32,000 bases of DNA from Geotalea daltonii FRC-32. Lineage in GTDB: Bacteria; Desulfobacterota; Desulfuromonadia; Geobacterales; Geobacteraceae. Shown here piece by piece: positions 1 through 32,000 of this stretch. Positions within the stretch are counted from its first letter, which is position 1. Every line of letters begins with the position of its first letter. The stretch is taken from positions 1,140,001-1,172,000 of the forward strand of contig NC_011979.1 in NCBI RefSeq assembly GCF_000022265.1. The letters run 5' to 3'. Position numbers and translations under genes: made by a program. The notes under the pieces were generated by a model, which was given only the letters and a program-made list of their open reading frames with translations, searched no databases and was not told where the DNA came from.

Positions 1-1000
1 AAAGGAGATTTCGGCAACCTTGAAATGACAGTCCCTCGGGACCGCCAGTCATCCTTCGAGCCGATCATCGTCCCCAAAGGAGAGAGCCGCTTTACCGGCT
101 TCGATGACAAGATCATCTCCATGTATGCCCGTGGCATGACCACGCGGGATATTCAGGGGCACCTGGAGGAAATCTACGGTGTAGAAGTCTCCCCAACCCT
201 GGTATCACAGGTCACCCAAGCCGTTACCGAAGAAATTACCCTATGGCAGAATCGCCCGCTTGATGACGTGTACCCGATCATGTACCTCGATGCCGTGCGG
301 GTTAAAGTCAGGCACGAAGGACGGGTGATCAACAAAGCTGTTTACCTGGCCATTGCCGTTACCTTCACCGGGGTCAAAGAAAGTCCTCGGCATGTGGACT
401 GCCGAAACCGAGGGTGCCAAGTTCTGGCTCCAGGTAGTTACGGAACTGAAGAACCTAGGCGTCAAGGACATCTTCATCGCCTGCGTCGATGGACTCAAAG
501 GCTTCCCTGAGGCCATCGAAGCGGTATTTCCTAAAACCCAGGTTCAGCTCTGCATCGTCCACATGGTGCGCCACAGCCTGAATTACGTGTCCTGGAAGCA
601 GCGCAAGGAAGTTGCCGACGATCTGAAGCAGATCTACCAGGCAGCAACCCTGCAGCAGGCCGAAGCGAATCTGGAAGCATTCGAAACCAAGTGGAGTGCC
701 ACCCATCCGACCATCGGCAAATCGTGGTGCAGGAACTGGGAGCGGATCATTCCCTTCTTCTCCTATCCGCCTGAAATCCGGAAAGCCATTTATACAACCA
801 ACGCCATAGAATCGCTGAACATGTCGCTGCGGAAGGTCACCAAGAACCGGGCATCATTCCCAAACGACGAAGCTATGCTGAAACTGCTCTACCTAGCCCT
901 GAAGAACATCGAGAAAAAGTGGACTATGCCGATCAGAGACTGGAAATCGGCACTCAACCAGTTCACCATTATGTTTGAAGAAAGAATGCCTGCTCTTTAA
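1..1000 (+). pseudogene. IS256-family (Mutator-type) transposase, 5' truncated by the window edge and interrupted by a +1 frameshift near nt 382
   Basis: Frame 1 from nt 1 reads GDFGNLEMTVPRDRQSSFEPIIVPKGESRFTGFDDKIISMYARGMTTRDIQGHLEEIYG...LAIAVTFTGVKE. Frame 2 (ORF 353-1000) continues VLGMWTAETEGAKFWLQVVTELKNLGVKDIFIACVDGLKGFPEAI...TTNAIESLN. The two halves form one protein only if one base in the run aaagaaag (376-383) is skipped. Confidence 0.8.
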
Positions 1001-1040
1001 ACCGAAAGCCATTTACACAAAATTATTTACAGGACCCCCC
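1..1040 (+). mobile_element. IS256-family insertion sequence, right-hand part only; the left part runs off the window. The right terminus is estimated about 40 bp past the transposase stop.
   Basis: It contains the Mutator/IS256-type transposase reading frames. Base composition switches abruptly to AT-rich unrelated sequence after ...gccatttacacaaaattatttacaggaccccc (about 1010-1040). The exact terminal inverted repeat cannot be confirmed without the left end. Confidence 0.75.
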
Positions 1041-1343
1041 AGCGGGTTTCACTTTTTTCCTAAAAACAACTTTGTCGATTTAATAATTCCTTTCCTGGTT
1101 GTGTGGGCTGCCTCCTTTGTTTATACCGGCATAATAGGCGGGATACTTTGGATGCCTTTACATAAATTTAAATCAGACAACATTCTAACATACATCCTTA
1201 TTGCCATTGTATTCACATCTTTATTGTCACTTGGCACGAATCATGGTGTATCGCTATTGGGGATAGGCATGAGTTCAACAAATGCAATAATGATAAGATT
1301 GCTAGAAATTAAGATATTCAAACTCAGTAATAAAGCCACCTGA
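975..1343 (+). pseudogene. Possible 3' remnant of a small membrane-protein gene cut by the IS256 insertion
   Basis: The first ~20 codons of the ORF are IS-end sequence. The AT-rich remainder encodes 2-3 hydrophobic helices (LIIPFLVVWAASFVYTGIIGGILW, ILTYILIAIVFTSLLSLG). There is no convincing start or RBS after the IS end. Confidence 0.25.
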
Positions 1344-1450
1344 CAGCCTGGCTCCGATATCGGAAAGTGAGCCTTTTTCATCAGCGTCTAAGCCCCCATC
1401 AGGAGCTTTGCACTGGCACAGGACTCAAAATATTAGAAACAGAGGTGCTC

Positions 1451-2131
1451 ATGGTGATTTTTAATATGAGAGCAATAATAGTCGTGGCTGCATTGCTTCA
1501 AGCAGTGCCAGTATATGCCGATACTCCGTGCCAAGCTCTTCAACGACAACTAGATTACTATTTACATGACATTATTGGTTGTCACTATACTGCGGAGTAT
1601 AGTGATAGAAATATAAATATCTATAAAGAATGTGATCCACCACCAACCGTCAAAACTATCACTTATTCAGCCGGTGGAGTCACTCGCACTGTAACTGATA
1701 CAGCACAATGCTGTAGTAAATCTCCTTGTTATGAACGAGATAGGTATTATGAGGAATTTACCACCATTTATTACAACACTCGGGTTGAATACGCATATTG
1801 TGATAACACTTCAACAGTTGAAGAATTCGGGTATGGAGCTTTTCCTGAATATCCATTCGTGTCTTCAGCAATATGTGGCATAACATATCCTATTAGACCA
1901 CCCACTGTTTTAACTTATGGTTGTCCAAGTCCCCAAAAAACCTTAGAGGCAACCTTAGATATCCCACCCGAATGTAAGTGTTTAGATCCGAATGATCCTT
2001 GTTGCAACAGCACGGATGAATGTTGTGGCAAAGGGCCTTGCTGTTATGACCCTGCCTGCTGCGGAGATGTATGCTGTCAGGGTAAAGGCGTAAATGGCGC
2101 GATAGACAGTATTTTCGGCCAGGCGAAGTAA
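1451..2131 (+). CDS. Secreted cysteine-rich protein of unknown function
   Basis: An in-frame ATG at 1451 is preceded by gaggtg. A signal-peptide-like N-terminus (MVIFNMRAIIVVAALLQAVPVYA/DT) is present. About 21 Cys occur in the mature part, including five CC doublets in the tail CCNSTDECCGKGPCCYDPACCGDVCC. The gene lies in AT-rich sequence. Confidence 0.55.
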   Translation: MVIFNMRAIIVVAALLQAVPVYADTPCQALQRQLDYYLHDIIGCHYTAEYSDRNINIYKECDPPPTVKTITYSAGGVTRTVTDTAQCCSKSPCYERDRYYEEFTTIYYNTRVEYAYCDNTSTVEEFGYGAFPEYPFVSSAICGITYPIRPPTVLTYGCPSPQKTLEATLDIPPECKCLDPNDPCCNSTDECCGKGPCCYDPACCGDVCCQGKGVNGAIDSIFGQAK

Positions 2132-2228
2132 AGGGTCAGGCCGTCAACACTGTACACACTTCTTTCCTTTTGCTAAGGTGATGTAAAATCCCGGCAGACA
2201 GAGGAGACACATGTGGCCGACCATCAGA

Positions 2229-2794
2229 AACTGGGAAGCTACCCGTGGAGTGGCCATGTAGTATTACTCGGTAAGCGGGCCATGGAAGGTCATGAGACGG
2301 ACGAGGTACTGACACGTTTTGGAAATACCAGGGCACGCGCAGTTCGTGGCTATTGGCAGTTCGTCGCCGATGGAATTACCACAGGACATCGCCAGGATCT
2401 GGTCGGGGGCGGACTTAAGCGCAGCCAGCCCGATTGCATGGAGATCAAAGAAATAGCCGCCTTTGATGAGCGAATCCTCGGCAGTGGCGGGTTTGTGGAA
2501 AAGTTGACCCAGGGGGCCAGCGTGGTGGAGAAGAATAAACCACGTCTTGCCTTGGTTGAATTGCTAGACAGAGTCTGTGCCGTGACCGGAGTGGTTGCAG
2601 ACCGAATGCAGTGTTCCGGCAAAGAGCGCACCGTAGCACGGGCAAAAGCTATCTTCTGCTACTTGGCAGTACGTGAGTATGGCTATACGGGCACAGAGGC
2701 CGGGAAGGTCGTAGGGATCGGCTCGGCAGGCGCGTCTATAGCGGCCAGACGGGGAGCGGAGTTATTGAAGAGTTACCCGGAGCTGGGGATATAA
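2229..2794 (+). pseudogene. 5'-truncated copy of the RAYT-like transposase at 6819-7787; only the C-terminal DnaA-HTH-like half is present
   Basis: Nt 2229-2850 align without gaps to 7222-7843 (offset 4993) with only a handful of mismatches by eye. The HUH and Tyr motifs of the full copy are absent. Confidence 0.85.
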
Positions 2795-2850
2795 AATTGA
2801 AGGGGAGGCAGTTAGTTGATTAGCTAACAACGTCCCTCCCAAGGACCCCT
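2229..2850 (+). repeat. About 620-bp near-identical duplicate of 7222-7843 (3' half of the family-2 RAYT-like element, including its right inverted repeat)
   Basis: Direct comparison of the two stretches. Both end with ...gcagttagttgattagctaacaacgtccctcccaaggacc. Confidence 0.9.
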
Positions 2851-2868
2851 GAAAACCACAAGTTTAAT

Positions 2869-3093
2869 GTGATTGATAAAGGGTGGATCGAAGCCAATGA
2901 GTTAAGTGTAGGTGACAAAATAATCACAAGAAATGGAAACGCATATGTTAAATCAATTATGTTTATAAAAACAGAAATACCTGTTCACGTATTTAATATT
3001 GAGGTAGAAAATAATGATAACTATCAAATTCAAGAAATGGGCGTAGTTGTAGTAGATAGATGGAATGCAGAAGCATTTTCATGTAAACCATAG
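2869..3093 (+). pseudogene. Orphan C-terminal Hint-domain (PT-HINT-like) fragment of a polymorphic toxin
   Basis: IDKGWIEANELSVGDKIITRNGNAYVKSI...VHVFNIEVENNDNYQI...GVVVV resembles the C-terminal half of Hint/intein-like domains found before toxin tips in Rhs-type proteins. It starts at a GTG directly after the truncated family-2 element, and only about 20 aa follow the Hint block. Confidence 0.5.
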
Positions 3094-3134
3094 CTTTAAT
3101 GGTCAATACTCATATACTAATAAGGAAGAATTAA

Positions 3135-3920
3135 ATGTATGACTGGTTCTATGAACAACTTAAATCAATAAAATACAAAAATTTTCATATTGTCGAACCA
3201 ATAGATCAAAAAACGATAGAAAATTTGAAAGTAAGACTTGGCGGGCTTCCAAAGACATATGCGGATTTTCTACAATCTTTTGGGAAAGCCAAGCTATATC
3301 ATGAACAGCACTACTATATCGTTGGCGTTTATCCATTGTATCCTGAATCAATAGATGAGAGCGGAGAGACGTTCTACTGCTTTGGCCATTATGATGCTGC
3401 ATCCGCTGGTTTTAAAGCAGCAGACATAAATGGGGGAAATGAAGCCGCAGTATTTGAAATGAACTCTTCTGGCAATTTAACAAGAGTAGCAAATGACTTT
3501 GCTAGTTGGTTTTTTGATAGATGCACTTTAGCGAGGAAGCGGTACTCCAAAAAAGAATGGGAAAAGATTTTAAATGAGCCCAAACCGTTCAACAATCGTG
3601 AGGTTGCCGTCGCTGAAGCCAGAAAGCTGTTTCAATGGCAGTTACTTGAGCGGACGCCGCAAGGCACCTTTCGGTTCCGCATATACAATAACTCCAAAAC
3701 AGTTCTGCCATTTTTGACAGTAGGAATTCGACATAATGAGAATAAGTTCGAAGGGGGAATATGGATCCCGGTAAGGCATGTTACTCCTGGACAGGTTAGA
3801 GATGTTGAAGCGAAGCCTTATCCTCACATTCCTATTGAGGAGCAAATTCCGTTTTCTATGCCTGATCCCACTCCTGAAGATAGAGCGATGTACTGGGAGT
3901 TCAGGAAAGCAGATCGTTAA
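3135..3920 (+). CDS. SMI1/KNR4 (SUKH-1) family immunity-type protein with an extra C-terminal domain
   Basis: The N-terminal pattern IDQKTIENLKVRLGGLPKTYADFLQSFGKAKLY is the classic SUKH/SMI1-KNR4 signature. An aaggaag RBS precedes the ATG. The gene lies immediately downstream of the toxin fragment. Confidence 0.7.
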   Translation: MYDWFYEQLKSIKYKNFHIVEPIDQKTIENLKVRLGGLPKTYADFLQSFGKAKLYHEQHYYIVGVYPLYPESIDESGETFYCFGHYDAASAGFKAADINGGNEAAVFEMNSSGNLTRVANDFASWFFDRCTLARKRYSKKEWEKILNEPKPFNNREVAVAEARKLFQWQLLERTPQGTFRFRIYNNSKTVLPFLTVGIRHNENKFEGGIWIPVRHVTPGQVRDVEAKPYPHIPIEEQIPFSMPDPTPEDRAMYWEFRKADR

Positions 3921-4035
3921 GCGCTGGTGAACAGGGATGTGAGAAGTATCAGCTCAGCAGTGAGACGCCTTCGGAGAGGATGCAGGAGACACCGAAGTTG
4001 GCGGAGAGGATGTCGTCACTTAAAGCTCTTCTTGA

Positions 4036-4130
4036 GGCCAACCGTAGGTGTCAGGGCCAACCGTAGGTGTCAGGCTTGACATTCGGACATTTGGCCAACC
4101 GTAGGTGTCAGGCTTGACATTCGGACATTT
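4036..4130 (+). repeat. REP-like family-1 repeats: 2.5 tandem copies of the 38-bp unit ggccaaccGTAGgtgtcaggcttgacattcggacattt
   Basis: A half unit lies at 4036-4054 and full units at 4055-4092 and 4093-4130. Each carries GTAG (4044, 4063, 4101) directly 5' of a small hairpin TGTCA-ggct-TGACA. Confidence 0.9.
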
Positions 4131-4147
4131 TGATATATTGTTTCCCC

Positions 4148-5098
4148 ATGGCCCGTAAACCTCGCATACATTACCCCGGCGCTGTCTACCACGTTATTCT
4201 GCGTGGCAATGCCGGCGAACCACTCTTTTTCAAGGATCGTGACCGATTTCGTTTCTATCTGCACATGCAGGAAGTAATAGAACGATTTCGTTGCCGGATT
4301 CACGGATTTTGCTGTATGACTAACCATGTCCATCTGATTTTGCAGGTGGAAGAGATTCCCCTCTCGCGTATCATGCAGAGTCTGTCGCTTAAATACACCA
4401 GATGGATCAATTACACCCGCCGGCGCACCGGGCATCTCTTCCAGGGACGCTACAAGGCAATCATGTTGGATGCTGACGCTTACCTGCTCGAACTCGTCCG
4501 TTATGTCCATCTCAACCCCGTGCGGGCCGGAATGACAGAATGCCCTGAAGGCTACCGCTGGAGCGGTCATAATGCGTATCTCGGCAAGGAGATGCTCCCG
4601 TGGCTGACGACCGAATGGGTACTTGCCCTGTTCTCGGGGGAAATCAACGCGGCCATCCAGCATTATCGGCAGTTTCTTTTAGATGGCATTGCCGAGGGAA
4701 GAAGAAATGAATTCCATAGTGGCACATGCGAGGGACGGATTCTTGGTGATGATTGTTTCGCAGATAAAGCGCTGACAAGGGCGAACCAGCATTGGCGGCG
4801 TGAATGGCAACTTGACGAACTCATCGATGCCATCTGCCGTCGTTATGGAATAGCAGCGAAAGAACTCAAAGCGCCTGGAAAGAAGAGGCCATTCAGCGAG
4901 GCAAGAGCAGTTGCTGCAGTTCTTGTCCAGGAATCACCGCATCTCACCCTGACAGAACTAGGCAAGGTGCTGCAACGTGATATCACTGCCCTTGGCAAGG
5001 CAGCGCAGCGCTTGATCCGGCAGGCTGATGCTCGGCTGATAAAACTCCTTGAGGAGTTACGGGGCGAGATGGAAGAAATGTCCGAAAGTCAAGCCTGA
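4148..5098 (+). CDS. RAYT-like HUH (Y1, IS200-like) transposase fused to a DnaA-domain-IV-like HTH (paralog 1)
   Basis: The sequence MARKPRIHYPGAVYHVILRGN leads into HUH motif NHVHLIL, GHLFQGRYK and the Tyr motif RYVHLNP. The C-terminal ARAVAAVLVQESPHLTLTELGKVLQRDITALGKAAQRL resembles DnaA C-terminal domains. The last 7 codons and the stop lie inside the right inverted repeat. Confidence 0.8.
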   Translation: MARKPRIHYPGAVYHVILRGNAGEPLFFKDRDRFRFYLHMQEVIERFRCRIHGFCCMTNHVHLILQVEEIPLSRIMQSLSLKYTRWINYTRRRTGHLFQGRYKAIMLDADAYLLELVRYVHLNPVRAGMTECPEGYRWSGHNAYLGKEMLPWLTTEWVLALFSGEINAAIQHYRQFLLDGIAEGRRNEFHSGTCEGRILGDDCFADKALTRANQHWRREWQLDELIDAICRRYGIAAKELKAPGKKRPFSEARAVAAVLVQESPHLTLTELGKVLQRDITALGKAAQRLIRQADARLIKLLEELRGEMEEMSESQA

Positions 5099-5129
5099 CA
5101 CCCCATTCCGCCCTGACACCCCATTCCGC
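5076..5129 (-). repeat. Family-1 REP-like repeat in inverted orientation (right end of the RAYT-1 unit), plus two copies of an 18-bp direct repeat
   Basis: aaatgtccgaaagtcaagcctgacac (5076-5101) is the reverse complement of gtgtcaggcttgacattcggacattt (4105-4130) with one mismatch. cctgacaccccattccgc then occurs twice (5094-5111 and 5112-5129). Confidence 0.9.
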
Positions 5130-5147
5130 CCCAAATAAACCGGCCCC

Positions 5148-5870
5148 CGCACCCACGTGCAGGACGTCACCACCTTCACTTACGACGCCAACGGCAACAT
5201 GCTGACAAAGACCGAAGCTTTAATCGGCACCACCCGTTATGACAACTACGACGCCCTGGGCAACCCAGGCACCATTACCGATCCAAACGGCAATGCCACC
5301 ACCTACACCTATGACACCGCAGGCAGGGCACTATTCGTCAAAGCCCCCGGAGACATAAACCCCACCGAATACACCTATACCACCGGCGGGTGTGGCAGCT
5401 GCGGCGGATCAACCAACCGCATCGCCTCCATCATCCAGCCCGAAGGAAACCGTATCGACTATACCTATGACACCAACGGCAAACTGACCAAGATTGCCGA
5501 TAGCCAGAATAACAGCATCAACTACAGCTACGACAGCGAAGGGAACAAACTGAAAGAAGAGATCAAAGATCCGTCAGGCATCCTGCAAAAGACCATCAGC
5601 TACCAATACGACGTCATCAACCGCCTCAAGCAGATCAAAAACCCCGATGCCACCTACACCGAATTCGGCTACGACGCCCTCGGCAACCGAACCAGCAGCA
5701 AAGACCCCAAACAAAACCTGACCACCAGCCAGTACGACGCCCTGAGCCGCCTCACCGCCACCATCCAGCCCGGCAATGTCACCACCGGCTTCACTTACGA
5801 TACAAATAACAACCTGACCACCGTAACCGACGCCAACAGCAACAGCACCACCTACAAATACGACGATCTG
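5148..5870 (+). pseudogene. Rhs/YD-repeat protein fragment, copy 1; no N-terminus, Rhs core end or toxin tip
   Basis: YD repeats are present (FTYDANGNM, YDALGN, YTYDTAGR, YTYDTNGKL, YSYDSEGNKL, FGYDALGN, YKYDDL). There is no real start codon. The frame runs into a stop supplied by the following REP-like repeat (..WGQA*). Confidence 0.85.
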
Positions 5871-5882
5871 GGCAGAAGGAGC

Positions 5883-5913
5883 CTATGGGGTCAGGCTTGA
5901 CTTTCGGATATTT
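5883..5913 (+). repeat. Solo family-1 REP-like repeat, inverted relative to the copy at 5076-5103
   Basis: The reverse complement of ggggtcaggcttgactttcggatattt matches aaatgtccgaaagtcaagcctgacacccc with one substitution and a 2-nt indel. Confidence 0.85.
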
Positions 5914-5922
5914 ACGGTGATG

Positions 5923-6017
5923 GAAAATCTTAAGGGGACGTTCCTGCTTTATGAAAATCTTAAGGGGACGTTCCGAAAATCTTAAGGGGGCGTCCCTGCT
6001 TTATTGCATTAGCCAAC
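5923..6017 (+). repeat. Three direct copies of a 22-bp family-2 REP-like unit gaaaatcttaaggggacgttcc, two of them extended by tgctttat(tgcattagccaac)
   Basis: The units lie at 5923-5944, 5953-5974 and 5975-5996. The core aaggggacgtt..tgct..at resembles the left inverted repeat of the family-2 element (ctagggggacgttgcttgctaat, 6755-6778). Confidence 0.8.
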
Positions 6018-6022
6018 ATTTC

Positions 6023-6745
6023 CGCACCGACGTGCAGGATGTCACCACCTTCACCTACGACGCCAATGGCAACATGCTAACAAAAACTGAGCCTCTCATT
6101 GGCACCACCACCTACGACAATTACGATGCCCTGGGCAATCCCGGCACCATCACCGATGCCAACGGCAATGCCACCATCTATACCTATGATGCTGCCGGTC
6201 GGGTGCTGACCGTCAAGGCCCCTGGGGATACCAACTATACCGAATATATCTACACCGCCAGTGGCTGCGGCAGTTGCGGCGGGGCCACTACCCGCATCGG
6301 CACCATCATCCAGCCCGAAGGCAATCGCATCGACTATACCTATGACACCAACGGCAAACTCCAAAAAATCACCGACAGCCAGAATAACAGCATCAACTAC
6401 AGCTACGACAGCGAAGGGAACAAGCTGAAAGAAGAGATCAAAGACCCGTCAGGCATCCTGCAAAAGACCATCAGCTACCAATACGACGTCATCAACCGCC
6501 TCAAGCAGATCAAAAACCCCGATGCCACCTACACCGAATTCGGCTACGACGCCCTCGGCAACCGAACCAGCAGCAAAAACCCCAAACAAAACCTGACCAC
6601 CAGCCAGTACGACGCCCTGAGCCGCCTCACCGCCACCATCCAGCCCGGCAATGTCACCACCGGCTTCACTTACGATACAAATAACAACCTGACCACCGTA
6701 ACCGACGCCAACAGCAACAGCACCACCTACAAATACGACGATCTG
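6023..6745 (+). pseudogene. Rhs/YD-repeat protein fragment, copy 2; a duplicate of 5148-5870 at offset 875 with no indels
   Basis: It has the same reading frame and the same first (gcacc.acgtgcagga) and last (tacaaatacgacgatctg) homologous bases as copy 1. The 3' ~370 bp are almost identical and the 5' ~350 bp are clearly diverged. Confidence 0.85.
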
Positions 6746-6754
6746 AACGGGCGG

Positions 6755-6800
6755 CTAGGGGGACGTTGCTTGCTAATTAACTATTGTCACTGAGCAATAG
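6755..6800 (+). repeat. Left inverted repeat of the family-2 RAYT-like element, plus a hairpin
   Basis: ctagggggacgttgcttgctaattaactattg pairs imperfectly (about 22 of 27 by eye) with the reverse complement of 7802-7832. It is followed by the hairpin ctattg-tcactgag-caatag (6781-6800). Confidence 0.65.
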
Positions 6801-6818
6801 TTATGTTGGCTTGCGCTC

Positions 6819-7787
6819 ATGCCACGCCAACCACGTCTTGACATACCCGACGTCCTCCATCACATCATTGTTCGCGGGATCGAACGCCGTGACATTTTCG
6901 CTGAAGATGCTGACAAGGAACGTTTTGTGGCAAGCCTTTCTGCCCTGCTCACGAAAAGCGCCACCAAGTGTTATGCTTGGGCGCTCATGTCAAACCATTT
7001 ACATCTGCTTCTCATGCCGACCAGAGTTTCTCTTGCTGAAACCATGCGCCGTCTGCTGACCGATTATGCCGTTTACTTTAATCGCAAATATCAGCGCTGC
7101 GGCCATCTGTTCCAGAACCGCTACAAGTCCATACTCTGCGAGGAGGATCCTTACTTTCTCGAACTTGTGCGCTATATCCATTTGAACCCGCTACGAGCGG
7201 GCATGGTTTCCGATATGAATGAACTGGGAAGCTACCCGTGGAGTGGCCATGCAGTATTACTCGGTAAGCGGGCCATGGAAGGTCAGGAGACGGACGAGGT
7301 ACTGACACGTTTTGGAAATACCAGGGCACGCGCAGTTCGTGGCTATTGGCAGTTCGTCGCCGATGGAATTACCACAGGACATCGCCAGGATCTGGTCGGG
7401 GGCGGACTTAAGCGCAGCCAGCCCGATTGCATGGAGATCAAAGAAATAGCCGCCTTTGATGAGCGAATCCTTGGCAGTGGCGGGTTTGTGGAAAAGTTGA
7501 CCCAGGGGGCCAGCGTGGTGGAGAAGAATAAACCACGTCTTGCCTTGGTTGAATTGCTAGACAGAGTCTGTGCCGTGACCGGAGTGGTTGCAGACCGAAT
7601 GCAGTGTCCCGGCAAAGAGCGCGCCGTAGCACGGGCAAAAGCTATCTTCTGCTACTTGGCAGTACGTGAGTATGGCTATACGGGCACAGAGGCCGGGAAG
7701 GTCGTAGGGATCGGCTCGGCAGGCGCGTCTATAGCGGCCAGACGGGGAGCGGAGTTATTGAAGAGTTACCCGGAGCTGGGGATATAA
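6819..7787 (+). CDS. RAYT-like HUH (Y1, IS200-like) transposase fused to a DnaA-domain-IV-like HTH (paralog 2)
   Basis: The sequence MPRQPRLDIPDVLHHIIVRGIERRDIF leads into HUH motif NHLHLLL, GHLFQNRYK and the Tyr motif RYIHLNP. The C-terminal ARAKAIFCYLAVREYGYTGTEAGKVVGIGSAGASIAARRG is DnaA-C-like. Confidence 0.8.
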   Translation: MPRQPRLDIPDVLHHIIVRGIERRDIFAEDADKERFVASLSALLTKSATKCYAWALMSNHLHLLLMPTRVSLAETMRRLLTDYAVYFNRKYQRCGHLFQNRYKSILCEEDPYFLELVRYIHLNPLRAGMVSDMNELGSYPWSGHAVLLGKRAMEGQETDEVLTRFGNTRARAVRGYWQFVADGITTGHRQDLVGGGLKRSQPDCMEIKEIAAFDERILGSGGFVEKLTQGASVVEKNKPRLALVELLDRVCAVTGVVADRMQCPGKERAVARAKAIFCYLAVREYGYTGTEAGKVVGIGSAGASIAARRGAELLKSYPELGI

Positions 7788-7801
7788 AATTGAAGGGGAG
7801 G

Positions 7802-7832
7802 CAGTTAGTTGATTAGCTAACAACGTCCCTCC
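7802..7832 (-). repeat. Right inverted repeat of the family-2 RAYT-like element
   Basis: cagttagttgattagctaacaacgtccctcc has the reverse complement ggagggacgttgttagctaatcaactaactg, which matches the left repeat at 6757-6786 imperfectly. Confidence 0.65.
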
Positions 7833-7984
7833 CAAGGACCCTCCCAAGGACCCTCCCAAGGACCAACAACGTCCCTCCCAAGGACCCTCCCAAGGACCTC
7901 CCTCCCAAGGACCCTCCCAAGGACCCTCCCAAGGACCCTCCCAAGGACCCTCCCAAGGACCCTCCCAAGGACCCTCCCAAGGAC
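7828..7984 (+). repeat. Tandem array of the 12-bp unit cctcccaaggac: 12 units in blocks of 3+2+7, interrupted by caacaacgtc and ctc
   Basis: Units were counted by hand. The first unit is the outer end of the right inverted repeat. The paralogous copy at 2838-2850 carries a single unit. Confidence 0.95.
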
Positions 7985-8032
7985 CCCAATCAGCCACTTT
8001 CCCAAATCGGTATCAATGATTTCTCGGGATAT

Positions 8033-8190
8033 GTGTCCCCACGTTGTTAAAAATGGAATGCGGTGATCCGAATGTGAAATTAGGCTTGGCGGCTCCTCGG
8101 AAAGGCCCAGTTAGGCTTACGTCGCCGCGCCTTGCCGGGAACCGAAATCCCTCGAAATTCTGGCAGAGAACTAACCTTAGAGGGCACTAG
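8033..8190 (+). repeat. Diverged copy of MITE-like family A (see 14868-15033 and 28307-28472)
   Basis: The right half cgtcgccgcgccttgccgggaaccgaaatccctcgaaattctggcagagaactaaccttagagggcactag is roughly 80 percent identical by eye to 28408-28472. The left half is more diverged, so the left boundary is approximate. Confidence 0.6.
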
Positions 8191-8717
8191 AAGTCAACTT
8201 CGACCTGCAGAACATCCAGGAATTTGTTGAAGGCTGTAAAGAGTTCCATGACGCCAAGTGCTTCAATTATCTCGGCATCGATAGCGCCTGTTTGCTTGAG
8301 CGCAGCAAACTCTTCATCGGGAACTCGCAATGGAGTGGTGTTTGCTTTCCGGGCAAAGGATATCAGTGCCCGTTCCTTGGTAGTGAAATTCGCCTGCTCC
8401 AGGTCTTCTTCAATTGATCTTATCTCTTCCTCAGACACTCCAATTGCCCGCAACGCTCCCGTGTGAGCCGCGACACAGTAAGCACAGCCATTATCTCGTG
8501 AAACCAGAACGGCAATGGCCTGTTTGGTCTTCTGGCTTAACGTTCCCTCTCCCATTACCGCCTTTACCTTGTTCCAGTTGGCCTTGAGTAACGGCAGGTG
8601 ATTGGCATAGGTGAGAAAGAGGTTCGGGACTTTCCCGAATGCACCTTCTATCTCGGCGAAAACTTCTTTTACTTCTTTTGTGGCTGTCGTTACGTCATAG
8701 GTTGCTATCCTGGCCAT
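8187..8717 (-). CDS. Carboxymuconolactone decarboxylase / AhpD-like family protein
   Basis: The CxxC active-site context DNGCAYCVAAHTGAL is typical of AhpD-core proteins. The ATG at 8717 (MARIATYD) has ggagg 9 nt upstream. An alternative ATG at 8732 would add 5 aa. Confidence 0.8.
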   Translation of the reverse strand: MARIATYDVTTATKEVKEVFAEIEGAFGKVPNLFLTYANHLPLLKANWNKVKAVMGEGTLSQKTKQAIAVLVSRDNGCAYCVAAHTGALRAIGVSEEEIRSIEEDLEQANFTTKERALISFARKANTTPLRVPDEEFAALKQTGAIDAEIIEALGVMELFTAFNKFLDVLQVEVDF

Positions 8718-8760
8718 TTTCTTGTCCTCCATTTCTGAATAGTGTACCCAGTCTCTCTGT

Positions 8761-8905
8761 TCAAGTTCGCAAATCTAGAGTGATTCGTAATGTCTCAATA
8801 CACTCTTTCATCGGCCGCTCATCCTTTTTGAGCCGGGACATCATGATGCCACCCTCTATAGTTGCGATGATGTGTTTTGCCAAAGCTTCACTACGGCGGA
8901 TGAAG
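8761..8905 (-). pseudogene. Possible C-terminal remnant of a TetR-family regulator
   Basis: The minus-strand frame reads FIRRSEALAKHIIATIEGGIMMSRLKKDERPMKECIETLRITLDLRT*, which resembles the last helices of TetR-type ligand domains. No HTH-encoding part lies upstream. It is adjacent to an AhpD-like gene, a common TetR partner. Confidence 0.3.
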
Positions 8906-8971
8906 GGGGGCAGTATTCGACCCACCCCTTTCTTTTTTGTTGTTGATGCAATATAGTTCCCGATGCCAGCA

Positions 8972-9037
8972 GTCTGTCGGACTTAGGAATGAATCTGCTG
9001 CTATCCTCTTGCTGCGATCCCCTAAGTCACTCCTAGC
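8972..9037 (+). repeat. Internally deleted copy of MITE-like family B (full copy at 9760-9925)
   Basis: agtctgtcggacttag-gaatgaatctgctgc ... gcgatcccctaagtcactcctag shares both termini and the first internal block with the full element. Confidence 0.7.
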
Positions 9038-9055
9038 CGAAAGGAAACCAAGCAT

Positions 9056-9757
9056 ATGAGCCGAACCCTTATTAGTATGATTGAGCAGATGGAGCCGGGA
9101 GTGGTAATCCTCAACGATGATCTGACGGTCTCTTCCGTGAGCAGCATGATTTTCCTGATTTTCGGTCATATCCCTCGCGAGCGGGTCTTTGCTGGAGACC
9201 TCCTGGGCATTCACAGTGAGGAGGCACGCGCCAAGGTAAAGGAGATGTTGCGGCTGGCACGCCAGGCACAGAGGCATATTCCGCTCTCGCTCAAATTTGT
9301 CACCAGTGAAGGCCAGGACCGATACCTGCTGATCAAGCTGATAACTATTGTAGGCCGTGAATCCTCCGACGACAAGACCTGCGCCCTGTTTTACGATATA
9401 ACCCCCTTCACCCTGGCTGAGCGCAAACTTACCAGGGTGCCGGTCACTTCCCGTGGTGAGATCCATCTCCTCAAGCCGGAAGAGATCGTTTACCTCAAGG
9501 CTGACAATATCTATTCCATGATCTGTACCGAATCGGGCGAATACCATAGCGACCTGTCCATCGGCGCCATTGAAAAACGCCTTCCCGGCGAAATGTTTTT
9601 CCGCATTCACCGCAGTTTCCTTGTCAATATCACCAGAATCCGCAAGGTTCATCGCGAGCGCCACGAATGCACTGTGGAAGCCGGAGGAGGCGAGGTGCGC
9701 CTGCCGGTCAGCCGCGACAAGCTGCAAGGTTTTCTGGTGGAAATGGGTCTTAAATAA
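9056..9757 (+). CDS. rcoM: RcoM-type single-component regulator: N-terminal PAS-like sensor plus C-terminal LytTR DNA-binding domain
   Basis: The LytTR signature is IHLLKPEEIVYLKADNIYSMI...FFRIHRSFLVNITRI. The N-terminal ~115 aa are PAS-like. The gene sits immediately upstream of, and in the same direction as, cooS, the arrangement described for RcoM. Confidence 0.75.
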   Translation: MSRTLISMIEQMEPGVVILNDDLTVSSVSSMIFLIFGHIPRERVFAGDLLGIHSEEARAKVKEMLRLARQAQRHIPLSLKFVTSEGQDRYLLIKLITIVGRESSDDKTCALFYDITPFTLAERKLTRVPVTSRGEIHLLKPEEIVYLKADNIYSMICTESGEYHSDLSIGAIEKRLPGEMFFRIHRSFLVNITRIRKVHRERHECTVEAGGGEVRLPVSRDKLQGFLVEMGLK

Positions 9758-9759
9758 CC

Positions 9760-9925
9760 CTAGGAGTCTGTCGGACTTAGAATGAATCGGCTGCGAAAAT
9801 GGCAAATCGGTCCGGATCTCCGTAAATTTTCGACAAATAGTCCACTATTCGCTCTCAAATTTCCAAATATCCGTCCTCGATTTTCCATTCTCTCGCTTCG
9901 ATCCCTAAGTCCGACAGACTCCTAG
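9760..9925. mobile_element. MITE-like element family B, 166 bp, with perfect 21-bp terminal inverted repeats
   Basis: ctaggagtctgtcggacttag (9760-9780) is the exact reverse complement of ctaagtccgacagactcctag (9905-9925). There is no coding capacity. Confidence 0.85.
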
Positions 9926-9933
9926 CCCGTACC

Positions 9934-10001
9934 ATTCACTTCATTTTTCCTACCTTCCACAAGCCCGATACCTCTTCCGCAAGATCCCGCTGTTTCACTT
10001 C
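9934..10001 (+). promoter_or_regulatory. Candidate RcoM (LytTR) operator upstream of cooS: four direct TTC(C)RC repeats spaced about 20 bp apart
   Basis: attcacttc (9934), cttccacaag (9954), cttccgcaag (9974) and tttcacttc (9993) place TTC at 9935, 9955, 9975 and 9994. They lie 54-120 bp upstream of the cooS ATG. A possible -10 tatacc lies at 10014. Confidence 0.4.
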
Positions 10002-10054
10002 TTCTCCGTAGCGTATACCTGAAAAATCATTACAACGTTTACGAGGAGGACAGC

Positions 10055-11977
10055 ATGGACGTGGCATACGAGGGTCATGACAAGCGCAGCGCTGATCCGG
10101 CAGCCGTGGAGATGCTGCGGATTGCCGACCGGGAGGGGTATGCAACAATTTGGGAACGCTATGAAAAACAGCAGCCCCAGTGCAGCTACGGCCAGTTGGG
10201 AACCTGCTGCCGGATCTGCTCCATGGGGCCCTGCCGGATCGACCCCTTTGGCGATGGTCCGACCCATGGCGTCTGCGGGGCTACCGCCGATACTATCGTG
10301 GCTCGTAACCTGGCGCGCATGGCTGCCGTCGGCTCTTCTTCCCATTCCGACCATGGCCGTAAGGTGGCCCTGCTGCTCAAGGCAGTGGCAGACGGCAGCA
10401 ATACTGATTACCAGATCAGCGATGAAAAGAAACTATTGGCCGTGGCAACCCGCCTCCACATCCCCATCACCGGTCGCTCATTACCAGGGGTGGCTGCCGA
10501 TGTGGCGGCTGTCGCCCTTGACTGTTTCGGCAATCAAGGCGAAGAGCCGCTGGTTTTCATGGAAAAGTATATGCCCGCCAAACGATTCCAGCGTCTGAAG
10601 GGGCTGGAGGAGACTCTTTACAAAACTACCGGGGCCAAGACCGGCCTTCTGCCCAGGGCTATTGATCGCGAGGCGGTGGATATCCTGCATCGTACCCACT
10701 TCGGCTGTGATCACGATCCTCTTTCCCTGGTGGCGCAGTCCATAAGGTGCTCCCTGTCCGACGGCTGGGGCGGTTCACTCATTGCCACCGAGCTGCAGGA
10801 TATCCTGCTGGGGTCGCCGACAATCAGGCCTGTCAAGGCCAATCTGGGAGTCCTGGAAGCGGAAAGCGTCAATGTCGTTGTCCATGGTCACGAGCCGATC
10901 CTGTCGGCCAAGGTGGGGGAGATGGCCCAGTCGGAGGAGTGTCGCCGGGCGGCTGAGGCTATTGGAGCCAAACGGGTAAACGTGGTGGGGCTCTGCTGTA
11001 CCGGCAACGAGGTATTGCTTCGCCAGGGGGTTGGCATGGCCGGCAACGAATCCCACAGCGAACTTGCTATCATGACTGGGGCGGTGGATGCCATGGTGGT
11101 GGACGTCCAGTGCATCTATCCGGCTCTTGCCGATCTCTCTTCCTGCTTTCACACAAAGTTCATTACCACCAGCGAGCAGGCCAAGATCCCCGGCGCCTTG
11201 CACATCCAGTTCGAGGAGCAACATGCCGACGCAATTGCCACCCGGATCATCAAGACCGCCATCGCCGCCTTTCCCAATCGCAACAAGGCCAGGGTCCATA
11301 TCCCACAACACAGCTCCACTGCCATTGTGGGATTTACGGTGGAGGAGATCCTCAAGGCACTGGGGGGCACTCCCCAGCCCCTCGTCGACCTGATCGTCAA
11401 CGGCACTATCAAGGGGGTCGCGGGGATCGTCGGCTGCAACAACGTGAAGGTGCAACAGGACTTTTTTCACCGGGTATTGACGACGGAACTAATCAAGCGG
11501 GACATCCTGGTAATCGGTACCGGCTGCTGGGCCATTGCCGCCGCCAAGTCCGGGCTGATGGACTTGCCTGCCCAGGATCTGGCGGGGTCGGGCCTGAAAG
11601 CGGTCTGCAAACAGTTGGGAATTCCGCCGGTGCTGCACATGGGATCGTGTGTGGATTGTTCTCGAATGCTCAACCTGGCCGGGGCCATTGCCGACCATCT
11701 CGCGGTGGATATCTCCGACCTGCCGCTGGTAGGTTCGGCACCGGAATGGACCACAGAAAAGGCCGTAGCCATCGGTTCATATTTTGTCGGCTCCGGAATT
11801 CCTGTACATCTCTGGCCTCTGCCGCCAATTCTGGGAGGTCCGGAAGTAACCAGAATACTGACCCAGGATGCCAGGGACTTGCTGGGGGGATGGTTTTTCG
11901 TGGAAGAGGACCCGGTGGCCACAGCCGATCAGATGGAAAAAATCATCATGGAGCGGCGCGGTGCGCTGGGTATATAG
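10055..11977 (+). CDS. cooS: Anaerobic Ni,Fe carbon-monoxide dehydrogenase catalytic subunit
   Basis: The N-terminal Cys cluster is QCSYGQLGTCCRICSMGPCRI. Other conserved blocks include VVHGHEP, CCTGNE, GCNN and GSCVDCSR. A gaggagg RBS is present. Confidence 0.95.
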   Translation: MDVAYEGHDKRSADPAAVEMLRIADREGYATIWERYEKQQPQCSYGQLGTCCRICSMGPCRIDPFGDGPTHGVCGATADTIVARNLARMAAVGSSSHSDHGRKVALLLKAVADGSNTDYQISDEKKLLAVATRLHIPITGRSLPGVAADVAAVALDCFGNQGEEPLVFMEKYMPAKRFQRLKGLEETLYKTTGAKTGLLPRAIDREAVDILHRTHFGCDHDPLSLVAQSIRCSLSDGWGGSLIATELQDILLGSPTIRPVKANLGVLEAESVNVVVHGHEPILSAKVGEMAQSEECRRAAEAIGAKRVNVVGLCCTGNEVLLRQGVGMAGNESHSELAIMTGAVDAMVVDVQCIYPALADLSSCFHTKFITTSEQAKIPGALHIQFEEQHADAIATRIIKTAIAAFPNRNKARVHIPQHSSTAIVGFTVEEILKALGGTPQPLVDLIVNGTIKGVAGIVGCNNVKVQQDFFHRVLTTELIKRDILVIGTGCWAIAAAKSGLMDLPAQDLAGSGLKAVCKQLGIPPVLHMGSCVDCSRMLNLAGAIADHLAVDISDLPLVGSAPEWTTEKAVAIGSYFVGSGIPVHLWPLPPILGGPEVTRILTQDARDLLGGWFFVEEDPVATADQMEKIIMERRGALGI

Positions 11978-11994
11978 AACAGGAGGGAGGTCCC

Positions 11995-12873
11995 ATGTGT
12001 CAACCGCAATCACCCGGGTTTCGAGTTGTTATCACCGGTAAAGGGGGGGTGGGCAAGACCACTCTCACCTCATGTCTGGCCACTGTCCTTGCCAGGAACG
12101 GTATCAATGTCCTGGCGGTGGATGAAGACCCGCAGATCAATCTGCCTAATGCTCTCGGAGTGGGGTTCGAGGCAGCGTCGCGTATTGTGCCACTCAATCG
12201 CCATGCCGACTACATCGAGGAAAAGACCGGCATCCGGCCGGGAAGAAGCGGCTGGGGCGCCATGTTCAAGCTGAATCCCGATGTGGACGACGTGGTAAGC
12301 CGACTCGGCTTGAGGGTGGCCGAGAATCTCAACCTGCTGGTGATGGGTACGGTCAAACAGGCCGGCGGCGGCTGCCTGTGTGCGGAAAACGTCCTCCTGG
12401 ATGCCACCATCCGGCACCTTGCCTTGCGGGGCAACGAGGCTATCCTGCTGGATACCCAGGCTGGGATGGAACATTTTGGCCGGGCACTTGCCAAAGGTTT
12501 CGGTCAATGCGTGGTGGTGGCAGACAGTTCGTACAATGCCCTGAGTGTGGCCAGCCATTCTGCCGCTCTGGCCCGCCAAAGCGGAATTCCGCTGGTCTAC
12601 CTGGTGGTAAACCGGGTTCTTCCCGGGGGTGCCCGACTGGCGCGTTTTCAATTGGAAAGCAGCCAACTGTTCAAGGATATTTTCGATGCCGTGATCGAGC
12701 TACCGGCCGAACCACAATTGGAGGCACTCGATCCCCATGTGGCAAGAATCATGGACTATCACCGGAGTGCATACACTACCGCCGTGACGCGGCTGGCCTC
12801 ACTTTTGAATTCGCCTCCCTGCACCTGTACTGCCGACCACCACCATGGCCACAGCCATCAACACGCCCATTAA
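11995..12873 (+). CDS. cooC: CODH nickel-insertion ATPase CooC with a His-rich C-terminal tail
   Basis: The P-loop is ITGKGGVGKTT and the CXC motif is GGGCLCAEN. The tail reads CTCTADHHHGHSHQHAH. The ATG at 11995 has an aggaggg RBS. The upstream part of ORF 11110-12873 overlaps cooS out of frame and is not used. Confidence 0.9.
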   Translation: MCQPQSPGFRVVITGKGGVGKTTLTSCLATVLARNGINVLAVDEDPQINLPNALGVGFEAASRIVPLNRHADYIEEKTGIRPGRSGWGAMFKLNPDVDDVVSRLGLRVAENLNLLVMGTVKQAGGGCLCAENVLLDATIRHLALRGNEAILLDTQAGMEHFGRALAKGFGQCVVVADSSYNALSVASHSAALARQSGIPLVYLVVNRVLPGGARLARFQLESSQLFKDIFDAVIELPAEPQLEALDPHVARIMDYHRSAYTTAVTRLASLLNSPPCTCTADHHHGHSHQHAH

Positions 12874-12889
12874 TCACGGAGAAGATGCC

Positions 12890-13483
12890 ATGAAAAGGAT
12901 ATTCGTGGATTATAAGAAGTGCCTGGCCTGTAAAGCCTGCGAAACCGCCTGTGCCGTGGAACATCATCCATCCGGCAACCTGTATGCCGCCCTGGGTGAC
13001 CGCAAGACCCAGGTGAACGTTCGGGTGCTGGGTATCGAGCATGAGGCCTTCCCGCTTTCGTGTCGGCATTGTGACCCTGCAGACTGCCTCAATGCCTGTC
13101 CTTCCGGCGCCATCTGCCGTGACCCGGAGAGTGGGGCGGTTGTGCTAGATGCCTCACTGTGCAAGGCCTGCGCCATGTGTGCCATGGTTTGTCCTTTCGA
13201 TGCCATTTCGTTCAAACAGACGCACCGTTCCTGCTATAACCGTGACGTCGCCTACAAATGCGACCTGTGCAACGGACGAATCAAGGCGGGAGACGAACCT
13301 GCCTGCGTGGCTGCCTGCCATTCCGGCGCCCTGGTCTATACCGAGAATGATGCAGCCCGGACGCAACGTGCCTCCCGAAGTCTGCGGAGTTACCTGCTGG
13401 GAGAAGAAGGCCCTCCCCCATTGCTTGAGCTGTTCCGGGAACTGCGCAGGAAAGAATTTGCCCGGCGTCGTGGAGGGCTATGA
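12890..13483 (+). CDS. cooF: CooF-type 4Fe-4S ferredoxin (iron-sulfur electron-transfer subunit)
   Basis: Four Cys clusters are present: CLACKACETAC, CRHCDPADCLNACP, CKACAMCAMVCP and CDLCNGR...CVAACHSGA. Confidence 0.85.
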   Translation: MKRIFVDYKKCLACKACETACAVEHHPSGNLYAALGDRKTQVNVRVLGIEHEAFPLSCRHCDPADCLNACPSGAICRDPESGAVVLDASLCKACAMCAMVCPFDAISFKQTHRSCYNRDVAYKCDLCNGRIKAGDEPACVAACHSGALVYTENDAARTQRASRSLRSYLLGEEGPPPLLELFRELRRKEFARRRGGL

Positions 13484-14709
13484 TGAAGATTGTGACGGTC
13501 GGTACCGGCATGGCCGCGGCGGAATTTGTCCAGCGGCTGAGGCTGGCTGGATTCCGCGGCGAGATTGTCATGTGCAGCGACGAGAATTTCGCCCCGTATT
13601 CCCCATGCGTGATCCCTTTTTACCTGGCTGGTGAACCCCTTGACACGGTTTTCTGGAAAGGAAAGGACTTTTACCAGCACTACCGGGTGACGCCCCGCCT
13701 CTCAGACCCTGTGGTTGAAGTGGATGCGGAAAAGCGGATTGTCAGGACCGTTGCGGGAAGGGCCGAGGCCTATGACCGGTTGTTTTACGCAGCCGGTGCG
13801 CGGAGCTGGTATCCTTGCCCTGAATGGCTCGAGACGCAGGGCGTGTTCGGTTTCAAGACACTAACCGACATGGTGGCAATCGATGAATATATCAAAGAGC
13901 ACAACATCAAAAAAGGGGTGGTGTTCGGTGGTGGATTCATCGGTGTCGATGCCGCCCTGGCCTTGCGGCACCGGGGCCTGGATATGATGCTGGTGCATCG
14001 CAATAACCGGATCCTCTCCCAGATGACCGACAAGGAAGGGGGGCAGTTCGCTACCCGCAAACTGGCACGGAAAACCGGCATAGACATCAGATTGAAGTGT
14101 ACGGTAAGCGAGATTGTTGCAGATGGCGGTCAACTTGCTGCAGTTAAGTTATCAGACAACAGCATGATTGAAACCCGCTTGCTGATTGTTGCCATCGGCA
14201 TCTCACCAAATTCGGAGCCCTTATGTGGGCATGACAAGGGGGTGCCGGTTGACCGGCAGATGCTGGCCGGCGCCGGAATATATACAGCCGGAGATGTTGC
14301 CGTCACTCCACATGCCGTTACCGGGGAGACCGGCATCTACGCCACGTACCCCAATGCCATGCAGCAAACTCGCACCGCTGCCAGGCACCTGCTGCACGGC
14401 GATGGCCAATATGCCGGATCCGTCAATACCAATGTGCTGAAAAAACACATTGATTTTCCCATAGTATCAGCCGGCAGTTTTACGGGAGAGACGGTTACCT
14501 GGCAGCAGGGGGACATCTGGCGACGGGTTTATCTGGAGGACGATATGATCAACGGCTACATCATCATCGGCGATACCCGTATTTCCGGCTATATCTATCA
14601 GCTGTACCTGTCCCGCAAGAAGGTGGATAGCACCATTAAGAAAGTCCTCTCTGCGCCCCGTCATGACGCCTATTATCGCCATATGCTGGGATGTGGTCAG
14701 GAGCCGTAA
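13480..14709 (+). CDS. FAD-dependent pyridine nucleotide-disulfide-type NAD(P)H oxidoreductase associated with CODH
   Basis: There are two dinucleotide-binding folds (KIVTVGTGMAAAEF and GVVFGGGFIGVDAAL) plus GDVA. The start overlaps the cooF stop (ATGA). Confidence 0.85.
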   Translation: MMKIVTVGTGMAAAEFVQRLRLAGFRGEIVMCSDENFAPYSPCVIPFYLAGEPLDTVFWKGKDFYQHYRVTPRLSDPVVEVDAEKRIVRTVAGRAEAYDRLFYAAGARSWYPCPEWLETQGVFGFKTLTDMVAIDEYIKEHNIKKGVVFGGGFIGVDAALALRHRGLDMMLVHRNNRILSQMTDKEGGQFATRKLARKTGIDIRLKCTVSEIVADGGQLAAVKLSDNSMIETRLLIVAIGISPNSEPLCGHDKGVPVDRQMLAGAGIYTAGDVAVTPHAVTGETGIYATYPNAMQQTRTAARHLLHGDGQYAGSVNTNVLKKHIDFPIVSAGSFTGETVTWQQGDIWRRVYLEDDMINGYIIIGDTRISGYIYQLYLSRKKVDSTIKKVLSAPRHDAYYRHMLGCGQEP

Positions 14710-14867
14710 TTTTCCAATAAAGCCTCCCCCCTGACTTTGTCAGCCTGTTTCAGGCAGCCTTTCCCCCCCTCAATTAACATTCCTCATTAAATACTTATGG
14801 CACTCAAAATGCTATAACGGGTCATTCGGAATTGTTTTTGCCAGAAAAATGGTCAAGAAACAAATAG

Positions 14868-15033
14868 CTAGTGTCCCGTGCGGTTAGTTCACCGCAAGAA
14901 TTCTGAGGGATTTTGGTTACTGGCAAGGCGCGGCGACGCAGGCCTAGCAGGGCCTAAGCCAAGGAGATGCAACGCAGCCAGGGGCCAAAAGAGCCAGAAT
15001 TGTAAGGAATGATTTAACCGATCGGGACACTAG
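14868..15033 (-). mobile_element. MITE-like element family A, 166 bp, with CTAG at both ends
   Basis: ctagtgtcccgtgcgg...ccgatcgggacactag is the near-identical reverse complement of 28307-28472. Confidence 0.85.
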
Positions 15034-15152
15034 TTACTTCGACAGGCGTTGCCGCTTGATGAATTGATTCGGCGTATTAACGGGTCACCAGGATTTTCAT
15101 GCTATTTAACGTAAATGTGAAAGAGGTTAAATTTCTCGAAGGAGGAACGCAG

Positions 15153-18100
15153 ATGGCAAAGCGAACAGCCGTAAAGGCCCGGGCATGGTTCGGGCAGCAG
15201 ATCGCACTCCTGTGCCTATTGCTCATATCAGTGGGCAGTGCCTGGGGCGCAGAGATGGTAACCAACGGTGCTTTCAGTGGCAGCGCCGGCTGGACATTCA
15301 GTACCGCCACCTATGACAGCACCACAGGCAGAAGTGCTAATGGTTCAGCCAAACTGTACATTGCGGCAAGAAACACAGCCACCGCCGGTACAGTGACTCA
15401 GTCGGTTTCCATTCCTGCCGGGTCAGTCATCAATGCTGTGGCCTTGTATTCCCAGTTGACCACCAATTATGAAACTGCAGGCGACAACATATCGGTAGAC
15501 CTGCGCTATGAAGATGCCACCACCGTCAACATTTTCAGTTCCGGTGAGCTTACCAACAGCTCTTGGACTGTGCGCAATGGTGCCGGTGTCACCTTAGCGC
15601 AGAATGTCAATCAGATTATCATCACCATGAACACCAAGGCGGGCAATAATGCGGCAGCAAACGCTTCCCTGTGGGTGGACGACCTGTCCATCAGCTACAC
15701 AGCGTCAAACAACGGTACTACTCCCGGCGCAATGACGTCCTTCGGCGCCACGGATAAACAGATCAGCATCCAAGTCGCCTTCACAGGCGATGATGATAAC
15801 GATAACAGTTGTGTCATTGCCTACGGCACTACTCCTGGTAACTACAACTTTACGGCGCCGGCGCCGGTGAAAGGTGCAGGTATTTACACCACCACCGTCA
15901 GCGGCCTTACCCCCAATACCCCCTATTATTTCCAAGCCACTTTTACAGATCCAGACAACACTCCCGGCACGGTGACCGGTACATTCTCCACGACCCCGCC
16001 TCTTTCGGACCCTCTGCTGCACAACAGCATCAACCTTGGCGCCAAGTACTGGTCGGCCAGCAGCGGTTGGGGTGTTGCCGGTGGTCAGTATGGAGAGTTC
16101 ACCTGTACCACCTGTCATAATCGAAACACCGGTAACATAAAAAGGGTAGTGGGTTCGATACCTGCCACCATCGGTACGGCAGTAGTGAAACCTGTAACAT
16201 ACCGCAACGTCACCGCCTTCGGTAACGATGCCGGCGGGCATACCACTTCGCAGCGCATCTGTGAAGTCTGCCACACCCAGACTACTGAGCATAAGTATAA
16301 CCAGACAACCGGCGACCTGAATCATAAGAACGCCAATTTAACGGACTGTACCTCCTGTCATGCCCACAACAAGTCCTTTGGTGCATCTTGTAACAGTTGC
16401 CACGGATATCCCCCCATCAACGCCACTCTTGGTACTGACGGTCTGGCCTCGCCTGCAACAGGCGTGCTGGTCTCCGGACAGGCTGGCGCCCATGCCACCC
16501 ACGTCAATGTCCGCGGAATGACCTGCGAAACCTGTCACCAGGGCTATACTCAAAACCCGATGGGGAATCAGACCCTGGAATTTGGTTTCAATATCAACGA
16601 AGGAACCATATCCGGATTCAAAGGCACCTTCAACGGCGGCAGTTTTGCCAGTAAAACGCCATATTCCCCTTACAGCAGCAACTCAACCTATACCGGCACG
16701 ACAGTCAACATGGCAACAGGCAACAACAATACCTGTTCCAACCTCTACTGTCACGGCGGATATGCAGGCAGCAACGGCTCCCTCACGGTTCCCTCCTGGA
16801 CCGCCGGTGCAACTGCCAAGGGTTGTGGTGCCTGCCACGGCGTCAGCCAGGCAACTCCTCCCACCTCCGGCAACCATGTCCGCCATACCGGAACGGCAAC
16901 GGGCAACATGGGCATTGCTTGTAGTGATTGTCACGGGACGCTTCCTGCCAATAATGCACATGTTAATGGCAATGTGGTAACAAGCCTGAATCCCGCATCG
17001 AAACTGCGGGCAAATGCCACTTACAAGGGCTTTGCCAACCAGTCTTCCGTAGCGCTCAGCTATGGCGCCTGTGCTGTTTACTGCCACAGCACGGTTCAGA
17101 ACTCGACGGCAACGGCGGTGGCGACTCCGACAGTGACGCCAGTATGGGGAGGCGCACCAATCGTCTCCTGCGACACCTCGGCATGCCACGGCAATCCACC
17201 GGCCAATGCCAACCATTCCACCCACGTAAATGCAGGCTACGAGTGTATTGTCTGTCATAATGCAGCGGGCAGGGACACTGCCAAGCATGCCGACTACAAC
17301 ATCGATGTTACCTTCAGCGGCGTTGCCGGTTCCGGCACCTACAGCCAATCCCCCAATGCCCCCGGCAACGGGTTCGGCACTTGTTCGGCGACGTACTGCC
17401 ACAACGGAGCAGCCAGTGCTCCCTCATGGAATGGCTCTTCCCTGCCGACTGATTGTACAGGATGCCATGGTAATGAAGTGACCGCGGCAACCAAGTTGAG
17501 TGGAGCTCACAATGCCCATCTGAACAATGCAAGCCAGGGGGGCGTCTTTACATGTAGTTCCTGCCACGCCCCGACTATTACCAATCCCAACAATAGAACG
17601 ATTACGAACAGCATTTCCCATGTCAACGGCATGCTCAACTACTCCGGTCTCTATGCGGGCAGGAACGCGACCTGTAGCAACATCTACTGCCACAGCACCG
17701 GCAAGGGCACCTTCGTCAATCCACCAACATGGGCCAGCGGCACAACCTTGGGTTGTAACGGCTGCCACGGCACCGGCGGCAATACAAGTGGTATGCCTTC
17801 ACCGGACGCCGTCGGCGTCAACAGCCACACCAAGCACCTGCCGACCCAGGACACCACCAAGTGCGTCTACTGTCACCGCACAACGGTCAACGGCACCAAC
17901 GCCATCATAACCGGCAGTCAGCACATCAATGCTGCACGCGATGTCCGCTTCAGCAAGCCCAATGCCTTCACCAACAACTCTGGTGCATATAATGCCGGCA
18001 ACAGGACCTGTTCGACCTCCTACTGCCACGGCACCGCAGCATCCGATGCCTGGGGTACCGCCGGTCCGCTGGCATGTAACAAGTGTCACGCCGGCAGTAA

Positions 18101-21100
18101 CGTCCTGCCCGGTGCCCATGGCATTCACTACAACACGGCAACTGTCGTCACCGGTCTCTACGGAGCGGCTCCCGGCAGCTCCAGCCAGAGTGCCACCGCC
18201 TACCAGTTTTCATGTTCAGCCTGCCACGGCACCGATGCCACTAAGCATGCCAACTACCCAGTGGCCAATGCATCCGATGCCACCATCTTCTTCGGATTCT
18301 CCTCCGCCGGCCGTGGACAGAACGCCACTAACGCCTATGTTGCCCAGGCAACCGGCTCCACCGACGCGGCTGGGTTCCAGTGGACCACCGGCGGTAACGG
18401 CAACTGTAGCGCCACCTACTGCCACAGCAACGCCCGCGGCAGTAACGGCGTAAGCGCATCGGTCAACTGGGGTATCACCGCCAGGGATGCGAGCTGCGGA
18501 ACCTGCCATGGCAACTCAACCACCACCATCGCCGGTAGCAACCCCGCCAGCACGCCCAGCATGCTCTCCGGTGCCCATAAGGCCCACATCTCTACAGTCT
18601 CTACCGGTGGCAGTTTTGCCTGTACCGACTGCCACGCTGACACCCTGAGCGGGAATACCACCATTGCCGCCAATGCTTATAACAAGCACGTCAACAAGTT
18701 CATCAACTACTCCGGCCGCTATGCCGGGAAGAACAAGACCTGTTCTACCTTCTATTGCCACAGTAACGGCAAGGGGGGTGCACCTGTAACTGCGCTGCCT
18801 GCCTGGACCAGCGGCACGACCCTTGGCTGTAACGGCTGCCACGGCTCCACCGGCAACGCCAGCGGTATGCCCACACCCGATGCCGTCGGCGTCAACAGCC
18901 ACACCAAGCACCTGCCGACCCAGGACACCACCAAGTGCGTCTACTGCCACAGGACCACCGTCAACGGCACCAACGCCATCATAACCGGCAGCCAGCACAT
19001 CAATGCTGCACGTGATGTCCGCTTCAGCAAGCCCAATGCCTTCACTAACAACTCTGGTGCATATAATGCCGGCAACAGGACCTGTTCGACCTCCTACTGC
19101 CACGGCACCGCAGCATCCGATGCCTGGGGTACCGCCGGTCCGCTTGCATGTAACAAGTGTCACGCTGGCAGTAACGTCCTGCCCGGTGCCCACGGCATTC
19201 ACTACAACACGGCAACTGTCGTCACCGGTCTCTACGGAGCGGCTCCCGGCAGCTCCAGCCAGAGTGCCACCGCCTACCAGTTTTCATGTTCAGCCTGCCA
19301 CGGCACCGATGCCGCTAAGCATGCCAACTACCCAGTGGCCGATGCATCCGATGCCACCATCTTCTTCGGATTCTCCTCCGCTGGCCGTGGCCAGAACGCC
19401 ACTAACGCCTATGTTGCCCAGGCAACCGGCTCCACCGACGCGGCTGGGTTCCAGTGGACCACCGGCGGTAACGGCAACTGTAGCGCCACCTACTGCCACA
19501 GCAACGCCCGCGGCAGCAACGGCGTAAGCGCATCCGTCAACTGGGGTATCACCGCCAGGGATGCGAGCTGCGGAACCTGCCATGGCAACTCAACCACCAC
19601 CATCGCCGGCAGCAACCCTGCCAGCACGCCCAATATGCTCTCCGGTGCCCACAAGGCCCACATAGTAGGAGTATCTACCGGCGGCGGCTTCGGTTGTGTT
19701 GACTGCCATGCAACTACGGTCAGCAGCAACACAACGATCGGGACAAGTCGCTACAATAAACATGTCAACAAGTTCGTTGATTACTCCGGCCTCTATGCAG
19801 GCAAGAACAAAACCTGCAGCAATATCTACTGCCACAGCACAGGCAGAGGCACCTTTGTCAATCCGCCCACCTGGGCAAGCGGCACAACCCTCGACTGTAG
19901 CGGCTGCCACGGCTCTACCTCCGCCAACCTCACCTCGGGCAGCCATAATGCCCACTTGGTCGCCGGTGCCACCTGCCAGAACTGCCACTGGAACACCACC
20001 CAGGCCAATGGTACAATTGTAGTCGTCGCCGAACACATCAGCAGAACAGTCGGCGTCAATCAAGGCAGTACCTTTAAATCGGCCGCCGTCAGCTTCACCG
20101 GTACCACGAGCTGTTCGGCAATTTCCTGTCACAGCAACGGCACCTCCGGCGGGGCAGCTGCAGCAACCTGGGGCGGTACCCTCAAATGTGACGGCTGCCA
20201 TCCCAATCTCTCCGCCGCCCACACGGTTCACGCCAACCTGAACCTGAGCACCGGCGTCACCTTCTACAACTATACCGCCATCAAGTCCACCGGTTCCGAG
20301 GCGGTCAACGGCGTCAAGTACGGCTTCGGCTGCGGTACCTGTCATCCACTGGTGGAATCGACCTACCATATGGACGGCAGCGTCGAGGTACAACTTGATC
20401 CGGCCACCGTCGGCGCCGGCGCCCTGCGCCAGAAAAACGGCGTCGGCGCAATAATGAACGGTGACAAGAGCTGTGATATGGTCTACTGCCACAGTGACGG
20501 CAAAAACACCATGGTTGCATCCGGCAACGGCCATGCACCTGTCTGGACGACCACCTTTGCAGCCCTCGGTGGCGACCGTTGTGCCAAGTGCCACGGCAAC
20601 TCCCCGCAGACCTCAGCCCACGACGCACACCAGGTCGGCATTCACTACAATAACATCTACAACGGGACGTCCGGCAAGCTGGCTGCTGGTGCAAGTGGCT
20701 CTTCCAGCCATGGTGTAGCAGGCCAGTCAACCACCATCACCTGTAACATCTGTCACAACAAAACTATGACTGCCGCGGCAAATGACCAGAACGCCCTCTG
20801 TAACACCTGCCACACCAAGGGTGTCAATGGCGCATTGGTTAAGGGTAATGCCAAAATTGCCGATTTCTCCTTCCACGTCAACGGCAAGAAAGAAATCGCC
20901 TTCCTGCCTTCGCTCAAGGTCGTCTCGAAGGCACAGCTCAGACAGACCAGCTTCTCCAACTACTCCGGTCTCTGGGTACGTAACGGCGGCAACTACAAGA
21001 ACGGCGTTAACGCCTTCGACACCGCCAAAACCGCTTTTGCGGACAACATGTGGAACTCGACGGCAGGTACCTGCTCCAACATCTCCTGTCACAACCTGAG

Positions 21101-21167
21101 AGTAGGCGAGGCCGTCAACTGGACCGACACCACCATCAGTTGTAATTCCTGTCACAGCAAGTTGTAA
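15153..21167 (+). CDS. Secreted giant multihaem c-type cytochrome with repeated CX4CH...CXXCH modules (Geobacter-type repeat family)
   Basis: The ATG at 15153 has a ggagg RBS. The signal peptide is ...LLCLLLISVGSAWG/AE. A CBM-like beta-sandwich (NGAFSGSAGW...) and an FN3-like domain (...SGLTPNTPYYFQATF) follow. Manual count then gives 30 CXXCH and 14 CX3-4CH motifs, many followed by an H-x2-H. Confidence 0.9.
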   Translation: MAKRTAVKARAWFGQQIALLCLLLISVGSAWGAEMVTNGAFSGSAGWTFSTATYDSTTGRSANGSAKLYIAARNTATAGTVTQSVSIPAGSVINAVALYSQLTTNYETAGDNISVDLRYEDATTVNIFSSGELTNSSWTVRNGAGVTLAQNVNQIIITMNTKAGNNAAANASLWVDDLSISYTASNNGTTPGAMTSFGATDKQISIQVAFTGDDDNDNSCVIAYGTTPGNYNFTAPAPVKGAGIYTTTVSGLTPNTPYYFQATFTDPDNTPGTVTGTFSTTPPLSDPLLHNSINLGAKYWSASSGWGVAGGQYGEFTCTTCHNRNTGNIKRVVGSIPATIGTAVVKPVTYRNVTAFGNDAGGHTTSQRICEVCHTQTTEHKYNQTTGDLNHKNANLTDCTSCHAHNKSFGASCNSCHGYPPINATLGTDGLASPATGVLVSGQAGAHATHVNVRGMTCETCHQGYTQNPMGNQTLEFGFNINEGTISGFKGTFNGGSFASKTPYSPYSSNSTYTGTTVNMATGNNNTCSNLYCHGGYAGSNGSLTVPSWTAGATAKGCGACHGVSQATPPTSGNHVRHTGTATGNMGIACSDCHGTLPANNAHVNGNVVTSLNPASKLRANATYKGFANQSSVALSYGACAVYCHSTVQNSTATAVATPTVTPVWGGAPIVSCDTSACHGNPPANANHSTHVNAGYECIVCHNAAGRDTAKHADYNIDVTFSGVAGSGTYSQSPNAPGNGFGTCSATYCHNGAASAPSWNGSSLPTDCTGCHGNEVTAATKLSGAHNAHLNNASQGGVFTCSSCHAPTITNPNNRTITNSISHVNGMLNYSGLYAGRNATCSNIYCHSTGKGTFVNPPTWASGTTLGCNGCHGTGGNTSGMPSPDAVGVNSHTKHLPTQDTTKCVYCHRTTVNGTNAIITGSQHINAARDVRFSKPNAFTNNSGAYNAGNRTCSTSYCHGTAASDAWGTAGPLACNKCHAGSNVLPGAHGIHYNTATVVTGLYGAAPGSSSQSATAYQFSCSACHGTDATKHANYPVANASDATIFFGFSSAGRGQNATNAYVAQATGSTDAAGFQWTTGGNGNCSATYCHSNARGSNGVSASVNWGITARDASCGTCHGNSTTTIAGSNPASTPSMLSGAHKAHISTVSTGGSFACTDCHADTLSGNTTIAANAYNKHVNKFINYSGRYAGKNKTCSTFYCHSNGKGGAPVTALPAWTSGTTLGCNGCHGSTGNASGMPTPDAVGVNSHTKHLPTQDTTKCVYCHRTTVNGTNAIITGSQHINAARDVRFSKPNAFTNNSGAYNAGNRTCSTSYCHGTAASDAWGTAGPLACNKCHAGSNVLPGAHGIHYNTATVVTGLYGAAPGSSSQSATAYQFSCSACHGTDAAKHANYPVADASDATIFFGFSSAGRGQNATNAYVAQATGSTDAAGFQWTTGGNGNCSATYCHSNARGSNGVSASVNWGITARDASCGTCHGNSTTTIAGSNPASTPNMLSGAHKAHIVGVSTGGGFGCVDCHATTVSSNTTIGTSRYNKHVNKFVDYSGLYAGKNKTCSNIYCHSTGRGTFVNPPTWASGTTLDCSGCHGSTSANLTSGSHNAHLVAGATCQNCHWNTTQANGTIVVVAEHISRTVGVNQGSTFKSAAVSFTGTTSCSAISCHSNGTSGGAAAATWGGTLKCDGCHPNLSAAHTVHANLNLSTGVTFYNYTAIKSTGSEAVNGVKYGFGCGTCHPLVESTYHMDGSVEVQLDPATVGAGALRQKNGVGAIMNGDKSCDMVYCHSDGKNTMVASGNGHAPVWTTTFAALGGDRCAKCHGNSPQTSAHDAHQVGIHYNNIYNGTSGKLAAGASGSSSHGVAGQSTTITCNICHNKTMTAAANDQNALCNTCHTKGVNGALVKGNAKIADFSFHVNGKKEIAFLPSLKVVSKAQLRQTSFSNYSGLWVRNGGNYKNGVNAFDTAKTAFADNMWNSTAGTCSNISCHNLRVGEAVNWTDTTISCNSCHSKL
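17790..19663 (+). repeat. In-frame tandem duplication inside the cytochrome gene: 17790-18589 is repeated at 18864-19663 (period 1074 bp = 358 codons)
   Basis: The two 800-bp blocks differ at only a few positions by eye. The protein block GMP(S/T)PDAVGVNSHTKHLPTQ...SGAHKAHI occurs twice. Confidence 0.95.
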
Positions 21168-21194
21168 TCGGAACCAAATAACCAGCAGCACAAA

Positions 21195-21227
21195 GAAAGG
21201 CCGGAGAAATCCGGCCTTTCTTTTTTT
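21195..21227 (+). terminator. Rho-independent terminator of the cytochrome gene
   Basis: The stem is gaaaggccgga-gaaa-tccggcctttc (11 bp), followed by ttttttt. It begins 28 nt after the stop codon. Confidence 0.85.
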
Positions 21228-21324
21228 GTCATGGGTAATAGTGAAAGAAAAAAGTCAAGGGAAGTGGCGGTTTCTGCGACGGGGGCGATGCAACCTCGAT
21301 GAAGCGGGAATGAAAGCCTTCGCT

Positions 21325-21789
21325 TTAAAAGCACCCCAGCTGGCATTGCTTGATTTTATACTTCTGAACATTGGCTGCTTCGGCGACGGCCATCGGTTTG
21401 ACCTTTAGTTCACGGGCGAGGGCAGCGGCGGCGGTACAGGTGAACTCTCCCTTTTCACCGAGGGCTGCGACCCGGCGGGCCACTTCTTCGGTGAATGGTT
21501 CCTTTACCGTGCCGGCATGGGCGGTCTTGCTCACCTTGAAACAGCCGAGCTGGCAGTCGGTGATGCGGAGTCCGAGCCTGTCGATCATGGCGCCGACGGC
21601 AAGGCGGGAAACGCCGGCATCGGCAGCGATTTTCCAGGCTGACGGACAGGGAACGTAGCCGTCCCTGGCGGCGCTCCTGACTGCTGTCTCCAAATTTTTG
21701 AGGGCTTCCTGTGAGAGATTATCGGGGTTTTCGGGCAGGTTTATCCTGCCCTTTTTCTTTTGACGGTCGGCATCGTTGAAGTCGCGCAT
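21325..21789 (-). CDS. Small Cys-motif protein of unknown function with two internal repeats, each ending in CQLGCF
   Basis: The ATG at 21789 is preceded by agaggaa. The two repeats are ...CPSAWKIAADAGVSRLAVGAMIDRLGLRITDCQLGCF and ...CTAAAALARELKVKPMAVAEAANVQKYKIKQCQLGCF. Confidence 0.6.
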   Translation of the reverse strand: MRDFNDADRQKKKGRINLPENPDNLSQEALKNLETAVRSAARDGYVPCPSAWKIAADAGVSRLAVGAMIDRLGLRITDCQLGCFKVSKTAHAGTVKEPFTEEVARRVAALGEKGEFTCTAAAALARELKVKPMAVAEAANVQKYKIKQCQLGCF

Positions 21790-21881
21790 GGGGTTCCTCT
21801 TTCTGCATCGGTTGCTGTATAAAAACATTGTTTTATGTGTCCGATGAAATAGCGCCAACCGCACGATTTGTCAAGGGAAGA

Positions 21882-22868
21882 TCAAGGGTGCCTCAGGTAT
21901 GCACCGTTGACGATGTTGACCGGCGCGCTGGCCAGGAAAGAGCGGATGTTTTCGGCGATGATGGCAGTCAGCCTGCGCCGGGCGGCGAGGGAGGCCCAGG
22001 CCAGGTGGGGGGTGAAGATGCAGTTCGGGGTGGCGAGCAGCGGGTTGTCGGCCAGCATCGGCTCGTGGGCGACCACATCCAGCCCGGCACCGGCAATACG
22101 GCCTGTTTTGAGGGCCTCTGCCAAGTCTGTCTCGTTGATCAGCCCGCCGCGGGCCACATTGACCAAAAAGGCCCCGGGCTTCATGACGGACAGGAGGGCC
22201 GAGTTGACGAATCCGCTGTTGTCTTCGGTCTGTGGGCAGTTGAGGGAGACCACGTCGGAAACGGCGAAGAGTTCCTCAAGGGGGAGAAATCGGACTGGTA
22301 GCGGGCCGGGATCTTTGGGACGGGGATTGTAGGCGACGACGCGCATGCCGAAGGCGGCGCCGATTCTGGCGACGGTACGGCCGATGGCGCCGAAACCGAC
22401 GATGCCGAGGGTCAGGCCGTCCAATTCCAGAATCGACGTCTTCCAGAAGGAATGATCCGGGCAACGGACCCATTCCCCTTTCTTGACCGCCGTATCGTGC
22501 AGCCCGACCCGGTTGGTCAGCTCCAGGATCAGGGCAAAGGCGTTCTGAGCGACGGACTCGGTGGAATAGGCGGGGACATTTGCTACAGGGATGCCGCGCC
22601 GTCCCGCTTCTGCCACGTCCACGTTGTTATAGCCGGTGGCCAGGAGCGAAATGTAGCGCAAGTTGGGGAGTTGGGCCAGGGTGGCGGCATCCAGTTTCAC
22701 CTTGCTGGTGAGGATGATTTCAGCATCCCTGGCCCGTTCCACTTTCAGTTCGGGAGGGGTCCGGTCGTAAATGGTACAGCTGCCGAGGGCCTCGACGGCA
22801 TCCCAAGGGTTGTCTCCGGGGTTGATGGTGTAGCCGTCGAGGATGACGATGGCCGGGCGCTTGCTCAT
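21882..22868 (-). CDS. D-isomer-specific 2-hydroxyacid dehydrogenase (glycerate dehydrogenase / hydroxypyruvate reductase-like)
   Basis: The NAD fold is GIVGFGAIGRTVARIG. The catalytic region includes ARGGLINE and FTPHLAWAS. A strong aaggagg RBS is present. Confidence 0.85.
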   Translation of the reverse strand: MSKRPAIVILDGYTINPGDNPWDAVEALGSCTIYDRTPPELKVERARDAEIILTSKVKLDAATLAQLPNLRYISLLATGYNNVDVAEAGRRGIPVANVPAYSTESVAQNAFALILELTNRVGLHDTAVKKGEWVRCPDHSFWKTSILELDGLTLGIVGFGAIGRTVARIGAAFGMRVVAYNPRPKDPGPLPVRFLPLEELFAVSDVVSLNCPQTEDNSGFVNSALLSVMKPGAFLVNVARGGLINETDLAEALKTGRIAGAGLDVVAHEPMLADNPLLATPNCIFTPHLAWASLAARRRLTAIIAENIRSFLASAPVNIVNGAYLRHP

Positions 22869-22926
22869 GGGGCGGTTCCCTCCTTACTGGTTATGGAATA
22901 ATTCCGATTCATCCGGGCTTCCTTGG

Positions 22927-22976
22927 AAATAAAAGGCAGCCGCGACATCGTCCGTTCACTCTGTCGCCACAGCTGC
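22927..22976 (-). terminator. Candidate rho-independent terminator or attenuator between cstA and the dehydrogenase gene
   Basis: The minus strand reads GCAGC-ugug-GCGACA-(14 nt loop)-UGUCGC-g-GCUGC followed by CUUUUAUUU. Confidence 0.4.
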
Positions 22977-23151
22977 GGACCTAGCGGTGCCGTCCGCGTA
23001 ACGAAACACGATGCTTGAAGTAGCGGATCTCCTCCATTCGACATGAGGCGGGTGTCCGCTCACCGCTGCAGCTCGTCGTTCACTCCCGATGCCACGACTG
23101 CCTTCTCCGGAAATGTCTGAAGAACCAAGTTTCGAGAGTGTACCACAAATC

Positions 23152-24999
23152 TCATTCCTGGGCAGCAGGCAGGGCATACCGATCATCGGGGATCTCGACG
23201 TTTTCCACCACCGAATCGCCATTGGCATCGACCACCCGTTCCTTGACCTGGAGGAGTTTGTACCAGCGCAGGAAGGCCGAGATGAAGACGATGGACATGA
23301 GGATCATGAGGATAACCGAGAGAACGGCCAGGAGCATCAGCCCCTTGGGGAGGAAGTTGCGGGTAATGTTCAGATAGCCGGCGCTCATGGTGATGGGGAT
23401 CATTAAAATACCGGGCACCGCGGCCACCCAGGCGTAACGCGCCCTGCCGAGCCTGATGAGCATGGTGGCGCCGACAATGAGTGCGCAGGTGGCCAGCAGC
23501 TGGTTGCTCATGCCGAAGAGCGGCCAGATGGTGGTGATGTCGCCCGTATAGACCAGGTAGCCCCAGGCCGAGGTGAAAATCAGGCTGGTGATGATGACCC
23601 CCGGCGTCCAGGTGTTGTCGGTGAAACGGGGATAGACCTTGGCCAGCATCTCCTGGAGCAGGTAACGGCCGACCCGGGTGCCGGCATCGACGGCGGAGAG
23701 GATGAAGACTGCTTCGAACATGATGGCGAAGTGATACCAGTAGGCCATGAGGCCTTTCATGAAAGGGATGGAGGAGAAGATGTAGGCCATGCCCACTGCC
23801 AGGGAGACGGCCCCGCCGGGACGGCCCTGCACCTGCTCGCCCACCTCACGTGCCAGTTCGGGGAGGTTGACCGGCGTCATACCCAGGGCCTCGAATGCTT
23901 TGGGGGCGGAATTGATGGCGAAATAATCGGCCGGTACCAGGGTGCAGGCGGCAATCAGGGCCATGATCGCCACGAAACCTTCGGTGAGCATGGCGCCATA
24001 GCCGACGAAGAGGACGTCACGTTCCCGGGCGATCATCTTCGGCGTGGTGCCGGTGCCGATGATGGCGTGGAATCCGGAAAGGGCGCCGCAGGCAATGGTG
24101 ATGAAGATAAAGGGAAACACCGCGCCGGGGATGACCGGTCCGCCGCCGCCTGCAAACTGGGTGATGGCGGGCATCTGCAGCTGGGGGTGGACGGCGACGA
24201 TGCCCAAAGCCAGCATGACGATGGTGCCGATCTTCAGATAGGTGGAGAGGTAGTCGCGGGGGACGAGCAGGAACCAGACCGGCAGTACCGAGGCAAAAAA
24301 GCCGTAGATGGGGATGATGAGGGCGATCTCTTTCTTGGAAAAGGTGAACAAGGAGGCCAGGGTGGGGTTTGCCGCCACGTAGGGACCGGCCAGTACTGAC
24401 AGGAGCAGGAGCAGCACGCCGATGACGCTCGCCCCCTTGACGTCGCCGGGCCTGATGTTGTGCATGTAGATGCCCATGACCATTGCGATGGGGATGGTGC
24501 AGAAGACGGTGAACGTGCCCCAGGGGCTGGCGAACATGGCATTGACGACCGCTATGGAGAGCCCTGCCAGGGTGAGGATCAGGATGAAGAGAATGGCGAT
24601 GGAGGCGACTTTACCGGCGACGTTGCCGATTTCGGCCCCGGCGATGGCCGATAGGCTCTTCCCCTTGTGGCGTATCGAGGCGAAGAGGACGATGGAGTCG
24701 TGAACCGCACCGGCGACGACGGCGCCGATAATGATCCAGAGCGCTCCCGGGAGGAAGCCGAACTGGGCAGCCAGAACCGGCCCGAGCAGTGGACCTGCCG
24801 CGGCGATGGCGGCGAAGTGGTGGCCGAAAAGGACATACTTGTCCGTCTTGACGTAGTCGTGGCCGTCGGCAAGGGTCACTGCCGGGGTCGGCCGGTCGTC
24901 GTTCAACGCCATGACCCGCCTGGCGATAAACAGCCCGTAAAAGCGGTAGCCGATGGCAAAGACACAGAGGGACGTGAAAATCAGGGTTAACGCATTCAT
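23152..24999 (-). CDS. cstA: Carbon starvation protein A family (CstA/BtsT-type pyruvate/peptide transporter)
   Basis: It is a 615-aa polytopic membrane protein. The CstA-type N-terminus is MNALTLIFTSLCVFAIGYRFYGLFIARRV...HFAAIAGAGPL-like. An aggagg RBS is present. Confidence 0.9.
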   Translation of the reverse strand: MNALTLIFTSLCVFAIGYRFYGLFIARRVMALNDDRPTPAVTLADGHDYVKTDKYVLFGHHFAAIAAAGPLLGPVLAAQFGFLPGALWIIIGAVVAGAVHDSIVLFASIRHKGKSLSAIAGAEIGNVAGKVASIAILFILILTLAGLSIAVVNAMFASPWGTFTVFCTIPIAMVMGIYMHNIRPGDVKGASVIGVLLLLLSVLAGPYVAANPTLASLFTFSKKEIALIIPIYGFFASVLPVWFLLVPRDYLSTYLKIGTIVMLALGIVAVHPQLQMPAITQFAGGGGPVIPGAVFPFIFITIACGALSGFHAIIGTGTTPKMIARERDVLFVGYGAMLTEGFVAIMALIAACTLVPADYFAINSAPKAFEALGMTPVNLPELAREVGEQVQGRPGGAVSLAVGMAYIFSSIPFMKGLMAYWYHFAIMFEAVFILSAVDAGTRVGRYLLQEMLAKVYPRFTDNTWTPGVIITSLIFTSAWGYLVYTGDITTIWPLFGMSNQLLATCALIVGATMLIRLGRARYAWVAAVPGILMIPITMSAGYLNITRNFLPKGLMLLAVLSVILMILMSIVFISAFLRWYKLLQVKERVVDANGDSVVENVEIPDDRYALPAAQE

Positions 25000-25084
25000 G
25001 GATCCACCTCCTGGGGAGACTCCCGATATGGTCGGTTTATACCCAGAATAATCCAGGTCGGACAGGAGAAAAAAAGGAAAACGG

Positions 25085-25134
25085 TGAATGGTTGGATGGG
25101 AGGGATGAATGGTCGATTTTCGGCCATGAATGGC
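25085..25134 (-). promoter_or_regulatory. Candidate LytTR-regulator operator upstream of cstA: three direct repeats (A/G)CCATTCA spaced exactly 21 bp apart
   Basis: On the plus strand, tgaatggt occurs at 25085 and 25106 and tgaatggc at 25127. The sites lie 86-135 bp upstream of the cstA ATG, and a possible -10 tataaa lies between them and the RBS. Confidence 0.6.
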
Positions 25135-25150
25135 AGTTAGGGTCAGGTAA

Positions 25151-25906
25151 TCAGAGGTCCAGGGATCTTTTCAGATCCTTGGCATGATAGCGGCTCACCA
25201 TGATCTCTGTCCGGTTCCTGTCGTCCATGGTCAGCCTGAAACTGCCGTTGAACCAGGGGATCGCCTCCAGAACATGATTGGTGTTGACCAGGAAGCTGCG
25301 GTGAACCCGGACGAAGCCGTGACGGGCGAGTTTGCTCTCCAGTTCAGTGAGGGTGGACCGGCTCCGATAGCGGTCTGTTGCCGTATGGACGTGGACGGCG
25401 CCTTCATCCGCCTGGGCAAAGACTATCCGTTCGGGTGAGGTGGGGATGATCCGCTCTCCCTGGTAGAGGGGAAGCTTTCCGGTACAGCCTTCATGTCCAT
25501 CGCCGGCTGTCGGGGTTACATCGCCCGGCGCGAGTTTGCTCCCCATTAGCCGGGCCGCCTTGGAGACGGCCTTGGCCACCCGCTCCAGGGTGAAGGGCTT
25601 CAACAGGTAATCGACCGCCTCCACCTCGAATGCCTCGCAGGCATAATTTTCGAAGGCAGTGGCGAAAATCACCAGGGGGTGGGTGGGAAGCTCGGCAAGG
25701 AGCTGCGCCAGTTCGATGCCGCTGATGCCGGGCATGTGAATGTCAAGGAAAAGCAGTTCCGGGTTCGCTTCCCGGATTCCGGCCAGAGCGGTGCTGCCGC
25801 TACCCGCTTCACCGACCACGACAACCCCTTCCATTTGCTGCAGGAGGTAGCGGAGTTCCTCGCGGGCCGGTGTCTCATCATCGACAATGAAGGCTTTAAT
25901 GGTCAT
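25151..25906 (-). CDS. lytR: LytR/AlgR-family response regulator (receiver plus LytTR domain)
   Basis: The receiver region is FIVDDE...LFLDIHMPGISG...K. The LytTR region is FVRVHRSFLVNTNHV. Its start overlaps the kinase stop (ATGA). Confidence 0.9.
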   Translation of the reverse strand: MTIKAFIVDDETPAREELRYLLQQMEGVVVVGEAGSGSTALAGIREANPELLFLDIHMPGISGIELAQLLAELPTHPLVIFATAFENYACEAFEVEAVDYLLKPFTLERVAKAVSKAARLMGSKLAPGDVTPTAGDGHEGCTGKLPLYQGERIIPTSPERIVFAQADEGAVHVHTATDRYRSRSTLTELESKLARHGFVRVHRSFLVNTNHVLEAIPWFNGSFRLTMDDRNRTEIMVSRYHAKDLKRSLDL

Positions 25907-27621
25907 TGGTCTGATCCTTCCTTTTCGGTGCTGCCGGCGGGCACGGTGAAGGATACGGTGGTACCCCGGGCAGGTGCGCTTTCGATGCGGAGGTGGTGTT
26001 CCTTGCCGAAAAACGCAACCAGGCGCCCATTCACATTCTGCAGGGCGATGCCTACCCCTTCGTCCGAATCGGCCTCTTTTTCCGTGAAGAGCCCAGCCAT
26101 CTTTTCCGGCGTGATGCCGACGCCGTTATCCTGAACCTGGATAGCCACCACATCTCCGACGCGCCGGGCGGCCACCGTTACTTCACCCCCCTCCTCGCGG
26201 GTCAGGATGCCGTGGCGCAAGGCGTTCTCCACCAACGGCTGCAGGGTAAGCGGCGGAAGAAGGCAGGCCAGGGCGCCTTCCTCGATGCGGTAGGCGATCC
26301 GCACCCGATCGCCGAAACGGGCCATCTCGATGGCAAGGTACGCCCGGCAGTGTTCCAGTTCGGCGGCAAGGGTGACGAGTCCCCCTGCCGGGCTGATGTT
26401 GCGCCGCAGGAATTCGGCCAGCTTGACGAGAAGCTCCGAAGCGGTGGACGGATCGGTCCTGATGAAGCTTTTGACGGTGTTGATGGCATTGAAGAGAAAG
26501 TGGGGATGGATCTGGGCCTGGAGGGCGCGTATCTCCGCTTCCCTGACCAGCTTCTTCTGCTCATCCAGTTGTGACAATTCCAACTGGCTGGAAAAGAGAT
26601 GGGCAAGACCGTGGGCCAGTTCCATATCCAGTGTGGTAATGCCGTTTTCCTTGATCCGGTAAAGCTTGAGAGCGCCAACCACCCCTTCCTCCCGCCTGAG
26701 GGGAACGATGATGGCCGAGCCCAGCCGGCACCCCTCGGCGGTGCAGCCGATTTCGCCCCTCGTCAGTGGGGCGGCGATACGGCCGGAGGCGAGGGCCTCC
26801 CTGGTGGCATCGGTCATGAGTGCCATTCCCGGCCGGTGGTGATCTTCGCCGACACCGGCGTGGGCCAGGATAGTGGACTGGTCGGTAAAAGCCACCGCGT
26901 CCAGGTCGGTCATCTCCAAGATGATGCGGGCCGCCTGGGTTGCGGAGGCGGTGGTGAGCCCGCCGCGCAGGAAGGGGAGCGTGCGGAGGGCGATATTGAG
27001 GGCGACTTGGGCCTGAAAGGCGGCAAAGCGTTCCTGCTCCCGGAAAAGGGATGCCACCAGTTCGACGAAGAGGGCAAGTCCCAGGGCGTTGACGAGAATC
27101 ATCGGCAAGGCGATGGTTTGCACCAGGGCAAGTGCTGCCGGGAAGGGCTTGGCCACGAGCAGGATGATGGCCATCTGCAGCGTCTCGACCACAATGCCGG
27201 TGGCGAAAGCGGCGGCGGAATCGTAACGGTTCCGCCTGATCCGGTGGTAGAGGAGCCCGCCGGCAATACCTTCGGCAATGGTGGCTATGCCGCATGCCGT
27301 CGCGGTAAAGCCGTTCATTTCTATGAGATAGCGGTGGGCACCGGCAATGATCCCGGCCGACAAGCCCACCAGCGGCCCCCCCAGGATGCCGCCGAGCACG
27401 ACGCCCACGACCCGGGAATTGGCGATGGCGTTTTGCACCGGCACCCCAAGGTAGGTGCCGGCAATGCCGAAGAGGCCGAAGATAAGCGACAGGGAAAGGC
27501 GTTCATAGCGGCTTGCGCGTCCAACCAGGAGCCTCTTGAACACATCGAAGCGCATGATGAGGATGAAGGCGATGGCGAAGATGCCGAGCCTTTCCAGAAG
27601 ATGAATGATGAGGTTGAGCAT
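25903..27621 (-). CDS. lytS: LytS/BtsS-type sensor histidine kinase (5TM-LYT membrane domain, GAF, His_kinase, HATPase)
   Basis: The N-terminus is polytopic. The LytS-type phosphoacceptor box is QIHPHFLFNAINTV. The C-terminal ATPase blocks are ENALRHG and DNGVGI. Confidence 0.9.
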   Translation of the reverse strand: MLNLIIHLLERLGIFAIAFILIMRFDVFKRLLVGRASRYERLSLSLIFGLFGIAGTYLGVPVQNAIANSRVVGVVLGGILGGPLVGLSAGIIAGAHRYLIEMNGFTATACGIATIAEGIAGGLLYHRIRRNRYDSAAAFATGIVVETLQMAIILLVAKPFPAALALVQTIALPMILVNALGLALFVELVASLFREQERFAAFQAQVALNIALRTLPFLRGGLTTASATQAARIILEMTDLDAVAFTDQSTILAHAGVGEDHHRPGMALMTDATREALASGRIAAPLTRGEIGCTAEGCRLGSAIIVPLRREEGVVGALKLYRIKENGITTLDMELAHGLAHLFSSQLELSQLDEQKKLVREAEIRALQAQIHPHFLFNAINTVKSFIRTDPSTASELLVKLAEFLRRNISPAGGLVTLAAELEHCRAYLAIEMARFGDRVRIAYRIEEGALACLLPPLTLQPLVENALRHGILTREEGGEVTVAARRVGDVVAIQVQDNGVGITPEKMAGLFTEKEADSDEGVGIALQNVNGRLVAFFGKEHHLRIESAPARGTTVSFTVPAGSTEKEGSDQ

Positions 27622-27771
27622 TGACTCCCCCGCAAATTCCAGGACTATTGGAAATTCCAGTCATCGCCCATCTTGACACGTTTCGTCAAGGTTTATTATG
27701 CAGGACCTGGAACTGCCTGAGGGGAGTGTAATGGGTGGCGGGTTATGGGGAATCTCGGGCAGGGGTAGCCG

Positions 27772-28134
27772 TTACTGGAATTTTCGCACCGTCTCCAGCA
27801 GCTTGTTGGCATCGAAAGGTTTGAATATCCAGCCGCTGGCTCCGGCTGCCTTACCTTCGTTGACCTTGGCTTCCTGGGATACGGTGGAAAGGACGAGGAT
27901 GGGAACAAATTTCGATTCCTTGCGTTGCCGGAGCTGCTTTACCAGTTCGATGCCATCCATCTCCGGCATGTTCAGGTCGGTGATAACAATGTCAAGATTG
28001 ATCCCTTCCGTTTTTGCCAGGGCGTCTTTTCCATTGATCCCTTCGATTACAGTGTAGCCGATCCTTCTCAGGGTCAAGGCACACAATTGCCTGACCACGG
28101 CGGCATCATCGACAACGAGAGCAGTTTTTGGCAT
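27772..28134 (-). CDS. Stand-alone CheY-like receiver protein
   Basis: Receiver residues are ALVVDDAAVVR...VITDLNMPEMDG...ST...KP. The ATG at 28134 is preceded by aaggag. Confidence 0.85.
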   Translation of the reverse strand: MPKTALVVDDAAVVRQLCALTLRRIGYTVIEGINGKDALAKTEGINLDIVITDLNMPEMDGIELVKQLRQRKESKFVPILVLSTVSQEAKVNEGKAAGASGWIFKPFDANKLLETVRKFQ

Positions 28135-28180
28135 GGCGGGCTCCTTATGCAACACTTATCGGGGCGGTAAGCGGAATCTT

Positions 28181-28310
28181 TAGCTGGTTTCCATCCGGAA
28201 AGGGTTCTTTTCTGCCCTGGCGGCGTCAATCTGCGGGCTTACTTGTGCGACGTACCGATGTACGTCTCCGCGCAAGTCCCTGATTTCCTCGCTTTCCGGA
28301 TGGAACCTAG
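28181..28310. mobile_element. MITE-like element family C, about 130 bp and highly structured
   Basis: The terminal inverted repeats are ggtttccatccggaaag and ctttccggatggaacc. Internal hairpins are gacgtac-cgat-gtacgtc and acttgtgcg...cgcgcaagt. Its right CTAG is shared with the next element. Confidence 0.6.
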
Positions 28311-28472
28311 TATCCCGATCGGTTAATTCATTCCTTACAATTCTGGCTCTTTTGGCCCCTGGCTGCGTTGCGTCTCCTTGGCTTAGGCCCTGCTAGGCCT
28401 GCGTCGCCGCGCCTTGCCAGGAACCAAAATCCCTCAGAATTCTTGCGGTGAACTAACCGCACGGGACACTAG
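28307..28472 (+). mobile_element. MITE-like element family A, 166 bp, with CTAG at both ends
   Basis: ctagtatcccgatcgg...ccgcacgggacactag is the reverse complement of 14868-15033 with a few mismatches. Confidence 0.85.
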
Positions 28473-28648
28473 CTGGAAAGGAGAAAGAAAAAATGTCGGG
28501 ATGTTTAATCATTGTAAAAAAATCCGACGAAAAAACTGGGCTCTTTGGTCATTACCGGTACTGATTGTATCGAAAAATTAACCCCTTACGCGCGGGCATA
28601 AAATTTGTATTATTTAACCTGGAGCAGATTGGAAAAAATGGAGGCCCT

Positions 28649-29443
28649 ATGCTGCAATTTCGTTGTACGCTCCAGGATGCCAGGAAGCTGCTTTTCCTGC
28701 TTTTTACCATTGAGATTATCCTCGCCGTTATCTTCGTTGCCGATTATGTGATGGGTAAGCCCTCCTATTCCATCCATGTCCTGTTTGACCTGGATGGAGA
28801 AGCATGTATACCGGCATGGTTTTCTTCAATGCAGCTTTTCCTGATAGGCGCCGTCTTCTTGCTTGCCGGACGGGCACCAGCTGCATCCCGTCCGCCCCCT
28901 GCTTTATTCCTGATGCTCATTGGTGCAGGTTTCATATTTCTTTCCGCAGATGAAGCGGGAATGATACACGAAAGGCTTCGAGGCTTGGTTAAACATGCTG
29001 CTGCGGCCATGCCTCAGGTCAATAGCCATGGCGCATGGATTTCCATATATGCTGTTGTCGGCACAGTATTGCTGCTGTCCTGCTACCGGCATCTGCTCTT
29101 CATGTTCAAGTTTTTCCGGCGGGAAGCGGCCATAATTATGTCCGGCTTCGGTATCATGTGCCTGGGTGCGGTCGGATTGGAAATCATAAGCTACGCATTT
29201 CTGCGCAATGGTGCCACTCCGCTGTTGTATGCACTTGAAGTTGCGCTGGAAGAGTTCTTTGAAATGGCAGGTGCAAGCGTCATTCTCTACGGTGTAACCC
29301 GTTTTGCCATAAACCGGCTTCAGGTTCCAACCATGGACGCCATCCCGCCGGCTGCTACTTTTTCGGTGCCTACTAGTGCGGTTGCAGACTGCTCTTCCAC
29401 GGCGATGGGACAAGCGGCGCATTCCGTGGATGCAACTCGTTGA
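28649..29443 (+). CDS. Polytopic membrane protein of unknown function
   Basis: The ATG at 28649 is preceded by ggagg. About seven hydrophobic helices are present. No motif was recognised. Confidence 0.55.
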   Translation: MLQFRCTLQDARKLLFLLFTIEIILAVIFVADYVMGKPSYSIHVLFDLDGEACIPAWFSSMQLFLIGAVFLLAGRAPAASRPPPALFLMLIGAGFIFLSADEAGMIHERLRGLVKHAAAAMPQVNSHGAWISIYAVVGTVLLLSCYRHLLFMFKFFRREAAIIMSGFGIMCLGAVGLEIISYAFLRNGATPLLYALEVALEEFFEMAGASVILYGVTRFAINRLQVPTMDAIPPAATFSVPTSAVADCSSTAMGQAAHSVDATR

Positions 29444-29454
29444 AAGGAATTCTC

Positions 29455-29787
29455 TCAGAAAATCAGGCCGAGCAGATAGTTGACCAGCACCAGCACCAGG
29501 CTGAAGAGTAGCGCCTGCCAGAAACCGCTCACGGAAAAGCCGGGAACAATAGCGCTGGTCAGCATGATGAGCACGGCATTGATGACCAGGGTGAACAATC
29601 CGAGAGTGAGGATGTTGATGGGGAGAGTAAGGAGAAATAAGAGCGGCTTGATGACCGCATTGATGAGACCCAGAACCCCGGCGGTGATGAAGGCTGCCGG
29701 AAATCCTGAAAGCTTTACTCCGGGCAGCAGGTAAGCGGTTATGGCAATAGCCAGGGCGGAAACCAGCCACGTAACTAGAAATCCCAT
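29455..29787 (-). CDS. Small membrane protein of the DUF360 / phage-holin-4-like family
   Basis: It is 110 aa with four hydrophobic segments. The family-typical core is LPGVKLSGF..AFITAGVLGLINAVIKPLLFLLTLPINILTLGLF. Confidence 0.7.
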   Translation of the reverse strand: MGFLVTWLVSALAIAITAYLLPGVKLSGFPAAFITAGVLGLINAVIKPLLFLLTLPINILTLGLFTLVINAVLIMLTSAIVPGFSVSGFWQALLFSLVLVLVNYLLGLIF

Positions 29788-29967
29788 GCTTCCTCCAATA
29801 CATCTGGTGAGTTTTCAGACGAAAATCATAAAACAATTGTAGCGTGAGTAGTACGACCCGCCAAGAAAAAGCTGGAAATTTTCTTGTTTTCTGCGTATTT
29901 ATATGGGCTGTGCAACGGGCATTGCCAAGGGTGCCGGTTCGAAACCTGATGCAGGGAACGGAAAGAA

Positions 29968-30930
29968 TTGCAAGCTATAATCCCTCCATTCTGGCTGATA
30001 ATTGCGGCCGTCATCACCATCTCCTTCCCGTCGGAAGTCCTGGCCGGCAGCCTGGGCTGGCCTGTCGCCTGTATTCCCGGCGAAAACTGCAAGGGGAGCA
30101 CGTTTTATATAGGCTATCCGGATATCGACCGCAGCGGCAAGGCCTTTGATTGCGGTAACCCAGGCTACACCGGCCATACCGGGACCGATATAACCGTTTC
30201 GTCGGTGAAGGACGGAATTCCGGTCCGGGCTGCTGCCGATGGCGAAGTGTTGCTGGTCTCCGGGGGGAAGGTGGATCATTGCTCGGGTGACGGCGGAACT
30301 GCGGGTGGCTGCCTGCAGGATATTGCTGCCACGGAAGACCCCGGCACCATTTGCCTCGGTGCGGATGGTTGCTTCTCATGGGGCTTCGACGCCGGCAATT
30401 TCATACTCATTCGCCACGGCGAGCTTCCCCAGGCTCTCTTTACCCTTTATGCCCACCTGCGTCGCGGTTCCATAGCCGTTACCAACGGCAACTTGGTGAA
30501 AAAGGGGGAGAAGATCGCCGAGGTGGGGAACTCCGGTGCTTCCCTGACCCCACACCTCCATTTTGGGGTCTTTGCCAGGCGTCTTTTCGGTAATGAGCTT
30601 GTCGACCCGTGGCAGGGGAGTTGCAGCCCCGATCATCACCAGACGCTTTGGCAATACGACCCGCCGTACCGTGCCGATGTCTTTGTCATCAAGGCTGGTA
30701 CCGGTGAAGGCATTATTACCTGTGATAGCGGCGGAATCTCCTGCCCCACATCCTCCCCGGCCAGTTTCATCCCCGGTACATTCGTAACATTCAAGGCTGT
30801 TCCCTATTACGGCTCGCAATTTATCGGCTGGCAGGAGGGCTGTTCCGGCAATGCCAAAAGTTGCACAATTACGGTTGAAGGCTCTATAGCTGTAAAAGCC
30901 CTTTTTGCGAGGGGGGAGCGGCGCCCATGA
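29968..30930 (+). CDS. Secreted M23-family metallopeptidase with a C-terminal beta-repeat domain
   Basis: The M23 zinc motifs are HTGTDI and TPHLHFGV. The N-terminus is signal-like (TTG start, so the start position is uncertain). The C-terminal FVTFKAVPYYGSQFIGWQEGCSGNAKSCTITV resembles InlB-B-repeat-like domains. Confidence 0.8.
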   Translation: MQAIIPPFWLIIAAVITISFPSEVLAGSLGWPVACIPGENCKGSTFYIGYPDIDRSGKAFDCGNPGYTGHTGTDITVSSVKDGIPVRAAADGEVLLVSGGKVDHCSGDGGTAGGCLQDIAATEDPGTICLGADGCFSWGFDAGNFILIRHGELPQALFTLYAHLRRGSIAVTNGNLVKKGEKIAEVGNSGASLTPHLHFGVFARRLFGNELVDPWQGSCSPDHHQTLWQYDPPYRADVFVIKAGTGEGIITCDSGGISCPTSSPASFIPGTFVTFKAVPYYGSQFIGWQEGCSGNAKSCTITVEGSIAVKALFARGERRP

Positions 30931-31029
30931 TGGCTGCCGGTTGTAGTGAAGCTCTTGCTGCCTCATTTTGTGTTGACAAATGACCCCGCCGGACAGAAAA
31001 TCTGCATTTTCTGCCCGGCGGGGCATAAG

Positions 31030-32000
31030 ATGGAGGGATTTTTGAGTAATGATAATCGCAGATTGATGCAGGGCAATGAAGCGATTGCCCGTGCTCTTGT
31101 TGAGAACGGATGTGCCATGGCCACGTCCTATCCGGGAACGCCCGCATCGGAAATTCTCTCCGGGGTGATGGCATGGCAGAAGGCCGAAGGCTTGGCCATG
31201 CATGTGGAATGGGCGATCAATGAAAAGGTGGCCCTGGAAATAGCCTATGCCGGCAGCCAGTCCGGCCTGAGAACAGCCGTTGCCATGAAGCAGGTGGGGC
31301 TTAACGTTGCCTCCGATCCCTTCATGAGCGCCGCCTACCTGGGGGTAGTCGGAGGCTTCATCGTCATCAGCGCCGACGATCCGGGTCCCCATTCGTCCCA
31401 GACGGAACAGGACAGCCGCCTTTTGGCCATGCTGGCCAAGGTTCCGGTGCTGGACCCGGATTCACCGGCTCAGGGCCAGGAGCTGGTAGCCCTGGGTTAT
31501 GAGCTTTCCGAAGCGTTCCAGGTGCCGGTCATGCTCAGGCCGACGACCCGGGTTTGCCACGCCTGCCAGGACATTCAGCCTGCTCCGGTGATGAAGCTGG
31601 AACGCCGGGCCGATTTCAGGAAAGAACCCTCACGATGGGCGGCCACACCAAACTTCCGCTACCGGCTCCACCTTGAACTGAACGACAAGCTGGCCCGCAT
31701 TGCTGCCCATGGGCCGACTGCTCCCCGCCGCCTCAATCCCCATATACGATCAAAGAAGGCTATAGTGGCGTCTGGGGCTGCTGCCGGACATGCCAAAGAG
31801 CTCATGACCAACCTTGGGCTTCTGGATGAAATTGCCTTTTTCCAGGTGCTCCAGCCCTATCCGCTTCATATCCGGTTCATCGAAGAGGTTCTGCGGGAAT
31901 ACGATGAGATCATGGTGCTGGAAGAGACCACCGGTGTCATCGAAATGCAGCTCCGTGACCGTGCAAAGGTGCGGGGCAAGCTGTCCGGAGTCGTCCCCGA
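31030..32000 (+). CDS. iorA: Indolepyruvate:ferredoxin oxidoreductase alpha subunit, 3' partial (continues past the window end)
   Basis: My own translation reads MEGFLSNDNRRLMQGNEAIARALVENGCAMATSYPGTPASEIL...VISADDPGPHSSQTEQDSR..., the TPP-binding N-terminus typical of IorA. The frame stays open to nt 32000. The ORF is absent from the supplied track because it has no stop in the window. Confidence 0.75.
   Translation, partial: MEGFLSNDNRRLMQGNEAIARALVENGCAMATSYPGTPASEILSGVMAWQKAEGLAMHVEWAINEKVALEIAYAGSQSGLRTAVAMKQVGLNVASDPFMSAAYLGVVGGFIVISADDPGPHSSQTEQDSRLLAMLAKVPVLDPDSPAQGQELVALGYELSEAFQVPVMLRPTTRVCHACQDIQPAPVMKLERRADFRKEPSRWAATPNFRYRLHLELNDKLARIAAHGPTAPRRLNPHIRSKKAIVASGAAAGHAKELMTNLGLLDEIAFFQVLQPYPLHIRFIEEVLREYDEIMVLEETTGVIEMQLRDRAKVRGKLSGVVP

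Follow-up and report, generated by a model that had tools for sequence, protein, structure and literature searches.

TIRtrons in the Rhs arrays of Geotalea daltonii FRC-32: probable insertion into a Hint domain followed by deletion, and a probable 2.92-Mb inversion between two loci

The window analysed here is the 32,000-nt stretch of Geotalea daltonii FRC-32 at positions 1,140,001–1,172,000 of NC_011979.1, and plain coordinates below are window positions. It contains an Rhs cluster (locus A) with one intact and one broken copy of an element, family 2. The full copy (6749–7841, plus strand, about 1.09 kb) carries an open frame of 322 aa (6819–7787, plus strand) between imperfect terminal inverted repeats (TIRs) of about 36 bp each, the left one at 6749–6783 and the right one at 7806–7841. 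The frame encodes a Y1/HUH transposase that matches the Pfam model Y1_Tnp (E = 1.3e-12, 48 bits, cut-off 23) and includes both the HUH motif NHLHLLL and the Tyr motif RYIHLNP that an earlier note on this DNA had recognised. That note had also proposed a DnaA-like helix-turn-helix (HTH) at the C-terminus; the direct match is weak and sub-threshold (Bac_DnaA_C, E = 0.014), but the domain is supported by the end-to-end alignment with the protein of a second family, family 1, encoded at 4130–5098 (33% identity, E = 2e-57), whose C-terminus matches Bac_DnaA_C at 1.3e-8.

An inverted-repeat search placed the family-2 repeats at 6760–6783 and 7806–7829 (24 nt, 88%). Their presence had been reported with ends at 6757–6786 and 7802–7832; a comparison of three left and three right family-2 junctions shifted the termini outward to about 6749 and about 7841, and no target-site duplication was found at the full copy in this comparison. 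Chance does not explain the repeats, as identical copies recur at 4.07–4.08 Mb of the same chromosome. The left end also shows a subterminal hairpin of 9 bp (6778–6803), and the right end adjoins a plus-strand tandem array (7842–7990) of its 12-nt terminal unit TCCCAAGGACCC with an extra TIR tip embedded at 7865–7887. About 13 such units are found at the full copy, three at the copy of the second locus (copy B), and one at the truncated copy. The right edge of locus A falls within 7991–8189, the sequence being common with that of the closest relative from 8190, and would be one end of the inversion discussed below.

The intact family-1 element (4036–5123, plus strand) carries the gene 4130–5098, with Y1_Tnp and Bac_DnaA_C matches, and TIRs GGTGTCAGGCTTGACATTCGGACATTT on the left (4066–4092 and 4104–4130) and on the right (5076–5102), with tandem duplications of the terminal unit at both ends. 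In addition, repeat and junction comparison revealed, on the same strand, the solo left-end TIR of a diverged family-1-like element (5876–5913), in which GGGGTCAG fits exactly the TIR motif published for TIRtrons, GGGGWSAS (PMC3733652). Three family-2-like TIR stubs, GAAAATCTTAAGGGGACGTTCC..., lie in tandem at 5923–6004 (plus strand, repeat comparison), and this block recurs, together with the first 115 nt of the adjacent Rhs fragment (fragment 2 below), at genome positions 4074725–4074908 in the second locus with 94% identity.

Taken together, the transposase gene at 6819–7787 and the inverted repeats around it make up a TIRtron, a TIRYT gene plus TIRs, where TIRYT stands for a tyrosine transposase of the RAYT lineage that carries a DnaA-type HTH at its C-terminus. 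It is an additional member of the class described by Di Nocera, De Gregorio and Rocco in 2013 (PMC3733652). The earlier description as a second paralog of RAYT type, with inverted repeats of its own, was thus borne out and made more exact; TIRYT is equated here with the TnpA-Y1 subclass 2.1 of Quentin et al. 2018 (PMC6006769). TIRtrons are small mobile elements, known but little studied. Like them, the present elements encode a Y1/HUH protein related to RAYTs, about 320 aa long and extended at its C-terminus by Bac_DnaA_C/HTH sequence; TIRs with a G-rich tip (GGGGWSAS) lie close to the gene at constant spacing and sometimes form dimers or clusters, and a dispersed REP family is lacking. In contrast to the published elements, the family-2 tip GGGGACGT departs from the motif at two positions, the 12–19-nt terminal unit is expanded in tandem at both ends, and recent inter-locus copying, nesting and truncated copies are evident; neither mobility nor a link with Rhs loci is reported in the published TIRtron descriptions.

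Compared with REPtrons (RAYT/TnpA-REP plus REP/BIME; Nunvar 2010; Bertels and Rainey 2011, PMC3116915; Ton-Hoang 2012), the elements share a homologous HUH/Tyr catalytic domain (NCBIfam REP_Tyr_transpos, 63–69 bits), inverted flanking repeats and, in family 1, a GTAG that immediately precedes a small hairpin on its 5' side, as in REPs. However, the TIRs are not dispersed REPs (6 and 6 sites for the two families, all at elements), the gene is multi-copy, and the protein, which has double the length and an HTH tail, scores below the RAYT cut-off of 80 bits (63 for family 2). The Y1 HUH fold, the subterminal hairpins and the lack of target-site duplication are also found in the IS200/IS605 elements (IS608, ISDra2), but these have no terminal inverted repeats, often carry tnpB, and encode a TnpA of about 130–150 aa without the HTH tail; the NCBIfam IS200 model gave no match with family 2 and one far under cut-off with family 1.

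The truncated family-2 copy lies at 2229–2850 (plus strand) and comprises the 3' 57% of the element, from nucleotide 473 to the end. Its near identity to the full copy, already pointed out in the earlier note, was confirmed by five substitutions in 620 nt with respect to 7222–7843, all of them private to the truncated copy. The HUH and Tyr motifs are missing, the right TIR is complete (2813–2850), and the terminus falls on the same nucleotide as in the other family-2 copies. Rhs-HINT homology begins immediately at this end, with the final 81 codons of an Rhs-family protein with a PT-HINT end (2851–3093, plus strand, 31% GC), identified by profile match and homolog alignment; the 19-bp gap described before reflects only where the first GTG lies. 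This fragment scores 28.4 bits against PT-HINT (cut-off 27.7) over model positions 72–123, covers positions 64–123 in a whole-genome scan that detected no other PT-HINT piece, and aligns with residues 1327–1399 of a 1402-aa Rhs-HINT-HINT protein, the right end of the element cutting the domain midway. Its frame stops at the natural C-terminus of the Rhs-HINT-HINT proteins and no toxin domain follows 3' of it, so that the former label of "toxin" was a misnomer.

Downstream, a SUKH-1-like candidate immunity gene of 261 aa (3135–3920, plus strand; SMI1_KNR4, 22.7 bits, under the 25.4 cut-off) has a sole homolog (37% identity), which on a metagenome contig immediately follows the gene of an Rhs C-terminal toxin. 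Upstream of the truncated copy, the gene of a small Cys-rich protein with no Pfam match (1367–2131, plus strand) is, by paralog comparison, a diverged second copy of the gene at genome positions 1134452–1135153, which lies just upstream of the window and directly 5' of an intact rhs gene (RhsA, 1354 aa). The Cys-rich gene at 1367–2131 marks the head of a second Rhs module, now gutted.

Two Rhs fragments lie on the plus strand between the element copies. Fragment 1 (5140–5875) is an internal YD-shell piece 99% identical to RhsA codons about 512–755 (genome 1136742–1137470), and fragment 2 (6016–6745) corresponds to the same segment (residues 512–755), lacks the first 511 codons and has both boundaries in common with fragment 1. 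RhsA lies 8.5 kb upstream; fragment 2 is 89.6% identical to it overall, about 80% over the first 330 nt and nearly identical over the last 400, a mosaic pattern that suggests gene conversion. The homology of fragment 2 stops at 6745, so that its adjacency to the left repeat stands, but the gap to the extended TIR terminus is 3 nt and not 10 bp. Both fragments are, from their alignments, separate internal copies of the RhsA shell bounded by TIRtron ends, and neither is the front part that the Hint gene lacks. As in Rhs loci with orphan cassettes and resident insertion sequences (H-rpt/ISAs1 in E. coli), a main rhs gene is followed by displaced fragments and immunity genes, with mobile-element copies at the fragment junctions and signs of conversion between main gene and fragments. 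In contrast to those loci, the residents are Y1 TIRtrons instead of DDE elements, and the two fragments, being internal shell pieces without toxin tips, are unusable as spare tips.

Our joint reading, to which we assign a probability of about 0.7 as a whole, is that two TIRtron families repeatedly inserted into this genome's Rhs toxin arrays and then decayed there, that one insertion hit a Hint domain and was followed by a deletion, and that locus A and a paralogous Rhs locus at 4.07–4.09 Mb (locus B), with copies in inverted orientation, delimit a 2.92-Mb segment that is inverted with respect to the two nearest relatives.

The inversion emerged from synteny comparison with these relatives (G053 and G050). 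One G053 contig (C4) joins the reverse complement of genome positions 4165795–4094525 to the window from 8190 onward, and another (C20) runs along 1098380–1128567, a different 18-kb Rhs island and then the reverse complement of 4068375–4035391; in G050, positions 4068318 and 1128576 are only 64 bp apart, with no island. The gene dnaA is at position 512, and cumulative GC skew has its maximum at 3.00–3.08 Mb, with the switch at about 3.06 Mb of the 4.30-Mb chromosome. Mirrored across the segment, the maximum falls at 2.156 Mb, compared with 2.152 Mb for half the chromosome length, so that undoing the inversion places the switch at mid-chromosome. The inverted homologous tracts of the two loci are family 2 (1116 nt, 99.64%), family 1 (1095 nt, 97.4%) and a giant gene (4648 nt, 93%), and homologous recombination between such sequences would be the simplest route. 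The best crossover substrate, within the same joint reading, is probably the pair of 1.1-kb, 99.6%-identical family-2 copies, although the crossover could instead have occurred in the giant-gene tract or between the family-1 copies; a crossover inside family 2 is mildly disfavoured because the 5' fragment in locus B matches copy B exactly and not the copy of locus A.

As in large inversions between insertion sequence copies or rrn operons, the segment lies between inverted, near-identical repeats and relatives show the other orientation. However, most fixed inversions are symmetric, whereas this one is strongly asymmetric about the origin–terminus axis, so that one replichore measures about 3.06 Mb and the other about 1.24 Mb. 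This 71:29 imbalance, unusual for a free-living bacterium, and the coincidence of the endpoints with the repeats are what an assembly artefact would predict, in which flanks were swapped across the 1.1-kb inverted repeats and the deposited order, above all the inversion, is false. We consider this unlikely: the chromosome was deposited as one finished contig, paired clones or long reads normally span repeats of 1.1 kb, and the copies are distinguishable (four positions in family 2, about 2.6% in family 1), which helps assemblers to separate them. Moreover, the truncated copy and the junctions sit in unique flanks, independent of long-range order.

With regard to mobility, the HUH/Tyr site would presumably, from what is known of the transposase family, cleave and join single strands at the TIR tips and produce no target duplication. 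An account in which the units are immobile, now or always, with copies spread by segmental duplication and gene conversion and a domesticated, RAYT-like TIRYT, seems somewhat less probable still than the artefact. It draws on the confinement of all six pieces of both families to the two Rhs loci (1% of the genome), on the absence of target duplications, on the conversion recorded in the mosaic Rhs fragments, and on the fact that TIRtron transposition has never been demonstrated in the published literature. The missing duplication is, however, expected anyway for Y1 transposases of the IS200/IS605 family, and the copies themselves argue for insertion. The family-2 ends (three right, three left) stop at identical nucleotides, beyond which the flanking sequences on either side are unrelated; copies separated by 2.9 Mb show four differences in 1105 aligned nucleotides, and elements are 97.4–99.6% identical between loci, in contrast to 70–77% for the surrounding Rhs genes; and in locus B a family-1 element is nested inside a family-2 copy. 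In addition, MITE-like derivatives of 113 bp with the same TIR core occur at four other sites. TIRYT homologs were detected in 72 of 87 Geobacteraceae genomes, where the family is multi-copy; most of 21 homolog loci examined have GGGGACG... TIRs at the same distances, many lie at contig ends, and duplicated termini are present in some. As the relatives lack the entire island, neither a transposition event nor an empty site or an excision product was seen. Rhs genes lie within 8 kb of only 2 of 40 family-2-like loci in other Geobacteraceae, so general Rhs targeting is unsupported in this family.

Finally, the model of the earlier note, a family-2 insertion into one rhs-Hint-toxin gene whose Rhs and Hint/immunity pieces were then parted by recombination between copies, is highly improbable, even if Rhs proteins with a PT-HINT end do exist, the polarity is as expected (Rhs piece at the left end of family 2, Hint piece at the right end) and the 6745|2851 join keeps the frame, a one-in-three chance. 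That join, the test set by the note itself, gave no continuous homology: fragment 2 ends at or before about residue 767 of an Rhs-HINT-HINT homolog (P0007), and in any intact homolog a distance of at least 560 residues separates the two breakpoints, the gap comprising the rest of the shell, the core, the first HINT and half of the second. Fragment 2 is moreover an internal RhsA copy, the genome contains no N-terminal half of the Hint domain, the private substitutions make the truncated copy no recent sister of the full one, and none of the three family-2 left ends adjoins Hint sequence. Synteny does not rescue the idea either, since the Hint tip occurs in no other genome of the order and the SUKH-like gene is absent from 238 other genomes of that order. 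What survives is that a Hint-bearing, Rhs-type gene was hit, as the element end sits inside it, and that recombination between copies plausibly reshaped the region, as with the 2.92-Mb inversion, but not by separating two halves of one gene.

A simpler and most likely account of the Hint end is an insertion into the Hint domain followed by a deletion back to the gene start. At 2195–2228 (plus strand), a ribosome-binding site AGAGGAG, a start codon and about six codons show a weak match (17/22) with the start region of RhsB, the similarity from which the deletion model is drawn; this segment is likely what is left of the beginning of the lost rhs gene, and would mark the left boundary of the deletion by which the element copy was truncated. 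The second module would have consisted of the Cys-rich gene, an rhs gene with a PT-HINT end and the SUKH-like immunity gene, and a family-2 TIRtron would have entered the last Hint domain of that rhs gene. A deletion from just past the start codon (2228) to nucleotide 472 of the element would then have eliminated the Rhs body entirely, along with the first half of the Hint domain and the transposase gene's catalytic half, leaving the stump 2229–2850 fused to the last 81 Hint codons.

The gene at positions 6819–7787 of the window, which covers 1140001–1172000 of a host genome finished as a single contig of 4,304,501 bp, proved to be an open frame of 322 aa whose product matched the Pfam model Y1_Tnp (E = 1.3e-12) and carried both the HUH motif NHLHLLL and the tyrosine motif RYIHLNP, as the earlier note had proposed for this gene (family 2). 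Its paralog at 4130–5098 (family 1) matched the same model at E = 5.9e-15. The DnaA-like helix-turn-helix (HTH) also claimed for family 2 stood by way of this paralog: the direct match of the family-2 C-terminus to Bac_DnaA_C was sub-threshold (E = 0.014), but the family-1 tail reached 1.3e-8, above the cut-off, and the two proteins aligned over their full length, HTH region included (33% identity, E = 2e-57). Terminal inverted repeats (TIRs) were located around the family-2 gene at 6760–6783 and 7806–7829, and the inverted repeats described there were thereby confirmed.

The name “TIRYT” was given by Di Nocera et al. 2013 (PMC3733652) to RAYT-like genes that have TIRs, not REP sequences, on their flanks, and the name “TIRtrons” to the corresponding units; the sequence GGGGWSAS is common to the TIRs of many or the majority of them, but not all. 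These TIRYTs were equated by Quentin et al. 2018 (PMC6006769) with Y1 subclass 2.1, whose members are long, end in a Bac_DnaA_C/HTH domain, and have no REPs nearby; this is the largest RAYT-like Y1 subclass, present in 14.9% of the strains sampled. Judged by its sequence, the family-2 unit is a TIRtron, a new member of this already known, little-studied class: the gene encodes a RAYT-lineage Y1 transposase with HUH and catalytic tyrosine motifs, the element has TIRs instead of REP hairpins on both sides of the gene at short fixed distances, and the predicted HTH extension at the C-terminus, akin to Bac_DnaA_C, HTH_23, and HTH_28, is that of subclass 2.1.2. Identification as a REPtron/RAYT, in which the repeat beside the gene is one of many extragenic copies of a REP family dispersed over the genome, was rejected, as a genome-wide fuzzy search placed the repeats only at elements in the two Rhs loci described below, and the curated NCBI model REP_Tyr_transpos gave 63 bits for family 2 and 69 bits for family 1, both under its cut-off of 80. 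An IS200/IS605 identity fared no better, as that family has a short TnpA (about 130–150 aa) and subterminal hairpin ends without TIRs, in contrast to the 322-aa protein with TIRs found here, and the transpos_IS200 profile did not match family 2 and gave 18.5 bits for family 1 (cut-off 55). A subterminal 9-bp hairpin was present at the family-2 ends, with folding energies no different from those of shuffled sequences. No Rfam match was detected in positions 1–10000, and the plasmid collection searched yielded only distant “transposase” matches (≤39% identity).

A genome search revealed two full family-2 copies, copy A in the window and copy B on the minus strand at 4079741–4080826, together with a 3′ fragment (T) starting at window position 2229 and a 5′ fragment at 4070048–4070434, as well as two family-1 copies, one at window positions 4030–5110 and the other at 4068980–4070051. 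Fragment T is the truncated near-identical copy reported in the earlier note: the 3′ 620 nt recur at 2229–2850 with five substitutions, private to T, A and B being identical over this stretch. With the gene, the inverted repeats, and this recurrence all verified, the initial observation is thus real. Alignment of the family-2 junctions showed that the three right ends all stop at ...TCCCAAGGACCC(C) and the three left ends all start at (GGGCGG)CTAGGGGGACG, with unrelated flanks in every case, which defines a unit of about 1.09 kb whose imperfect TIRs measure some 36 bp each; no target duplication was found at these three left and three right junctions. The outermost 12–19 nt were tandemly duplicated at both ends in both families. 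The family-2 right unit TCCCAAGGACCC was found once in T, three times in B, and about 13 times in A (7842–7990), and the left unit twice at B, while the family-1 left unit GGCCAACCGTAGGTGTCAG was repeated two to four times and the right one twice. Such duplicated termini were also seen in homologs from other genomes. With respect to GGGGWSAS, a solo family-1-like TIR at 5887–5913, GGGGTCAG, fitted exactly, the family-1 tip GGTGTCAG had one mismatch, and the family-2 tip GGGGACGT was a near fit with two.

Copies A and B, 2.9 Mb apart, showed four differences along 1105 aligned positions. In addition, the region 4068980–4070434 of locus B presented a family-1 copy, with an internal stop (TAA), inserted at nt 391 of a family-2 copy, the remainder of which is missing and the 5′ stump of which is identical to copy B. 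To our knowledge, neither movement nor a target nor an effect on the cell has been demonstrated to date for any TIRYT or TIRtron; here, the precise common termini beside unrelated flanks and the near-identical distant copies would support mobility indirectly. The island as a whole is absent from the relatives.

The truncated family-2 copy contains an open 193-aa frame (2213–2794) with AGAGGAG 6 nt before its GTG; the product would be an HTH tail without the catalytic domain, possibly a transposition inhibitor or a mere relic. Four MITE-like units of 113 bp (186395–186508, 187460–187573, 2757579–2757692, and 2771935–2772047 in the genome) had inverted GGGGACGTTGTTTG... termini containing the TIR core of family 2, and may be non-autonomous TIRtron derivatives.

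Homologs of family 2 were detected in 72 of 87 Geobacteraceae genomes, often in several copies and at contig ends, and of 21 such loci inspected, most had GGGGACG... TIRs, which lay about 55 bp before and 25–45 bp after the gene. Pairs of TIRYT genes separated by less than 7 kb, in some cases with a member of each family, were found in at least 10 Geobacteraceae genomes among the matches listed (e.g., G027:C47, G036:C1, G032:C12, G033:C1, G079:C7, and G050:C20), a higher frequency than roughly estimated for chance, which points to local hopping or nesting. When regions of ±8 kb around 40 family-2-like genes of other Geobacteraceae were inspected, Rhs was found at 2 of them, against a rough expectation of 0.4–0.8 (not significant), so that targeting of Rhs by family 2 is not demonstrated in this family.

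The earlier note had further proposed that the Rhs fragment adjacent to copy A and the Hint piece after fragment T were once a single rhs-Hint gene, split by a family-2 insertion and then by recombination between element copies, a proposal that was to stand or fall by continuous homology to an intact protein. The intact neighbor RhsA (1354 aa, genome 1135207–1139268, just upstream of the window and preceded by genes for a giant protein and a Cys-rich protein) allowed both rhs fragments to be placed. Fragment 1 (5140–5875) was 99% identical to RhsA codons about 512–755, and fragment 2 (6016–6745) corresponded to the same segment, with about 80% identity over its first 330 nt and near-identity beyond. 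The Hint piece (2851–3093) matched PT-HINT over model positions 64–123 of 137, with the homology beginning at 2851, directly at the last nucleotide of the element. An exhaustive HMMER search showed that in its best relatives, the matched stretch is the extreme C-terminus; in P0007, a database protein of 1402 aa in which two PT-HINT domains come after the RHS repeats, it corresponded to residues 1327–1399 (the C-terminal 73 residues; 42% identity), with the same VVDRW ending. From the RhsA match, fragment 2 stops mid-shell, at the latest at about P0007 residue 767, whereas the Hint piece starts at 1327. Joining 6745 to 2851 is in frame, yet it skips at least 560 residues, and the single gene was rejected by the criterion set for it. 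The Hint piece is not continuous with an Rhs/YD shell in one protein here. Also against it, no family-2 left end adjoins Hint sequence, T has its private substitutions where A and B agree, and the missing other half of the Hint domain was not found anywhere in the genome. Nor did synteny help, as the Hint tip and the following SUKH-like gene were found in no other genome among the 239 of the order searched.

A block at 5953–6136, composed of family-2-like TIR stubs and the first 115 nt of fragment 2, recurs in locus B at 4074725–4074908 (94% identity), where an Rhs C-terminal orphan is fused to it with nothing in between; RTDVQDVTTFTYD thus marks a recurrent fragment boundary.

Since the Hint piece ends at the natural C-terminus of its family, nothing is missing after it and there is no toxin domain, whereas everything before it is missing; with its upstream part deleted, what is left is a remnant rather than a gene. 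A ribosome binding site and start codon resembling those of RhsB lie at 2200–2215, and about 6 codons further on, family-2 nt 473 begins. An rhs gene would be expected after the diverged Cys-rich gene at 1367–2131; a family-2 TIRtron would have inserted into the Hint domain of that gene, and one deletion would then have removed everything between the rhs start and a point within the element. One insertion plus one deletion would account for 2195–3093, which fits the sequence more simply than the split of a single gene and is preferred to it. The SUKH-like gene (3135–3920; 261 aa), here without a toxin domain before it, scored 22.7 bits with the SUKH-1 model SMI1_KNR4 (cut-off 25.4), and a word-indexed search revealed a single distant homolog, located on a 2-kb contig after an Rhs toxin tip, a context that supports a putative immunity role and nothing more. 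The database proteins P0007 and P0008 are Rhs proteins ending in two tandem PT-HINT domains without a toxin domain after them, and VVDRW replaces the usual terminal motif in their final Hint. The RhsA immunity gene is separated from the second module by an IS256/Mutator-family transposase gene (positions 1–1000) split in two overlapping frames (1–510 and 353–1000), probably a frameshifted or programmed-frameshift copy.

All the pieces of both TIRtron families were found in two paralogous loci, A (1128578–1148189) and B (4068377–4094524), of opposite orientation. Each is built of a giant gene, a Cys-rich gene, an rhs gene, immunity genes, and orphans, in this order. The three remaining Y1 genes map elsewhere in the genome. 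In the closest relative, G053 (93–98% nucleotide identity), contig C4 runs along rc(4165795..4094525), one 845-bp gene absent here, and the window from 8190 onward, and contig C20 along 1098380..1128567, a different 18-kb Rhs island, not orthologous at the nucleotide level and without TIRYTs, and rc(4068375..4035391). In G050, only 64 bp separate 4068318 from 1128576, and there is no island. These arrangements indicate that in the deposited assembly, a segment of 2,920,187 bp (1148190–4068376) is inverted relative to both relatives, with the Rhs loci at both ends; the endpoints fall at window positions 7991–8189 and at genome positions 4068377–4094524. With dnaA at position 512, the cumulative GC skew had its minimum at 0 and its maximum at 3.00–3.08 Mb, so that the two replichores measure about 3.06 and 1.24 Mb (71:29). 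Mirrored across the inverted segment, 3.06 Mb becomes 2.157 Mb (L/2 = 2.152 Mb), so flipping the segment back returns the skew switch to mid-chromosome, in agreement with an inversion. The inversion would be either derived and recent or else an assembly error. A repeat-mediated rearrangement is what persists of the recombination invoked in the earlier note, pending read-level confirmation, while the separation of fragment 2 from the Hint piece does not. Candidate substrates were the family-2 copies (1116 nt, 99.64%), the family-1 copies (1095 nt, 97.4%), and a giant-gene tract (4648 nt, 93%), with too few SNPs among element copies to pick the crossover substrate. The contexts searched for the CPBP-like immunity gene beside copy B gave no informative synteny, and a literature search found no published inversion or skew anomaly for the species.

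The most far-reaching interpretation, to which we give a probability of roughly 0.3, is that TIRtrons may be active and nest preferentially in Rhs arrays and in each other, cutting rhs genes into fragments, and that in this strain their inverted copies, as substrate, or their transposase, as agent, could have produced a recent inversion that covers 68% of the chromosome, displacing the terminus by 0.9 Mb and leaving replichores of 71:29. If this is correct, a genome-scale consequence would have been documented for the first time for an uncharacterized transposase class, the TIRYTs. Through termini, distant copies, nesting, and a truncated copy, the locus provides unusually clean indirect evidence of TIRtrons as discrete units, and it connects them with decaying Rhs toxin modules. 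A real inversion would turn a Geobacter strain that is cultured and genetically tractable into a natural example of severely unbalanced replichores; a misassembly would mean a reference genome in need of correction.

On contig C4 of G053, the minus strand of L070:16722–17568 holds an ORF of roughly 260 codons, with glmS and a carboxymuconolactone-decarboxylase-like gene on either side; this ORF is absent from the present genome, whose Rhs loci now occupy that place. Finally, a 112-nt repeat unrelated to the TIRtrons was detected at 1128578–1128692, the left edge of the Rhs island, and at window positions 9815–9926, with about 20 copies in the genome and dozens in G053 and G054, and one of its copies lies exactly where homology to the island-free G050 stops.

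Follow-up and report, generated by a model that had tools for sequence, protein, structure and literature searches.

A probable TIRtron copy with tandemly repeated tips in Geotalea daltonii FRC-32

Positions 4036-5131 of the DNA analyzed here, a 32-kb stretch from Geotalea daltonii FRC-32 (the window), probably constitute one copy of a TIRtron, i.e., an IS-like unit of ~1 kb in which a single TIRYT gene lies between 27-bp terminal inverted repeats and which would operate by the mechanism proposed below. This class of element is common and has already been described, and the copy in the window (element 1) is a further member. In the available parts of the two papers that treat it, the TIRYT/TIRtron class (Di Nocera, 2013; PMC3733652) is equivalent to TnpAY1 subclass 2.1.2, which carries Bac_DnaA_C and is mapped to RAYT Group 1 of Bertels et al. 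(2017), and subclass 2.1 occurs in 14.9% of strains (Quentin, 2018; PMC6006769). The available text of these papers lists neither Geobacter nor Geotalea.

Element 1 shares with the class, as far as the available parts of those papers characterize it, a RAYT-like Y1 protein of ~310-330 aa that has HUH and Y---NP motifs and ends in an HTH of the Bac_DnaA_C type, terminal inverted repeats as flanks instead of REPs, a right repeat into which the 3' end of the gene extends, and repeats that at times occur in dimers or clusters. The motif GGGGWSAS, stated for the majority of TIRYT repeats in the accessible text of PMC3733652, is matched exactly by a solo copy of the repeat (GGGGTCAG) and with one mismatch by the two gene-flanking copies (GGTGTCAG).

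With a family size of ~38,000 clusters at 50% identity, TIRYT-type genes are among the largest groups of Y1/HUH enzymes. A preliminary description of this DNA regarded the fusion class as little studied, and this is borne out by the literature searched, which yielded nothing on the fusion class after 2018 and no mechanism for TIRYT-type genes. The question is how a single-strand-specific nuclease could use double-stranded inverted repeats.

Gene, protein, and ends of element 1

The TIRYT gene (4148-5098, + strand) runs from ATG to TGA and encodes 316 aa, as established from the ORF list and from motif and domain searches. The coordinates, the HUH and Tyr motifs, and the DnaA-domain-IV-like C-terminus that had been proposed for it agree with these results and with the Pfam matches. 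NHVHLIL spans residues 59-65 and RYVHLNP residues 118-124, the latter being a Tyr motif of the class-2 type (Y---NP), and residues H60, H62, Y119, N123, and P124 are unchanged across an alignment of 35 homologs. HMM searches returned both Pfam Y1_Tnp (5.6e-15; 56 bits versus a gathering cut-off of 23) and Bac_DnaA_C (1.3e-8; 35.2 bits versus 31.5) above their gathering scores. The protein comprises an HUH/Y1 nuclease core (residues ~1-180), a linker (189-216) that has low confidence in the AF2 model, and a DnaA-domain-IV-like HTH (~220-314).

Structure prediction of the fusion (AF2; mean pLDDT 80.7) is consistent with this layout. The best match of the model in a Foldseek search was 4er8_A (E 1.9e-6, TM 0.75), the structure of E. 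coli TnpAREP, which the HUH core resembles, and the C-terminus resembles 3pvp_A (TM 0.88, rmsd 1.5 Å over 95 residues). The model also matches IS608 TnpA and has the Y1 HUH fold in common with this protein and with ISDra2 TnpA. A family profile searched against the PDB identified the DnaA DNA-binding domain 3pvp (4.9e-10) and TnpAREP 4er8 (3.7e-3). The HTH has the fold of DnaA domain IV (3pvp, 1j1v), and its 'RD..T/A.' segment aligns with the base-contacting RDHTT of DnaA; unlike DnaA, however, the protein has no AAA+ or other DnaA domains, and the DnaA box TTWTNCACA is absent from both strands of positions 4000-5200. Collectively, these predictions support a fusion protein in which a DnaA-domain-IV-type HTH follows an HUH/Y1 nuclease that belongs to the RAYT-like (TnpAREP-like) branch. 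The identical (100%) Geotalea daltonii FRC-32 protein is annotated as 'transposase, Y1_Tnp domain-containing'.

The element is compact and apparently intact, and its gene is flanked on either side by the element's own repeat in opposite orientations, as had been described. The left side comprises a tandem array of 19+38+38 nt (4036-4130) whose two 38-nt units are perfect, in agreement with the preliminary description. Its outermost part is a partial copy of the left tip, or 'stutter', of 19 nt (4036-4054, + strand; GGCCAACCGTA-GGTGTCAG) that contains 11 nt of tip and the first 8-9 nt of the head. This is followed by an extra full unit of 38 nt (4055-4092, + strand), consisting of the tip and the complete left inverted repeat and 100% identical to the gene-proximal unit (4093-4130, + strand), which forms the inverted repeat with 5076-5102. 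On the + strand, the gene-proximal unit can be divided into the tip (4093-4103), the head GGTGTCAGGC (4104-4113), box 1 TTGACATT (4114-4121), and box 2 CGGACATT (4122-4129); its inner end lies 17 nt upstream of the ATG, as in relatives.

The right terminal inverted repeat (5076-5102, - strand; reverse complement GGTGTCAGGCTTGACTTTCGGACATTT) is complementary to 4104-4130 at 26/27 positions and encodes the last 7 codons (MSESQA) together with the TGA stop at 5096-5098, which upholds the earlier claim of an inverted downstream copy that supplies the end of the gene. The right tip is also stuttered: an 18-nt unit (CCTGACACC-CCATTCCGC), made up of the outer 9 nt of the head and 9 nt of tip, is repeated 2.1 times at 5094-5131 (- strand). 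In shuffles of the 32-kb window, the 19-mer core of the repeat was expected 0.00 times by chance.

A promoter-like site (4114-4141, + strand) with 10/12 consensus matches combines a -10 of TATTGT with a -35 of TTGACA, the latter being box 1 of the left repeat, which is a perfect -35 hexamer; from its sequence this site may function as the promoter of the gene. The ATG follows 7 nt after the -10 region and a Shine-Dalgarno sequence is absent, suggesting that the TIRYT mRNA may be leaderless.

Repeat anatomy, tip duplications, and a proposed mechanism

Among full-length relatives, ~17/21 have the gene bracketed by inverted repeats of 24-32 bp that start with GGGGTCAGGC. On the left, the repeat ends ~18-25 nt upstream of the ATG; on the right, it extends over the stop and the last ~22 nt of the CDS. 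The repeats have three layers, namely a poorly conserved tip of ~5-11 nt, a 10-bp head, and two direct 8-bp boxes. The head is almost invariant across 39 ends of relatives, with G2, G4, C6, A7, G8, and G9 fully so. The boxes vary between lineages, yet they agree between both ends of one element (here TTGACATT / CGGACATT). When the inner part is compared with itself, identity reaches 0.63 at an offset of 8, versus at most 0.32 at any other offset, among six independent sequence groups (shuffle p ~0.0005). The 'RDxxxL' region of the HTH co-varies with the box group, an association that is confounded by phylogeny. The likely target of the HTH is the pair of lineage-specific 8-bp boxes. Inspection of 14 complete elements showed no target-site duplication; in a few of them, the inverted repeat reaches 5-8 nt further outward.

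Partial tandem duplications of the tip were identified at 44/85 unique repeat ends of relatives, as compared to 4.3% of random positions. The most common breakpoint lies 7 nt into the head (GGGGTCA^GGC), and 20/44 fall at positions 6-9; another 12/44 lie within the G-run and 6/44 at the inner edge of the repeat, and the outer boundary of the stutter is variable. Whole-repeat duplications of 37-45 nt were detected at loci L003, L009, L030, L031, and L050. At L006 and L012, neighboring units have different tips, suggesting that separate events, and not simple duplication, may have produced some of the arrays. Stutter also occurs in a second family (family 2) whose protein is only 33% identical. 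The available text of PMC3733652 and PMC6006769 makes no mention of two 8-bp boxes, of a -35 in box 1, or of partial tip stutter with a breakpoint. The two direct 8-bp boxes with box 1 as a perfect -35 hexamer may be new, as may stutter at about half of the tips with a preferred breakpoint.

We tentatively suggest that the tip duplications could be scars of transposase chemistry, marking the in vivo nicking site of an uncharacterized transposition pathway in which a duplex-binding DnaA-type HTH would read the two 8-bp boxes and load the HUH nuclease onto symmetric ends. In the mechanism that we propose for element 1, the HTH domain would bind the duplex boxes of the terminal repeats and would thereby recognize the element's own ends. 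Binding would place the HUH/Tyr119 center on the invariant head, with a nick at or near GGGGTCA^GGC, which we infer to be the nicking site from its being the most common stutter breakpoint. Symmetry of the ends would place the two nicks on opposite strands, leaving no target duplication. In the left repeat, box 1 would also serve as the -35 of the gene promoter, so that binding at this end would repress transcription as well. Repeated processing of the ends, with a nick, a short extension, and re-joining, would leave the 19/38-nt and 18-nt tip repeats as by-products, and these would not be functional REP arrays.

This scheme predicts that the boxes are the binding site of the HTH, that nicking takes place in the head, at TCA^GGC, and that box 1 is the -35 of the element's own promoter, each of which can be tested. 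If the scars are read correctly, they would represent a third mode for Y1 enzymes beside the peel-and-paste of IS200/IS605 and REP processing. HUH enzymes work on single strands, which weighs against the use of duplex ends. The observed breakpoints could also arise without a nick at TCA^GGC, through slippage or through replication encountering a protein roadblock. Other origins of stutter that were considered are footprints of insertion followed by excision, heads that are target sequence only (IS608-like), and run-off copying of an excised end. Non-unique stutter breakpoints, the phylogeny-confounded link between boxes and HTH, the apparently single G. daltonii copy, and the palindrome of family 2 were counted against this explanation of element 1.

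Mobility and alternative explanations

Whole elements are multi-copy in the metagenome-assembled genome (MAG) of Geobacter sp. UBA4057, where at least five loci have different flanks and element 5' ends that are 95-100% identical; the contigs of this MAG break inside the element. Solo repeats and a repeat-only miniature exist, and an identical 22-mer occurs in MAGs of Geobacteraceae, Desulfobulbaceae, Parachlamydiales, and Neptunomonas. A scan of genome contigs with the repeat identified 26 loci, all of them in other organisms, with the window's own copies not among the matches. A search of plasmids returned 28 matches, all distant (<41% identity). In G. daltonii, element 1 appears to be single, its protein being found on one contig, and it is plausible that this copy is active or recently active.

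These observations bear on the best surviving alternative, which we consider unlikely. It holds that the gene is domesticated and non-mobile, that it encodes a DNA-binding factor, either of the host or selfish, that the inverted repeats are operators or relics, and that the tip repeats reflect plain replication slippage. The left repeat does overlap the promoter, with the -35 hexamer inside it, and the right repeat overlaps the stop; furthermore, the apparently single copy in G. daltonii and the one fixed locus that several relatives hold across many samples are compatible with domestication. The low intragenomic copy number and divergent intragenomic copies that the accessible part of Quentin (2018; PMC6006769) gives for class 2 point the same way, in that a low number also fits domestication. 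However, a non-mobile gene is at odds with at least five near-identical UBA4057 copies in different flanks, with the solo repeats and the miniature element, and with near-identical ends in unrelated phyla. The window itself carries a truncated, 99%-identical second copy of a paralog. In addition, the catalytic residues of the HUH and Tyr motifs do not vary, and stutter breakpoints cluster at one position and not only in the G-run, both of which also argue against this alternative.

The preliminary description had instead read the 38-nt units as 'GTAG-plus-hairpin REP-like' repeats. Under that reading, a single-copy domesticated RAYT would recognize GTAG-tagged hairpins on single-stranded DNA, and the units would be REPs that it spreads genome-wide. 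The comparison is with E. coli TnpAREP/RAYT and REP-BIME, reportedly the subject of 2012 work by Ton-Hoang and by Messing. TnpAREP is ~165 aa long, lacks an HTH, and acts on a stable GTAG-tagged hairpin on single-stranded DNA that is present in hundreds of copies. Element 1 resembles this system in that TnpAREP is its closest solved catalytic core, HUH and single-Tyr chemistry is expected, and the gene lies between inverted cognate repeats; its apparently single-copy gene and a solo repeat 0.8 kb away also fit. Relatives are annotated by JGI as 'REP element-mobilizing transposase RayT', and the best NCBIfam match of the protein is NF047646 REP_Tyr_transpos (2.7e-19), but at 69.5 bits this falls below the curated cut-off of 80.

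The repeats likewise depart from this reading. GTAG and a 5-bp palindrome are indeed present in the left-hand copies, but GTAG is not directly 5' of the TGTCA hairpin as had been claimed, since one G lies between them. The right copy lacks GTAG, as had been noted, but is not the deviant end that it was taken for, being nearer to the family consensus than the left copy is. The conserved tetranucleotide in the 39 ends of relatives is GGGG (GGGGTCAGGC), not GTAG: GGGG or other bases take its place in the right copy, in the solo copy, and throughout the relatives, and even in the nearest of these (78-84% identity) the GTAG site reads CTTTGG, CTCTGG, or TACTGG. GTAG is thus a local variant.

The hairpin is both weak and unconserved. 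DNA folding covered four versions of the 38-nt unit; the left 5-bp hairpin folds at -4.7 kcal/mol (z = -1.2), with 22/200 shuffles folding equally well, and the right copy at -2.2 kcal/mol (z = -0.26). Covariation of the hairpin in the 39 ends was not above that in shuffles, with 28% of cells unpaired even when G-T was counted as a pair; the G4-C15 pair is broken in 19/39 ends, and several right ends are without any palindrome. Element 1 thus differs from TnpAREP in its HTH, in its unconserved hairpin and GTAG, and in its sub-threshold RAYT score, and whole elements are multi-copy in UBA4057. Moreover, no REP-like structures are reported beside subclass 2.1 genes in the available part of Quentin (2018; PMC6006769). 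Comparative analysis thus corrects an attractive reading that is very probably wrong.

IS200/IS605 elements such as IS608 and ISDra2 have asymmetric ends and subterminal hairpins, act on one strand, and encode transposases of ~130-150 aa. A classical IS200/IS605 'peel and paste' origin, in which subterminal hairpins would direct the strand-specific excision of a single strand and the inverted repeats would have no role, is most improbable: the Y1 HUH fold common to IS608 and ISDra2 TnpA, the Pfam Y1_Tnp match, and the lack of a visible target-site duplication would suit it, but the NCBIfam model NF033573 transpos_IS200 reaches only 18.6 bits where 55 is the cut-off, the Tyr motif is of the class-2 type, Y---NP (as defined in the accessible part of PMC6006769), the element ends in symmetric inverted repeats of 27 bp that lack conserved hairpins, the protein has an additional, predicted duplex-binding domain, and the ORF list contains no tnpB partner gene.

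Other elements and repeats in the window

Element 1 is accompanied by related sequences, and both elements, the truncated copy, and the solo repeats described here all lie within a junkyard of RHS fragments. The preliminary description had overlooked the twofold 18-nt repeat at the right tip of element 1, the solo copy at 5876-5913, the paralogous element at 6758-7829, and the truncated copy at 2229-2848. Rfam searches returned no match in the window.

The solo family-1 repeat (5876-5913, + strand) has the consensus form (GGGGTCAGGCTTGACTTTCGGATATTT), is geneless, and adjoins the end of RHS fragment a; it is the one solo copy in the 32-kb window, whereas REPs are dispersed through host genomes in tens to hundreds of extragenic copies. 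Element 2 (6758-7829, + strand) is a second, paralogous TIRYT element with its own inverted repeats, comprising a left repeat (GGGGGACGTTGCTTGCTAATTAACTA; 6758-6783), a gene for 322 aa (6819-7787), and a right repeat (7806-7829). Its protein is 33% identical to that of element 1, and its repeats recur in relatives. The inner part of the family-2 repeat is palindromic (AGCTAATTAGCT) rather than a direct repeat, indicating that the two-box layout is not general.

Element 2 is followed by an array of thirteen 12-nt units (CCCTCCCAAGGA; 7827-7986, + strand), an expanded tip stutter of this element in which each unit consists of the last CCC of the repeat and 9 nt of flank. A 5'-truncated copy of element 2 (2229-2848, + strand; 99.2% identical), which retains the 3' two-thirds of the gene and the right repeat, has one 12-nt unit only (2826-2848). 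The odd short tandem arrays of the RHS region can be explained as by-products of mobile-element ends. Three further units of 22-30 nt (5923-6004, + strand; GAAAATCTTAA-GGGGACGTTCC(TGCTTTAT)) resemble a solo family-2-like head with tip stutter, their tentative likeness to the family-2 head GGGGGACGTTGC having been judged by eye.

Gene, class, and mobility of element 1

The gene of element 1 occupies positions 4148–5098 of the forward strand (ATG 4148, TGA 5096–5098) and encodes a 316-aa protein that is 100% identical to a G. daltonii FRC-32 protein annotated as 'transposase, Y1_Tnp domain-containing'. A mechanical ORF list placed its start at TTG 4130; homologues all begin with MARKPRI at the ATG. 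The preliminary description had proposed a fusion of an HUH/Tyr domain with a DnaA-type HTH, and this assignment proved correct. The motifs NHVHLIL and RYVHLNP lie at residues 59–65 and 118–124, and the Pfam models Y1_Tnp (residues 13–121, 5.6e-15) and Bac_DnaA_C (residues 223–285, 1.3e-8) both matched above their gathering scores. Residues H60, H62, Y119, N123, and P124 do not vary across 35 aligned homologues, and Y---NP is the signature of the TnpAREP-like 'class 2' of Quentin et al. (2018; PMC6006769). When compared to solved structures, the family profile matched the DnaA DNA-binding domain 3pvp (4.9e-10) and TnpAREP 4er8 (3.7e-3). An AlphaFold2 model (mean pLDDT 80.7; disordered linker at 189–216) likewise resembles TnpAREP 4er8_A in its N-terminal half (E 1.9e-6, TM 0.75), as well as the IS608 and ISDra2 transposases, and the Mycobacterium tuberculosis DnaA DNA-binding domain in its C-terminal half (TM 0.88, rmsd 1.5 Å).

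The flanking repeats were also found as first described. A 19-nt half unit and two perfect 38-nt units form a forward array at 4036–4130, and an inverted copy at 5076–5102, complementary to 4104–4130 at 26 of 27 positions, supplies the last seven codons and the stop. An 18-nt sequence repeated twice at the right tip (5094–5131) and a solo family-1 repeat (5876–5913) had escaped notice. The core 19-mer is expected 0.00 times by chance, based on shuffles. Relatives came from two sources. Searching one genome per species for an exact 22-nt pattern yielded 26 loci, in Geobacteraceae, Desulfobulbaceae, Desulfuromonadales, Parachlamydiales, Neptunomonas, and Anaerolineae MAGs, and a protein-guided metagenome scan yielded 29. 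Inverted repeats of 24–32 bp bracket the gene in ~17 of the 21 relatives that are full-length, and this holds down to 47% identity; the left repeat stops ~18–25 nt short of the ATG and the right repeat covers ~22 nt at the 3' end of the coding sequence.

Di Nocera et al. (2013; PMC3733652) describe TIRYTs, which are RAYT-like genes within IS-like 'TIRtrons' whose inverted repeats share GGGGWSAS, and Quentin et al. (2018; PMC6006769) describe TnpAY1 subclass 2.1.2 as having a Bac_DnaA_C-like C-terminus, with REP-like structures not found. Element 1 matches this published class, and in keyword searches Geobacter is listed in neither paper. Element 1 belongs to a known, very common, and mechanistically unstudied class, and its value lies in testable predictions from comparative end anatomy rather than in the existence of the fusion. 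A word-indexed search returned >7,000 close homologues, nearly all with both Pfam domains, and an exhaustive search of representatives returned 37,984, 17,239, and 1,974 clusters (50% identity) at E <= 1e-3, 1e-10, and 1e-30, respectively. The exhaustive search also matched 12 and 7 TIRYT stretches in two long database proteins, P0121 (1680 aa) and P0122 (1052 aa), which could stem from read-through across tandem arrays of the element or from faulty assembly.

Five loci in Geobacter sp. UBA4057 have distinct upstream flanks and element 5' ends that are 95–100% identical. Each of their contigs breaks off 106–300 nt into the element, as is typical when an assembly meets a repeat present in multiple copies. 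Gene-less solo repeats occur in many MAGs, and in a Parachlamydiales MAG (locus L003, 2850–3045) two facing family-1 inverted repeats without a gene form a ~190-bp miniature. In this MITE/REPIN-like derivative, each repeat is duplicated both in part and as a whole. Gene 1 seems to be single-copy in G. daltonii, given one contig for its protein (P0001), and no target-site duplication was visible at complete elements. A domesticated, immobile gene, with the repeats as operators or relics, is unlikely; element 1 is probably an IS-like TIRtron, in identity as well as in general mode.

Anatomy of the element ends

The preliminary description had further interpreted GTAG beside a hairpin as a REP structure, with the right-hand ATGGGG as a deviant end. 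While the repeats and domains that it reported stand, this interpretation does not. As DNA, the 5-bp hairpin TGTCA-GGCT-TGACA reaches −4.7 kcal/mol (z = −1.2; 22 of 200 shuffles were equally good) and the right-hand copy −2.2 kcal/mol (z = −0.26). When 39 distinct ends were aligned from the outer end, they were found to have in common a 10-bp head, GGGGTCAGGC, with G2, G4, C6, A7, G8, and G9 invariant. The would-be partners of GTCA vary freely among these ends (TTGAC, TAGAC, TTGAG, CTGCA, TTCCA, TTAGAG), the G4–C15 pair is broken in 19 of them, and no measure of covariation between hairpin pairs exceeded shuffles. GTAG is limited to the left-hand copies of the window, the nearest relatives having CTTTGG, CTCTGG, or TACTGG, and ATGGGG is in fact nearer to the family consensus than are the left-hand copies. 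Because the fold is weak and neither GTAG nor the pairing is conserved, the REP interpretation was rejected and the repeats are regarded as terminal inverted repeats. A true REP/RAYT system, to which the TnpAREP likeness of the N-terminal half might point, is very unlikely; the protein scored 69.5 bits against the curated REP_Tyr_transpos equivalog model (cut-off 80). A classical IS200/IS605 single-strand element, despite the structural resemblance to IS608, is the least credible reading (18.6 bits against transpos_IS200, cut-off 55).

Behind the head, the inner 16–18 bp differ among lineages and match between both ends of each element. This inner part comprises two direct 8-bp boxes in six of six sequence groups: TTGACATT / CGGACATT in the window and, in three of the other groups, TTGAGTAA / TTGAGTTA, CTGCATAT / TTGCATTA, and CCAAGTTG / ACAAGTTC. 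Compared with itself at offset 8, it has a mean identity of 0.63, against <=0.32 at all other offsets (shuffle p ~0.0005). RDHTT is the base-contacting motif of DnaA, and the HTH segment aligned with it differs by box group (RDITALGKAAQR, RDLSALSLAARK, RAPSTFSRHIGK, RDVGTMSSGLRR, RDVSTISIAVRK). That the segment tracks the box group is suggestive only, since phylogeny is uncontrolled and may confound the comparison. No DnaA box was found within element 1.

In the left repeat, box 1 matches the −35 hexamer TTGACA perfectly, with TATTGT 16 nt downstream and the ATG 7 nt after that; there is no Shine-Dalgarno sequence. The gap between repeat and ATG is near-constant (17–18 nt) in the closest relatives, which fits a putative promoter built into the element end. 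End-borne promoters are found in many insertion sequences.

Tip stutter and a possible mode of action

Many repeat tips carry short tandem duplications. Such stutter was identified at 44 of 85 unique bona fide ends, compared to 4.3% of random positions in the same loci, and its unit is 5–12 nt of tip plus the first few head bases, adjacent to the original. The inner breakpoint most commonly follows the seventh nucleotide of the head (GGGGTCA^GGC); 20 of the 44 breakpoints fall at 6–9, 12 inside the G-run, and six are whole-repeat duplications with periods of 37–45, like the 38-nt unit of the window. The 19-nt half unit and the right-hand 18-nt repeat are thus not peculiar to element 1.

Family 2 also stutters. 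Element 2, which the preliminary description did not note, has a gene at 6819–7787 whose product is 33% identical to that of element 1, inverted repeats at 6758–6783 and 7806–7829 (GGGGGACGTTGCTTGCTAATTAACTA), and thirteen 12-nt units (CCCTCCCAAGGA) after its right tip (7827–7986). A 5'-truncated copy at 2229–2848, likewise unnoted, is 99.2% identical and has a single unit; the array thus grew after the duplication, and tip arrays of this kind change quickly. Three units at 5923–6004, GAAAATCTTAAGGGGACGTTCC(TGCTTTAT), resemble a lone family-2-like head that carries tip stutter, and family-2 relatives have GGACATTAG x4, GACGATT x2, and a 64-nt end duplication.

In the mechanism that we propose, the HTH would read the boxes on duplex DNA at each of the two symmetric ends and so bring the HUH/Tyr119 centre onto the head, and occupancy of the left end would at the same time repress the promoter. 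The enzyme would nick at or beside TCA^GGC, perhaps on the strand that reads outward (GCC^TGACCCC), the freed 3'-OH would be extended by about a dozen bases, and the tyrosine-linked 5' flap would be re-joined. These steps would leave a tandem copy whose inner boundary is fixed and whose outer one varies. A specific nick site at the head is a tentative proposal, somewhat doubtful in itself. Slippage in the G-run and replication stalling at a protein-bound end are alternative explanations, and are probably the source of part of the stutter pattern.

Surroundings in the window

Element 1 is surrounded by debris from mobile elements and polymorphic toxins. This includes a Mutator/IS256-family transposase (25–1000) that runs off the window start and is split into overlapping ORFs (25–510, 353–1000), probably by a frameshift, a PT-HINT fragment (2869–3093), and a SUKH-1 immunity gene (3135–3920). 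Two RHS-repeat fragments (5147–5870 and 6022–6745) are 90% identical with the same start and stop positions, each starting directly after a repeat tip and stopping directly before a repeat head. The first is bounded by the family-1 right end and the solo family-1 head, the second by the family-2-like solo head and the family-2 left end. Target sites in common, or elements that rearranged with each other, could account for these bounds. In a family-2 relative (L061–L066, metagenome and Logan contigs), a gene at 601–1599 that is 73% identical to the second gene of the window immediately follows an RHS/YD-shell toxin gene and a 92–94-aa ORF, echoing the RHS context here; this arrangement may reflect insertion tolerance of such loci or a real link.

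An unrelated ~168-nt repeat with ends CTAGTGTCCCG...CGGGACACTAG occurs at 14866–15033 (+) and 28307–28474 (−), with a partial copy at 8103–8176. Its full copies are 97.6% identical to each other, it has no Rfam match, and it looks like a MITE. A 2022-aa ORF (15099–21167) contains a 1.2-kb internal tandem duplication (17635–18851 versus 18703–19919, 88% identity), and positions 9760–9925 form a ~170-nt long imperfect palindrome with 75% identity to its own reverse complement.

Follow-up and report, generated by a model that had tools for sequence, protein, structure and literature searches.

The inverted pair of 27-nt repeats that encloses an Rhs/YD gene fragment in Geotalea daltonii FRC-32 is probably made up of the right end of one transposase-bearing element, RAYT-1, and the solo left end of a co-oriented sister element, and the Rhs piece between them would be dead DNA and not cargo. 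On the best reading, the locus, found in the 32,000-nucleotide stretch of DNA analysed here (the window), is a degraded orphan-Rhs array that lies in a strain-variable island and has been colonised by co-oriented RAYT-type elements. It is an ordinary sort of genome debris.

The 27-nt repeat is present in four copies in the window, at positions 4066, 4104, 5076 (inverted) and 5887, while none is expected by chance. A window scan placed its core, GTCAGGCTTGACWTTCGGAYATTT, at 4069-4092(+), 4107-4130(+), 5076-5099(-) and 5890-5913(+), and the same core had zero matches across 100 shuffles. In the repeat search, 5076-5102 and 5887-5913 form a gapless 27-nt inverted repeat in which 25 of 27 positions are complementary. 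The original prediction had described these two copies as reverse complements differing by one substitution and a 2-nt indel; they are indeed reverse complements, and the differences are equally described by two substitutions without any indel. Both arms have the CTTTCGG variant, and CATTCGG is found in the two copies to the left of the transposase gene, as had been noted.

RAYT-1 is a 999-bp element (4104..5102, + strand) in which 27-nt terminal inverted repeats enclose a Y1/HUH transposase gene (4148-5098, + strand). The gene encodes a 316-aa protein with a C-terminal DnaA-type HTH domain, which matches the Pfam families Y1_Tnp (PF01797, 5.6e-15) and Bac_DnaA_C (1.3e-08), and in the alignment it retains intact HUH (NHVHL) and Tyr (GRYKA) motifs. 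The best NCBIfam match of the RAYT-type proteins is NF047646, 'REP-associated tyrosine transposase', with scores of 69.5 and 63.1 bits for the two RAYT proteins of the window, under the 80-bit equivalog cut-off, and relatives are named 'REP element-mobilizing transposase RayT' in databases. A protein look-up found no exact matches to RAYT-1, RAYT-2 or a further RAYT-2 copy (P0246). At its left side, RAYT-1 is preceded by an array (4036..4130, + strand) of units that join an 11-nt flank to the terminal repeat; there are two complete units of 38 nt and a partial one of 19 nt, and 4104-4130 is the functional left repeat. A TTGACA -35 box lies within the left repeat, with TATTGT 16 nt downstream. 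The right terminal repeat (5076..5102, - strand) is the left arm of the inverted pair; it contains the stop codon of the transposase ORF (TGA at 5096-5098) and its outer tip, 5102, is turned towards the Rhs fragment.

The boundaries of this element are well defined. The window segment 4104-5102 aligns to positions 5621-6625 of contig L003 (86%) and 3232-4236 of contig L004 (79%), and in both cases the homology ends precisely at 4104 and 5102, i.e. at the repeat tips, with unrelated flanks. The boundary at 5102 bears out the claim that the left arm doubles as the right end of RAYT-1. A second copy, 99% identical, was found in the G. daltonii FRC-32 genome (4,304,501 bp); it has a nonsense mutation (P0241) and was also seen as a 1005-bp unitig corresponding to window positions 4101-5105. 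Conserved boundaries in unrelated contexts, together with near-identical genome copies, show that RAYT-1 is an autonomous IS-like element.

The right arm of the pair (5882..5913, + strand) is a solo terminal repeat of left-end type with no transposase gene behind it, and its outer tip, 5887, points at the Rhs fragment. It matches the left ends of elements in other Geobacterales (L028, L030 and L039) at 31 of 32 positions, against only 25 of 27 for the RAYT-1 right end, and in those contigs the RAYT start codon comes next. In Geobacter sp. UBA4057, where at least five RAYT copies are present, the left ends are identical. From these matches, 5887-5913 is identified as the putative leftover left end of an element of a sister sub-family, co-oriented with RAYT-1, whose body has been lost. 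The CATTCGG and CTTTCGG variants were also considered as markers of left and right ends. They behave as such in the window, L003 and L004, but CTTTCGG is carried by most left ends in other genomes, and the marker was hence dropped in favour of the 31/32 left-end match.

Since the left and right ends of such elements are mutual inverted repeats, co-oriented elements in tandem automatically give an inverted pair around the intervening DNA. Moreover, both outer tips (5102 and 5887) face the fragment, so that it lies outside both elements. The elements would have arrived by single-strand Y1 transposition. In IS608, Y1 single-strand transposition is strand-biased, and such a bias would account for the co-orientation of all the element copies found here. 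Deletions adjacent to the insertions may then have taken away the remaining Rhs gene, together with the second element's body.

The original prediction had interpreted the pair as a REPIN-like doublet, that is, one non-autonomous element in which the Rhs spacer of about 750 bp is cargo moved in trans by RAYT-1. The arms are inverted, are complementary at 25 of 27 positions and pair with each other when the interval is folded at minimum free energy, and a seemingly intact RAYT gene adjoins. Nevertheless, this is the most improbable of the readings weighed here, and it is already contradicted by the geometry, as the tips face inwards and leave the interval outside the ends. The right arm seems to come from another sub-family (31/32 against 25/27). 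REPINs are hairpins of about 89 nt with a spacing of 34-110 bp in SBW25 (PMC3337134), far below the 784 nt that separate the two arms here, and the interior of the interval 5070-5920 has no hairpin character (z -1.2). The repeats are also weak palindromes, with stems of 4-5 bp, MFE values of -2.1 to -4.7 kcal/mol and z-scores of -0.5 to -1.4 relative to shuffled sequence, and the transposase gene occurs in several copies. Finally, a paralogous fragment described below lies between other repeats, which are in direct orientation, and Rhs DNA was found in none of the 36 loci recovered by a repeat-core scan of a species-representative genome collection that did not return the source genome. A cargo unit consisting of the ends and the Rhs piece was not found at a second site in the window or in the 36 repeat loci, the sole other copy of the piece being the differently flanked paralogue at 6023-6757.

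With the REP/REPIN-RAYT system (Nunvar 2010; Bertels & Rainey 2011; PMC3116915, PMC3337134, PMC5581495), the elements share a Y1/HUH transposase homologue, short inverted repeats that flank the gene and solo repeat copies away from it. They differ in having a longer protein (about 320 aa instead of about 150-170 aa) to which a DnaA-type HTH domain is added, a multi-copy gene instead of a single-copy RAYT with far more repeats than genes, and poorly palindromic, low-copy repeats for which no hairpin doublets of about 100 nt were seen; unlike in a REPIN, the pair encloses coding-derived DNA. The IS200/IS605 family (e.g. IS608) resembles them in its Y1 transposase, multiple near-identical copies, boundaries conserved across contexts, no evident target-site duplication and co-oriented copies. 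The classical ends of that family are, however, non-identical and bear subterminal hairpins, whereas here there are 27-nt terminal inverted repeats, often with tandem duplications of flank and tip at the outer ends. Composite transposons and MITEs with a passenger likewise have an inverted repeat pair bracketing a DNA segment, but the outer tips of a mobilisable unit point away from the passenger and not, as here, towards it. For annotation, the ~320-aa 'RayT' proteins with Y1_Tnp and DnaA-HTH domains in Geobacterales act as insertion sequences of the ordinary kind, multi-copy and with terminal inverted repeats of 27 nt, unlike domesticated single-copy RAYTs with REPIN populations. In the species-representative scan, core matches numbered at most six per genome and mostly adjoined a RAYT gene. 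Under the preferred reading, genome copies of GTCAGGCTTGACNTTCGGA and GGGGACGTT-type ends are predicted to number tens at most and to be mostly the ends of RAYT genes, and no further right-end/left-end pairs around duplicated DNA are predicted in the chromosome.

Rhs/YD fragment 1 (5142..5876, + strand) is an internal shell segment corresponding to residues 519-763 of a 1325-aa Rhs protein encoded on contig L005, with 60-61% identity (blastp/tblastn) and an RHS_repeat match of 5.3e-39 in Pfam. It lacks the N-terminus, the C-terminal end of the core and the toxin, and an in-frame TAA is located at 5136-5138. Exact enclosure of the Rhs segment by the repeats, as proposed, did not hold, as spacers are found on both sides of the Rhs-derived DNA delimited by tblastn. 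On the left, about 39 nt (5103-5141) separate the repeat from Rhs DNA and comprise an 18-nt unit in two copies, then CCAAATAA with the in-frame TAA, then ACC; the two copies of the unit extend over 5095..5130 (+ strand), each made of 8 nt of repeat tip and 10 nt of flank (CTGACACCCCATTCCGCC). On the right, the spacer is 10 nt (5877-5886). The downstream repeat does provide the stop codon of the fragment, as had been proposed: the ORF 5157-5900 ends in ...WGQA*, with its TGA at 5898-5900 within the repeat.

Fragment 2 (6023..6757, + strand), a paralogue situated 875 bp downstream, corresponds to residues 521-764 of the L005 Rhs protein (RHS_repeat 1.5e-44, Pfam), and the paralogous core in fragment 1 is 5147-5870. 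No other Rhs DNA was detected by tblastn in the 32-kb window. Both fragments end at residue 763/764 of 1325, and the C-terminal end of the core, the toxin and a cognate immunity gene are absent. The identity between them is mosaic, with 93% over 5147-5203, 77% over 5204-5501 and 99% over 5502-5870. For the first 360 nt, a dS of about 1.0 and a dN/dS of about 0.10 were obtained; this divergence under purifying selection indicates that at least part of each fragment comes from a functional gene. Their end points nearly coincide (to within about 8 nt at the left edge and about 3 nt at the right), although sequence comparison revealed no homology between their flanks. The non-homologous edges amount to 39 nt by the RAYT-1 tip and 17 nt by the family-2 array. 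On both sides of fragment 2 there are family-2 ends, in direct orientation and both of left-end type.

Within the preferred reading, that of dead Rhs DNA between co-oriented elements, the two fragments would derive by duplication from one ancestral fragment that was already truncated, and gene conversion by a functional but diverged rhs gene would later have replaced some 300 bp inside one of them. Against such a patch, its left homology arm measures just 57 nt (93% identity, Fisher p 0.006). The spacer is not present twice, and a simple tandem duplication comprising fragment and spacer was hence rejected; the shared end points in spite of unrelated flanks have no clean explanation by simple tandem duplication, which speaks against the best reading. 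A protein search with fragment 1 returned matches of at most 434 aa and at most 67% identity and is uninformative on a full-length donor rhs gene. A metagenome scan with fragment 2 yielded distant Rhs genes only (at most 41% identity) and no sister strain with the locus.

The common end points could instead reflect an exchange between elements, in which the Y1 transposase cuts two co-oriented neighbours, the first at its right tip and the second at its left tip, frees the intervening DNA in circular form and re-inserts it at another right-end/left-end junction. Pieces of Rhs core would then be shuffled cassettes, and tandem RAYT elements of Geobacterales a cassette-exchange device for Rhs shell modules of about 735 bp with fixed end points. 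The order right end, segment, left end on one strand would, by analogy with IS200/IS605 chemistry, mirror an IS608-type excision substrate. Near-identical end points within unrelated flanks could be explained in this way even for diverged pieces, the purifying selection places part of each piece in a functional gene, and the tandem amplification of junction sequences at many element tips marks the tips as active sites. However, homology between the fragments does not extend from tip to tip, given the unrelated edges of 39 and 17 nt, and fragment 2 lies between two left-end-type repeats and not between a right and a left end. There is no second instance, there are no junction reads, and the Rhs pieces carry no toxin or immunity function on which selection could act. 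We therefore consider such an exchange highly improbable; if true, transposase-driven exchange between elements would be a new route for the shuffling of toxin-gene modules between loci.

The second element of the window, RAYT-2 (6758..7830, + strand), has the terminal inverted repeats GGGGGACGTTGCTTGCTAATTAAC and GTTGATTAGCTAACAACGTCCCT around a Y1 transposase gene (6819-7787, + strand). Its 322-aa product shares 33% protein identity with that of RAYT-1, matches PF01797 (1.3e-12) and shows the motifs NHLHL and NRYKS in the alignment. A homologue of the element with matching ends is located at 14378-15442 of L005, and at least three RAYT-2 copies are present in the source genome. A second, 5'-truncated copy with its right end lies at 2229..2848 (+ strand) and is 99.2% identical to 7222-7841. 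Upstream of fragment 2, a family-2-like left-end array (5923..6004, + strand) contains 2.7 copies of a 30-nt unit of flank plus repeat, oriented as the RAYT-2 left end. Over 7831..7987 (+ strand), the RAYT-2 right tip plus flank is repeated as about 13 tandem copies of the 12-nt unit CCCTCCCAAGGA. Position 7987 is also the boundary of the conserved chromosome. In L001, a close strain, 99.7% identity is found from 7987 rightwards and three copies of the 12-nt unit are present, and left of the boundary there is different DNA with an integrase and just a solo family-2 right end. Comparison with this strain indicates that the region left of 7987 is a strain-variable island.

Element ends meet cut Rhs genes in related contigs too. 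In L005, an Rhs fragment breaks off at a RAYT-2-like left end after about residue 659, and a family-1-like left end in two copies, with a 5' RAYT stub, is joined to Rhs fragments. The orphan rhs gene in L006 has a solo family-2 left end at its 5' cut. The presence of RAYT-type ends at cut ends of Rhs sequence is thus confirmed in the window, L005 and L006, while the proposal that they mobilise or carry toxin-gene pieces is not upheld. The family-2 ends in L005 and L006 cut Rhs sequence elsewhere, an outcome of a sort that the original prediction had itself named as refuting it. No shared target motif was found at the Rhs/element junctions of the window, L005 and L006.

It is also conceivable, though unlikely, that the element ends have nothing to do with the shape of the fragments, the Rhs remnant having been truncated earlier and the elements inserted later in a non-essential region. 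The 39 nt of DNA, neither Rhs nor element, between the RAYT-1 tip and Rhs sequence fit this, as does the location in a strain-variable island; in addition, the RAYT-1 and RAYT-2 copies are 99% identical and hence recent, while the fragments are in part far more diverged. Against it, only 0-10 nt separate the element tips on the right side from the final Rhs codons of each fragment, and in L005 and L006 element ends are again at Rhs cut points. Taken together, these positions are better explained by insertion plus adjacent deletion than by coincidence.

RAYT elements recur at Rhs loci of the lineage (the window, L003, L005 and L006), a recurrence that may point to something beyond passive accumulation, although L005 and L006 were retrieved by a search with the Rhs fragment. 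A general association was examined and rejected, as Rhs DNA occurs in 0/36 repeat loci and a RAYT gene in 1/80 Rhs loci.

The fragments are of the orphan Rhs module type, judging from their RHS/YD repeats, 5' truncation, missing start signal and nearby toxin/immunity remnants. Orphan rhs/cdiA modules (Poole 2011, PMC3150448; Zhang 2012, PMC3482391) similarly have 5'-truncated cores without start signals, adjoining toxin and immunity remnants, paralogous mosaic fragments and disruption by mobile elements; the breakage of orphan toxin modules by IS elements is known (PMC3150448). The present pieces differ in being internal shell segments without the C-terminal end of the core, the toxin or an immunity gene, and in that the main rhs gene is absent from the 32-kb window. 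On this reading, the locus is one more case of insertion-sequence debris in a polymorphic-toxin 'graveyard' and has little functional weight. Rfam and tRNA scans of the window gave no matches. Among the remnants, upstream of the Rhs fragments, a PT-HINT fragment (2869-3093, + strand; Pfam PT-HINT 2.2e-06) is abutted by the truncated RAYT-2 copy, and a SUKH-1 immunity-like gene follows at 3135-3920 (+ strand; Pfam SMI1_KNR4 1.6e-04, below the curated cut-off). The GC content at 2801-3600 is 32-40%.

Four copies of the core (GTCAGGCTTGACWTTCGGAYATTT) of the family-1 repeat, the terminal repeat of the RAYT-1 transposase element, lie in the 32-kb window, at 4069-4092(+), 4107-4130(+), 5076-5099(-) and 5890-5913(+), whereas 100 shuffles gave no match. 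A repeat search extended the last two copies to a gapless 27-nt inverted pair (5076-5102 and 5887-5913), which is 25/27 complementary with a spacing of 784 nt and, as originally predicted, lies on either side of Rhs fragment 1. The differences between the arms, first described as one substitution and a 2-nt indel, are equally well described as two substitutions without an indel. Both arms indeed carry the CTTTCGG variant, with CATTCGG in each of the copies to the left of the transposase gene. The right repeat also supplies a stop codon as predicted: ORF 5157-5900 ends in WGQA, with its TGA inside the repeat. The repeats do not enclose the Rhs segment exactly, since the Rhs-derived DNA spans 5142-5876, leaving gaps of 39 nt on the left and 10 nt on the right. 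The left gap is composed of two copies of an 18-nt unit, followed by CCAAATAA with an in-frame TAA, and then ACC.

The RAYT-1 gene (4148-5098) encodes a 316-aa protein with Y1_Tnp (5.6e-15) and DnaA-type HTH (1.3e-08) Pfam domains, whose HUH and Tyr motifs are intact in the alignment. Its top NCBIfam match, 'REP-associated tyrosine transposase', scored 69.5 bits, under the 80-bit cut-off. The nearest relatives are found on contigs L003 and L004 (protein identity 86% and 78%, DNA alignment 86% and 79%, respectively). DNA homology to both begins exactly at window 4104 and ends exactly at 5102 (GGTGTCAGG... to ...CCTGACACC), while the element flanks show no kinship among the window, L003 and L004. 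These alignments define a 999-bp element bounded by 27-nt terminal inverted repeats, with 5076-5102 as its right end, which bears out the role first proposed for the left arm. A second RAYT-1 copy in the FRC-32 genome (P0241) carries a nonsense mutation; it was also recovered as a 1005-bp unitig corresponding to window 4101-5105 (99% identity). The RAYT-2 gene (6819-7787), whose product is 33% identical to RAYT-1, has at least three copies, and in Geobacter sp. UBA4057 at least five RAYT copies, located at contig ends, share identical left ends. Units of the RAYT-1 and RAYT-2 type are IS-like and multi-copy, unlike domesticated RAYTs, which are single-copy. At 4114-4141, a perfect -35 box (TTGACA) lies inside the RAYT-1 left terminal repeat and is followed 16 nt downstream by TATTGT, just 5' of the transposase start; the A/T difference that separates left (CATTCGG) from right (CTTTCGG) repeats in the window, L003 and L004 falls within this box.

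For the right arm, searching one representative genome per species for the 19-nt core returned 36 loci, about two thirds of them from Geobacterales or related Deltaproteobacteria. At many of these, the motif CCT(A/C)TGGGGTCAGGCTTGACTTTCGGA(C/T)ATTT lies 13-20 nt 5' of a RAYT start codon. The solo copy at 5882-5913 (CCTATGGGGTCAGGCTTGACTTTCGGATATTT) matches such left ends in loci L028, L030 and L039 at 31/32 positions, versus only 25/27 for the RAYT-1 right end. The DNA behind it diverges immediately, with no RAYT gene following. The best reading of the solo repeat is as the left end of another element, from a sister sub-family, whose body was lost.

The outer tips of the two arms, 5102 (RAYT-1 right end) and 5887 (solo left end), both point at fragment 1. 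Therefore, fragment 1 is inter-element DNA, external to both elements. As the two ends of an element are mutual inverted repeats, tandem co-oriented elements necessarily yield an inverted pair. Element copies in the window, L003, and contigs L005 and L006 all have the same orientation as the Rhs sequences. Y1 single-strand transposition is strand-biased, as in IS608, and such co-orientation would be its expected outcome. The pair had been proposed to be a REPIN-like doublet with Rhs cargo. REPINs are hairpins of about 89 nt made of two palindromic REPs 34-110 bp apart, and are served by a short, single-copy RAYT (PMC3337134), whereas the present arms are 784 nt apart and the transposase is long and multi-copy. 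Single family-1 repeats have low folding stability (-2.1 to -4.7 kcal/mol; z -0.5 to -1.4), and beyond its two arms the 851-nt interval shows no hairpin character (z -1.2). With its tips facing inward and its right arm from a sister sub-family as well, the pair gives the doublet reading no support. It consists of insertion-sequence ends bordering orphan Rhs debris, an already-known kind of feature, though previously undescribed in this lineage. A literature search found no paper that ties Rhs fragments to RAYTs or REPINs.

The window's only Rhs-like DNA is fragment 1 (5142-5876) and its paralogue, fragment 2 (6023-6757). Their alignments with the 1325-aa Rhs protein of L005 cover residues 519-763 and 521-764, respectively (60-61% identity). 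Both are internal pieces of the shell that lack the N-terminus, the core end and a toxin. Together with a PT-HINT stub and a SUKH-1-like immunity gene located 5' in low-GC DNA, they are the remnant of a polymorphic-toxin array. Fragment 2 has a family-2-like (RAYT-2-type) left-end array of 2.7 copies on its left (5923-6004), oriented as the RAYT-2 left end that begins at 6758 on its right. The fragment flanks have nothing in common beyond 5147-5870 and 6022-6745; despite this, the end points coincide to about 8 nt (left) and 3 nt (right). A simple tandem duplication was rejected because the spacer is not repeated. Identity between the fragments is 93% over 5147-5203, 77% over 5204-5501 and 99% over 5502-5870. 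The first 360 nt have a dS of about 1.0 and a dN/dS of about 0.10, so this divergence accumulated in functional genes and does not reflect the decay of a duplicate that was already dead. The simplest explanation would be duplication of one fragment, truncated beforehand, then conversion of a patch of about 300 bp inside one copy by a diverged rhs gene, and later flank turnover through element insertion, excision and deletion. The left arm of the patch (5147-5203) diverged less than the patch (Fisher p 0.006). A transposase-driven exchange of inter-element segments has a small probability.

L005 contains a full rhs gene followed by orphan fragments, one of which is interrupted after about residue 659 by a RAYT-2-like element with matching terminal repeats. 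At L005 9700-10000 and 13300-13600, 5'-truncated Rhs continues in-line from a family-1-like left end that retains about 170 nt of RAYT gene; the two fusions are 92% identical. L006 has a solo family-2 left end (26/27 versus that of the window) where an orphan rhs is cut on its 5' side, about 40 nt from the window's position. A left end followed directly by truncated Rhs in the same orientation is thus present at three loci (L005, L006 and window fragment 2), and the L005 and L006 comparisons show that element ends cut Rhs genes at several differing positions. The association is not general: Rhs DNA was found at 0/36 repeat loci, and a RAYT gene at just 1/80 metagenomic Rhs loci.

Contig L001, from a very close relative, is 99.7% identical over 1.8 kb from window 7987 rightwards. 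Left of this boundary (L001 1502), L001 has a solo family-2 right end only, three 12-nt junction units, a terminator, AT-rich DNA and an integrase gene, while the window holds the RAYT-2 element and Rhs fragments. Since L001 differs there, all DNA left of 7987, repeat pair included, belongs to a strain-variable island. The 12-nt unit (CCCTCCCAAGGA) is present in about 13 copies at the RAYT-2 right end, versus three in L001. RAYT-type element ends often bear such tandem duplications, in which each unit joins a few bases of flank to the terminal repeat or just its tip. They occur in the window (4036-4130, 5095-5130, 5923-6004 and 7831-7987), in L004 (3205-3235) and L005 (13290-13312), and at loci L008, L009, L013, L016, L020, L021, L025, L028, L031, L036 and L039. 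Tip duplications were found in 14/38 repeat copies versus 2/1900 flank-shuffled controls, which suggests recurrent cutting and rejoining, or slippage, at element tips. To our knowledge, tandem duplication at RAYT-type tips has not been described.

Elsewhere in the window, a 168-nt repeat has two full copies, 14866-15033(-) and 28307-28474(+), 98% identical, and a partial copy at 8103-8190(+). It folds as a single long hairpin (-74.9 kcal/mol, z -5.5), has no Rfam match, and resembles a MITE or REPIN-type element more closely than the family-1 pair does. Its inverted full copies flank 13.3 kb including the gene of a 2022-aa multihaem c-type cytochrome (15099-21167), which has 13 CxxxxCH/CxxCH domains and internal repeats of about 1.07 kb (92% identical). 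An IS256-family (Transposase_mut) gene at 25-1000, extending past the window start, is probably frameshifted, with two overlapping ORFs (25-510 and 353-1000). Between this remnant and a truncated RAYT-2 copy, low-GC DNA encodes a 254-aa cysteine-rich ORF (1367-2131) without Pfam or NCBIfam match. Finally, a short repeat (CTAGGAGTCTGTCGGACTTAG) at 8965-8990, 9760-9780 and 9901-9926 has inverted copies on either side of a LytTR regulator gene (9056-9757).

Follow-up and report, generated by a model that had tools for sequence, protein, structure and literature searches.

A giant cytochrome of Geotalea daltonii with 44 haem motifs behind a haem-free beta-sandwich head belongs to the CxxxxCH/CxxCH family and is a likely wire-like haem chain

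Introduction

Metal-respiring Desulfuromonadia have many giant CxxxxCH/CxxCH cytochromes, which account for a large share of their haem investment. To our knowledge, none of these proteins has been purified, solved, or located. For members of the family, including a 27-haem protein of G. metallireducens, OmcA/GSU2884, OmcG, and OmcH, predictions give an extracellular location and long wires, each a single chain with Fe-Fe distances below 15 Angstrom, and in a published survey the motif number of one polypeptide reached as many as 87 (PMC11492766). Other multihaem systems offer points of comparison, namely the nanowires OmcS, OmcE, and OmcZ and the decahaem cytochromes MtrC, OmcA, and MtrF. In cytochrome c3, haems II and IV are attached via CX4CH, and in both c7 and c3 the HxxH pair provides distal ligands. 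A chain of c7-type domains in a single polypeptide is found in GSU1996 (PDB 3OV0/3OUE).

We analyzed a window of 32,000 nucleotides from Geotalea daltonii FRC-32, which encodes a 2004-aa c-type cytochrome with 44 haem motifs. With the CxxxxCH/CxxCH proteins (for example, G. sulfurreducens OmcA/GSU2884, OmcG, and OmcH and the 44-motif proteins of Geobacter argillaceus and Geobacter sp. OR-1), it shares the repeat domain, the cap-array-cap motif order 22222-[422]n-2-42, the signal peptide, and the giant size. Most 44-motif orthologues, however, lack the jelly-roll and FN3-like head that the present protein carries (coverage 86%). Its likeness to OmcS, OmcE, and OmcZ would lie in a presumed continuous chain of haems that moves electrons over long distances outside the cell (PMC11492766); those wires are built as filaments from small subunits, each with 4-8 haems, whereas the present chain would be one covalent polypeptide of fixed length, without sequence relationship to them. 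It resembles MtrC/OmcA/MtrF in a match to the pentahaem domain II/IV (PF22113) and in mixing haem and beta-sandwich domains, and differs from them in haem count, in repeat organization, and in having no adjacent porin or MtrA/MtrB-type partner gene. As in c7 of the PpcA family, an HxxH distal pair is followed by three haem sites, and the units align end to end with Pfam c7; CX4CH is used as in tetrahaem cytochrome c3, and c7-type domains are chained as in GSU1996. In contrast to c7 and GSU1996, the present units are longer (100-130 aa versus ~70), their middle haem is bound through CX4CH, and they number 13 instead of 1 or 4. The protein adds no new principle. It is a well-defined test case, with a monocistronic gene in a presumably culturable host, a clear c7-type unit definition, a near-complete ligand assignment, and a separable head without haem, and its near-identical cassette pair shows how such arrays change length.

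Gene product, family membership, and selection

The open frame spans 15099..21167 on the + strand, and translation starts at ATG 15153 to give 2004 aa. The coding sequence and the regions of the protein, in window coordinates, are as follows.

15153..21167, + strand, including the stop codon: coding sequence of the 2004-aa c-type cytochrome with 44 haem motifs (frame, motif counts, family profiles).
15153..15251, + strand: Sec-type signal peptide, residues 1-33, read from the sequence (basic N-region, hydrophobic core, putative cleavage site SAWG/AEMV).
15252..15737, + strand: D1, jelly-roll-type beta-sandwich without haem, residues 34-195 (CBM/MAM-like by fold).
15738..16037, + strand: D2, FN3-like beta-sandwich, residues 196-295 (sub-threshold Pfam, Foldseek, fn3 matches of relatives).
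16038..16472, + strand: tetrahaem head, CXXCH at residues 318, 370, 399, and 413 (Pfam Cytochrom_c3_2 over residues 364-417; conservation).
16473..21164, + strand: thirteen stretched c7/c3-type trihaem units, HxxH - CXXCH - (His) - CX3/4CH - CXXCH (Pfam, TIGR01904, module alignments).

The preliminary description had placed the protein in the CxxxxCH..CXXCH repeat family, and the HMM search confirmed this assignment: TIGR01904 matched 13 stretches with 359.9 bits against a 27-bit cut-off (E 3.5e-110), and PF09698 matched 10 stretches with 154.4 bits against a cut-off of 21.7 (E 1.1e-45). In Pfam, the whole protein also matched Cytochrome_C7 (PF14522, E 1.4e-33), c3_2 (E 3.5e-17), and, above cut-off, the MtrC/MtrF domain II/IV (PF22113, E 9e-23), to which single units scored below cut-off. 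The protein is thus a member of a catalogued, widespread Geobacter family and not a new kind of thing. Of the order's 121 genomes, 88 contained the family, and the 4.3-Mb host genome encodes 12 giant paralogues, the present cytochrome included, with 19-53 motifs each and ~420 haem motifs in sum. Motif numbers within the family differed by whole 422 units, three haems at a time, and peaked at 35 and 44. The rarity first ascribed to 44 motifs was therefore overrated, since 44 is a modal family value well under the published maximum of 87 (PMC11492766).

Compared with a 79%-identical orthologue, the gene had a dN/dS of 0.127, with values of 0.08-0.15 in every region, the haem-free head included. 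The gene is intact and conserved, and these substitution rates indicate purifying selection. A strong Shine-Dalgarno sequence, the conserved promoter candidate, and a terminator-like hairpin likewise speak for a functional gene.

Haem-free head and proposed location

The signal peptide contains no lipobox, and in homologues a conserved 'AEMVTNG' starts right behind the hydrophobic leader. The haem-free N-terminal region (residues 34-295) was all-beta in the AF2 model (pLDDT 72), and D1 consisted mainly of strands (block pLDDT 62-89). The earlier reading of this region as CBM-like plus FN3-like held at the level of fold, in AF2 and Foldseek, but Pfam gave no CBM match and only a sub-threshold FN3-like one. 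With the head model, Foldseek returned the CBM-bearing xanthanase 6fhn (E 1.3e-7), Endo-D 2w91, and CBM4 3k4z; the MAM-Ig modules 2c9a and 8a1f matched equally, and TM scores were 0.3-0.36. With the cut-off relaxed to E 10, Pfam still gave the head no CBM family, and its best match was the X25 pullulanase domain (E 0.043). D2 scored 29.1 bits (E 1.5e-6) to Pur_ac_phosph_N, a domain of FN3-type fold, just below the 30-bit cut-off; it had many FN3-tandem Foldseek matches (E 1e-4), and its relatives matched fn3 (PF00041).

D1 is rare, with ~25 cluster representatives among 1.84 billion, and 15 of 24 were located on multihaem cytochromes; its dN/dS was 0.089. The head was common only to the same-genus orthologue, two metagenome orthologues, and three paralogues. 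Its relatives co-occurred with fn3, Big_5, cadherin-like, MAM, and PA14 domains or were carried by other multihaem cytochromes, and none of the D1 relatives in ten proteins scanned was fused to a glycoside hydrolase. A hematite-binding peptide motif was sought in the protein and not found.

We consider it likely that the protein is a Sec-exported, wire-like haem chain with a tethering head, placed most probably on or outside the cell surface. In the proposed mechanism, a c-type cytochrome of ~228 kDa (holo) would be exported by Sec and would consist, after the signal peptide, of the jelly-roll, the FN3-like domain, the tetrahaem head, and the thirteen trihaem units. It would bind 44 covalent haems, nearly all bis-His, at ~1 per 38 residues, and close packing of these haems would produce a continuous electron-hopping chain, a 'monomeric wire' tens of nanometres long. 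Such a chain could carry or store respiratory electrons beyond the inner membrane, while the head without haem might tether it to a surface polymer, a partner, or a mineral. The neighbours of the gene are a cooS-cooC-cooF-oxidoreductase operon and unrelated genes; no porin, partner cytochrome (MtrA/MtrB-type), or secretion gene adjoins it, and the gene context differs at both orthologous loci. Because lipobox, adjoining porin-cytochrome or secretion genes, and conserved context are all missing, the placement of the protein is drawn from the head domains alone.

A periplasmic or cell-envelope protein that works chiefly as a capacitor holding 44 electrons per molecule, or as a bridge across the periplasm, and not as an extracellular conduit would fit a Sec signal as the sole export feature visible, with neither lipobox nor adjacent secretion system or porin. 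The survey lists electron storage among the reasons why some proteins are so rich in haem and states that such proteins exceed the width of the periplasm in length (PMC11492766). Nevertheless, we regard this explanation as unlikely, because the jelly-roll and FN3 head is of a kind usual in extracellular proteins of adhesion type and evolves under purifying selection, relatives of the head combine with cadherin-like, Big_5, MAM, and PA14 domains, and family members are predicted to be extracellular (PMC11492766).

An indirect main role is quite improbable. According to Kim et al. (2006), as cited in PMC1950547 and PMC2825233, OmcG and OmcH of G. sulfurreducens were required for production of the outer-membrane cytochrome OmcB, and both are in the same protein family as the present cytochrome (PMC11492766), which by analogy would be needed to produce another cytochrome and not to reduce a terminal acceptor. 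Such a role, however, leaves the 44 conserved haem sites and the three-haem length steps unexplained, and nothing in our analysis bears on the control of other cytochromes.

Leader and transcription unit

The following elements flank the coding sequence.

14798..14813, + strand: sigma-54-type -24/-12 promoter candidate TGGCAC-N5-ATGCT (GG at 14799-14800, GC at 14811-14812).
14868..15033, no strand assigned: MITE-like repeat of 166 bp, inserted into the 5' leader downstream of the promoter candidate and upstream of the ribosome-binding site.
15140..15145, + strand: Shine-Dalgarno sequence AGGAGG, 7 nt 5' of the ATG, read from the sequence and kept in both orthologous loci.
21192..21223, + strand: hairpin of 14 pairs with a T-run behind it, resembling an intrinsic terminator, 25 nt 3' of the stop codon.

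The promoter candidate scored 10 of 12 when compared with the sigma-54 consensus, where the background rate in the genome is 0.017 per 500 nt. Together with its AT-rich flank, it was kept upstream of the L013 orthologue (TGGCACCAAAAGTGCT) and of the same-genus G036 orthologue (TGGCACCAATAGTGCT). The host genome encodes rpoN, and we infer sigma-54 control of the cytochrome gene from these sequence features. Rfam returned no match over the whole window, nor over the 5' leader at relaxed thresholds; a GEMM/c-di-GMP or cGAMP riboswitch, as occurs before some Geobacter cytochrome genes, was accordingly not found in either. The cytochrome gene is monocistronic. A functional tie to the upstream CO-dehydrogenase operon was rejected, since the 443-nt gap holds the cytochrome gene's own promoter candidate and the tie is absent at both orthologous loci.

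The MITE-like repeat has ~12 full-length genomic copies of 80-100% identity; when the upstream regions were aligned, neither orthologue had it. In the present genome, unlike in L013 and G036, it parts the promoter candidate from the gene, and with twelve paralogues in the genome, this one could be silent or decaying, disabled by the insertion into its leader. We consider this very improbable, because the 6-kb frame is intact with a dN/dS of 0.13 and every haem-site residue kept, and the Shine-Dalgarno sequence and the conserved proximal leader are undamaged.

Haem motifs and repeat units

A regular-expression count returned 30 CXXCH, 13 CX4CH, and one CX3CH (CAVYCH, residue 640), exactly as the preliminary description had stated. 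In 2000 shuffles of the protein's own residues, CXXCH occurred 0.17 times and CX3-4CH 0.37 times on average, and neither exceeded 3 in any shuffle, the highest count for both. The protein contains 90 Cys, 88 of which lie inside haem motifs, and 90 His. Across 23 orthologues with identity down to ~30%, each of the 88 Cys and 44 His in the motifs was at least 90% conserved, as were 38 of the 46 non-motif His (two more were affected by an alignment artefact), and no Met was conserved. Each nine-haem cassette has nine invariant non-motif His, and one haem per cassette lacks an invariant distal His; family-wide, the number of His is about twice the motif count. Since the motif Cys and His and the extra His are conserved and dN/dS is low, all 44 sites are probably occupied by haem. 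The same conservation indirectly supports the HxxH motifs as suppliers of distal ligands.

The module first proposed, C-x4-CH, C-x2-CHG, and HxxH, is real but incomplete, as a third site (CXXCH) follows the HxxH in each repeat. Its spacings are somewhat wider than first given, with 15-29 aa between CX4CH and CXXCH and 9-22 aa between CXXCH and HxxH. Every CX4CH or CX3CH has a CXXCH 15-29 aa downstream, except that in one unit a CX4CH takes this place. The repeat is better read as a putative stretched c7/c3-type trihaem unit, HxxH-CXXCH-His-CX4CH-CXXCH. As putative distal ligands we assign the HxxH pairs and the His located ~18 residues ahead of each CX4CH. When units were cut in the HxxH-first phase, 7 of 10 spanned nearly the whole Pfam Cytochrome_C7 model (positions 2-66 of 67), with the model running across CX4CH as the middle haem site; 3 of the 10 passed the 24.8-bit cut-off alone, and one unit matched Class III cytochrome c (PF02085). 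The haem region is a tetrahaem head, preceded by the invariant His290 (LLHNS motif), plus 13 trihaem units, the last of which has a fourth haem site, so that the array ends in CX4CH...CXXCH.

No solved chain in the PDB was matched by sequence search. The PDB profile search gave weak, CXXCH-driven matches, the best (E 6e-5) to reaction-centre cytochromes and others to fragments of GSU1996 (3oue, E 0.009; 3ov0, E 0.65). For one nine-haem cassette, the AF2 model from a 22-sequence alignment had a pLDDT of 36 and was unusable.

We give hardly any weight to haem binding at the 30 CXXCH alone, with the CX3/4CH sites structural or binding another metal: we found no direct occupancy data for the CxxxxCH/CxxCH family, but Cys and His vary no more in CX4CH than in CXXCH, the conserved extra His number fits 44 haems and not 30, Pfam c7 aligns over CX4CH as a haem site, and CX4CH binds haem in cytochrome c3.

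Nine-haem cassettes and gene conversion

Two cassettes of the array are nearly identical to each other.

17619..18692, + strand: nine-haem cassette A, residues 823-1180, three trihaem units (repeat comparison).
18693..19766, + strand: nine-haem cassette B, residues 1181-1538 (protein 90% identical to cassette A).
17890..18560, + strand: conversion-tract core (DNA 97.6% identical to 18964-19634, offset 1074).

The repeat was characterized by script, as its period of 1074 is above the limit of Tandem Repeats Finder, which returned nothing. A wider tract of 1022 nt had 94 differences, 61 of them at third codon positions. Both cassettes were also found in orthologues, with 76-82% identity between species and 90-91% within each protein, and in a tree cassettes A and B paired by species. 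A very recent duplication was therefore rejected. Because identity within a protein exceeds that between species and A and B pair by species, gene conversion is favored over fresh duplication, and the two cassettes are, as this comparison indicates, homogenized by gene conversion.

One extension of the wire-like reading, which we hold to be doubtful, is a single-polypeptide wire of tunable length. A lectin- or adhesin-like head would hold it in an exopolysaccharide matrix or on a partner surface, its length would follow from the number of trihaem units, gained or lost by unequal recombination, and gene conversion would keep the central cassettes near-identical. In that case, the twelve paralogues would be wires that differ in reach and anchor and are controlled separately, this one by sigma-54. 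The overlapping ORFs in other frames were taken as by-products of the repetitive, G+C-rich coding frame.

Reading frame, motif content and family membership

A single long open frame was found in the window (15099..21167, + strand). AGGAGG lies 7 nt ahead of the ATG at 15153, and two orthologous loci share this conserved ribosome-binding site; the ATG was therefore accepted, confirming the 2004-aa product of the preliminary description. In the regex count, the protein contained 30 CXXCH, 13 CX4CH and one CX3CH motif, exactly as tallied before, and 88 of its 90 Cys were located inside haem motifs; His also totaled 90. Shuffling of the residues (2000 rounds) gave means of 0.17 CXXCH and 0.37 CX3-4CH, with a maximum of 3.

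Profile searches placed the protein in NCBIfam TIGR01904, "CxxxxCH/CxxCH domain c-type cytochrome" (E 3.5e-110, 13 stretches), and Pfam PF09698 (E 1.1e-45), so the CxxxxCH..CXXCH repeat family had been named correctly, and the preliminary interpretation as a whole was largely right. Further matches were Cytochrome_C7 (1.4e-33), MtrC/MtrF domain II/IV (9e-23) and c3_2 (3.5e-17). No relative was found among solved structures by sequence or profile search, GSU1996 appearing among weak profile matches only.

The host genome (complete contig, 4,304,501 bp, G+C 53.5%) contains 12 giant open frames with the family domain, each carrying 19 to 53 haem motifs; three of these besides the studied protein have at least 44, and a 44-motif protein is not unusual there. 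Within the order, 88 of the 121 genomes sampled carry the family domain, representing 26 of 32 genera. Among the 120 best homologues, the motif number has two peaks, one of 26 proteins at 35 motifs and one of 27 proteins at 44, and goes up to 82. A survey of 84 Desulfuromonadia genomes reported up to 87 motifs per polypeptide, and the 27-haem G. metallireducens protein, OmcA/GSU2884, OmcG and OmcH are family members predicted to be extracellular single-chain wires (PMC11492766). The family is catalogued, widespread and experimentally untouched, and the studied protein is one of its ordinary members.

The haem array read as a chain of c7/c3-type units

Besides CX4CH, CXXCH and HxxH, which the preliminary description had recognized as the recurring module, each repeat holds a third CXXCH that had been left out. 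Read in an alternative phase (HxxH - CXXCH - His - CX4CH - CXXCH), 7 of 10 units matched the Pfam cytochrome c7 model end to end, covering positions 2-66 of 67 with E from 6.5e-7 to 2e-3; one unit matched the class III (c3) model. In cytochrome c3, two haems are attached via CX4CH, and in both c7 and c3, the HxxH pair provides distal ligands for two different haems. From these unit alignments, the array is read as a tetrahaem head and, behind it, thirteen stretched c7/c3-type trihaem units, of which the final one has an extra haem site (4 + 12x3 + 4 = 44). The building principle is the same as that of the solved dodecahaem GSU1996. The N-terminal features predicted from the sequence are as follows.

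Residues 1-33: Sec-type signal peptide without a lipobox
Residues 318, 370, 399 and 413: sites of the tetrahaem head

Two nine-haem cassettes of 1074 nt each, A (residues 823-1180) and B (residues 1181-1538), are 90% identical. Their shared 671-nt core has 97.6% DNA identity, and 61 of the 94 differences in a wider 1022-nt tract fall at third codon positions. Orthologues contain the same two cassettes, with 76-82% identity between species and 90-91% within each protein. In the maximum-likelihood tree, the flanking cassettes clustered by position (support 100/100) and cassettes A and B paired by species (98/91, 99/97, 90/84), which points to concerted evolution by gene conversion. A fresh duplication is ruled out by this pairing and by the presence of both cassettes in orthologues.

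Homologues P0001-P0120 share identical end caps and differ in motif number by whole "422" units (CX4CH-CXXCH-CXXCH), indicating that array length changes through unit gain or loss. The 35- and 44-motif modes are one nine-haem cassette apart, which fits the peak at 35 motifs likewise noted in the published survey (PMC11492766).

Ligand conservation across the 44 sites

When 23 colinear orthologues, the most distant about 30% identical, were aligned, conservation of at least 90% was seen for every one of the 88 motif Cys and 44 motif His and for 38 of the 46 non-motif His; no conserved Met was found. H1347 and H1350, the cassette-B copies of invariant H989 and H992, scored low solely through misalignment. 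Exactly nine invariant non-motif His were counted within one nine-haem cassette; since one of these is part of the unit before it, each cassette has a haem that would lack an invariant sixth ligand. Family-wide, His residues are about twice as numerous as motifs. The dN/dS value against a 79%-identical orthologue was 0.127 overall and 0.08-0.15 in every region, including the haem-free head. This indirect evidence is consistent with the use of all 44 haem sites.

A rare haem-free head precedes the array

Signal cleavage probably occurs before AEMVTNG, since homologues conserve this stretch immediately behind their leader. Haem motifs and His are both absent from residues 34-295. The AF2 model of this head (12-sequence alignment, mean pLDDT 72) was all-beta with two domains, D1 (residues 34-195) and D2 (residues 196-295). 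Foldseek against the PDB matched it to the CBM-bearing glycosidases xanthanase 6fhn (E 1.3e-7) and Endo-D 2w91, the MAM-Ig modules 2c9a and 8a1f, the CBM4-Ig pair 3k4z and many FN3 tandems; the TM scores did not exceed the range 0.3-0.36, a low level that is normal when the query has two domains and flexible ends. Pfam gave no CBM family in the head, and the FN3-type match Pur_ac_phosph_N was near threshold (29.1 bits against a 30-bit cut-off). Of the CBM-like and FN3-like domains proposed earlier, the modeled jelly-roll plus FN3-like architecture is thus supported at the fold level, whereas sugar binding and a CBM sequence family are not.

When 1.84 billion representatives were searched exhaustively, 133 relatives of the head came up, of which about 25 relate to D1; this first domain is rare. 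Fifteen of the 24 D1 relatives examined were multihaem cytochromes in which D1 follows the signal peptide immediately; the remainder pair D1 with fn3, Big_5, cadherin-like, MAM or PA14 domains, a repertoire typical of extracellular adhesion-type proteins. D1 was never fused to a glycoside hydrolase among ten proteins scanned. The head is shared by the same-genus orthologue (73% identity, 2039-aa frame), two metagenome orthologues and three host paralogues, and is absent from 44-motif orthologues of other genera.

The reading with the best support is that the gene encodes an exported chain in which 44 haems, most of them bis-His, occur at one per 38 residues. Past the inner membrane, this chain would serve to conduct or store electrons, with the haem-free binding head keeping it in place. 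The head, together with published predictions for related proteins, favors action outside the cell; action within the envelope as a capacitor is the less likely alternative. OmcG and OmcH are reported to act indirectly, and a comparable role for this protein is improbable. The additions to what is known of the family are modest: the c7-type unit definition with its ligand bookkeeping, the rarity of the head and the support for its fold, the internal repeat read as gene conversion, and a conserved sigma-54-type promoter candidate interrupted by a MITE.

A candidate promoter and a MITE-like insertion in the leader

The cytochrome gene is monocistronic. The upstream cooS-cooC-cooF-oxidoreductase operon is unlinked in the two orthologous loci, where the neighbors are entirely different, and none of the adjacent genes is for a porin, for secretion or for maturation. 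No Rfam match was obtained for the 443-nt leader. The features around the gene are as follows.

14798-14813: TGGCACTCAAAATGCT, -24/-12 sigma-54-type element, candidate promoter
14868-15033: 166-bp MITE-like repeat between this element and the ribosome-binding site
3' of the stop codon: 14-pair hairpin with a T-run
21325-21864 (- strand), just downstream: 179-aa ORF without a Pfam match

Sigma-54-type elements of equal quality are expected 0.017 times per 500 nt in the host genome, which carries rpoN. The element and its AT-rich flank are kept upstream of both orthologues (three orthologous giant-cytochrome genes in all). Compared with the two orthologous loci, the MITE-like insertion is present in the host genome alone, where it extends a leader of about 190 nt to about 340 nt. 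About 12 full-length copies (80-100% identity) occur in this genome. A second CTAG-ended copy in the window (28307-28472, genome 1168307-1168472) is 97.6% identical and in the opposite orientation, with about 10 sites elsewhere.

Giant paralogues in the host genome

Many giant family cytochromes (62591-67171 and 2969927-2976280 of the host contig; homologues P0121, P0123, P0132, P0136, P0137 and P0140) share the leader MGK.I..K..G.....K..L......L.S.FMYQGWY(K/R)P, in which an invariant aromatic motif comes after a hydrophobic stretch; this leader resembles an N-terminal signal dedicated to sorting or anchoring. In its place, the studied protein has an ordinary signal peptide.

Five CcsA/ResC-type haem-lyase paralogues (PF01578) were found. 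Two (70083-70670, +; 3693648-3694244, -) lie about 3 kb downstream of the giant paralogues 62591-67171 and 3697192-3701784, which also bear D1/D2-like heads, and a third is the immediate neighbor of an 11-haem gene at 1580432; they may be dedicated maturation systems. Giant paralogues also occur in tandem, three at 4165841-4182880 (-; 53, 35 and 44 motifs) and two at 1509051-1517117 (+; 27 and 44 motifs). The 44-motif member of the latter (1512222-1517117) contains at least five domain pairs with identical scores at an exact spacing of 594 nt, which makes them near-perfect tandem repeats.
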